This document shows, piece after piece, positions 1-64,000 of a stretch of 64,000 nucleotides of DNA. The notes beneath the pieces are model-generated. The model had not been told where the DNA came from and ran no database searches. It worked only from the letters and a program-made list of their open reading frames with translations. Location of the stretch: positions 1,922,001 to 1,986,000 of the forward strand of contig CM039004.1 of the NCBI GenBank assembly GCA_017499595.2, written 5' to 3'. This DNA comes from Psilocybe cubensis. Lineage: Eukaryota. Position numbers and translations under genes: made by a program. Numbering within the stretch: the stretch's first letter is position 1; each line of letters opens with the position of its first letter.

Positions 1-2091
1 TGCCACTCATTTTGATATTTCCCATCCTGCACCACATATCGCGACCCTTACATCCCACGCCTTTCCTATTTGCTTCACTGTTATCCCCGCTTCTCTTCAA
101 ACTGACATTGCATCTAAATTTAGAATATCTCTACCTTCCGGCGGTTAGGACACAATATGCCTCAGAATTCGGACATCTCATTCGCATTTTGTCGATATAT
201 GCCAAAATTGAGTGCGCGCTCGACGAAGGCAATGGTATGTAGGGTAGCATTATCTCTACGACAGCCGCTCAAGTTGATCTGTTTTAGATCCAGCAACAGC
301 TGCCAATTCTGATGCGGCACTCAAGGAGGCCCAACTAAAGATGGAGGTTGGTTGCATCTGATGTACCGTGCCGCCTGACGTACACCTTCATTGACGTGCA
401 TATCCGCCATTGCAGGAATGGGATCGTACACTGCCCGAACATCTCCGCTTCTCTGAGCAAAGCCTCGAGGTTCAGAAATCCATGTTCGAAACGAGTTCTA
501 ATACCGGCGCATGGTGTTGGGGTTGCATACACGTCTATCATGCATCGTGCGCCCTCGCCCTGAATCTTGTGATTACTTTTCCTTTTCTGTTCCTTTGCAC
601 GGAATCTGCTTCATTTTCTCATGTGACCCACTATGGGTAATTCTTTATTTGCAGGCTCGACAACGCACAATGCGTGGACCCAAGACTGAGCCCTCATGGG
701 CGCTCCAAAAGATAGAATTGATCTTGAAGATGCTCGGCGATCGTGCTAAAAACAGTATTCTCAGTTGCGTATCGAGGTTTCCCTTCTTCCTTTCTTGATT
801 CGTCTGGCTAAAGTTAGTTTTCTTCATTCCACCCATTTTTAATATTTATTAGTGGGCTCCGCTCTTTGGGTGCGTCATGCCTGTTTCATAATCACTACTT
901 TGTCGCCCTTACTAAATCCATCACCTTTGTTTTTCCCAGTCGTTAATCAAATATTGCAAGAGAGATGATGCTATCGTCCGAAAATGGGCAGCTGAATATG
1001 AGGAAGAAGTTGGAACCAAAATATTCGAACTTGTTCAGGATTGGAGGACCCAACCATCTCCTCCACATCAGCACCAATATCCATCTCATCCTCATCCTCA
1101 TCCTCAGTCGTCGCAGCACGTTCAAAAATACCAGCAACAACCGCATGTTCAACAAAATCCGTATACCCAGCAGCATCTTCACCGACGGATCTCGGACGCA
1201 CGACATCCTGGATCCAATTCACAAGTTGTTCTCAAGACGACCAACTCCAACGTATCTCGACCGCCACATCATCAACATTCTTCCGATTCCTCATCGTATG
1301 GCAACGACGTCTCGAGCACCCAAATCATCAAAAGGTCTTCAAGTCACTCTCCTCCTTTGTCGTACTCCCTTGGCCGTCAATCAAACGCTGGTGGCCACAT
1401 GAACCGTTCCTCGACCGTATCAACACAATATTCCTCCGCTGGTTTCTCTGAATCTCTTAACAACAGTAGCAACACTGACAGGGACGTGCGAGGACAATCT
1501 TCTGCCAATAGCTCTGGCCTCATTCTTTTACATTCACCGGTGTCCGGTCCGAATAGCAACGAACCTTCAGTTCCGAAGCAGGGCATTCCAGAGAAGTATC
1601 ACGGGAGGGAAGTAAACGTAAATCACGCTCGATGGTCCCACAGTAACGGCGAGACTGTCGGTTCTGCTGACGTAGGGAAACAATCAGCTTACTCAGGTGG
1701 TACAAAATCTTCTGGTGATCCAGGTGGACCTCCCCTGCCGTCTAGTGGAACAATCGCTGGAGGAATGGTCAACAGTAGCGCCGAGTCCGGCCAAAGGAGT
1801 TTTTCCAGTCTGGGAGATGGAAATCAGTCATTGCCATCTCTAAAGGCAAGCGGCTTGTTGGATTCGTGGGGTTCTTCAAGGACGTCAGAACCGCATAGCC
1901 AAAGTTCCAGTGGAAGTTCGCAAAAGCCTCATTCTATTACATCGCCGCGGAGAACGCCTCCTGGAAGCAGCACCTTAAGTGGGTTGATCACTTCTTCCCA
2001 TGCTAGTTTGCATTCAGATGCAGACTTGCGTCCTCATACAAAGCTTGCCATGCCGGTGGGGCTGCAATGGCTCGCCAATGAGTCACGATAA
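1..2091 (+). CDS. Fungal transcription factor, probably Zn2Cys6-type (middle and C-terminal part only; 5' end outside window), multi-exon
   Basis: Spliced exons give SEFGHLIRILSIYAKIE..WDRTLPEHLRFSEQSL..WCWGCIHVYHASCALALN, typical of the fungal TF middle homology region. A His/Gln/Pro/Ser-rich tail ends LQWLANESR* at 2091. The DNA-binding domain is not visible. Confidence 0.6.
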
Positions 2092-2465
2092 CTAACAGCT
2101 CATCTTCCCATCATTTTCATTGAGTTGAACTCTCTTTTTGATTTTTTTTTTGCTTTTTTGGTTTGTATGATTCTTACTCTTGACCCAAAACACTCTGTAT
2201 TCTCATCAGCTATCGACCTGTTATACGTATAAACTCACGCCATTCCATCTTGCTTCAATTGTTATCAATCGCGTTCATGTATGTAGCATTTTCATCACTC
2301 ACAACTCATGCATTCAGTAATCTCCTAAGTTTATGACGATTTCCATATCTTGTACCGATCCCACATTTTTTGTCACTCCAATAGCACGTAGTATAGAGTT
2401 AGAATGCTATTATTATTGTTGGTCCATGGTGAATGTACAATTGTGAAAGAATAATAAATCCACGA

Positions 2466-3001
2466 TTAGGCGTTTAATTTCTTGAGGTTCCGGTGGAGTT
2501 CTGGTTGGACCAAAGTCGCCCTTGTGAGAAGGGTATTGACCACTTCGTCTTTCTTCTTGTTAAAAACAGCTTCGATCTCCTTAAGTTTAACTTCCGTGTC
2601 CTTGTCCAAGGCAGCCTGAGTCGTAGATGTTGTGCCAGCGTGCTTTCAGAAGATGAGTGTCTGCGGCATTGCTAATACAAGACGCCAAACATACCGATGC
2701 CTCGTATGCCTTGAACTCCTGTTCCTTTGCCTTCTTATATTCCTCTATCTCTTTCGTGGCTTCAGCACGAGCATCCTTCAGCTTCTGCACGCGATCTATG
2801 CAATTTTGTTGTCGTGAATGTAGACAAGGATGACAAGGAGGGTAGCTTACATTGGCGAGCTTGTTGCACGATCTTTGCTGCTTCCTTCTCAGCCTCCAGA
2901 AGCGTTTGGATGCTTTGCGATTGTTGGGCTGCCTTTGAGTGTCATTGTCCCATAAGTTCGCTTGATTTGCTACTGCATCGGGATATACATTGACATACCA
3001 T
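2466..3001 (-). CDS. VMA10: V-type proton ATPase subunit G
   Basis: ATG-only first exon (2999-3001) followed by a GTATGT donor. Then AAQQSQSIQTLLEAEKEAAKIVQQARQY/RVQKLKDARAEATKEIEEYK..., ending LHRNLKKLNA*. Confidence 0.93.
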
Positions 3002-5385
3002 TCGGTGGTCGCTTTCTCCTAAGGTGATTTCAAACCCCGCAACTAGAGGAAACACCTGACCCATCTATCGCTAAGTGCCGCCGGCCTCACCTGGCAAGTT
3101 GAAGTGACCTGTATACATACGCGCTATTCACTTCTTCGATTCCCCATTGAGAACGGTGCTCTGGAAGTCCCATATTCATTTGTTCTTTTCTAAACCTCAA
3201 GTGATTTCACGATGAAATTTTCGAGTTGACCGCTATCTATTATTCGATTCTCATCTGTCCCTGTATGCTGTTCTTCAAATTAAGTTTCTCTTCCGCTACT
3301 TAATGCACACCAGTCTAAAACGATGGACTACTTGTGATTAACGCCTGTTATACAATGGATAGTCTTCTTCCTGTATACTAGCGTCATGGCAGGCAGAGTC
3401 TACATCTATAGATGATTGTGATATGCAACTACGCAACTCTATGTAACCTGTTCACCGCCACCGCATTCCCCTAAATGCTACTGAATCTGTAAACTTCATC
3501 ATTTCATCTGGATTAATGTTGGCCTGATCCTTAGCAATGTTATCTTGACTGGTGGGATATGTCTCGCTGAAAAATCGCGCAACGGTCACGGTGGCTTCCT
3601 CTTGACTTACTTGACGTGTACTTCTGTGTCCCAATGGCAAAGTCGAGAAGCTGTTTACCCATGCCAGTTTGGCCATAAAAGCCTGGCAAATGTAATTAAT
3701 CGTCGCAAGAATCAATGGCTACTAGTATGGCATTGGTATGACCCCATTGAACTATACTGTAAATGACTGGCAGAGCTCGTATATCTCTGGTACCTCCATC
3801 GAGTATCTTGAGCTTTAATGGGAGATGAGGCAAAGCTCACAACATACGGGTATATTATATTTATGGTCTCTCACCTACTGCAATTACATTCTCAGGCAAG
3901 CTGTTGTATCTGTATAACGATTGTTGAGATCAGGTTCACACCCCAAATTTAAACACTCTTGTTTCGTAGTACACCTTACATCTCGGAGTACGGCTGGCGC
4001 TCGTCAAGACCGACAATGGTAAAAAGAAACGTGCCATTCTGAGGTAGAGACATTCAACAGATCTGATATTAGATGGAAGGTCGACAAACGATTGACAAAA
4101 TAGTGCGAAAACTAATACCATCTACTTCACAGGGAAAATCATTGTTCGCCCATGCTGCGAGTGTTGCACCAGTGACTAAGTTTCAATTAGCTCACGAATA
4201 GCTGAGGCGTACGAATTCGTACCTTTATCTCTCCACATGGACGTTCCGACCTTCATCCAGGGTTTACTTGAGTGATGGATAGGAAGACTTCAATTTCCGA
4301 AACCGAGGTAGCTGGGCACAGATATCCGCGGTGGTAAGTATTATGATGACGTTTATCACAGGGCCTTGCGTGTACTCATGATATTTTCTTCGTTGACATC
4401 CTGGTTTTTCGTATATTGAAACAGTGGCGTGGGGTTCTGCTCTAGAAAATTTCCCGAGATGCCCAAGCCCAAAAAAGCACTCCCTCTTCGAGAACGTTAA
4501 AATAAGTACAAATTTTTATGCGACACTAATGGCTACCGTCTTTTGTCCCAGATATACTGACGGTTAGCCACTCAGCCTTTGATAGTAGGGCAGGGTGCGC
4601 AGACACAGCGGCAGAAACAGAGGCATCGTGTTACAAATACATCAAAGTAAAAGATACCAAGGCTGCGCAAGACAACAATATCAGGCGGAGATAGTGGGCG
4701 GGTGGGCCAACAAGAAGGGTCCAGGAAGTAACTGATGGCAAGGCTATTAGGGGATCCAGAGCTCAGCCGTAGGCTCGGTGTTAAATATATCGAAAATCAC
4801 GCAGCTCGCTTTTTTGGTATACGAAAAGGGATGGCAGATTAAAGGGACAGTGGCAAGCCAAGTCATATTAGAAGGAACCAGAAACTTTGCCAGCCAGGTC
4901 CATAACAGCGCAGGGAAAAAAAGAGACCTATTTTCTTCCAAGCAAAGGATTATCCAAGAGCAAAAGCACCGTTCTATTGTTCGACATCCAAGTGGTCCAT
5001 CGCATTTTAAGTCATACACAAAGCGACGGCTTCAAGGCCGAAACCAAGGCAGGCCAAAATGACCGAGTCATTGAGCAATCAAGGTAAATTTTAGCTCGAT
5101 TCCCTGTCCTTCGAAACGCCAACAAAGTGAGCTGGTAGCTAACAGATCGGGAATTCCGCGATTCGCGAAACATTGACAGCTGATTATGAACAATACATAA
5201 TAGTCTCCGCCTATTATGTTTGATAGAAATGAGCAGCAGAAGCGAGAGCAGTCCGCGGACTGATGCCAGTGAACTTTGGACATGATGCGCGATTGTAATG
5301 GGTGAGGTCTAAGCGTGGTTCGATTACCCGGAAGCGCTTAATTTGTATCATCACATGATGTACAGGAGGGGGCACCTTTAAAACT

Positions 5386-6523
5386 GGGGTTGCACAATCC
5401 CTGATAGCGTGACAGGCAGGCATAATCACGCGTCACGCAAGGTTTTGTCACAAAACCTGATACATGCCTATATTTCTTCATTTCAGATGATTACCTTCTT
5501 ATAATTCAGCACTAATGAAGTCTAACACACATATAACACACATTTCAGTCTTAAAAGTAGGGCGTTAATGCAAATAGTACATGGAATAAGCCATTTACCA
5601 AAAATCACGTGATGATCACAAAGGAGAACTTACAAGCTGCAGATCTGAGAAATATGGTATGGAATTTGAGATGAGAATAGACATATTGGCTTTAAAAAAC
5701 CGAGCATTTATCATCTTAAATCATGAAAATCGGTGCAGAATTCATGTAGATATGCTCTCTCATCTAAACATGGTCGATGCCTGAATGACACACCCAAAAA
5801 TAGACGCGGCTGAGCGTGGCTCCCGCTCCAAGCCATCCAAAGGCCAAAAATTGTTACAGGTGTAAAATGGTCAATTCTTCACCAAATCTCATAAATTTAA
5901 CTGCGCTGGAATGCTGTTTTAAAGGGAAATTTAGTTCAGTAATATTTAATGTAATCCATAACATATATGGTATATATAATGGTAGTTATATCAATCCATA
6001 ACCAGTATTTGGCTATCAACTCATTACAGCCTCAAATCTGCAAGTGGATTTGCAGACATAAAGTAATCTAATTTTCATATGCTACAACTCTATCAGAGCA
6101 GATTTTTTATATTGTGCTTCTAAGTATGCTAAAGTGCCTATATTACACGTATATCTCAGAAACCAGGAAGAATTTCAAAATCCGGCTCTGATAGATCGAT
6201 TCCAAATTCAATTCTAATGAAAAAAACTCTACAGATCATACCTATATGTATATTTCCTGAGGAGATAATGCATAAACATCTTTGAGGTCTAAATTTGGCA
6301 GGCAAAACACCTTGATCAAGCATTTAAAACACGTTGACAAATTTTTACAACTAATTAATACCATAGGTTTAGAGATAAACTACGTTCTGCCTCTATTAAC
6401 ATAAAAAATGGAGCAACCTTGATTTGTGCAAAGCACAAACTCGATGTCTCAAGAAATTGCCTGGTCACAGGTGTGACCTCGCCTGTCACTCGATGTCACA
6501 CTAACCGGGGATTGGACATCCCC
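5386..6523. mobile_element. Non-autonomous TIR DNA transposon (MITE/MULE-like), ~1.14 kb
   Basis: Imperfect ~30 bp terminal inverted repeats: 5386-5414 GGGGTTGCACAATCCCTGATAGCGTGACA vs reverse complement of 6494-6523 GGGGATGTCCAATCCCCGGTTAGTGTGACA. Flanked by TTTAAAACT / ATTAAAACT (candidate TSD). AT-rich interior with no recognisable coding capacity. Confidence 0.65.
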
Positions 6524-7100
6524 ATTAAAACTTGGAGCATTCGCCTTGCATTCGACGTCAATTAAATCCAAATCCCTATTCTTCATTATTTTCCAGAGGA
6601 ACTGAAGTATACAACCATCATGCATCCGAAGGGTTCATCCATTTTGCTGTACATGACAATTATCACTGATTTTTACTCACCAATTATATCACATTAATCT
6701 GTGCGAACGCTATTAGGATGAGCTAGTAAAGCGAGCTTGATATTATCTGAAGAAAGGAAATTTTGCATAGATTGTCATTGTCGTATCTCTCAATCATTTT
6801 ATTTTCAGGTAAACTGAACTGCCTGTAAATGACTTTGTTGGACAGAGCCTTTTGAAAAGGGCTTTGAATTATTGAATCCAGGAAACAGCTTGACATGGGA
6901 GCCTGACGTATTTTCTCGTTAGTAAGAAACCAGAATGTTGGAGGAGGCAAAACGAGGTTGTGAATGTGGAAATCAAGTTGCAAGTCGCGAAGCGCGGTGC
7001 CTATAAACGAGCGTTGATTACATAATGTACACCTATAGCTTCTGTCTGTGCAGACTCTTTCGTTTGACGGCGGTACTGTAGGGTATTACAGAGATCCCAG

Positions 7101-10100
7101 ATGGCCAGTACGTCCAATGACCCACTCCAGACTCTCCAGGCTGCACTTTCTGCACCTGCCAACTCACAGGAACAGGCGAATCTGCTTGCTACCTTGCGTG
7201 AATCTCTTGAAGCCAATCCAGCTCCCATTCCCATACTTGTTCAAACACTCATTAATGTCGTCGTGAATTCCGGAGATTCTCTTCTTAAGAGATGGATTCT
7301 CGACCTCTTACACTTCGCGATATGTCGCTCTTCCCTTTCATTGGATCAGAGAACCCAAAGTTAGTCTTAAAATCGAAATAAGTTCTGTCAGACGATCGTT
7401 ATTTATGAACTTGTTTTCAGTGGCCGTAAAGGCGTTGGATACTCTTGCCCAGCTTCTGGATGACCCTCAGCCCGCCATTCTTAAAGTCACCATACAATGT
7501 CTAGCGTCCGTGTACCCACTCGTTTTCCGTCACCTGTAAGCAGTGTATCAAACTCGACGACGGTATTTGTTGTAATAGCTCTTTGAAGATGCACCAACCG
7601 AACCAACCCTGCGCCATGGAACATCCTCTCATCTTGCAAGTCGCGCATTATCGACTTCGCCTTCAATCCCAATGTTAATGCTGGTGTTAAACTTTCGGCT
7701 ATAAAGTTTGTACAAAGGGTTATCTTGGTGCAAGTGCGTGGTATATCAGATCCCAGAGTGCGTCTTCTCCGAATGCATTTCTTTCATACCCTTGCTAATT
7801 TCAATTCAAGCTTCAAAACAAAAATGACCCAAACATATCTTTTTGCCCTGTCGACCATCCCTTTATCATAGTTGGCAAACTTGAAGCAGAGGGCCAGAAA
7901 TTACTCGAAACCTTGGCTACACTGTTGTTTAGCAGCCAGTGAGTTTGGCTATCATTCCATTAATGATCTACTCTAACGTATACTATTAGCGATGTCGACC
8001 TCCTTTCTGCATTGTTGAACTCATGGGCGAATCTTATTAAGCAACGTCCTGCTACCCTACCGCTGGTTGTTACCACTTTACGATCTTGGACCCCCGCAGC
8101 TTTGGTTGGGCTTTCAGCGTCTAGTGTGCGAAGTGTTGAGAAGGCTGTTCGAATACTCTTGACTCATATATCCCGGTATGTCATATGTTGCTCGTCCGAT
8201 TGAAGTAACACGGTTGATATCGCAATTAGTTTGCCAAATAGCGCCCCATTTGTCCCACAGATCAATGAAGCAATCAGCCAACAGACTATACGTATGGAAA
8301 AGGCTGCCGCTGAAGAAAAAAAACGTAGAGCTCTTGCAGCAGAGAGCCGTAAGCGACCGTCCTCTAACGTAAATGAACCGTTAGAAAACAAGCGTATCAA
8401 ACTTGAAAGCGAAGCTGCCAATTCCTCATCCGCCGCACTCCTTGCCGCTTTCGACTTCACATCCCTTCCGGCCCCCCTCATTACTAATCTTATTGTCGCG
8501 AACCTGGAAGCCTTTACAGAGCCACAGTTGATCGCGATGGTCGATGCCTACAGGCAGAGTCGAGGACTTACTGTGACATCTACTCACTCCATCGCATCAG
8601 ATAAATACTCTGTTTCAGAACCCAACGCCTCTGCTCCATCTAAACCGATTGTTGGACATGAAGGTGCTGTCCCATCTGCTCGCAAGAGTGGGGTATCCGT
8701 TGAAAAGAGTCAAACACCTCTGGTTGAACCATCTGAGCCTGTAATAAAGGATGAACCTGTTGATCCCCTGAAGATGGACATCGACGAGGAGGAGCTTGAA
8801 TATGAGCCTGAGAAGTTGAATGAAGCAGTAAGCGGTAAAACTTTGACGCTTGGTATTTACCTGACCCATCTATCAGCTTTCAGGTGCACCAGAAATTGGA
8901 AACGATTTTGTGGACACGGGAATTGCCCCCACTGTCACAGATTTCCAGCTTGTCGACTTTAAGCTACCACCACCTCGAGAACTCACAAATAGCGATCGTA
9001 CGAAGCTTGTTAATGCTTCAATATCTCGAGTGTGGGATGGAGCCGAAGAACTTAACGAAATTGGCGATGGGCTATCACCTGAGTCGATTCAAGCTGGAGG
9101 GAATTCCCCATCCGAGATGTGGATGCTTCTCTTGGTGCGAATGATAACTCGAGTGGCTGAACCACCTTCAGATCTCGACGGGGACACGGCTATGGGTGAT
9201 ACTAGTTCCAGTCTCGTCGAGAATGATTTCTATGTACGACAGGATCAACTTCGCCAGACGCTTTGCGATTACATCATGACCGATTTCCCTGCTCGGTAAG
9301 GTTGAAATATGGTTAATCTTTTCCCATGGCTAACCTTTCATTTACTTGTCGTAGTGTACGATTGGCGACAACATGGATGAACGAAGAATGGTATAACGAT
9401 CAAATTCGTTCGATGAAAAATCGAAGCTGGGTAAGCCTTTGGACTTTATAACCCTGACGCTATCTCACAGTGTCCGTTAGCGGCCTAATTACGACACATG
9501 GCTAAATCAAATTGTCGTTTCATATCAAACAATGTTGGACGGAAAGGACAAAACCTTCGCTCGATTCTTGTTAGATCTTCCACTGGTACCCAATGATGTT
9601 CTTGATCTACTTCGTGATCTATGTACAGACAGTTCAAGGTAATTTACTTCTATCTGTAAAATATTTCTCTGCTCATATTTTTGCCAGCCCTGATAGGATG
9701 CAGGTTGGATTTACAACGTTACGAGGGTTGGTCAATCAAAGACCATCTCTACGCATGGAAGCACTGAACGTTTTACTTGAGTTGACGACTCACCCAGGTG
9801 GGTTCTTTTCCCTTTTTTCCCATTCTGTCTAACTGTTACCCTCAGAAAAACGAATCCGAGGTGCAGCTATCAATACAGTCAAACTTTGGGTTCCAAATTT
9901 CCCTCCTATGGAAGGAATGGTCCGAGAATTTGCTTTGCAAATGTTGCGCAAACTTCAGTTGAGATCTGAAAACCCGTCGCAACCCCAAAATGACGTCATT
10001 ATGAAGAACTCCGACCAAAGTGTCAAAGACAACTTTGACAACGACGTTTTTAGCTCGAATGAACCACTAGAAGAAGGCCAGGATGGCCAATCGTCACTAG

Positions 10101-11428
10101 AGGATCTTGTGCATACCCCGTATTTACCCGAGCGTATAGAACTTCCTGCGCAAAAATCACAAGTCCTTCAACATGTCGAACTCCTTTTCGCGCTTTGCGT
10201 TAAAGTGCCAGAATTTTTGGACAGGTGCGTAATTATTCTACTTTTCTTGATCCTTTTCTTATTCATAACATTTTAAAGAATATTTGAAGCATATGTCAAC
10301 ATGGACCAGACAGTGCAAGAAGCTATTCAGGATTTGATTACTGCTCTTATTCGATCATTAGGCTCGAACCACGGCAAACTTCTGACGTTGATGCGACAAT
10401 TCCCCGTAGGGGCAGAATCACTGGCTCTTCGCATTATGACCATCTTTACAGAACATGGGCGACCTAGCTCACAACTTGTCGCTTTGGTAAAGGCTCTCAT
10501 CAACGAACGTGATCTTGATGTCAGGTTCCTTATTCCCATTATCGCCGAAATGGATAAGGTACAGCGTTTGGTTATCTCACGCATTGGTGTTTGTTAATTG
10601 TATGTCTGTAGGCGGACATCATGCGTTATCTGCCACGCATCGTTTCTAGTCTTAACGGCCAGCAGGAACCAAAAAATCTTGTTCGCTCTGTGTTCAGTTC
10701 GATTGTGACAACTCCTCCTCAATCATTTGGTAGCGTGTCGTCGAATCTTCCTCGAGTGAGACAAAGCGAACTGCTAACGCCTGCGGAATTAATGGTGCTT
10801 CTGCACGAATCGGAAAAGGAACATGGGTTAAAGAGAAAAAGCGCAATAGAAGGTAGGAATCCTTTAGTAATTTTGCATCCATATGTTCTTAAGACTTGCA
10901 TAGCGATTGGGATATGCTTTTCGATGACGGATGTATTCCGTTCAGAGGTTCTTGCTGTCGTCATGCAGCAGATCATGGATGAGCCAGTGCTCCCCGTTCT
11001 TTTCATGAGAACGGTAAGTTGCTCTCTGAATGTTTAGATGTGTGAGCACATGCTTAAAGAAACTTCAGGTCATCCAAGCTGTCACGACATATAAATCTTT
11101 GGTTGGATTTGTCTCAACAACCCTTTTCTCCCGCCTCATTACCAAAAAAATTTGGACAAATCCTCCATTATGGGAAGGATTTATTCATTGCGCCAAAGTC
11201 ATTGCCCCCGCTAGCTTTGGTGCTCTATTGCAGCTTCCCAAAGACCAACTTCGGGAACTCGTGGACAAGCAGCCTAGCCTAAAATCCGGCTTGAGAGATT
11301 ATGTCACAAAGAAGGCACCCAATAAAGCTCGGGGAGCAGGATTCCTTGATATTTTTGGTGAACCAGATGAAAGCACACCTTTGCCTCCAACTCCCCAGCC
11401 ACCGGAAATATCAGCTGCTGAGTCATGA
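7101..11428 (+). CDS. PTA1: Symplekin/Pta1, mRNA cleavage and polyadenylation scaffold, multi-exon
   Basis: N-terminal HEAT-like exons, a VKLSAIKFVQRVILVQ motif, WMNEEWYND, and the symplekin C-terminal segment (LPVLFMRTVIQAVTTY..LITKKIWTNPPLWEGFIHCAK). Confidence 0.88.
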
Positions 11429-11856
11429 GTACAGGCATTGGTTGTTAACATCTTTATTTTTTGAATTCATGGATATGCATTACTAGGCATCACTCAATCT
11501 AATGAATTTGTAGTATAATACCGCTAGTAGTCAATTAAAATCTGTAATTCTGACTGGATCCGCTTTTTGATACCGGTTCGAGGAAGTAAAATGAAAACAA
11601 ACAAACAGCTTATCTACACATTACACAGCCAATCAGTCGGAAATCCTGACGCAATCTATGCCTGGCAAACTTGTATGTGCCTTTAATAACAACATTCAAG
11701 TATTCCAACACGACACGTTTCCGGCGACTTGAACATAACAACTTGTTTTTGGCTTGAAAGACACGACCACCTGCGGAAACAAATCTGTCGGGGGCCCAAG
11801 TCATCAATTACCCGCGCAGTCGTTCTCGTTCCGTCCATCTTCGTCTTATCTAACGC

Positions 11857-14562
<2,706 letters not shown>

Positions 14563-15022
14563 AATGTACATATTTATGATTGTCCTGTAGTTATTTAGTG
14601 ACCCTTGATCTTATGTATGACTGGCGGACACTTGTTGAATCAATGCTGATACATACATTAGCATTATAGTACACACTTTTATTTAATACACTATATAACT
14701 GTGGATGGTACAACGCCAGTAGGCTCACTAGTGCTTCCGGCCTAAATTGACTGAGGAAGACTTGCCGCAGATGCAACAAAAATCCAAAACCAACGCCGCT
14801 TCAAGTATTCCACGAAATCTGGCTCAAATGCCGCAATGATTCAAATCAACCAAGAAGAATGTGTGGTTGCTTCCGATGCAAACTGTACCTCGTAAAGAGA
14901 ATCAGCGATGGGAGGAAGGTGTGAGCATACAATTTCAGCCAACTTTCCCCTCAAAAAGCTTCTGGCTGCGCAAAGATACTCCAATGCATAATGGGAGCAA
15001 AGCAAACAAAATTGGTATACAA

Positions 15023-16145
15023 TCAATCTCCCAAAATATTCTTGATTTCTAGATAACTGGTTAATATAGCCGAAAGTAGAGAAGAAAGGCGACATACTGT
15101 CTATTATGTCCAAATAAGCCGTTGTAGCTGGACTGTCGGGATATTCGTCTAAAAAGCTAACACCATAGTCGGCGCTCATTCCTATCCGTGGGTCTAAGGG
15201 AACCGCTCCAAGGAATTCGATATTGGTCTCTTTGGCAAGATTTTTGCCACCACCTGTACTGGGCTTGAAGATCTGGGATTCATTTTTACATTTCGGACAC
15301 ACAAATCCAGACATGTTCTCCACTAATCCGAGGATGCGGATTCCGACTTTTCTGCAGAAATCAATCTCACGCCGGACATCTTGTAAAGCCACTTCTTGAG
15401 GGGTCGTGATAAGGACTGCTCCGTCAATCCCGCTTTCTTTTAGGTACTGGACGATGCTCAAGTGTTCATCGGACGTTCCGGGCGGGGTGTCGATGAGGAG
15501 ATAGTCCAGGTCGCCCCAGTCTACGTCCTTCAGGAACTGGGATATCAGGCCGTTCTTTTTGGGACCTCTCCACATTACAGCATCGCGCGAGGTTGGTAGC
15601 ATAAAGCCCACGGACATCACAGCCATGTTATCCTGCACGTAAACGGGAGACCAGCCGGAAGATGAGGAATGTACTTGTTCGTTCGCGATGCCAAATATTG
15701 TTGGTATTGAAGGACCACATATATCCACATCCATGATTCCAGTCTAAAACATAGAAATTCAGCGATTGGTTGTTATACGTCAATGGTTATAACGTACGCA
15801 CCTGGGTATCCTCATCGGCGGCAAAAGCCCAGCCTAGTTGTGCAGTGAAAGTGGACTTGCCAACTCCTCCCTTGCCTGATAGAACGAGGATCTTTCTCTT
15901 CACGGACGCCATGCGCTCCTTGATAAATGGGAGCGATGGGTCTGGAAGTTTAGTTGCGCCCGACGCGCATATTTCTTTATTATCACACCCTGCACAGGCG
16001 TCTGATTTGCCCGCTTGCTCCGACTCCGTGCCCTAGAAATTCAAGCTCAATCACTGTTGCATTAGCAAAAGGAAAAAAGGAGACACACCGGACAGTGTTC
16101 AGGAGCGTTCGATGGTATTGACTTTGGATCTGGGACTGCAACCAT
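15023..16145 (-). CDS. NBP35: Cytosolic Fe-S cluster assembly factor Nbp35 (P-loop NTPase)
   Basis: N-terminal Cys cluster ([26 protein letters not shown]), [29 protein letters not shown] and [11 protein letters not shown]. Confidence 0.93.
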
Positions 16146-16598
16146 TTGTCGATGGTGAGTGTAAGGCAGAAAGCTTGATCAGCAATGGACTCTTCCAAGT
16201 TCAAGCGGATTAATAATTAATTGGGCCCGTTACCAACCCGTGGGAAGTATGTCTTAGTATAGGAATTATTTCTATTTTTGAGATTGATTGTCTGGATAAT
16301 GATACAATGTAATTTTGGCCATTGATTTTTTGGTCTAATGGCTGGGTGGGTGGGGCATCATGCCAGGGTATAATGTTAAGTATCGAAAATGTTCGTCCAT
16401 GTCATACTATATATACTGAAAAGAAAGTATGTGGGCAAGTGATGGTAAAGTACATTTAATGATTCAAACAAACAAACAAAAAAAAAGTTAGAAAGTCAAC
16501 AAGGTATCTGAAAGCACCAGACGGGTGTTAGGGAATACTGTGTGAGATTGGATATAAACATGAATGAAGTGATGCAGCGAGAACAAGGGGCGAATGCA

Positions 16599-19500
16599 TC
16601 ACGAGCGCTGTCGAGTAGATGCTGAAGATGGATAGCCATTCATAGCAGGACTGTAGAGTTGAGTTTGCGACTGACTCTGGTCGGCGGGTGGTAATCTGGA
16701 CTGGGGAGCTACAACTGATGATGGCCTAGAGGGACTACTGGAAATGTTTGCACGGGAAACAGGTGGTGGTGGCCAGTCATCCATCTGCGGATTCCGAGGG
16801 ATATTTTGTACCATACCTTGATTTTGCACGCCCTGAGGGGTGGAGGGAGAAGTCGATGGCGGGCCATACTGTTCATTCCCTTGTTGTTGTTGCTGCTGTG
16901 CCCGCTGTACATTCCGTTCTGAATTCGACGGCGTTCCAAAAGTCATTCCCTGTGGCGGTCGCTCGGACACAGGTGAATTTATCGGGGGATATCGAGGTTG
17001 TGCACCATTAGGCTGATTCAAATAGGGTGTTCCAGGCATAGGCCGTCCATTGGAACCCTTCAACCGCATATACGTGTCTACCTTTTTCAGGAATTCCTTA
17101 CTGGGAAGGTCCAGCGAGTTGGCAAAGTATTCTTGGTCGTTGAGGATAGGTAAAAACTCCTCTGGCACCGTGAAGTATTCATCTTGGTGTTCCAGAAGCG
17201 AAGTGACAACACGTAGGCCACTGAATGTTTCATCTCGCAGTGCATCTCGGCCCCGGGCATAAAGGATGCTAGGGCAGATGACAGTCGCAAGATTCCCCAA
17301 GTCCATCTTGCTTCCAGTCTCTGCATCCATATGGGCAAATGATGCAACCCATTTCAAGAACACAAATAGGACCTCCATAGTATCTCGATGGCTCTTAGGC
17401 AAAAGTAGTGAGATCATGTGGAGATATCGATTCCTGTCCTCTTCCGATGGAAGAGCTGAGGTAACTCTGTCAATTGAACGGCAGAGTTGGGAAAATTAAA
17501 AAAGTAACGCACATTGTGATGATACGAATAGCCGGTGCAATTTGAAAGTCATCAGTGGATCAGGCAACTCTCTCAAAAACTTTTTAAGCAGTGCTGCGAC
17601 TTGTACTGGGTTATCTTGGGACAAGTCCACGGACGAAGGATCCCGGTCAATGGCGTCTGTCAGATCTCGTAATCTACGGATGTTTCCACTCTTGCGAAAG
17701 ATACCCTCCACAGACATATCTGTGTGCACAGAAAAGAATCAATGAAGTGACCCCAAAACGAAGATAACGTTTGACGCACCCATTTGTCGCATTGCCGAAA
17801 TGACATCGTCAATGAAACTTGGCACTCGTAATGTTGCCCGCGTTGCTCCCAGGAGAGAATCCGATCCTTCTCTTTCCACTAGAAGTTCGAGGGGAATGCC
17901 AAATACACCTTATAAGAAGAAGAACAGTTCAGCCTCGTTGCACACACACAAGGAAAGAAAGTGAAAGGATAAAAGACAGACCTTTCTTCTTAACGTTCTT
18001 CTTATCGCCCTTGAAGAGCTTGTTCCAGAACCCGCTCTTCTTGGTTTCCACCATTTCCAATATCTCGTCCAAGTCAAACTGATCTTTAAGCGGCGATCGC
18101 GTCAAGGCGAGAACGGCACAGTGTTTGACAATAGCCAATTCCAAAGCACTCAGCTCGGCAATATATGGCGTGGAGCTTTCCCGGGGAAGCGATCGTTGTT
18201 GTTCTCGAGCCTGGGCAACCTCCATGAGCTGAGGGATATCAGCAAGTGTGAGTCCCTCATCGCGCTTTGGTATCGTCGACTCTTCGCCTCCAGCAGGCGA
18301 ATTCGGTGCGCTTTCATCGACGATCATGACCTCTGTGTTGTTTCGCGTCAGCGAAGGCCGTAGGCCTTGCCCCTGAGGTTCGACGGGCAGCTTGCCCATA
18401 TTGGCACGAGGCGTGTTGTGCTGACTGGGAGGAGAATACTGATGGTGAGGATGCTGGTGGCCTTGAAATTGCCCCTGTTGGCCCTGCTGACTTTGATGCA
18501 CATTGACGTTGTTTTGATGCAATGTACCTTGAGCTCCAGGCTCGTGCTGCCGCTGTGGCAGATCATACGGGTGCACGGTTCGTCCCGCAGGGCTTTCCAC
18601 AATCGTAGAGCGTTTTGGCAGACGAGCGGTGGCGGACAATTTGCGATCCAAATGCACTGATTTCATGCGCATTATATCTCCTGAGTTCCGATACAGCTCG
18701 GAACCCGGATCGCCCGAGGAGGAAACTATGCAGGCAATAGGTTAGAACAATACTAGAGCCCAAAATTGGAATAATCATACTCGGTGACATAGGAACAACC
18801 CCTTGTTTCTTGAGGAGGAGATACAACCGCCGTAGGGCTACGTTGAGCAGGAACGCGTATTGTTCCAGACGCTGTACAGCTTGGAAGCCTCCCCTGCAAC
18901 CTGGATGGGCATGTTCGGTGCAAAGGATAAGGGTTGGAACTTCGCCAAAGGATGACGTATCCTTCCTCGATTCCGGATCATACACAAACGCACCCACATT
19001 AGCTGGTGGTCGTCGAGCAGTTGAAAGTTTTGGGGGTTGGTCACGACTTGAGCCATCTTTGCTAACATCCTTCTCATCCCCACTCTTGGACGGTTGCTCC
19101 TTTGATACTGGCACGGCTGCGACCTTGCCGCATTGGGCACACTGTAAACAATGCGAATGCCACCGCTGGTATGTGCCTAGCCGCACGCAATCCTCTTCAA
19201 CAGTCAAGTTGCATCGAACGCACAGATCCGAGGGAGGATTTGAAGACGATTTCGAGCCTCCTTCTCGCTGTGAAAAGGGCGATTCACCCGCGTTCTCTGG
19301 AGCGAGACTGCGAAATCCATATGTGACGCCTTGGGTGCCAAAGTTGGCATTCGGATTGCTTGCGATCATTTCTCCGTTTTGACCCTTGATCATTCGCTTT
19401 GCAGCTGGATTGCCACCCTGGACGGCCAACAGATGGAGTTTATCGAGGAAAGAGCCCATGGCCTCCCTTACGCTTTGTTCGCGCTCGAGCTTTAGGGCCC

Positions 19501-21304
19501 CTGTCAGAGCAATCCGGATGAGGATTTTCAGATAATGTGCCAAGCCAGTCACGAGAGCGAGCAGTTCCTGTGTCATGCCCATTCTACGAGCACCGGTTTC
19601 CTGAGTGTGAGATAGTAACGTAAATAGTTCGACGGTCTTCCGACATAGCATACGAGCTTCCCTAACGTGTGACATGCCTGACAGAAAAAAAAGGGTTTAA
19701 CGGAACCAAAAAGAGAAGGTAAAAGGAAAATAACAAACCTTTCACGTTTAGAGAGGCAAAGTGGAACTCGAGATCGTCAATTGTGCCAAATAGAACTTCT
19801 ACATGAAGGATGAACTTTTCTGCCATTCGGATGGCGTCGAGGTATGCGCCGTTGCTGACTTGTCTGAGCATGTCAGAGATACAGGCAGCACTAGACTCTT
19901 CAAAAGCGGATAGAACACTTGAATGGGAGACTGTCAAGTCAGTTGACCGATAATTAAAAGAAAGAAGACAAGACATACGTCCAAATACGATAGACCTGTT
20001 GTTCCATGCGAACTTGCTTGTCTTTTAAGCTAGAGGGTGTTTCTCGCTGTTCTTCCTCGACATAGGCAGGTTCATTGTGATCACCATCGACAGATATGGA
20101 ACTTGTCGGACGGCGTGTTGATACTTTAACATTCCAGAACTAGACAAGGGGTTTATATCAAATAGATGATGTATTCATAAGACTGACCTTGTTGATCATG
20201 TAACACTCTGGATGCCAACACTCGTCCCTCATATTCCTGTTGATCTCGACGAACTGCTTTAGGATGGCGCTGTTGCAGCCTGCACACTTTGTGGCAAAAC
20301 GAGTAGAGTAGTGGAAATGACAATAAACGTCTCCATCGTGCTCGTAATATGAATCCTGGGGGCCAAATAGAGTGGAGCAGAGTGAACATGTAAAATGTTC
20401 GACATGGTACTTTTTGTCTGAACAAGAAAAAGAGTTGGAATTGGATTAGAGGGGGAGAAAGAGATGATACGCACTACATGCCGTGATATAACTCCCTCTC
20501 AATGCCATACCACACTTTGCACAGATCAAATTAAGCCGTCGAAAGTAATCGCGTTCGCAAAGCGGACTTTGCCTGCCCCCCTGGCCCTCGATGGGAAAGA
20601 ACTTTGAAGCGACGACTTCACCACAGTCCTTAATAGAGATAACAATGAGAGAGAGGAAAGAATGGTGGATGAAGGATAGATACCATGCATCTGAAACAAT
20701 TCAAGTGGAAGACGGCGCCCAATGCGCGGACAAACGGACCCTGGATTGGCTTTGCACAGGCGGAACATGTGCTGGGAGGAATTGAGAAGGAAGAAGAGAT
20801 GGAAAAGAGAGATACTTACGTGGAGGATAGACTTGTGGAAGTGGAAGTGGTGCTGGGTGGGGGCCTTGAGGGATTTGAATTGGAGGTAGAGGCCTCTGAG
20901 TGAGATTCTGAGTGGGTGGGTGGATTGTAAGAGTTGTCTGAATGGCCTGAAGAGGACGGTGGCTTTGAGGGAGTGCCTGGACGACTTGTAGCTGATGGGG
21001 AGGTGAGGAAGGGTGGAGACGGCCTCGGGGAAGATGGAGACGGTGAGGACGACAAATGGTTGTGATTGAGGTCTTCGCTGCGGGGCTTTGGGAGAGAATT
21101 CGGGTTTGTTTTGAGATCTGGAGGCCCTAGGGTGGAAGAACGAGTAGGAAGAGCCGGACGGTCAGGAATGGAGGGGGAGGCGGTGGGGGGCGCGGAGAGG
21201 GGAAAGCTGGGAGAAGAAGGGATGTCGATGTGAGTGTTGAGTTGAGAGTTGTGGTAGGGGGACCACTGAGAGTTGGCTCGGCCCTGTTCCCTGTCTTTGC
21301 TCAT
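16599..21304 (-). CDS. LIM-domain Rho GTPase-activating protein (Lrg1/Rga1-like), multi-exon
   Basis: Ser/Pro-rich N-terminus and LIM zinc fingers (CAKPIQGPFVRALGAVFHLNCFRC; CVRC...WHSHCLQCAQC). RhoGAP domain: VEGIFRKSGNIRRL, LKKFLRELPDPL, KMDLGNLATVICPSIL. Confidence 0.9.
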
Positions 21305-21491
21305 CGGTCCACGCAGGCGGCAAGCTCAACTCGTCCTCTGCCATTTCCTCCCCCTCATTTGTCACCGTCACATGTCTTGTCACAGTTGATTAATAAGCTG
21401 CCTTCGCGTTCAGGCGGCACTCATCCCATCGCCGAACACACACGCAAGCTTGCTCTGTCTATATAACCCCCATGGCGCAGCGCGGCTCTCT

Positions 21492-22127
21492 ATGTATCCA
21501 GGATATTTCCACCACAGATATTTAATGGGCTATTGGGGTCGCGGGCCAAGTCGCCTCCTCTGGTTCGCCATTGGCGCAGCTTCTGCTACCTGGTGGGTCA
21601 GGCGCAGGGAGTGCAGTAACCGCTCCTTTGGCCCCTGCATCCGCCAGCCCATCCAGTCCCCCATCGGAAACACCGACACAACCCAGCCTTCCTGGCCCCA
21701 GAGCGTCACAGATATACCCCGCGCAATCAACAACATCCCCCAACCTGCACCCGTCCAGCACACCACATACAGCCCTTCCACCATCGGCGAGTGGGAGAAG
21801 AGACAGGATGCCCAGTGGGAACTCGAGAAGGAGCATCTCGCAAAGATTTCCCGACAAGCAACAGATGCCGTGCGTCTACCCACCTCTCTCTGTACACAAC
21901 CTTATTCACATGATCTCTAGATGGCAGAGCTCACCGAGGCTACCCTCGAGTCTGTCCTGGCTACCGCTGAATCCCTGAAAGCCGTACGTCTCCATCTTTC
22001 TCTCCATCAACAACTCCCAACACTCTCTTAGAAACTGGCCGAACACCGTGCCCAGAGAGAGAAACAACAGAAGCAGATCGAAGAAGAAATGGAACGACAG
22101 CGCCGTGATCCACCCCGTCTAGTTTAA
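21492..22127 (+). CDS. Small hypothetical protein with one hydrophobic segment and a C-terminal coiled coil, 3 exons
   Basis: MYPGYF..RGPSRLLWFAIGAASATWW.. Clean GT-AG introns at about 21870-21920 and 21984-22031 continue into MAELTEATLESVLATAESLKA/KLAEHRAQREKQQKQIEEEMERQRRDPPRLV*. Confidence 0.7.
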
Positions 22128-22204
22128 CAGTTATCTTTATTTATCCCTCGTTACATTCACACTCGTAAAGGTCATAATCTCATACCCAATCCCCGACTTT
22201 CTTT

Positions 22205-23999
22205 TTAATTCTCCCTAATGCCTTGTTCTGCGTCGACGTTTGAGAATCCCATCCTCTTTCTGTCAATATACGAAGGTGCTTTCGGGTCCAGTATTCCTTG
22301 TTCCTCGGCTACACCGAGATCAGCCGATGCACAAGTCAATCAATGGGAACATCACTCACGAGTAGAGTGCCAAAAGTATGTTATCAGCCCACAGATGATG
22401 ATTGCAAACGAAATAAAGTATAGCCAGTATGGCCGGTAGTGCTGTAAACGTCTTTAAATATCAAGTTTGGTCCAGACCTCATAGCACTCACGTATAGGAA
22501 GAGACCTTGCATTTCAATGGTTATTAACAAGCAATCAAGCAAAAGCGACAAGTTGCTCACCAAACAGCAAACCATAAAAGTCACTCGACAACAAACTCAG
22601 ATTGAAATACGCAGACGACGCCATGCGGTAAAGCATAGGCGCAACGGTATAAAGAATCAGCATCGCTATTCAATCCATCAGCCAAATTCCAGTCTGAAGG
22701 AGAAATACAAATATTCACCAGCAGTGAACGCCATCAACAGTCCAACTGGGAAAAATTAGCGTCAAAAGTCCGGCCATTGAAACAAGTGAGCTCACTGATA
22801 TCTCCAGTCCAAGGCACTTCCTTCATCCCCCTCCATTCAAGTGCTGATGATTGGATGCCATTTATAACAAAGCCCCACATACCCAACTGCCCAACGACCT
22901 CGAACAAAGGTCGCTTGCGCACCAAAAACTCTTCCGACGCATTGGCTGTACACTGCTCAGCGACTCCAAAAAACAAAGCTCACACAACGGTTATTGCTTA
23001 CTGATGCCGTAGAGCGTCGCACCCGCAATCATAAATCCGTCTCCTTTCGCCCTGCTAACGGCCTCCCAGCCCTTTTGCGTTATCTCATCAGACGCTACGA
23101 GCAATCCGAGTCCGCCGATGCAGATAAAAACACCCTGCGAAAAGTAAAATAAGCAGTGTATCATCACATCATATGCATAGTTTCCTCACCAAAAGTTGTG
23201 TCCAGTGGTATTTAGTCCGCATGTACACCCACGAGACGAAAAGGCAAACAGGGATGGCCCAGCTGTAATATAATATAACAGAGTTAAAGATAGCACAGCT
23301 TCGATCAGTCGGACAATTTCAACTAACGCATCGAGGAGCATGCAAGAGAGCAGATCGGTGTATTGGTATGCCTTGACTACCAAAAAGTTTCCTTCTACAT
23401 CGCATGCTGCTAGAAGGAAGTCTACGTGGGAGATAAGATAATCGGGCTGTGGGTGGGTGGGCTGATTAGACGCTCACATTTCCATCCATCGCGAAGGACG
23501 ACTTTTGCCCAGCCCATGAATCCATCTGTATGGTACAACCGTCAGCTCGTGTAAAGCGTCCAAAAAAGCGTCGTACATTGGTATATTGTGTATGGAGTAT
23601 ACACACAAAACAAAGAAAAATACCTAACCCCAAATGCATCAAAAAAACAATCCCCGTATCCCGTAAAATGAAAAGCAAAAAAAAAACTCACAAGAAAATC
23701 CCCTGCGTCGTCGAGAGCGTCCATCCGCGCGAGACAAGCTCCGTCGTCGTCACATTCGTGCAGGTGATACAGAGCGACACCAGCTGGCCAGCCAAGAGCG
23801 ACAGCACGAACGGCCGCGTCCACACGCTCCGCCAGCGCGCCGCGAAGCTGCGCGCGAACGCTTTCGGCGACGTGTACACCAGCTCAGGGCGAACTGTGGC
23901 TGCCCGCGGTGTGTCCCTCGTCGGCTCTACGCTGTCCTGGTCGCCCTCTGCGCCTAGCTTGTTGTCTTGCTCGTAGTCGTCTTTGGCAATGCTCGACAT
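22205..23999 (-). CDS. SLC35F/DUF914 family solute carrier (DMT superfamily), multi-exon
   Basis: LSLLAGQLVSLCITCTNVTTTELV, DVEGNFLVVKAYQYTDLLSCMLLD, NASEEFLVRKRPLFEVVGQLGMWG, plus multiple transmembrane segments. Confidence 0.85.
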
Positions 24000-24793
24000 G
24001 ATCTATGTAGCCCCCTTCATGGGATATCAGTACTCCGCCTCGCTGAGCACACTTGCAAAAGACAACATACCTGTAACCTAGTAGCTAAAGAAGTGAGAAG
24101 AGACAAGGTGAGAAGCGGGAAAACGGGGCTGATATATTATATTCATAGGGCCTCAGGAAGCCCATAGGGAGTTACATAAGAATCCAAGGGCTTGACCATG
24201 AGCAAAGTCCTATAAATTTTCGGTTAGCCGTTTCGGCCAGATATCAGATCAGGGCGCAAAAATGATCGGCTGGACATCGTATTGGCTGCTATTAGGTCCC
24301 CAGCGGAACAACTCAACACACTACACACTTACGGAAATTCGTCTTCTTATCTCTCAGCCTTTGGCAGTTTCACCACCAGCGCTTTGACATCGGCAGTCGT
24401 CTGAGGCACCAAAACTTACGACAATCTCAATTACTTTAGAGCTTAATCATCCGCCCACACCTGTCAACACCCTACCTCGCCACAGGTCGAAAAAAGTCAG
24501 AAAAGCTCATCTGAATGTTTCCAGCAGTGGTCCAACAGGGTATTATATTGTACTACATTTAAATTTATCATAAGATATGAATACATCTGTGACGCATGGT
24601 GCTAGGAGAATTTACGACAGCGAACCCACAGAATGCAGTTCTAAAAACAACATCGGAGCTGAGTGAATGTAATCGGTTCTGTATGTAATGTATCTTGTGA
24701 TTCCATCCCATATATTCAGCATTCAGGAAAGCCCACATCCCGAACTTGGTCAAAGGTTTCAGGTCTCTAAGAACGGGCCCCGGGTGTCAAGCA

Positions 24794-28134
<3,341 letters not shown>

Positions 28135-29088
28135 TTTTCAAGTCAATAAGACCCTCCCATGCAGCAGAGTACAATCCAAAGTAAGATTGTCGTCAGTGTA
28201 ATAAGAAAGATGCAAGCGGAGTCAGGCCATCACCGTCCGGGCTTTGTCGTAATGACAAATCAATTCTGCGATTCAAACTCCGAAAATTGCCTTGTGGTGT
28301 GCCATACACGTTCTTTCTATTCGTCCACCGATGTCTGTTCATTTCTGCTCCCTCTTATCATACCCTTGACCCTGTTTCCCCAATTATACTCACAAAAATG
28401 TCAATGTTCTCTCTCTGGCTCGTTTATTCCATATCTAAATGACAGCGGCAGTGACACAGGGCATCTCCAAAATTGGTTCAAATCCCCAAAGCTTGCCATT
28501 CGCTGGCTGATCTTGCTGAGCGCTTAGTTCTCCAAACTTAACCCTGGCAACTGACAAATCACCTCGCTTCAACCACACGTCTCCAACGAGGTTTCCTTCC
28601 TTCTCTTGACACCCCTGATTTGCATCTCCGATCACCTTTCCGTTCCGAGGAGAGATTAACCATCGATGATATCTGTTAGCCTTGCTTGAACCTCATGATT
28701 TCGACATATGTCCCTTTTTCGATCATACTGCGGTGGCCATCTTCGCTTCCCCCCTTTTCAATGCACTTGAATGCTACAATCGATTCCTATCTATGATCAC
28801 AATTGAATGTTTTAGCATCCGTGCTGCCAATTCTGTGAAGATACCTTTATCCAGCCTTGTTTTCTGGGCGCTTCGCATCAATTTAATTAACGGTCACGAC
28901 CCTTTGGTCTTCTTTTCGGTACACGGATTTGACCTGCTGACCTCTGTCTGTTGGTTCTCCTTCAAAATTCTAAGCGCTCGTCTTTTTTAATTCCGAATTT
29001 TTGTCATTTTTTCAAGCGCCGTTGGCCTATATAAGGTTCCTAGTTGTCCTTGCAATGAATCAACAATCAGTCTCAGCTTTAGTCTACT

Positions 29089-30849
29089 ATGCCGCCCAAA
29101 GAAACACCCCCCACAATCGGGACCCCTGTTCCCACCGATTTGACCATTTCTGCGCAACTGGCAAAAATCGGCGAAGGGGCGCCAGCCACCCAATTGATAA
29201 GGGTCCTCTTACAGCAAATCGCCGCCGACGTCAGCACTTTTGTCCGAGATGTCCATTCGTCTAGTCAAGTTTACCTACGTGCCCGCGTTGTCTACGATTA
29301 CATCCAAGGTCTTATCAAAAAAGTTGATTCCTCTGCGGACATCGAATGGGACGCCTTCGACATATACACCGCTGCCATCCCTATACTGGAAAGGTAGGTT
29401 TATGGCTCATGCTTTATACACCTTGGTTATTAATGGTCGCTATCCCTTTCAAAGAATTTTATTCGACTTCTATTCTCAACACCAGAAAGCAAGTCGCGAC
29501 CACTTACCCCCTACTTCGGGTGTCGAGACTGCTTTCATCTTTATCGAAGCATGGGATTACGATAGGAAGATGCTCGAGAAAGCATTTAATGACCTCGCCA
29601 ACGATCACTTCCTGGTATGTAATTTTTCAATATAATGTTTCTATCATACCAAATCGCATTTTATGTAGCAAATGTCCGCAGAAGTGAAGACTCATCTTGA
29701 AGCTAGCCGTGTTGTACCCCGTAATACAGATGATATCAACGCACTTCGAGCATTGAACATATTTTTCCAAAACAACGCTAAAGTTCTTCAAGAACGCGAC
29801 ATCGTACAGGAGTAAGCAAACAAATTGAATCTTAACATTTCACATCTTAACTACTTACGAAGGCGTGGCGGTCGACTTTTGCAAGAAACCCGCAAAGTGA
29901 TCACCCAGATCATTTTGAAAGTGTCTAAAAGTCCTCCTGCACCGGTTGGTATCGCATTTAACCATTTTAGTCATTTAGTCTTTTATTAACACCGACCTTC
30001 ATAGGAAACCAGTAGGATATCTATTATGACTTTGATGATTGCCTACATTCCATTTGCTTTACTTGTCGACGATGCGGTCGAAGCGGAGTGGAAGGACTAC
30101 CTTCGAAGTGCAGTCGTATGGGATGCCGTACAAAAGTATGATACCTTCCTGATGAATAACTTTACACTGGCTTACTTTATTCTTAAGATTGTTGGTTAAC
30201 GTTTCCAAACATTTGGATGGCATCCCTCAGGCGCCAACTTTGAACGATTTGGAGAAAGAATGGGAAACTTTCAAAGATATCCTCTTGAGGCTATCCACTA
30301 CTGCTATCGACACCAAGGTTGAAATCTTAGATCTCCTGAGACTTGCCGCCAGGATTCGCCGACCACTTCATGGACGTTCTGTTGAGCTCATTCGAATGCT
30401 GTACTACCTCGATGGATACTCGCAGAAGGATCAAAAGGCTGGTCGTCACCGCAGGAACTTCAAGCTGTAAGGCGATGGCTTTTATATGCATAGATGACAA
30501 AAATAACTTGAACTTTCTTTCTTAGGGTATTGGGAGACACGATCTCCTCTCTTGAGGCTGCCGAGAAGGCTGTTAGCGATGTTAGACAGATTGCTATTGG
30601 TGATGATGTGTACAAGAACCAACATCAAGAACTTCAAAACGTTTTGAAGAAGGTCGAAGAAACCTTTTCCACGTTTGGGGTAAGTTTCTGGCCCATCGCA
30701 ATTTACACAAATGTTCTGACAGAAGATGCTCGTAGATTGCGGACCAATGGTCGACAAAAGAAACTGCCTACAACAATGCTGTTAATGTCGACGAGTCTCA
30801 TCTCAACCTATTGAAGAAGAGGATCGCTGTGGTGTCAGCTTCTGCTTGA
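29089..30849 (+). CDS. Hypothetical all-alpha-helical protein (~450 aa), multi-exon
   Basis: ORF pieces 29089-29397, 29240-29635, 30189-30470 and 30530-30814 are joined by canonical ~55 nt introns into one frame ending RIAVVSASA*. No family recognised with confidence. Confidence 0.7.
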
Positions 30850-31441
30850 GCAAGTTTGGACTAGGCCTTTATCAACCGGTTGATCGCACTTCTTGGGGCT
30901 CTGGATAGCCTTGCTCGATGTTTTCATGGTTGGATTTCATGTATCCCGCTAGCTAGCTTCCAATGTTATGACTACTTTCTAAATGGGTCTTTTGACCTTT
31001 TTTTGCTATCTGTAGAAGTGGGTTTCTCATCAAACCATTGCTTTCTCGGTCAAATTGAGGGTAAAGCGGCGACTTCGGAAACCGTGGGCCGTGTGTGTAT
31101 TATGATCTATAGTACACATGTATACCTGCTTCACCTATACTCGGCCTCCTGTCGTGGCCCCTTGCGACTTTGATGTCTGCAGGCTTTCGGGAGTTCATAT
31201 GTGCGTCGAGCATTGCCTCGTAGATCAAATTTTCATTACCGTCACAGACGTCACCCGAAGACGCATGAATACATGGTGTTTTCTTCGGCTCCAAGGCGCT
31301 ATCCACCAGCACATGTATTAATGCACATCAGTTCTAACGTTTAAAAGCAGAGCACCGTTCACGTTAAATCCACAACACCATTCTTCTTCTTTTTATCGAA
31401 TTCTGTAATCTATTTTTTATCACGACTTTTACGACTAGAAC

Positions 31442-32342
31442 ATGATGTCTAGATCCATCCCTCTAGAATGTATGTCCGGAGTCAAAAGTTGAATAATTGT
31501 TATCTGACCCAAATTTTACAGACAACCTGCCCTCTAATATCGAATCCATTCAACAGGGCTGGACCCGAACGTGTCAGGCTAGCATGATGATTGTGTGTTA
31601 CCCTGGCCAGTCTTATAAGAGATAATTATATCTAACCAGTATTCACATCACAGTCTTGCTCTCTGGCTATACTTGCACCCATCTTCTTGATATTCTTTAA
31701 GGATAGTCAAGGCGGAGCTCTTGCCCTTGAAGTTTTCGGCTACTCCGCCTTCTTTCTGAATGTCAGCGCTTGTATGAGTAGCTTCATTATGATCGACCGT
31801 CTGGGAGATATGCCTTGGCACGCTTGTCAGAAACCGGACACAGAATCCATAGGCAAGATAGTTGCCACTCAGCAACAAACCCTTCGGAGGTTCGGGGTTG
31901 GGGCATTGTGGCCTTGGGTAGCAGGTCACTGTGAGTAACATTGGCTACCAATGGGAAGAACAAAATTTAACATATTCAAGAAGGGCTGCTATGCTTTGCC
32001 CTAGGATATCTTGCAATAATCGCAGAGATTCTGACATACGTGTGGATGAACAAGTCAACGGAAGTGAAGGTCGCGAGCGTCATGTTTGCTATATTCGGAT
32101 TACTTCCATTCTTCGCGTTTGCAATGGCGCCGATTGTGAATGGCCTCATTGAGATAATTTTTCCATCGGATAACGCAAACTCAATCACGACCAGAAGCTC
32201 GACTCCCTTTGTGGTGGAAATCCCTCAGTCACCTGTAGATCGCCAACGTAGGACAACAGGTCAATCCTCCCACACACCAACCACTCCGTATCGTCCCAAC
32301 ACTGCCAAGTTCCCGGTCTTATCTGAGAAATCCAATGTGTGA
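31442..32342 (+). CDS. Hypothetical multi-pass membrane protein, 4 exons
   Basis: Inferred splicing gives MMSRSIPLE/YNLPSNIESIQQGWTRTCQASMMI/SCSLAILAPIFLIFF..FGYSAFFLNVSACMSSFIMIDRLGDMPW..WVAGH/..ILTYVWMNKSTEVKVASVMFAIFGLLPFF, with several hydrophobic segments. Confidence 0.6.
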
Positions 32343-33108
32343 TATTCAAAAAAAGCTCGATACCCATCATTGCTGTTTGTATTAAAGTCTTTTGTATTTC
32401 AGGAAACTACTGACTTGCTGCTTTTCAGGGACATTGATAATATGACTGATACCAGTGTTTAATATTTACAGAGGGGTGTTACTGCCGGACAATATAGGTA
32501 GATAGACATATATCATAACTTATAGTATACATTTGGAGTTTTTTTAGAGAACTTATCTGCGTAATTACACTGTTATACATTCTTTTCAGCACAACCCCCA
32601 TGCACCTCTCGTGAGCTAAAAATAGACAACTCATCCCACAGTGCTTTGACGCCCATCAAGTTACCAAAAATGGAGAAACGAAACTTCAGATTGGTACTCG
32701 AGCGGGCTTTCTTTGCGAAGAGAGCATCCAGTAAGCTTTCAATACACGATATATATTTTGTAGTTATCCACATTCCAGTCATGTTTACCAGTGCTCTAAT
32801 AAACCTAAGGGTCCCTTGTCCATCTTTTCCTCAATAAGAGATCAATGTCTGGTGATAGGTTCAATTAAATGTAAAAAAATAGTGTTATCATAATTGCTAT
32901 TGATTAAGAGCCAGTCCCGTCCCGTCTATTCGCAATGAATACAACGGCAGTTAAACGCCCCTCGCGCCCTCATGTCGTGTCCGGGACGGCACGCCGGCGT
33001 TATCCGAGGTCGCGGCAGCGGCAGACGGGAATTTCTCACAACCCTCCACTTTCCCTTCGATCACAAGGGCTGTCACTTAAACCCCTTCCCTGCTCCCTAT
33101 TCTTCACT

Positions 33109-33551
33109 ATGTCCCAGCAAAGCTCGACAAAAATACCAAACCCCGAGGATAACATTAAACCTCTGGATTACAGAGAGCAATTTTCCGTACGTATTCACCA
33201 AAGACGATTGTCCTAAGTGACCTCGACGCATTCACTTGCTTTTATTGTCAGGGTCGTCATGTTAGCTCCAAATTCATTGAGCAAGTTTCTTTCTGGCATA
33301 TATCCATTCCGCTCTAAATTCTAGATCCCCCAAAGTCCTTGTGCAGCGGCATCTAAGGCGTCTTTGGACTGTATGACCCGAAATGACTACGATCGCGACG
33401 CTTGCCTCGATTACTTCAGAGCTTATAGGGAGTGCAAAAGCACATGGGTAATCAATGTCCAATCTACTCTTGTATAGTTACTTACTCTCACTCATACCAA
33501 CAGTTGAAGCAAAGGAAAGAGGACAGGAGAGCAGGGATGCCAGAGGTTTGA
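33109..33551 (+). CDS. COX23: Cytochrome c oxidase assembly factor Cox23 (twin CX9C)
   Basis: SKFIDPCAAASKASLDCMTRNDYDRDACLDYFRAYRECKSTW contains the twin CX9C motif. The frame requires a GC-AG intron at 33281-33335. Confidence 0.85.
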
Positions 33552-33663
33552 GGACTTAGTATGTATTCCTAATCTCAATCCTAAGTGAACTTGTTGTTGG
33601 GCATATTATTGACACGGACTCGGGCGTACGACAGTACAGTGAAGCAAGACTATAAATTACCAA

Positions 33664-36132
33664 CTAGGCATTCTTCTTAACATGTGCATCCCAAGCCCCA
33701 GGCCCGAAGCCACGGTCTCTCCCCAAAGCTCTATCGACGACATCCATTATAGCGACAACTTTCTCTTCTTCCCATCTCTTTCCAACAATCTGTATATTGA
33801 CTGGCATCCCATGCGACGCTTCAGGATTGTATAGAGGATTCTTTCCCCTGTATATACCGCCTTCTAGGAATCGAGACCCTAATCCGGGACCAGTTGTCCA
33901 CTCTTCTGTCACCTTGTCTTTACTTGCATCGACCCGGGTGACCGGAAGGCACCCTACTGGCATATCTAATACGTTGTAAATGATCGTCGCTGCCGCTAAA
34001 AGTGAAAAGTTGTCGCATCCTCTGATGAGTGATAGCATTTGAGCGATCATCCCACTTGTTATACTGGATAACTCTTACCCATGCGGCAGTTGGGGCAATG
34101 CTTGCACAGGTGCAATTATGCTGTCGAAACCGTGAGCCTTCCATACCTGTGTAGTCAATGTTGTTCAGCAAACGTGCTCAGATACCATTATCTGCGGAAG
34201 GCTCACAGCTTCATAAAATTTCTTGACGCATTCATTTCTTTGGTGAATCAGCTTCCAATATTCAGCAACAGTCTTTGCCCTACTAGCTCTTATGGTTTCG
34301 GCGAAGATCTTGTCGCCCACGAACGTCTCCAGAATCCATGCGGCGAATGAGCGTACCAATGCTGGAAGATATGAATCAGGGTTGCGAACTTAGGAAAGGT
34401 TTTGACAATGTACATACAAGGAACTCTGGGTCCAAGAGTAGCCAGGAATAAAGAATTTTCCTAATGGTTTCTTGTCAGCGACGTGCTAAACCTTCAACAA
34501 CGCTTAGTACCTTTTCATCGGGTCCCAAATGACTGAGCATTGATTTGTAGCCATCCGCTGATGTGATTGCCGCGAACAGGTTGAACGCAACATGCGCTAC
34601 AGGGGTGGGATTACGTGTGAGATTGACTGAATCTGCTTTAGAACTGATTTAAATAGACAAGTACTGACCATCCGGCAATTCAAATTCTACACATTCGTGA
34701 CCTGCTGCTCGCAACGCCTCAACCGTTTCAAGAACAGCTCTTTTGCAAGCAGGGGACGCCTTGATGTAGTTGTCTATAGAGTTCAATTCAACTTATGTTT
34801 GAAAACCCCATTGAAACGAATCCATACCTGACGTATAGTATCCAAACTTGAGTTTAGGCGGTAATTCCACCGTTCGGAAAGGAACTGGAGGAATTGAATT
34901 GAAATCACTCTGTGCTCCAAATAGAACTTGCGATAAAAGCTTGATATCCGCGACCGATCTGCGAACAAACCGTTAAATGGGTAACACTTTCACGAGAAAG
35001 CTGCTAAATCCGCACCGTCCCATAGGCCCAGCAACAGTTATAATACCATCAAAACCAGGAATAGGCCCTAGAAAATTTTCGGATGCTCAGTATCCGGATT
35101 TTGCAGCCGGTCAGGCGAGGGGTCCACCTACCTTGGGCACCATGGTACGAAACCCTCCCACTTGCCGGTTTCAAGGAATATATGCCGCAGTAGGCGGCGG
35201 GAATGCGTACGCTGCCACCAATGTCTGTGCCAATTCCTGCTGCAGCTCCATCCATAGCCAACAAGGCCCCTTCGCCGCCTGAACTACCTCCGCATGTAAA
35301 GCGATCGTTATAGGGGTTGGTCGTCCGTCCCCACACTGGGTTGGAACATTCGAAGGCGAACATTGTTTGAGGGACGTTGGTCTTGACAAAGAGAACAGCG
35401 CCAGCATCTAGTAAAAACCGGACAATCTGTTGGTCTCCATCAGCATGGAGATTTCCAGGTACAGGTATAGTCCACAACGTACATCTGCGTTAGTTGTTGC
35501 TGGTTTGTTGGTCCATTGCGAGAAGCCAACAGAACTGTCAAAGCCAACAACGTCAACTAATAAGCGCGTCAGTTTAATTGGTCACTCTCTTCGTGGATAG
35601 AAATATGCACATTGGTCTTTAATGCTCATCTAGTGAAAGTAAGACATTTAACAATGCATATAGTCATAGAAAATTACGCCGTACAGGAACACCATGAAGG
35701 GGACCTCTTATTTGCTTGGTCTTCGCAAACTCGTTGTCGAGGTCTTCGGCGCGTTGCCTAGCAAGACCCAACATGACTGAAATATGACCTTTGAGTTATT
35801 TCACTATATGAAAGCATATTTCAGAGGTTACCTTCGGTCAAGCAGTTAGTCTTCGACTGTGCATAGGCGGCTCGAGTGATATATGCTTCGAGAACCTCCG
35901 TAGCAGTCCAATCTCCCTTCTGAATACGTGATACAATTTCTGACGCTATTGTTTACGATAGTGAATATAATCACACTTGTTGATTGTAACACTTGTATAA
36001 GGACAAACCTGAAGCCTTCAAGTACTCTGATTGAGCGGGCAGCGCATCCTGAGGTACGTCCGCGAGTGCTCGAGACCTCTGTTGCCTCTTTTCGTTTATG
36101 ACTGCAGTGTTGGATGCGGAAAAGGGCCACAT
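33664..36132 (-). CDS. Amidase signature family enzyme (acetamidase/FAAH-like), multi-exon
   Basis: GPLHGVP, KTNVPQTMFAFECSNPVWGRTTNP, GGSSGGEGALLA, GIGTDIGGSVRIPAAYCG and a C-terminal GMPVNIQIVGKRWEEE. Confidence 0.9.
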
Positions 36133-36222
36133 AATGGTTAGAAGAGAAGTTCAGGGGTACCACCCCGGCACGCTTAAAGTTATAATCAGATGCTGAGGAC
36201 ATCGTCGGTGCTTCTAGACCAT

Positions 36223-36253
36223 ATTGGGATACGGTTCATTGGGATACGGTTCA
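36223..36253. repeat. Perfect 15-bp tandem duplication (TTGGGATACGGTTCA x2) upstream of the amidase start
   Basis: Read directly at 36224-36238 and 36239-36253. Confidence 0.85.
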
Positions 36254-37405
36254 GCTCGTTGATTCAGCGCCACTGAAATGTAGATTTGATGCAGATGTCA
36301 CCTTGTACGAAGTTGCACTCTTGTCTGTAACCAGTTGTCTGGCTGCTTTGAATGCTGATTGGAGTTTCAGTTGACAATGTCAATTTGTATGCCCTATGTT
36401 TTTAATACTGCTTTTGTTTCTGCATTTAAGACAACTTTGTCCCCAGTATTTGATTTCTGGGATTTAATATCCTCTCCTTCCCCATGTTGGGTTTATGTTG
36501 ACTCCAAAAGTTTTCACTCACTTTGGCAATTTTGGGTCTGGTCCTTTTTTCCTTCTCTCCACAGGGTTTAACTCCATAGCTTTAGGAATTGTATGTTATG
36601 TCAATGACTGCAGAGTAACCAAAGGCCATCGGAAGCGAGTTTCCCATTCAGTGAGAATTATCAAAGAATTTCGTTCAATTACTCGTTTCATCGATTTCAT
36701 TCGCATGCCTCGTAGGACTGGGGGCGGGTGATTCAAGAGAGTTCCCTGTTCTCCCACGTGCAGCGCCGTTGTAGATATCGCATAAAACCACCAATCTATC
36801 ACCAGAGCATTTTGAAACCATTTCAGGACGCCTTTGTGCGTGAGACTCTTTAAAGTTGGAGATGTGCTCGCCCCGACGGATTTTGAGCTCTGGTGATCAA
36901 AGCCACTCTTAGGCACCGAGTGATCGCAGCTTGCACCCAAACAAGTTCTTGAGGGTGTTTATGGGACAAATGGTGATGGTAATGCGATGTTCCTTGAAGT
37001 AAGCAACAAGTACATGCATGGCAGTAGAAAGGCAAGAAAGAGAACGATGTGGTGAGAAAGAAATGGGGCACGCTTTGTATTTGTTCTCAAGCTTATATAG
37101 CCACGGCCCACGTTCCACTAGTAGAAGAAGAGTCAAGGCAAACATGTGGCAGATAGAGTGATCTGATGACCGGGAGTTTATGTATTCGCTGGCTTGTCCA
37201 TGACCAATACCCTTCAAGTTGCAGTCGATGAACAAGATGGGTATACGAAAGCAAAAGCAATAGAGACACTGTTGAAGACAAATCATTGGAGATTCAAGTA
37301 ACAGTTCCCACGCAATGTCAGTGGCATCTAATCTATTGCCTGTTATGTATAGGATCCGATTGAGATTCATTTTTTTCTAGCCGGTACCTTCCTCTCGACT
37401 TCACC

Positions 37406-39590
37406 ATGGCACAACCTATCGGTAGGCTTATCTGCACCTCGTGTTGTCTATTCTCTGACATCTTCCAGCACTTTTGTCTGTCTACGACAAGACCGATCTT
37501 TTGGATCTCGCACAGGGGCTTTTGGCAGCAGGTGTCCGTCTCTTGGGTTCGGGAGGTACTGCTAAGAAAATCAGAGACGCCGGAATCCCAATCGAGTGCG
37601 TAAACAGGCGTGGACGAGTTGTATATCTCAATGTATCTAATTAATACCTGCAGAGATGTTTCTGATATTACCAAGGCGCCAGAGATGCTGGGAGGTAGAG
37701 TCAAGACACTCCACCCAGCCGTCCATGGTGGTCAGTTCTTGTGTATGCGCTCCCAAGATTGACCTGAATATCCTTGTCATCGTTCAGGCATTCTTGCGCG
37801 TAATATCGAATCCGATGAGAAAGACCTCAAGGCTCAGGGAATTTCTCCTATTTCCATCGTCGTCTGCAATCTTTACCCCTTTACTGCTACCATCTCCAAA
37901 CCCAACTGCACCCTCGCAGATGCAGTCGAGGAGATTGATATCGGAGGTGTCACCCTTCTCCGTGCTGCAGCAAAAAACCACGCCCGAGTCTCCGTTCTCT
38001 CTGATCCAGCCGACTACAAGGAGTTTGTTGAAGCCTGGACCAAAGGCCAAGGAGATGTCGGACAGAATATGAGAAGCAAACTGGCCTTGAAAGCATTCGA
38101 AATGACTGCTGAATATGACAATGCTATTAGCGGCTATTTCAGAGAGCAATACGCCAGTGCTGAATTGTCCGCAGAGCAGTTGGCTGCCCCTGTTCAGAGA
38201 ATGGCTTTGAGGTATGGCGCCAACCCCCACCAAAAGCCCGCTCAAGCCTTCGTCACTGAAGGAAAGCTGCCTTTCAAAGGTAGGTCAGATTCCCTCGCGT
38301 CCATACTTTTCACTGACTTTGCATTCCCCAGCACTCTGCGGGTCACCGGGATATATCAATCTTTTGGATGCCCTTAACTCTTATGCCCTAGTGAAGGAGT
38401 TGCAGGAGGCATTGGGTCTCCCCGCTGCAGCATCTTTCAAGCATGTATCTCCCGCTGGTGCCGCTGTCGGTATTGAGCTTGATGAAACCGAAAAAAAAGT
38501 TTATGGTGTCGACGATCTGAAAGAGCCTTTGACCCCCCTCGCATCCGCGTACGCTCGTGCCCGCGGTTCGTTTGCATTTCTCTGCCTGCGGAATATTGAT
38601 CTTAAATTTTATTAAATTTAGGTGCTGATCGTATGTCTTCGTTCGGTGATTTTGTCGCGCTCTCTGCGCCTTGCGATCTTGCTACTGCGAAGATTATCTC
38701 CCGCGAGGTTTCCGATGGAATCATCGCACCGGGATATAGCCCCGAGGCTTTGGACGTTCTTTCAAAGAAGAAGGGAGGAAAGTACTGTGTCCTCGAGGTA
38801 TTTTTTTTCGTCATGATTTCATTTCGACATTTTGAAGAATTCAATTGCGTAGATCGACCCCACATATGTTCCTTCTGAGATCGAGACCAAACAGGTCTTT
38901 GGAGTTCACCTCCAACAAAAGAGGAATGACAGCAAGATCGACAGTAAATTGTTCGAGAATATCGTCACTCAGAACAAGGAGGTCGGAGTGATTTATCGAG
39001 CAAAAAAACTCTTTTTTTGTGCTGATCCTTTCACGTAGGTTCCTTCAGGGGCTATCACAGACTTAATTGTCGCCACCCTTGCCCTCAAGTACACCCAATC
39101 CAACAGCGTCGCATACGCTTACCATGGCTCCATCATCGGAATTGGCGCAGGCCAACAATCGCGCATTCACTGCACGCGTCTGGCGGGCGGCAAAGCCGAC
39201 CTCTGGTGGCTCCGCCACCATCCTCGCGTCCTTGCGTTGCCCTTCAAGAAGGGTGTCAAGCGCGCTGAGAAGGCCAACGCCATCGACCTCTACGTCTCCG
39301 GTGAAGAGCTCGAGGGTGGTGAGAAGGAGCACTGGGAGAGTCTGTTCGAGGGCGCCGTGGAACCGCTGTCAGCCGCGGAGAAGAAGGAGTGGGCGGCCAA
39401 GCTCGATGGAGTATCATGCTCCAGCGATGCGTTCTTCCCCTTCCCTGATAATGTGCACCGTGCAAGGAAGAGCGGTGTCAAGTACCTTGCTGCGCCCAGC
39501 GGCAGTGTTATGGATGCGGAGTGCATCAAGGCTGCGGATGAACATGGCATGGCGTTCGCACACACCACCCTTAGGTTATTCCACCACTAA
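37406..39590 (+). CDS. ADE17: Bifunctional AICAR transformylase / IMP cyclohydrolase (ATIC/PurH)
   Basis: [75 protein letters not shown] and [12 protein letters not shown], ending RLFHH*. Confidence 0.95.
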
Positions 39591-39892
39591 AAAGAAATGG
39601 ATTCATAAACGATCCAATATATCCCGAAAACTCGGGGTTGTATGTAAGTTGTAGATTGCGTCGTAGATTTCAACATATCTATCACATTAAATAAAAGAAT
39701 GTATCTCAGTTGCTCAGCACAAGAAGTGTTTTTGACGCGATGATATTCAGCAAGTAATCGATTTCGCTCACCAAGTTAAATACATCAATCACAACCCAAC
39801 GAAAGCGATAAGTAAAGGGCCGTTACAAATCAGACAAGCCCTGCTATATCCTACATACGCAAAATATTTAGACCAGTGAAAAATCCATCCAT

Positions 39893-42136
<2,244 letters not shown>

Positions 42137-42270
42137 TTTTTTGGGAATGCGTTTAGAGGGACGTGTGAGGTGTCCGAGAGTAACAAGCGTTTCAAACTCC
42201 GACTGGCTTGCAGTCCCGCCCAAGTACGCTTCCGCTGCACCAAGTCCTTGAGCTTCAACATATCCCAGCC

Positions 42271-42972
42271 ATGCCCACAGAACTCCCATATGCCGCAGAT
42301 GCAGAGATGTCGCTCACATACGATGAGCTAGAGGTCAACCGATTGCTTGTATTCCTTGAATGCGTCTGTGCTCACCACTCGCTGCCTCCAGGTCCTCCGA
42401 CTGCAATACCAGAAGGAGCTTGCCCAAGACCACGTTACGACGCAGACAAAGTTCAATCTCTGCTGGGGCCTCGTGAAGAGTCCTATACGCGAACACCAGG
42501 TCGAGGGCGTCAAACTGCTGCAAGGTGTGCATCCATTCACCTTCCTATGATTAGATCACGCCAAGGTGACCTCATACATACCTGCTTCGCAGAGATCTAC
42601 CGCGCAGAACCGACCAGGCGACGCGAGTGTCTGTATTACCTAGCCCTGGGACACTTCAAGATGGGCAACTTTGAGGAGGCGAGGAGGTTCAACGGTGCGA
42701 TCCCAGTTAACACTTCCATTCCGTGGCTTGTGGCTTAGGTGTAAGCACAGGTCTTCTCCTGGAGAAGGAGCCTACGAATCTGCAGGCACAGTCACTAGCC
42801 CAGCTCATAAGTAAAGGAGCTGCACGAGGTACGCTCCTAAATTTATTAAAACCACAAGAGTACTCATGGGAAATGCACCACAGATGGGTACATTGGCATG
42901 GCCATCGTCGGCGGGGTAGCTGCGGTCGGAACCATCCTTCTTGCAGGCCTAATACGGCGAGCCCGCAAATAA
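42271..42972 (+). CDS. FIS1: Mitochondrial fission protein Fis1
   Basis: [58 protein letters not shown], then a tail anchor [28 protein letters not shown]. Confidence 0.93.
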
Positions 42973-43630
42973 AATCTCCGTGTACCAAAAATTCTGACCT
43001 GCAGCCTCCCGGGTTCCCGCATCCTCATGCATCCTCAAACACGCATATTCCATCACGAATTACGCCCCCGCTCCACGACTGCTCTACCATGGACCAACAA
43101 ACAACAAATCGAAACCGCACATGGACCAAATTTCTTCGCGCTTACCTATAATTATGAATATACAGTCAATAGCTAGTCAGTTTCAACTACACGAAGAGGA
43201 GAATTCGTGACTCGTCCGTCTCGCTGTCTACTTCTCCATGTTATCTATGCACTTCCATATCCTAAATCTGTTCTTTTCATTTCACACCATCGGGCCCGAA
43301 CTCCGCTTCCACATCACTAAAACTACATTGGCATGCTCAATATTAATAGGAAATAGTTACAGGCGATGGAGTGATAAAGCTTAAGTTAAAGCAAGGGAGG
43401 GTCCTTGCTGCGGTATGTGATGAAGTCGTGGTACATGTGAGCGTGACTTGCGTGGAGGAGTGAGTGAGAGGGTAAGTAGTCGTGGTGTAGAATACCGTGT
43501 GCCCGAGGGACATCTCCAATGGGTTCCTTCTCTAGAAGGTATCTACGTGCGGTCATATGCTGTAGTAGTGTTACAAAATGCGTAAAATCGTCAAGTTCAG
43601 TCATAACGGAAATGAAGCAAAGCATCTTTT

Positions 43631-45057
43631 TCATGTGGGAAGGAATGAAGCTAATTGCGACATGAGATGGTGCGCAGGACAAACAACGAAGAGAGCCCTT
43701 ACCAGCCTGTGCGTCCATTTCTTCTGCGGAAATCTACTCAAGTTCCTCAACACCAACAATAGACTGAATCAATAAAGAAGCTATCTCACTTTGAAAGCGA
43801 AGATCCCCAAAATTGCGAATCCAGCCAAGAAACCTAACTGGAAGATTATCCAAAAGGTTGCCCAAACTGCCATGGCGAGATAATGTGCTATTAACAATCT
43901 GAGAAAGCTGAATGAACTCGGTCCGAAACTCACTATGAGCGCCTATCCTTGGATAAAGAAGAGAGAACTGGGTAGCATCCGAGTCGTTGGATTTGTGAAA
44001 GAATCGATCATCTGCAACGTCCCCTATTCGAAGCGTTGGTCTGGGAAGAAGAAGTAGGATGTATAAATAAGACTTACAGACGACGAATAGGATGCTGAGT
44101 TCGACTTTGTAAGCATGGGATTGTCACATAATGGTTCAAAGAATTGAAGGTGCGCACTTCATGACCCCAATGAATAGGCAGTACCACCGGAGAGCCTGGC
44201 TAAGTTGGATGTAGTGATCAGTGAGTGATGTTGAACAACACATGAATGAGATAGTTACGCATGATCGACAAACCAAAAGCCAATGAGCAGGCCTTCGTAG
44301 CAGAGCGTCAAGAGGATCGTCCTTGAGCAAACAACAAAGCATGTATATCAGAAAATCAGTGCAGATGAGATGATGGCGATGGACGCACAATTTATCCCGG
44401 ACAAGGACTAACGGGAGAACGAGCCCAACACCAAGGACAAAGCTCATGACTTTTGCGACCAAGGTATCCCAACCAGCTAATACAAACACTCCGCCGAGCA
44501 GTGTAGACCCGATGTACCCTGAGGAAAGCACAAACCCGGGACTGCCTCCCTCCACTATTGTTGCACCACCGACATGCGGGTCTATCGTGATCTTGAGTAT
44601 TCGACCACCGGACATGATGGCCTGGGTAAAAACAGCACGGAATAGGTCAGGCGATGCGGAATGGACACGACGAAAACACGCGGCGTACGCACTGCGGATA
44701 TGTGACAGAGCTCATGCCAGCCAATGGTGAAAAGCTTGAGGGGGTTGATGAGGTTGCGGACGACGGGCACGTTCCAGAAGCCAAAGATAACCACTGCCAT
44801 TGCGACTATCTGGAAACGGAGCCACAAAGCGGTGAGAAAGCATTAGAGCCCATGCCACTTGGACAGCAGGTGTGTGCGTACAACATATAGAACAACGATC
44901 TATGCAAAGAAATTGTTCAGCTGAGTCGGTGAGTGGTGCAGATAATGCTTGCGATGCACACCTGATCGCTGGACGGTGTGAGAGGGCCTGAGCCCCCAGA
45001 TGGTAGAGACGAGGAGAGGGGCGGAGCGACTGGTGGCCGCGAGGGGAGAACGGACAT
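43631..45057 (-). CDS. Peptidase M50B-like membrane metalloprotease, multi-exon
   Basis: LINPLKLFTIGWHELCH (HExxH), ITIDPHVGGATIVEGG, LSSGYIGSTLLGG and multiple transmembrane segments. Inferred end ASFLPT*. Confidence 0.8.
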
Positions 45058-45373
45058 TTGTGCGGGGGATAGATAGATTGTCGTAGGAGGAGGAACAAAG
45101 CAGCGAGCAGCAGCCGCTTTTGAATGAACGAACTGGGCGGCCTCGTTTCTCCGGCGAGCTGAGCGGAACCAAATTCTGTCGTCACGTGCACAAGACGCGT
45201 CTCAATCAGTCACGGGGCCGAGAACTTTTCAATTTTATAGCAACATAATCCTAAGTAGTATATAGTCCATAGATCACAAGTAGTCAGAGTCCCTGTACTG
45301 TACCACAACATGGATATCAATAATCATGAGCAAGAAAAGGCATAAAACACATTCGTCCTCCCAGAGGTCGACT

Positions 45374-48300
45374 TTATTTTTTATCCACAACATCGTCCTC
45401 CGCATCGCTCGCCATTGTTCTTCTCGAGAACGACGCTGCAGAGCGTCCAACAACACTCGATGGTCTCCTCACGGGGCTCCCTGACAGTCTGTTCACCTTT
45501 GTATTAGCTGCTCCCCCAGCAGGCGCACCGCTCGTGCTGTTGCGGTTATTCAGATTCTGCACAAGATTCTGCACACTGCCTACGCTCCCCGTGCCCGGTG
45601 CAGCGCGAGGGCCTCGCGCAAGCCGTGGGCCGCGCATCACACCGCCTGCTTGGGCAGAACTTGTCCGCGAGATCGATGTTTTGCCTGAGCCAAGTACGAT
45701 GTCGTCGCCCGTAGCGGTGGCGGAAGTGGCTGAGCCGGGCGTCACAGGAGGCGAAGGGCTCCGCGAAGCGATCTTGCTGGGCGAAGACGCACCTGATCCC
45801 GACACGCTCCCCTGCTTGCCGCGTGGAGTAGGTGGGATCACCTTGGCCGTAGGCACTTTCGGCGTTGGTGCAACTGGAGTGACGCTCGACACCGTGGTCG
45901 CTGGTGTCGACATATCAGAATCTTCCGGTGGTGGGTCAGCGAATGTCGGTCGGGGAGGAACGTCATCGAGTTCTGGTGGCGGTTCTTTGAATGATGGCAT
46001 GGGAACATCGTCGAATTCAGGTGGAGGTTCTTTAAAGTTCGGCCGAGGTGGGTCGCTGGTCTTTGGTGCACTCAGAACTGGAGGTGGCGGTGGTGGTGCC
46101 ACAATCGGGGCAGGTGGAGGAGAAGGTGTCTTGGGTTTCTCCAAAGCTGGAGGTGGGGGAGGAGGAACAATGGGAGGTGGTGGCGGTGGCGTCCTAGTCT
46201 TTTCCAGAACCGGTGGTGGAGGCGGCGGCGTCAAAACACTCTTTTCCGCCTCTGTCACCTTTGCAGTCAGCGACGGGGGAGGGGGTAGCGATGGCAACTC
46301 GGGCGACTTGTGAGCCAGGGACGGGTTTTGCGCGAGTTGTTGGGCCGCGAGAAGCTGTTGTGCGTCTGCACCAATCTGCATTGAGATCCTGCTCCTGCTC
46401 AAACGCATGTCAATCGGCGCGGTGCGTTTGCGAATGGGCACTTTGCGCTCGGATTCACGTTTTTTGCGTGCAATGGTGGGTGGAAGGAGCGCGTCGTAGT
46501 TCTTGAGCAGGTCAAGGAAAAGTACTATGGTGTGATCAATATATTGAAAAGAACATTAGAATGAATGACATACATGTTGGGTGACGATCTTGGATTGAGA
46601 GTTCGGTTTCCACTTTAGGTCTAAGAACAGCTGGAGGAAAAACATTAGCAATGGAAAGAAAGTATCAACAACCAAGTACTCACATCGTCCAATCGAAAGA
46701 GCGAGTTTCGTGAAGTATATTTCATCTGCTTCTTCCACTTTCGTCGTCTCAACCAAACTGCGTCGTTCATCAGTACCAATTCTTGTACAAAAGGAAGAAG
46801 AATATATCTCACTTTCTAAGATGCTTCACAATCGCATCGAGCACATACAAGTGAACCCTCGGCAGTCTCAGTAGGGCCGTACTAACAACTTGAAGATGTT
46901 GTTCACCCTCACCCTCGCCCTCCTTCGGCGCCGCCGACCCAACGGTGGGATATAACCTCCTAAAGTCCTCCCAGCCCTCATACAGCGCAAGTGGCGGATC
47001 GAGCTCGAGCACCCACAGCTTCACACAGCTTGCAATCACCGGGGCATCAAACTTGGCCAAGAACTCAGCGGAGAAAGGCTGCGTGGGTGGAACTGCATTC
47101 AGGCTCTCGCGCAGCTGGTGCACGGCTGGCAGGGGTACCTCGTAGATCCACGCCTTGCGCTTCTCGATGTCGCTTGGTACGCGGGTGTATGCCGTGTCGA
47201 GCGCCGCGAGTAGCGCGCTAAGCACAGGTGGGATAATATCCTTCTTTTCGGGGGAGTCGGCGCCTTGGGTGAGCGCATACCACCCGCCTTCCGCCCATTT
47301 GCGGAGGTCAATCCCGAATACGACGTCGGATTCATCGTGTGCGACGGACTCGTAGATTTGGGGGGAAGGACGGAAGGGCCCGGTGCGGTAACGTTCGATG
47401 AGCGCGGTGAGGTCGGACTCGGGCTGGTAGGACGCGATGAGTGTCGCAGAGCGCTCGATAGAAGGTTCGAGGGACTTGGGCAAATTCGCAAGCGTGCCCT
47501 GGTATTGAAGGAGTACTTTTGGAAACGTTAATGATATTATTAGATACACGATAGAAAGAGAAGATGCGCACCAGTTTTGACTGCCCGCAGCCGTTCTGTT
47601 TCCCATCTCTGTAGCACCTTGAGCGTCTCTTCGATGCGTTCTTCGAGAGCAAGCCGGTGCCTGTCCAGCCGACGCACGCCAATGCGGTAAGCTTTGTCCG
47701 CTTCGTCGGCCTCGTGGCGAGCGCGGATGTATGGTGGCTCCTTGTCGCCGTTGATGCCGTTCGTGTTGAGCGCCTTATTCACGAGGCTAACAAAAGAGGT
47801 ACCAGTCTTCTTGAAGAGAGTGTCAGCCTGTGCTTTGGCCATAGTTGATTGCTCTGGGTTCTGATGGCCCAGTTCGAATGCCTAGAATATAAGTTGTAGC
47901 ATAACCATCTTAAAGAATTTTTGTGAAGCTCACCTTCGGTCTGAATTGGTAGAATGCATCGTCAGAGTCTTCGAATTGGTTTCCTAATTCGCCGAGGCGA
48001 CGCAACAACCCCTCGCGCTCCGTCAGCTCCTTTGCCATTTCCTCTGCCCTATCGAGACTACCCCCGAGCGCGGTCACGTTTTGCTGCAACCATACAGTGA
48101 ATTCTTCACCGGTAAACGCGTCTTGGTATTCGCCAAGGAGAGGGAAGCGGACAGGACGCAGACGGAGCTCGGCAGCGGCGCGGGTGAGTAGCTGTGAGAT
48201 AGCAATGGGAGGCAGAGAGATCCCAGCAACGACTATCGGCTGCGGGATGTAAGGCATGGGTGAGCTGGGAAGCAGTTCTTCCTTTGGTGGAGGCATAGGA

Positions 48301-49356
48301 GACATTGGGGGTGGAGAGACGAGTTCTTCTGGCTCTTCGGTCAAAATAGCACGTCCTTTGCCCTTGTCGACCTTGGGGAGCTGTTTCTCGCTCTCAGATG
48401 AGGGGGAAGAGGAGGCCGAAGCGTTGGGGTCTTCGGTGGAGGTGGCCTGGGCAAGGACATCTGCGCTGCGTTTCTGGATCTCCTTTAGACGCTGGGCGAT
48501 GCGCTCCGAGACACTTGCGGTACGCTGGGGTGCTGTGCGGTGACCACCGTCTGCGGGGCGGATACGTGGGGAACTGGTGTATTTGTCGGTTGGTCCGCCG
48601 CTGTTTGGGGCGAACTTGGCACTGGACAGGGGATCAGAAGCAAACTTGGATGAAGAGCAGCAACACGTACTCGTCTTCAGCCTCGTCCGCACGGCGGACT
48701 TTGGCTAGATACTGGTTCTTTAGTTTAGCTACGTCTGCTTGGGCCAGCTCGTAGGAGCGCAGCCAGTTGTCGATGACAGTAGCCTTGTTCTGACGTAGAC
48801 GCTCCTGTGTGATAGATTAAGATTAATTGAGTTTGGGATTAAAGTGGCGTACCTTGTATCCCTGTGCCCACTCGTCAAAGGGGTCTGCGACAAGGGTGGA
48901 GAGTTCTTTTGCCATAGAGAGGTGGGCCTGCCCTTGTGCGGCGGATTCTGCCTGGAGACCGCGGAAGGCCATGAGGAGTGTAGCGCCATCGTCGGCGCTG
49001 AACCCTGTGCCTGAATTTCGATTAGTTGGAGAAGGGAATTATGGGACAGTGCCGACCTTGTTTGCCGGTGTGAGATGGATTTCTGAGGCTGTTGGCGATG
49101 CTGTTCTCAGCAGCAGCTCTAGCCTGTGTGGAGGGTTGGACTTTGTGGAAAGAAACGAGATGGGAAGACATACCCTGACAAACGCGATGATTTCGTCGTT
49201 CTCTGCGACACCCTGGAGCAGTACAATGAGATGGGTAACGGAGCGAGAAAGCAGACGCACCTGTTCGAGCTTTGCAAAGAGAACCTCGAGACCGCGCCTG
49301 TAGTCCTGGGACCAAAAGGAATTTGTGAAGGAGAGGGGGAGGGAGAGGACGGCCAT
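45374..49356 (-). CDS. F-BAR + DEP + RhoGAP-like protein (Rgd2/Rga8-like) with Pro-rich tail
   Basis: SFTNSFWSQDYRRGLEVLFAKLEQG (FCH/F-BAR start), DEP-like segment LGEYQDAFTGEEFTVWL, GAP-like segment VIASCVKLWVLELDPPL, and a poly-Pro C-terminus. Confidence 0.82.
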
Positions 49357-49570
49357 GGTGGATGAGTGAGGTCAAGTCAAGGAGGCCGCAAGCCAAAGGG
49401 GAGACGGAGAGTCTGAGCACGTGCGCGCACCAGTCACTCTTTATTTGGCCTATTTTCTTTTCATTTTCAGCGCCATCCAGCACGACGCCCAGCAGCTCGT
49501 CCTCGTCGCCCACGTTCCCGAGCCCTCTAAAATTTGGACGCCCAGCCTCTCTCTGCCAGGCTCCAGCCCA

Positions 49571-50734
49571 ATGCACCATGTCCACCGCCGTCTCCTCACC
49601 ACCGCCGCCCGCCTTCCCGCAGTCTCCCCGGCGTCCCTCCCCGCCTTCCCCCCGAAGGAGGCACTGAAGACCGCCGCCGACAAGGACACCTTTGTCCAGC
49701 AAGAATTCAACCCCGACGCCTGGGCTGCTCTCCAGCCAGCGCCCTCCACCGCCCTCGTCGCCTTCTCCCATCGTATTGGCCTCGCGTCCCTCTTCGACTC
49801 TCCAGACACCATCCGCCAGGCGTGTACTCACCCCTCCTTCGTTCCCCTGTTCCGTCAGCACTATCCAGCCATGGACGAGCCAAAGACCAACGCTCGTCTC
49901 GCCACCCTCGGCAACTCCCTCATGGGCCTCTTTGCCGCAGAGCACATCCAGGCCAAGTATCCCTATCTGCCTACGCGTGTCATGAAGGCCGCCGTCACTG
50001 CCCACGTAGGCCCCATGACCTGCGAGGCCGTCGCTAGAGAAATGGGCGCAACCCCACTCCTCCGCTGGCATCGCGGCAATGCCAAAGACGATACCCGCAC
50101 CCTCCTCCACTCCGAAGCCCTGGCATCTATACCCCGCTCAATAACAGGTCTGCTTTACAAGCAGCGTTCTCTTCTTGCCGCACGCGAGTTTGTTCATTCG
50201 TATTTCCTCACCCGCGAAATCGACATCCGCGCCATGTTAAAGTTTTACAACCCCAAAAAAGCCCTGCTGGAGATGGTCAAAAAGTATCAGCGGGAACCCC
50301 CAAAATCTAGGTCTGTATCTCTTTTTTTGCTCGACTTGCTCCTACTTATGGTGGGATTAGACTGTTGAAGGAGACCGGTCGCTTTTCCAACTCACCCGTG
50401 TTTGTCGTTGGCATCTACTCAGGTGCTGACAAGTTGGGAGAAGGATTCGGCGCGTCGTTAAGCATGGCAGAGTACCGCGTACGTCCATTCCACTATTTTT
50501 TGTTTCCTTTTTCTGACCACAATATAGGCTGCAGAAGATGCTCTGCACAGGGTATATCTCACACAGAGACCCAACGAATTGATCCAGCTGCCTTCATCGA
50601 CGTTGGTGCATCGCCAAAACAGCATATACGAGCCTTCGAGTGCCCAGGCAAAATACACCGCCCCAGAACTCGTGCCGTCAGAAATCATCTACGCCAGTTC
50701 AGGCAAGAGCGGAGTGTCGCTGGCGCGCTCATAG
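49571..50734 (+). CDS. MRPL3: Mitochondrial large ribosomal subunit protein mL44 (RNase III-like fold)
   Basis: QACTHPSF, NARLATLGNSLMGLFAAEHIQAKYPYLP, LLKETGRFSNSPVFVVGIYSGADKLGEGFGASL and AAEDALHRVYL. The N-terminus looks like a mitochondrial presequence. Confidence 0.87.
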
Positions 50735-50879
50735 TGGCTGCATACTGTTATACATACTACCTTCCTAATACACACGACTGCTTTGAAATCAACACAACAG
50801 AGGGTATAATTCAGCGGGAATAATGTACAGAGGGTATAGATACAGAAAGCATAAGATAATGTACAACCGCAGGAGCGTG

Positions 50880-52134
50880 TCATCGGTGGCTCTTGCTGGG
50901 GCTTTTGAGAACGTCTCTGACGGCGCTGCGCTCTGCGAGCAGCGCCATTAGCTGCCACTTTGGATCTCTCACTTGACTCTCTTTAAGCAGGGCGGCCCGC
51001 TGATCCTCATCATCGTCCTTGAAAAGACATGGATTACGCGTGTATATAAATAATTAGCAGTGTATAGAAGCTAGTCAGTTGCTTACGATGGACGACGGAG
51101 ACACCGCGAAGCGCATCGCCGCGGCAGACTTGTTGGGTAGGTCGGCTGGGGAGATGGTGAATAGCGTGTGGAACGAGTCGGCGGTGAGCACGGGGGGTTT
51201 CTGCGGGAAATGGTGGTGCACCAGCCCGGAGATGGTTTGAGAAGAGGTGCTCGTAGAGGGTGCAATCGAGTTGATGGCGTGCGAGGTGGAGGTCAATGTG
51301 AGGGCATGTGTGATTAGTTGTTTGAGTTTAGCCTGTGGGTGGGTGGGTCAGTGCGTTGCTTGGGAGAGAAAAGGCAGACGGACCTCGCAGGCGAGCGTCA
51401 TGAGAGAGGAGACGGTGCGCGAGGGGTCGTTGAGGTTGTTCTGTGCGCAAATGAGCTTCATCCGATCCACGACATGCTGCAGCGTCGGCGCGCGCGTGCT
51501 GGCGTGCAGATGGATCGCCACGCGCGTCCCTGCCGGCTCTGCAACAGATGTTAGAGAAAAGAAAGAGACAAAGGATAGGCACTCACCGCCGCGCTCAGGC
51601 AACAGCTCGACCCCGCGCTCGCTTGCAATCTCATCAAGCTCCCTGCGCGGCCGCGGCGGGTCGACGGGCGGCGGGGCGTGCTGTAGCGCCTTGACGCGCT
51701 CCCGCTCGCGCTTCCCGATACTCAGCGCAAACTTTCGCATCCGCGCCGAGCGGATCGTCCGTGAATCTTCTGGCACACCGGGGCCCTGGTATGGCAGCAG
51801 TGTACGACGGCGCTTGGTAGGTGGAGGCTTGGGCAAGGCAGGAGGCGGGGGCGTCGGAGGGCGCTTAAGGGTAGCTGTGGCATCGAAGAGCGATATAACA
51901 AGAGCGTTGTGGAGCTGCACTGTTTTTGCAGAGAGAGTCAGCTGGGTGCACAGAAAACTGGCCAGACGTACATAGATTAGCCGATGTGAGCAGCTGTTTT
52001 GCAGATTCCTCGAATTCTGTCCGAGAGGTTTTGCCGCAGACAAAGCTGCTCAGGGCGTCAAAGTACATCGGCGCCTTTGGTCCCAGGCTCTTTGTGAGCT
52101 GCCCCTTGAGGGTCGACGTCGAGGAGAGCGACAT
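50880..52134 (-). CDS. SAGA complex subunit Ada1/Hfi1 (SAGA-Tad1 domain)
   Basis: LKGQLTKSLGPKAPMYFDALSSFVCGKTSRTEFE..VQLHNALVISL, then LPTLQHVVDRMKLICAQNNL-like segment and SSLMTLACE. Confidence 0.72.
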
Positions 52135-52260
52135 CGTGGGCGGTGTGAGTGAGTTTGGTGGAAGCGTAGGCCGGTGCTCGGAGAACAATGCGCGCCAGAC
52201 TGTCACGTGCATCCAATTAACCTGCTGAGAACGAGTCTCTCCTTCCTCCACCATGCCACC

Positions 52261-54163
52261 ATGTCCTCTCTCCCCCTCCGTCCTGTAACATCAAAGCCCA
52301 GAGGCGTCTGTAGATACTATACCACCCCCCGCGGATGCTTTGCCCAGGACAAGTGCAAGTTTCTCCACGCGGTGCCACCCAGCCCCACCGAGCTCAAGCC
52401 AGACGACCAGCCCCTCTTGTCTCCGTATGATAAGGCAAAGCGTTGTCGCTACTATGCCCAAGGTCTGTCTGTCACACCCAGTGCTTCCTTTTCTGCCATC
52501 TGATCGTAGTTGCTGCTTAGGGTTCTGTAAGAAGGGAGATGCGTGCTGGTTCCTGCATACCATCGACGGCCCTGTGGCCGGATCGTCGTCAGCTGTGGAG
52601 AGTGATGAAGAGGAATCATGCTCGATCTGCTTTGAGAAGCCGACTACCTATGGCCTGCTTGGTGTGTCTGATCGTTATCTCTCTTCTCTCTGGCACTGAA
52701 CTCTCCCCAGGTGGATGCAGCCATATCTTTTGTATGACGGTAAGCCACTCGTCTCTCCATCACCTTCCGAGACTTATTCCGCCGAATAGTGCATCAAGCA
52801 ATGGCGCGATCCACTCAATAAACCAGGCGGCGTCGTTGATTCGGGCAACACTAAAAAGTGCCCCATGTGTCGAACTCCGTCCAAGTTTATTACACCCTCA
52901 TCTAGGTTCTGGAGAGACGGGACACCAGAGAAGGCGGCTGTCACGCAGGCGTACAAAGACAGTATGGCTCGTGTGCCCTGTCGGTACGTGATTGTTCTTG
53001 CTTCTCAGCGTGGTTCTCACAGTACTATCTAGGTATTTCCAGAAGTCGATACAGAAGAATAAAGCCAAGCCTATCTGTCCGTATGGTAAAGACTGCTTTT
53101 ACCAGCATCTAAACGAAGACGGAACGCCGTATGTCTTTAAAGACGGTGTGGATGTCTGTATGAGGGTAGGCTTTCAAAATGTACTCGTAAAACGTTGTCA
53201 CTTAAACTTTTGTCTAGAAATACACCATGTCGCAGCGACGCGCACTGCCGTTCGAAAGCCATTTTATGCCCTTTTCGTTGGATTTATCTAGGCTCGACTT
53301 GGTCATTCCCGGCCATGGCCTGCACTTTCTTCCGCAAAGCACGGTCGATTCAGTCACTTCAGCACGTAATCGGCTGCGGGATGTGGGGCGATCGCTGGAG
53401 ATTATCAATCAGGCGATTGGGGACAGTGCGAATGGACAGAGTGGGCTGAGCTCGGCTGTGGAGGCGCTGAGGGCGGAATTTGGGCATGTTGAGGGAGCAG
53501 CGGATGTGCGACGGCGGGCTGATGAGGATGAGGGGTTGTCGACAACGGAAAGCTTAATGCAGCAGCTTGAGTATCTGGTATGTGGATCTATTTTTGGTAC
53601 GCCTTGGGCGGCTAATGTGAGTTGAGTAGGTGGTGGCATCTCTAAACTCGAGGCAGATGCTGCTCGACGCGGATGACGTTCAGGTTATTAACTTTGGACG
53701 TGATACGCCACCTCCGCCGTTGCAAGCTGTTGTAGACGACTCGGATGAGGAGGAGGAAGAAGAGGGACCCTCGACGACACCGGGTGATTTATGGCCGGAT
53801 ATCTTTGGCCATGAAAGCGACGGGGACTCGATGCCTGCGCTGTACAGTGTGTCGAGCACGAGTGACGAGGACGAGGACGAAGGTAGTGCGGGGTACTCTG
53901 GCGAGGTGAGCGATGATGAGGAGCCTCCACCCCTGGAAGATGTGCCTGTGCCCGAGGCATCTTTGGGCGAGGCGACGTTTGTAACTGACGGACGGGGGCG
54001 TGTTGTCTGGAGCGGGGAGGACAAGAGCGAACCGCGAGAAGAGACAGCAAGAGAAGAGGAGCAGGGGGGAAGCAGTAGCAATAGTGGCAACAGTAGTAGC
54101 AGCAACAGTAGCAGCAGTGGGACAGGACTGTCGCTGCTAAACTGGATCCAGGGATTGTTTTAG
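52261..54163 (+). CDS. Makorin-like CCCH zinc finger / RING E3 ubiquitin ligase
   Basis: CCCH fingers (CRYYTTPRGCFAQDKCKFLH; CRYYAQGFCKKGDACWFLH), a RING (CSICFE..CSHIFCMTCIKQWR..CPMCR), a third CCCH (CPYGKDCFYQH) and an acidic tail. Confidence 0.85.
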
Positions 54164-54305
54164 GATATGTTTTTGATATGTTTTGTTGTTATTTTAACTT
54201 TATAAATGGAAGGTACCTTTCCTGATTGGGCAGTGACATCATTCTGGCAGTATATAATGGGCGGCTCTTGCATTTTGCTCTTTCTTCCTTCCCCCCACAG
54301 CAGCC

Positions 54306-57300
54306 ATGGCCAAGGGCAGGAAACACGCGTACGGCCGTCCAAAGCCCTCTCTTACCATTCCACGCCAAAAGTCCGTGTCCCGGTCCCCCTCAGCCAGCCC
54401 CAGCCCCACCTCCGCGTCCCCGCTCACCCCACGCACTCCGGCTGACGAGGGCATCGAGTATTTCCAGAGCCACCCTAGGCCAGGTGACGCCCCTGTCCCC
54501 GTCTACGAGCTCTGTCTCGATCCAGATGGCGGTCCCAGCAACGCCCTTTCCGTAAGTCCTAGTACGTCTTCTTATCCCGGTCTGCTCACTGCGGGTCGTC
54601 TTCCAGTACATTCGTCTACCCCCAGCGTACACGCCCTACATCTTGCGCGTATCCATTCAGGCAGGCACTCCAGCCGCCAAGAACGGCGTCTTCAAGACCA
54701 ACTTTCCTCTAGATGGTGGTGCCTTTGCCCGGGACCGATATGCGAAGCGAAAGTGTGTGCTACTCTTTGTCTCATTCATCAGTGCCCCTGTCTGATAACG
54801 AACAGGCTGCCCCAGGAGTTTTCGAAGCCGATCAAGGTCGATCTGCCCATCTCTCATGCAGGAGCGTTTATCTATTGGGTCGAGTATGACGGCGATGACG
54901 GCAAACGCGTCAAGGGCCGCGAGGGTTATTTTAACATTGATCCCGTCCTCACTATCAAGGCCCGCACCCCCGTGCTAGACAAGGCGTCTTTGAGCGTCCT
55001 TCCGCCCGGTCAAGGAGCTGTATTGCAGGACAAGACTGTGCATCTGCCGCTCAATGGCTTATCCATCCTGACGGTGGTGTCCAAATGGATGGGCCCAATA
55101 GACGAGTGGAAAAAGTCATTTGCAGAGGCCAAGGACCGCGGGTATACGATGCTGCACTACACGCCGTTGCAGGAGAGGGGGGAGAGTGATAGTCCATACT
55201 CGATCCGGAATCAGCACAAGTACGACGCGAGTCTGTTTGGGAAAGCGTTATCCGAGGAGGAGGGCAGGAAGAGGGTGGAGGAGATCCTCAAGGTTGCTCG
55301 GGAGGACTATGGGCTGCTTAGTTTAACTGATGTTGTGCTCAACCATACCGCCAACGATAGCCCCTGGCTCGCTGAGCATCCAGAAGCTGGTACGTCGCAC
55401 TCTTGTTCTTGTCTGATTATGAATCTTACAATACAGTAAATAGGGTTCAGTCCCGCTAACACGCCTCATCTTGCTCCGGCTTTGGAATTGGATACTGCTA
55501 TTCTCGATTTCTCTGGTTCCCTCGAACAAAAGGGAATCCCCACCACAATCTCTTCAGAGGGCGATATCAACGCCATTCTCGGCGAGTTTGAAAAGACTGT
55601 CAAGGACCTCAATCTTTGGCAATATTATGTTTTGGATGTGGTCCGTGAAAAGGCGTCAGTTACCGCGGCCCTTTCGTCGGGAAAAGTCGAGGCGTGGTCA
55701 GGCCCCGACATCAAAGGAAAAAATGTTGCAGAGCTTGCCGAGATTTTCAAGGGCGCAAACAAAATCAAAGGGCTGGGGGCGTTCGCGTCGAGGTTTGGGG
55801 TCGGTGTGGACGGCGCGACTGCCGCTGGCTTCACGCAGGCTGCCTTTGCGGATATCAAGGACACGGGCGCGTTGGCCGACGCGTGGGGCAAAATTGTTGA
55901 CGTCATTAATGTACCCCTATACAGGGAATGGGAGGAAGATACCAAAATCGCGATTGATCATGTCAGAAATCGTGTCAAGTACACCCGGCTGGATGAACAT
56001 GGCCCTAAACTGGGAAGGATCACTAGAGAGTGAGTACTTGACATCAATTATTTATTTTTATTTGACTGATTCAGGTGATACGTAGAAACCCTCTGGTAGA
56101 ACCTTACTTTACCCGCCTCTCCCCAAAGCCAAACGCGGACCCTCTCGTTTACTCTCTCGCCAACAATGGATGGATCTGGAACGCAGACCCTCTGCAAAAC
56201 TTTGCCTTGCTACCATCTAAGGCCTACCTACGCCGTGAAGTCATAGTATGGGGAGATTGTGTCAAGCTTCGATATGGATCCCAACCCTCTGACAACCCCT
56301 GGCTCTGGTCCCATATGACTTCCTATGTCACCTCTCTAGCTCAAACATTTGACGGGTTCAGGATAGACAACTGTCATTCCACACCGCTGGAAGTCGGAAC
56401 GCGGATGCTGGACGCTGCGCGCGTCGCGCGTCCGGATCTGTATGTGTGCGCTGAGCTTTTTACAGGAAGCGAGGACATGGACCTTGTGTTTGTGCGTGAA
56501 CTAGGCATCAATAGTCTGATTCGGGAGAGCGGGAATGGATGGGATCCCAAGGAGCTGTCGCGGCTTTTGTATAGGCATGGAGTTGGCAAGCCAATTGGTT
56601 CCATGGATGGTGCATGCATGCAAAGCAAAGAGGAAATCGCGAGTCCGACGGGAAAAGGCCCTATTCGAACAGCCGTCGTCATCCCGCTCAACGGTTCACA
56701 ACCGCATGCTCTGCTATACGATCTCACACACGACAATGAGTCGCCATTGGATAAACGCTCGGCGGAAGACGCGCTTTCAACGGGGGCGTTGGTTGCGTTT
56801 AGCTATTGCGCCGTGGGGAGTGTAAAGGGCTTTGATGATTTGTATCCCAAATTGCTTAACCTCGTCAAGGAGAAACGCAAGTACGAGCTTACTGGTGTAT
56901 GTGAGAAGAGTGGAATTGCCAAAGTGAAGAGGGTTTTGAACGAGTTACATCTGGAGATGGTGTTGAATGGATACGAAGAGGGTCATGTCCATCAGGAGAA
57001 TGATGTCAGTATCATTTCTTCCTGCTTTGCAATTTCGTTGCTCACCAGGCTGTATAGTATATTGTTCTCCACAGAGTCCAGCCTGTAACGCAAAAGGGGT
57101 ACTTACTTGTAGCCCACACAGCCTTTTCAAAGGGCTGGAAAGGTCGTGGCAACAGTGCGTGTTATGTTTGCAGCCCATAAACACTTCTCTGATATGCTTC
57201 TTCTTTGCAGTTGACCCAATTAAATTGCGCCGTACGAAAGCCAAATTTATTCTAGGAGCCAGTCTCAATGTTTTGGATGGTGCCATTCCTGACGATCCTA

Positions 57301-57731
57301 ACCTTTTGAAGGGGCTTGCTTCCAAGTTAGAGGAGATGGACCCTGTGGTTGTTCCTCAAGGTCTTGATCATGAAGGCCCGTACGCTGAAATTGTCGTACC
57401 GGAATACTTCCCGCCAGGGAGCATCATGGTCTTTGAAACTCAACTGCAGCAGCATGATTCCTCACTCGACGCATTCTGTGCTTCTGGTGCTCAGGAGGCA
57501 TTTAGTGAAGTCGATTTGGTGGATTTGAACGTGATTTTACACCGTGCAGATGTTGAAGAGCGGGACGCGACTGCGGGTGTGTTTGGCACTTATGATGTCC
57601 CGGGTTTAGGAAAATTGGTGTATTGCGGGTTGGAAGGGTGGATGCATTCATTGAGACATATTATGCGGTATAACGATCTTGGACATCCGCTTTGTGCTCA
57701 TCTGAGAGATGGAAGTTGGGCCCTCGATTAT
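54306..57731 (+). pseudogene. GDB1: Glycogen debranching enzyme (AGL/Gdb1), 5' part; coding exon interrupted by an LTR retrotransposon
   Basis: SKWMGP, LHYTPLQERGESDSPYSI, DVVLNHTAN, YLRREVIVWGDCVKLRYG, GFRIDNCHSTP, AELFTGS, YDLTHDNE and NDLGHPLCAHLRDGSWALDY, then an abrupt switch to LTR sequence. The C-terminal glucosidase domain is absent from the window. Confidence 0.9.
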
Positions 57732-57904
57732 TGTTAGAGTTCCCTCTAACGTAGACACACACACGTGCCTGTAGTCACATATCACACAGTATTTGTAGAC
57801 ACACCCGTAGCTACGTAGCCTCAGTTCCTTCTTTGTTAGCACACCCAACACGTTCTGGTCCTTCGTCTCTCTCTCCCGCCTCGTCTCCGGGTCTCCTCCT
57901 AACA
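57732..57904 (+). repeat. 5' LTR (~173 bp, TGTTAG...CTAACA)
   Basis: Start fixed by identity with the 3' LTR start. End inferred from CTAACA (57899-57904) followed by the putative PBS. An alternative end at 57923 cannot be excluded. Confidence 0.7.
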
Positions 57905-58451
57905 TCAAGAAGGAACTCTAACACATTCAAAACATCCTCTCTCATCGCCTTTTGGCATTTCAATACCACCGTTTCCCAAACTGCCTGGACTACCTCGTTC
58001 CCCTTCGATCCTGCCCATCCAGCAGGATATCGAAGCCTGTACCGACACTTGTGACCGCTACTCTTGGCAATTATTTTTTTTGCAAAGAGACCTCTTGTTG
58101 CACGAAGAAACCCTGCGTATTGCTTCCAACCAGGGTGCATCTTTTGATACCCTTCGGCGACTTACTGCTGCTGTTATAGACTGTCAACGGTCAATCTCAC
58201 ATACCAGAGACCTTCTCGCTTCCGCTGAAAGACAGTTGCGTTACCTACACGACCAGGCTGATCGCGTTCGCGACCTACAAGATTGTCTGGCTACTCTGTC
58301 TCGCCGCATTGATAATCTGGCTTTTACCACCTCTCTTAGCCCTGCTATTTTGTCTGGACTTCACGCCCGCCTTGACGATATTCTCAGCTCTCCTCTCTTC
58401 TCCAGGTCCTCTACCCCAGACAGCTTACCTGACCTTGAACCCTCCGATTAG
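57903..58451 (+). CDS. Extra ORF upstream of gag, no ATG, predicted coiled coil
   Basis: Stop-free from 57903 to TAG 58449-58451. Candidate starts are CTG 57981 or TTG 58080. Heptad-like sequence RDLLASAERQLRYLHDQADRVRDLQDCLATLSRRIDNL. Confidence 0.5.
   Translation, partial: HQEGTLTHSKHPLSSPFGISIPPFPKLPGLPRSPSILPIQQDIEACTDTCDRYSWQLFFLQRDLLLHEETLRIASNQGASFDTLRRLTAAVIDCQRSISHTRDLLASAERQLRYLHDQADRVRDLQDCLATLSRRIDNLAFTTSLSPAILSGLHARLDDILSSPLFSRSSTPDSLPDLEPSD
57907..57917 (+). promoter_or_regulatory. Self-priming primer-binding site (Tf1/sushi type)
   Basis: AAGAAGGAACT is the exact reverse complement of AGTTCCTTCTT at 57823-57833 inside the LTR. No TGG-type tRNA PBS is seen. Confidence 0.7.
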
Positions 58452-58547
58452 AAGCGCATATATTCACCCTTTTGGCGCATACACCCACCCTCTCTGTTTT
58501 TTTCTCTTTCCTTTTTTTAATTCGCTTCTCGCTTATCGTTTGCACTC

Positions 58548-59732
58548 ATGCCTCCCGGAAAAAGTAAAGGTCGTTCGGTCTCCCCCCGTCGTGGTCGTGA
58601 CGGTAGTGATGACGACACTGTGTCCCGAATTGACCCTGCCATTATCGCTCTCATTAAGGCTAGCCAGGAATCCAATAAAGAAACTATGAAAGATATTCTC
58701 GAACTGTCGCGTATACAAGCCGAAACTATGTTCAAATCATTCCTCGCGTTACCCCAACTCCAAACCTCTACCCACTCCTCTGCGACTACCTCTACCGCCC
58801 GCTCTGGTGATTCACGCGCTTATAAGGTGCCCTTTCCAGGTGCCTTCGACGGCTCCTCTGATACTGTCGAAGACTTGCTGGCCTCATGGCGTAACTTTTT
58901 TCACTCCGACCCCGAAGCATACAAAACCACTGATTCCAAAGTACGCACCGCTCTCAGTTCTTTCAAGACCGGCACGCCCGCTGTCTGGCGTAACCAGCTC
59001 ATTGAAGAGCTAGAGTCTGGGCAATGCGTCTTAACCAACTGGTCCGACTTTGAGGAGCGCGTGAAAGACTCCTTCCTGTTCCATTTCTCGCAACAACGCG
59101 CGGCACGCGAGATCATGTGCATCCGTCAGAACTCCACGCCCACTCAAGAGTTCATTATTATCTTCGAGAACCTTGCCTTTCGCTCCAAGTTTAACGACGA
59201 AGCGTTGATCCAATGCTTCAAAATGGCCTTGGATAAGCGTATTATGGAGGAGATTGGACGAACACACCGTGAGATGCCCACATTCGCGGAATGGAAGAGT
59301 GCCGCAATCTTGATGGCTCACAGACTGCGTGAGACTGATGCCACGGTGACTCCGGTCGTCAACACCACCGCCACCTGGCGTCCTCCCCCTTCTTTCACCT
59401 CCACCCCTTCCACTGTTCAAAAGTCTAGCAACCCCCGCCCCGCTGCTCCTGCCCCCAACGCGACTCTACCTGCAAACATCTCCGCTGCTCCGAATCGACG
59501 TGCCGCCCTGCCCTGCTTTAACTGCGGCGTATTTGGCCACTTCATGCGAGTCTGCCCCAAACCCAAAGATCTCGAATTCCAACGCAAATCACGCGCAAAA
59601 CTGGAACGAGCTCGGGCCGTCCTCGAGTGCTTTGATGCTTTGCCTGATGACGACAAGCATGAGATTCGATGCGTTGATGTTGACGAAAGTGCCTTGTTTG
59701 ATGATTCGGATTTTGTTTCTTGCGTCGAGTGA
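58548..59732 (+). CDS. gag: Retrotransposon Gag with CCHC zinc knuckle
   Basis: 394 aa. FPGAFDGSS..KVRTALS..WSDFEERVKDSF..IRQNSTPTQEFIIIFENL capsid-like region, and zinc knuckle CFNCGVFGHFMRVC. Confidence 0.92.
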   Translation: MPPGKSKGRSVSPRRGRDGSDDDTVSRIDPAIIALIKASQESNKETMKDILELSRIQAETMFKSFLALPQLQTSTHSSATTSTARSGDSRAYKVPFPGAFDGSSDTVEDLLASWRNFFHSDPEAYKTTDSKVRTALSSFKTGTPAVWRNQLIEELESGQCVLTNWSDFEERVKDSFLFHFSQQRAAREIMCIRQNSTPTQEFIIIFENLAFRSKFNDEALIQCFKMALDKRIMEEIGRTHREMPTFAEWKSAAILMAHRLRETDATVTPVVNTTATWRPPPSFTSTPSTVQKSSNPRPAAPAPNATLPANISAAPNRRAALPCFNCGVFGHFMRVCPKPKDLEFQRKSRAKLERARAVLECFDALPDDDKHEIRCVDVDESALFDDSDFVSCVE

Positions 59733-62700
59733 GTAGTACGTCCTCGCCGCTTCTGTACAACAACCCTGTAATTACTCCCAAATTGCATGTTGCATTGTCT
59801 CCAAAATCCGTACCTCTGCCCGTGTTACCTGTTTACGCGACCCCTCAACCTTCATTATCCAATTCTGTATTGACTCCTGACAAGCCCTCTTCTTCAACAA
59901 CATCACCCAACTCCGACTACCCGACACCAACACTCCTGCCCGCGCACCCACAACCTCCAACTATGGCACCCGATTGCATTCCATATTCAGACCTCTTTTT
60001 ATCCTGTCCTGAGGATGATCCACCAGAGCTGCAAGCCCCAGATGCCTCTGATGATTCGGATGAAGATTCGCCAACCAAGCCTGCTCAACAAACCTCCGCC
60101 CACGATGATGCATCTGTCTCTATGACACACGATGCAAGTCCACCACCGGCCCCACGCGACTCTCTACTTTGCAGCCCGCCCGTCGCTGACCACACAGACT
60201 GCCCGCCTTCAATCCCTACACCTGTCCGCACCGTCCTGTGCAACTTGCGCCGATTACGCAGCACGCCTTGGCGAACCGAGAGCCTGCTCAAATCCTGGGC
60301 CCCAAAGGAGCGTTGGGACGACATTGACGATGATCTGATTGCTGCTCTTTGCGATCTCCCCTGGACCGACGCCGCCAAAGTCCTCCAGCAGCTCAAGAAG
60401 CCCCGCGACTACATCTCCCGCATGGGGAGTAAATGCCTTGACATTCCAATGTCGGCTGCACCCCCAGGCTCGACCTCTTTGGTGTCGCTGAAAGCGCTCT
60501 TAGACAGCGGTGCCACTGGTTGTTACGTGCACTCCGATTTTGTCAAACTCAATGGATGGGTGACTGAGCGGCTGCCCCACCCCGTTAGCGTTTACAATGC
60601 AGACGGAACTCGCAATGCCAACGGTGCTATCACAGATGTTGTTTACCTTGTCATCCGCATTGAAAACCATGTTGAGCGACTCCGCCTTTCAGTCACCAAC
60701 ACGGGATCATCTTCCCTCATCCTCGGGCACTCCTGGCTCTGGTTCCATAATCCGCTTGTTGACTGGCGAGAGGCCAAGCTCTGCTTTGCACGCTGCCCCA
60801 CGTCCTGTGGTGCTGACGTGCTGCCGACTTCGCACCCTGATGGCGAAACCGTGAATGTTTGCCGCGAAGGACCCCAGCTCCGTGAAGACGACATCTTTGA
60901 TGACAGCCCGGGCCCCTTCACGCCGGTCTCTGCTGCGGAATGGGCTGACGCCTTTGCTGGTGAACTTGCCGATGGTGAATCGATGTGCGCGGTTGACCTC
61001 AATGAGTTCACGTCCGAACAAGTCCATGGCTCATGCGACCACCGCATTTCTCACTTTTTGCGAACTCAACGTGAAGCAGCTTCATATCCCGACCGCTACC
61101 TGAAGGAATTTGCACCTGTTTTCTCCAAAGAGGAGTTTGACGAGCTCCCACCCCGTCGCCCATGGGATCATGCTATTAACCTGAAACCAGATGCAAAGTC
61201 GTTCAAAGCAAAGCCGTACCGTCTGTCGCCCGCTGAAACCTCGAAGGTCAAGGAATGGATAGAAGAGGAAAAACGCACTGGCCGTATACGGGACTCCATC
61301 TCTCCCTATGCCGCCCCTTTCTTCTTCATCCAGAAAAAGGATGGCTCACTGCGCCCTGTGCAAGACTACCGACGCCTGAACGATATCACGATCAAGAACC
61401 GCTATCCATTGCCGCTCATCTCTGACCTCATGGACAAGCTTAAAGGCGCGAAAGTATTCACCAAACTTGACGTCCGCTGGGGTTTCAATAACATTCGTAT
61501 CAGGGAAGGCGATGAGCACAAGGCTGCCTTTATCACGGAGTTTGGACTTTTTGAGCCTCTTGTAATGTTCTTTGGATTGACAAACTCACCAGCTACCTTC
61601 CAGAATATGATGAACGATCTGTTCAAGGATCTCATTGCTGGCGGCCATGTCGTGATATATATGGATGACATCCTCATCTTCACTGATGATGTCCAGTCCC
61701 ATCGACATCTTGTCCGCAATGTCTTGCAGATTCTGGAGGACAACAAGCTTTATCTGCGGCCAGAAAAGTGCTGTTTTGAGCAGGACCGTGTGGAATACTT
61801 GGGCGTCATTGTCGGCCACGGGAAAATGTCCATGGATCCCAAGAAAGTTGACGCTATCACCTCTTGGCCAATCCCGCGCTGTCGTAAGGACGTCCAACAG
61901 TTCCTCGGTTTCGTCAACTTCTACCGTAGGTTTATCAAGAACTTCTCCCGCATTGCCGCTCCCCTGCATGCCCTGGGTGGTTCGGCGCCTTGGGTATGGG
62001 ACAATTTGTCAACATCCGCCTTCAACGAGCTCAAATCCGCCTGCGCTTCACACCCGGTGCTACTTCTTCCCCGCGACGGTGCCCCATTCCGCATAGAGGC
62101 AGACAGCTCTGGATACGCAACCGGCGCGGTGCTCAGCCAATTTGTTGACAATTCCTGGCAACCGGTCGCGTTTGCTTCAAAAGCCCTCAGTCCCGTTGAG
62201 CGCAACTACGAGATACATGACCGCGAACTACTGTCAATCATGAGGTCTCTCGATGACTGGCGACGCTACCTCCACGGCTCCGATTCTCCTGTTGAGATCC
62301 ACACCGATCACAAGAACCTTCAGTATTTCATGACCGCTCAGAAATTGAACCGTCGTCAGGCTCGCTGGTCCCTGCAGCTCGCTGAATTCGATTTCGTACT
62401 CGTCCACAAGCCAGGCCCGACCATGATCTGCGCAGACTCGTTGTCCCGCCGCCCCGACTACGATAAAGGTGTTGGCGACAACGAAAACGTCACCTTACTG
62501 CGCCCAGAACACATTCGACGTACTGCTGAATGCTCAATTGGGGATGACCCCGTCCTGGCTGACATTCGAACTCACCAGCACCAAATCACTGAAATGTGGG
62601 AAAAGCACAAGAACCTGCCTGGCTGGTCCCTCCACGACGGCTTGCTTTCATGGCATAACCGAATCTTTGTGCCAAACAAAGGCAACTTGCGTCAACGAAT

Positions 62701-63973
62701 ACTCGCCGACTGTCATGATCACCAATCCGTAGGCCACCCTGGCCGGATGAAGACCATGGAACTCGTCCTGCGCGACTATTGGTGGCCGTCACTATCAAAA
62801 GACGCGAAGCGTTACGTTGATGGATGCCCCACCTGTCAATCAACTAAGCCTCTGAGGATGGCGCCCGCGGGCCTACTGACCCCCAACGAAATCCCTTCCT
62901 CCAATTGGGAGATCATTTCCTGTGATCTCATCGTGGACTTACCTAAATCTCGCGGCTTCGATTCGATCTTTGTCGTCGTCGATAGACTCTCAAAAATGGT
63001 TCGTATCATCCCATGCAAAAAGTCAATCACTTCTGAGGGTCTCGCGCGCCTCTTCCGCGACCATGTCTGGAAAGACTTCGGACTGCCACGACGCATCATC
63101 TCCGACCGTGGTTCAATCTTCCTGTCAAACTTTACTCGGGCCCTCAACGACCTGCTAGGCATTTCACAGAACGCGTCCACCGCATTTCGACCTCAAACAG
63201 ACGGACAAACTGAGCGCGTCAATCAAGAAATCGAACAATACCTACGGATCTTTGTGAATAACAGGCAAAATGATTGGGTGGAATGGCTTGCATGCGCCGA
63301 ATTTGCTATCAACAATAAGATTCACTCGTCCACTGGCTTCTCGCCCTTCTTCCTAAACTATGGCTCCAACCCCCGCCGAACCCTGCAACCCGCACGCCTC
63401 TCGGACGACCGTGTCCCCAAAGCTCTTGAATTCGCCTCTCAAATGGATTCCCTCGCGAAGGAATCCGCTTCAGCGCTAAACCTCGCCGCTGATGCAATGA
63501 AGCGATCCTATGACACCTCTCACCGCGCTCCACCCGTCTTCAATGTTGGCGACATGGTGATGCTCAGCGCCTCCGACATCAAGTCCTCACGTCCGTCTAA
63601 AAAGCTCGATGTTAAGCGTCACGGACCTTTTCCTGTGACGAAACGCGTTGGCATCCAGTCTTACACCCTCGACCTACCGGCCTCGTGGTCGATCCACCCT
63701 ACTTTCCATGTCTCTAAACTCTCCCGTTTCATACCAGCAGAATTCGATTCCCAAACTTCACCCGCGACACCAACACCTCCCCCCGCGTTACCACCCCCAG
63801 ACATTGCAAGTGTGCTCGGCCACAGGGCCCTGCGCAGTGGAACACAGTTCCTCGTGCTGCTCGATGGCTGCACAGAGGAAGACGCTTCGTGGTCAAGCCA
63901 CTCATCCTTCCCTAACTCTGAAGTACTAAACAATTACATACGCCTCCACAACATCCCGGACGCCCACCTTTAA
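59705..63973 (+). CDS. pol: Pol polyprotein: aspartic protease, reverse transcriptase, RNase H, integrase, chromodomain-like tail
   Basis: LLDSGATG (~60500), YMDD (61658-61669), EADSSGYATGAVL / NYEIHDRELL, HHCC (HDHQSVGH..CPTC), IISDRGS, QTDGQTERVNQ, HGPF, and C-terminal IASVLGHRALRSGTQFLVLLDGCTEEDASW. Uninterrupted over more than 1400 codons. Confidence 0.96.
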   Translation, partial: FGFCFLRRVSSTSSPLLYNNPVITPKLHVALSPKSVPLPVLPVYATPQPSLSNSVLTPDKPSSSTTSPNSDYPTPTLLPAHPQPPTMAPDCIPYSDLFLSCPEDDPPELQAPDASDDSDEDSPTKPAQQTSAHDDASVSMTHDASPPPAPRDSLLCSPPVADHTDCPPSIPTPVRTVLCNLRRLRSTPWRTESLLKSWAPKERWDDIDDDLIAALCDLPWTDAAKVLQQLKKPRDYISRMGSKCLDIPMSAAPPGSTSLVSLKALLDSGATGCYVHSDFVKLNGWVTERLPHPVSVYNADGTRNANGAITDVVYLVIRIENHVERLRLSVTNTGSSSLILGHSWLWFHNPLVDWREAKLCFARCPTSCGADVLPTSHPDGETVNVCREGPQLREDDIFDDSPGPFTPVSAAEWADAFAGELADGESMCAVDLNEFTSEQVHGSCDHRISHFLRTQREAASYPDRYLKEFAPVFSKEEFDELPPRRPWDHAINLKPDAKSFKAKPYRLSPAETSKVKEWIEEEKRTGRIRDSISPYAAPFFFIQKKDGSLRPVQDYRRLNDITIKNRYPLPLISDLMDKLKGAKVFTKLDVRWGFNNIRIREGDEHKAAFITEFGLFEPLVMFFGLTNSPATFQNMMNDLFKDLIAGGHVVIYMDDILIFTDDVQSHRHLVRNVLQILEDNKLYLRPEKCCFEQDRVEYLGVIVGHGKMSMDPKKVDAITSWPIPRCRKDVQQFLGFVNFYRRFIKNFSRIAAPLHALGGSAPWVWDNLSTSAFNELKSACASHPVLLLPRDGAPFRIEADSSGYATGAVLSQFVDNSWQPVAFASKALSPVERNYEIHDRELLSIMRSLDDWRRYLHGSDSPVEIHTDHKNLQYFMTAQKLNRRQARWSLQLAEFDFVLVHKPGPTMICADSLSRRPDYDKGVGDNENVTLLRPEHIRRTAECSIGDDPVLADIRTHQHQITEMWEKHKNLPGWSLHDGLLSWHNRIFVPNKGNLRQRILADCHDHQSVGHPGRMKTMELVLRDYWWPSLSKDAKRYVDGCPTCQSTKPLRMAPAGLLTPNEIPSSNWEIISCDLIVDLPKSRGFDSIFVVVDRLSKMVRIIPCKKSITSEGLARLFRDHVWKDFGLPRRIISDRGSIFLSNFTRALNDLLGISQNASTAFRPQTDGQTERVNQEIEQYLRIFVNNRQNDWVEWLACAEFAINNKIHSSTGFSPFFLNYGSNPRRTLQPARLSDDRVPKALEFASQMDSLAKESASALNLAADAMKRSYDTSHRAPPVFNVGDMVMLSASDIKSSRPSKKLDVKRHGPFPVTKRVGIQSYTLDLPASWSIHPTFHVSKLSRFIPAEFDSQTSPATPTPPPALPPPDIASVLGHRALRSGTQFLVLLDGCTEEDASWSSHSSFPNSEVLNNYIRLHNIPDAHL
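59708..59714 (+). promoter_or_regulatory. Putative -1 ribosomal frameshift site G GAT TTT
   Basis: Lies in the only gag/pol overlap (59705-59732). pol is in the -1 frame. Confidence 0.7.
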
Positions 63974-63984
63974 GAGGGGGGTGA
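63972..63984 (+). promoter_or_regulatory. Polypurine tract
   Basis: AAGAGGGGGGTGA immediately before the 3' LTR. Confidence 0.85.
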
Positions 63985-64000
63985 TGTTAGAGTTCCCTCT
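63985..64000 (+). repeat. Start of 3' LTR
   Basis: 16/16 identical to 57732-57747. Confidence 0.9.

Follow-up and report, generated by a model that had tools for sequence, protein, structure and literature searches.

A possible AUG-less accessory gene in the leader of a Ty3/gypsy retrotransposon of Psilocybe cubensis

Canonical chromoviruses encode only gag and pol, and the annotation of LTR retrotransposons usually stops at these two genes. Gene callers, moreover, require an AUG, and therefore a gene that starts at another codon is invisible to standard annotation. A second, non-AUG product is made by murine leukaemia virus (MLV), in which glyco-Gag starts at a CUG that precedes the gag AUG in the same frame, and in plant Ogre elements an ORF1 in sense orientation precedes gag. 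Among the small proteins encoded upstream in rice tungro bacilliform virus (RTBV) and the badnaviruses (Caulimoviridae) are coiled-coil proteins associated with the virion. In retrotransposons of the Tf1/sushi type, the sequence complementary to the primer-binding site (PBS) corresponds to the first bases of the mRNA, and a cut by RNase H makes the primer.

According to a review, RTBV ORF I starts at an AUU at which about 10% of ribosomes initiate while the others scan on, and ORFs I and II are AUG-free over 900 nt, so that ribosomes reach ORF III (PMC5902531). Extra ORFs (aORFs) have been described in plant LTR retrotransposons (PMC7264820), and additional ORFs are also represented by brtn of Boty, which is antisense (PMC8365987), and by CERV of Cer1, which derives from a spliced five-exon mRNA (PMC10309623). 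For elements of the Tf1/Tj1 type, the PBS is described as complementary to an LTR-internal sequence taken as the 5' end of the mRNA (PMC4600332).

The element analysed here occupies the end of a 64,000-nucleotide stretch of Psilocybe cubensis DNA (the window). A domain search identified positions 57732-64000 as a single Ty3/gypsy element with gag and pol, organised as follows:

57732-57904, plus strand: 5' LTR, 173 bp, with the ends TGTTAG...CTAACA(T), delimited by reads and contigs
57823-57839, plus strand: putative start of R and self-primer, an 11-mer and 6 further bases that pair with the PBS region; predicted RNA start
57905-58547, plus strand: leader from the LTR to the gag ATG, 643 nt, ATG-free in all plus-strand frames
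57907-57917, plus strand: putative primer-binding site of the self-priming type, the complement of an LTR-internal 11-mer
58452-58547, plus strand: pyrimidine-rich spacer, 96 nt, which contains the second in-frame stop (58518) and differs in length between copies
58548-59732, plus strand: gag, 394 aa, with Retrotrans_gag and a CCHC knuckle; ATG context CTCATGC
59705-63973, plus strand: pol frame with PR, RT, RNase H, integrase, a Tf2-type SH3 and a weak chromo-like end; -1 relative to gag
63974-63984, plus strand: polypurine tract GAGGGGGGTGA, before the 3' LTR
63985-64000, plus strand: first 16 nt of the 3' LTR, identical to 57732-57747 and cut by the window end

The assignment to Ty3/gypsy rests on the Pfam matches of gag (Retrotrans_gag 1.1e-05, zf-CCHC 1.8e-04) and on the order of the pol domains (RVT_1 3.6e-35, RT_RNaseH 1.4e-33, Integrase_H2C2 1.1e-20, with rve after RT), together with direct LTRs with TG...CA ends, the 3' one seen for 16 nt, and the polypurine tract. 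For the last 100 residues of pol, Chromo scored E 0.14 and 12.5 bits, against a Pfam cut-off of 25.1, and the domain search of the element did not list it. No further copy of the element was found within the 64-kb window. An intron starting from the GTGAGT at the gag stop was considered and rejected, as there is no in-phase acceptor within 59760-59900.

The extent of the LTR was established by comparing positions 57400-64000 with raw reads from two DNA sequencing runs and with assembled contigs from another two. A 174-nt contig of X5 spans 57732-57904 exactly, at about twice the internal depth, and loose ends before 57732 and behind 57904 occur in X11, X12 and X5. These data move the LTR boundary away from 57823, where an earlier note on this DNA had placed it; therefore, the leader ORF described below begins at the LTR end and crosses the PBS. 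The segment 57887-57916/22 recurs in other sequence contexts, as seen from loose ends of reads at 57887 and 57916 and from one X7 contig, and we therefore take the end of U5 and the PBS to be common to other element families.

Directly 3' of the LTR, 57907-57917 is complementary at 11 of 11 nt to 57823-57833, and an 11-nt complement of this kind arises in 15 of 20000 shuffled LTRs. The predicted stem between 57823-57839 and 57898-57917 comprises 17 bp, with interruptions (-25.3 kcal/mol, z -4.6). Reading of the sequence after the LTR revealed no TGG-type tRNA PBS, and no tRNA genes were found in the 64-kb window. Because Tf1, Tj1 and other self-priming elements have this layout, the mRNA is likely to start near 57823, as in a Tf1-like element.

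The copy in the window interrupts the gene for the glycogen debranching enzyme within a coding exon, which is intact in two other sequencing runs. Host sequence is matched up to 57731 by contigs of X5 and X7, and beyond this point X5 continues as the uninterrupted gene; this copy is a recent insertion. The element family is thus currently moving, and the leader ORF, if translated, would add an element-encoded protein to it. Among the 40 listed of 379 differing read positions, 33 lie inside the element, and the only indels in the leader are at 58506, 58515 and 58516. Three of these 33 variants fall in the leader ORF (two synonymous, one Ala to Ser) and 28 in pol, where 16 are non-synonymous, including a stop, and most are CpG transitions. 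The read variants reflect the decay of inserted copies and are uninformative on selection.

The plus strand contains no ATG from 57710 to 58547 (838 nt), and the first one is that of gag at 58548. This confirms the earlier note, which had found no ATG between 57823 and gag. Between 57824 and 58547, 7.1 ATGs are expected from base composition and 5.5 from dinucleotide shuffles; of 5000 mononucleotide shuffles, 0.04% lacked ATG altogether, as did 1 of 3000 that preserved dinucleotides (0.03%), and 11 ATGs occur on the minus strand of this stretch. Within this region lies one long open frame:

57903-58451, plus strand: leader ORF, 182 codons from stop to stop, ending at the TAG 58449-58451

This agrees with the frame of about 180 codons that had been proposed from the sequence, as does its position in the gag frame (both start coordinates are multiples of 3), from which it is separated by the pyrimidine tract and by two stops, TAG at 58449 and TAA at 58518, the only ones in frame. 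An open frame of at least 182 codons arises in 2.1% of dinucleotide shuffles, and frame 1 likewise has only two stops. With so few purines in the stretch (A 0.20, G 0.16), a frame of this length is no more than marginally unusual, and its openness by itself is weak evidence for a gene.

More informative is the existence of a homologue. A HMMER search with the ORF against the full protein library (1.84 billion representatives) returned three matches at E <= 0.001. The strongest relative is P0006 (203 aa, E 1e-33), whose cluster also contains P0008 (208 aa); P0003 is a chimeric model of the window element's own family, and P0007 (E 1e-05), a repeat protein that matched in 5 separate stretches, was judged unrelated. 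The N-termini of P0006 and P0008 are translations of the LTR end and PBS, in a frame different from that of the window ORF, and therefore the two proteins represent a diverged second element family and not a host gene. The relative and the chimeric gene models are attributed by their sources to Psilocybe cubensis, so that both element families belong to one species. The alignment defines the following parts of the ORF:

57936-58439, plus strand: conserved part of the ORF, residues 12-179, from the alignment with P0006/P0008
58401-58439, plus strand: acidic Ser/Pro tail SRxSTPDSLPxLE, conserved with the relative

Of 167 residues aligned with the relative at the protein level, 80 are identical (48%), and the single gap, of 4 residues, is in frame. 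Both families also share the C-terminal end, namely the SRxSTPDSLPxLE motif, three residues more and then the stop; S167, R168, S170, T171, P172, D173, S174, L175, P176, L178 and E179 are invariant. P0006 and P0008 each contain one Met, at residue 1. Further searches were less productive. Word-indexed protein searches (near, longer and alignment) gave P0006 and five chimeric models and nothing further, and a search with the ORF alignment yielded 46 pattern matches in metagenome contigs and 16 in viral contigs, none of which was confirmed. The same holds for gag in viral contigs (3 pattern matches, 0 confirmed). A 21-nt pattern of the LTR end and PBS hit 3 loci in metagenome contigs, which are chance matches in unrelated sequence.

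From the two-sequence alignment, AlphaFold2 (AF2) predicted with confidence a three-helix hairpin with a mean pLDDT of 72.9 and 68 residues at or above 90, residues 1-33 and 164-182 being disordered:

58011-58385, plus strand: predicted three-helix core, residues 37-76, 81-143 and 147-161, from AF2 and heptad periodicity

As a control, the overlapping frame 58180-58686, folded alone and thus imperfectly matched (1 sequence versus 2), reached a mean pLDDT of 55.1 with 17 residues at or above 90. The earlier note had described a long heptad-patterned helix in this frame. The PxLxP ligand of MYND domains that it proposed is not supported, since PDLEP in the window corresponds to PELEF in P0006/P0008. 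No Pfam family matches the ORF (best E 0.049, far below the cut-offs), the PDB sequences gave no relative (best E 0.25), and the ESM Atlas gave no usable match. Foldseek against PDB and BFVD returned nothing at E <= 0.001, only generic helical hairpins, and no match to a viral protein was found in sequence or in fold. The predicted complex of Gag 1-300 with residues 34-182 of the ORF scored 0.12.

Several observations bear on whether the frame is under selection as protein. In a neutral simulation, the window codons were mutated to the observed amino acid identity (48%) in 2000 runs. The frame remained stop-free in 3.7% of them, a figure that carries ascertainment bias given that the homologue came from a protein database; because such a search cannot reveal broken relatives, the argument from the lack of stops and frameshifts is itself biased. 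Replacements as conservative as those observed occurred in 0.3% of the neutral runs (P about 0.003), the mean BLOSUM62 at mismatches being -0.55 versus -0.99 +/- 0.16. Hydrophobicity over residues 81-143 peaks sharply at a period of 3.5, which 0 of 5000 permutations matched. Furthermore, identity between the two families follows the same period in helix 37-76 (P 0.004) and in helix 81-143 (P 0.022); it is not significant over 147-161, nor over 37-143 taken as a single block. We read this 3.5-residue rhythm of conservation as the signature of a protein core, which RNA-level constraint would not give. Hydrophobic residues are identical at 31 of 53 positions and the others at 28 of 72.

Codon usage leans towards that of gag/pol by +0.08 bits per codon over the whole ORF, against -0.03 and -0.49 in the other frames, and this value lies below those of 17 test windows from gag/pol (0.11-0.46). 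No signal is present in the first 62 codons (-0.03), and the last 120 score +0.13 to +0.18; over the latter the other two frames score -0.07 and -0.65, and the lean is confined to the ORF frame. Altogether, the coding signals within the window are modest. The frame is nevertheless both open and conserved between diverged element families, two families from one species, and the suggestion that it is protein-like is supported by the 48% homologue, by the maintained frame and end, by the conservative substitutions and by the helical periodicity.

Because the LTR and leader lack an AUG, a protein could be made from the canonical RNA only via a non-AUG codon. The in-frame near-cognate codons at the beginning of the ORF, and a predicted hairpin among them, are:

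57957, plus strand: ATT, G at -3
57963, plus strand: ATA, no favourable context
57981-57983, plus strand: CTG, A at -3; L27 invariant
58003-58035, plus strand: hairpin of 12 bp with a predicted energy of -15 to -17 kcal/mol (z -2.5); it starts 19 nt downstream of the codon CTG57981
58008, plus strand: ATC, no favourable context
58011, plus strand: CTG, A at -3
58017, plus strand: ATC, no favourable context
58029, plus strand: ATC, G at -3 and G at +4; I43 invariant

The CTG at 57981 with A at -3, singled out in the earlier note, is indeed present, and we regard it as one of several candidate starts. Weak starts are described as being helped by a hairpin about 14 nt downstream (review, PMC5902531), and by analogy the 58003-58035 hairpin might aid initiation at CTG57981, which is only suggestive.

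Considering all the above results, the explanation that we favour, and to which we give about an even chance, is that a self-priming Ty3/gypsy retrotransposon carries in the frame 57903-58451 a real accessory gene ('ORF0'), translated from a near-cognate codon, with leaky scanning to gag. The genomic RNA would begin near 57823 and offer about 725 nt free of AUG, and 40S subunits loaded at the cap would scan this distance before meeting the gag AUG at 58548. On the way, a minority would initiate at an in-frame near-cognate codon (CTG 57981, CTG 58011 or ATC 58029) and make the ORF product, whereas most ribosomes would leak through to gag, and one unspliced RNA could in this way provide little accessory protein and much Gag. 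The AUG-free leader would fit such scanning. In the product, of about 140-170 residues, a disordered and Pro-rich head would be followed by a three-helix coiled-coil hairpin and then by the conserved acidic Ser/Pro tail. Our guess is that it acts with the element RNA, with the Gag particle or, via the tail, with a host partner. The broader proposal, that agaricomycete Ty3/gypsy elements include an undescribed class of AUG-less 'ORF0' genes with a coiled-coil hairpin and a docking tail, near-cognate initiation and leaky scanning, we would put somewhat short of even.

Two alternatives would leave the frame without a product today. The ORF may be a relic that was once translated from an AUG within the LTR or close to the cap and was then cut off by two frame changes around the LTR end and PBS and by loss of the ATG, leaving a recently silenced and undecayed remnant in a still-transposing element, while the relative may still use an AUG. 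P0008 is in fact open from an ATG in the LTR through the PBS into the ORF, and compared with it the window reads LTR, PBS and ORF in three frames and meets stops at 57900 and 57919. If the loss was recent, most of the 52% divergence may have accumulated earlier, under selection, and the missing codon bias of the first 62 codons points the same way. However, when P0008 is back-translated onto the conserved self-primer of the window, its ATG would precede the predicted start of the mRNA by about 9-11 nt and may never be transcribed, and a leader cleared of ATG in all three frames is what one would expect from scanning past a weakly started ORF; we consider a relic unlikely. We give the same low probability to the leader being non-coding, that is, a long 5' UTR cleared of AUG, perhaps with packaging or dimerisation signals, in which the frame is a by-product of composition and the similarity to the relative is at the RNA level. 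Scanning does require long AUG-free leaders, the frequency of equally open frames in shuffles and the two stops of frame 1 make chance openness plausible, and the ORF has neither an ATG nor a known protein family. It is the pattern of change that argues against this explanation: conservative replacements, a period of 3.5 residues in hydrophobicity as well as in the identity between the families, a sole gap in frame and an end point common to both families would not be expected of an untranslated leader, and AF2 is far more confident on the ORF than on the overlapping frame. Moreover, the stability of the leader RNA (57924-58547) is not unusual (z -0.8 over 20 shuffles, versus +1.3 for a gag control), and Rfam gave 0 matches to the leader at E <= 1.

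Splicing enters the two remaining explanations. That the ORF is a detached N-terminal domain of Gag, joined to it by splicing of the spacer or by double readthrough, we find improbable, even though ORF and gag share one frame, a pyrimidine tract precedes gag, and the N-terminus of Cer1 GAG has been modelled as three long antiparallel helices (PMC10309623). By eye, the end of the ORF shows no near-consensus GT donor, and no AG is found from the pyrimidine tract to the gag ATG; the sole in-frame splice, 58405|58565, would use a poor donor and delete the best-conserved tail. Two stops would have to be read through, and a fused form would still be without an AUG. The 'longer' protein search gave no ORF-gag fusion, only 2 host-gene chimeras, and the ORF is not similar to gag (best E 1.1). 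Together with the two stops, these results agree with the view already taken in the earlier note that the frame is not a gag extension. The other explanation concerns five deposited gene models that take the ORF frame as a coding exon, all of them chimeras in which exons of the host run into acceptors within the ORF:

P0001 and P0003: a SERF-like head joined to the ORF
P0002: a bare start
P0004: the model of the glycogen debranching enzyme in the window itself
P0005: a glucose-6-phosphate 1-epimerase model

In the annotation, the ORF surfaced only as the tail of such chimeric host gene models. They could be taken to mean that the ORF is an exon trap, spliced onto host transcripts via a strong acceptor at 58088-58089 to yield host-ORF chimeras, and P0001, P0003 and P0004 do enter at this acceptor, which follows a T-run, with P0005 entering at another. 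Yet the use of two different acceptors is what ab initio callers produce, and the conserved region begins 50 codons upstream of the acceptor, so that we hold this reading to be very improbable. The chimeric models indicate that gene finders score the frame as coding, which is no proof of splicing.

Returning to a translated accessory gene as the favoured explanation, its priming and leader can be set beside those of the described elements. The locus resembles the Tf1/Tj1/sushi type in having an LTR-complementary PBS and no tRNA-type PBS, and self-priming is predicted for it; to our knowledge, no leader ORF has been reported in elements of that type. The aORFs of plants, brtn of Boty and CERV of Cer1 are, as far as their sources describe them, likewise extra, lineage-restricted ORFs without homologues outside, and the three-helix head of Cer1 GAG recalls the three helices predicted in the leader ORF. 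In the accounts of these sources brtn is antisense and CERV is spliced, whereas the ORF described here is an AUG-less frame in a sense leader. We know of no AUG-less leader ORF in a fungal element, and term searches of open-access full text found none in sense orientation. Extra ORFs in LTR retrotransposons are already known; the AUG-less leader position in a fungal element would be new. MLV glyco-Gag differs in being an N-terminal extension of Gag without an intervening stop, while the two stops found here would make the ORF product a separate protein.

A close parallel is with RTBV and the badnaviruses, which are also reverse-transcribing and carry small ORFs upstream of the capsid-polymerase ORF on a genomic RNA cleared of AUG. 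Here too the region upstream is AUG-free, and the gag AUG would be the first on the predicted RNA. Unlike those viruses, the present element is a self-priming LTR retrotransposon of a fungal host and has no shunt leader of short uORFs, and a 96-nt spacer stands where their ORFs abut or overlap. Should the ORF prove to be translated, the non-AUG and leaky-scanning design of plant pararetroviruses would also operate in a fungal retrotransposon. If the broader proposal of an 'ORF0' class is true, the translation strategy of tungroviruses and badnaviruses would have its first counterpart in LTR retrotransposons, and the elements would encode a new factor that acts in the assembly of particles, the handling of RNA or the interaction with the host.

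The Ty3/gypsy retrotransposon (57732-64000, + strand) lies within a gene for glycogen debranching enzyme, one of whose coding exons it splits at 57731/57732. The host sequence up to 57731 is matched by contigs from two sequencing runs, X5 (3220 nt) and X7 (97.5 kb), and past this point the X5 contig continues into unlike sequence, displayed as a 255-letter loose end. Since both contigs match the host up to 57731 and X5 then diverges, we conclude that the insertion is absent from both runs. The insertion is polymorphic, and it is probably recent.

Within the leader ORF, the ATG-less frame of 182 codons upstream of gag (57903-58451), three deposited gene models place a splice acceptor at a T-run followed by AG (58088-58089; codons 57-62), and chimeric host-element annotations result from this. 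P0004, a deposited model of 1122 aa for which no GDE_C domain is listed, is a truncated glycogen debranching enzyme chimera whose C-terminal end lies in the leader ORF. One host-element chimera is named 'BLOC-1-related complex subunit 5' by UniRef; that family is not among the four Pfam matches of the leader ORF in a scan at E <= 1.

At the gag-pol junction, the gag stop (TGA, 59730-59732) lies within GTGAGT, a hexamer that on its sequence resembles a splice donor, and no in-phase acceptor for it was found within 59760-59900. The pol frame starts 28 nt upstream of the gag end, in the -1 frame, and we did not see a clear slippery heptamer in 59705-59735.

When raw DNA reads from two further runs, X11 and X12, were compared with 57400-64000, C>T and G>A together made up 206 of the 364 differing places in X11. 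Most of the pol changes listed for the two runs (59705-63973) affect CpG sites, and a stop codon at 63188 results from one of them. Such changes resemble methylation-type decay in older copies of the element. Moreover, a form with a 216-nt deletion in pol (62745-62962) was found in 13 reads of each run, and a small number of reads connect position 57966 with 63681, the two lying on opposite strands, indicating that rearranged element copies are present in the X11 and X12 strains.

A tRNA-type primer-binding site (PBS) is absent from the 57823-57917 region. An LTR-internal site and the PBS form an 11-nt perfect complement extending to a 17-bp stem (z -4.6), and the reads show that the U5-end/PBS block (57887-57916) is common to other families. 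The 57823-57917 region thus has the layout of a Tf1-like self-priming element.
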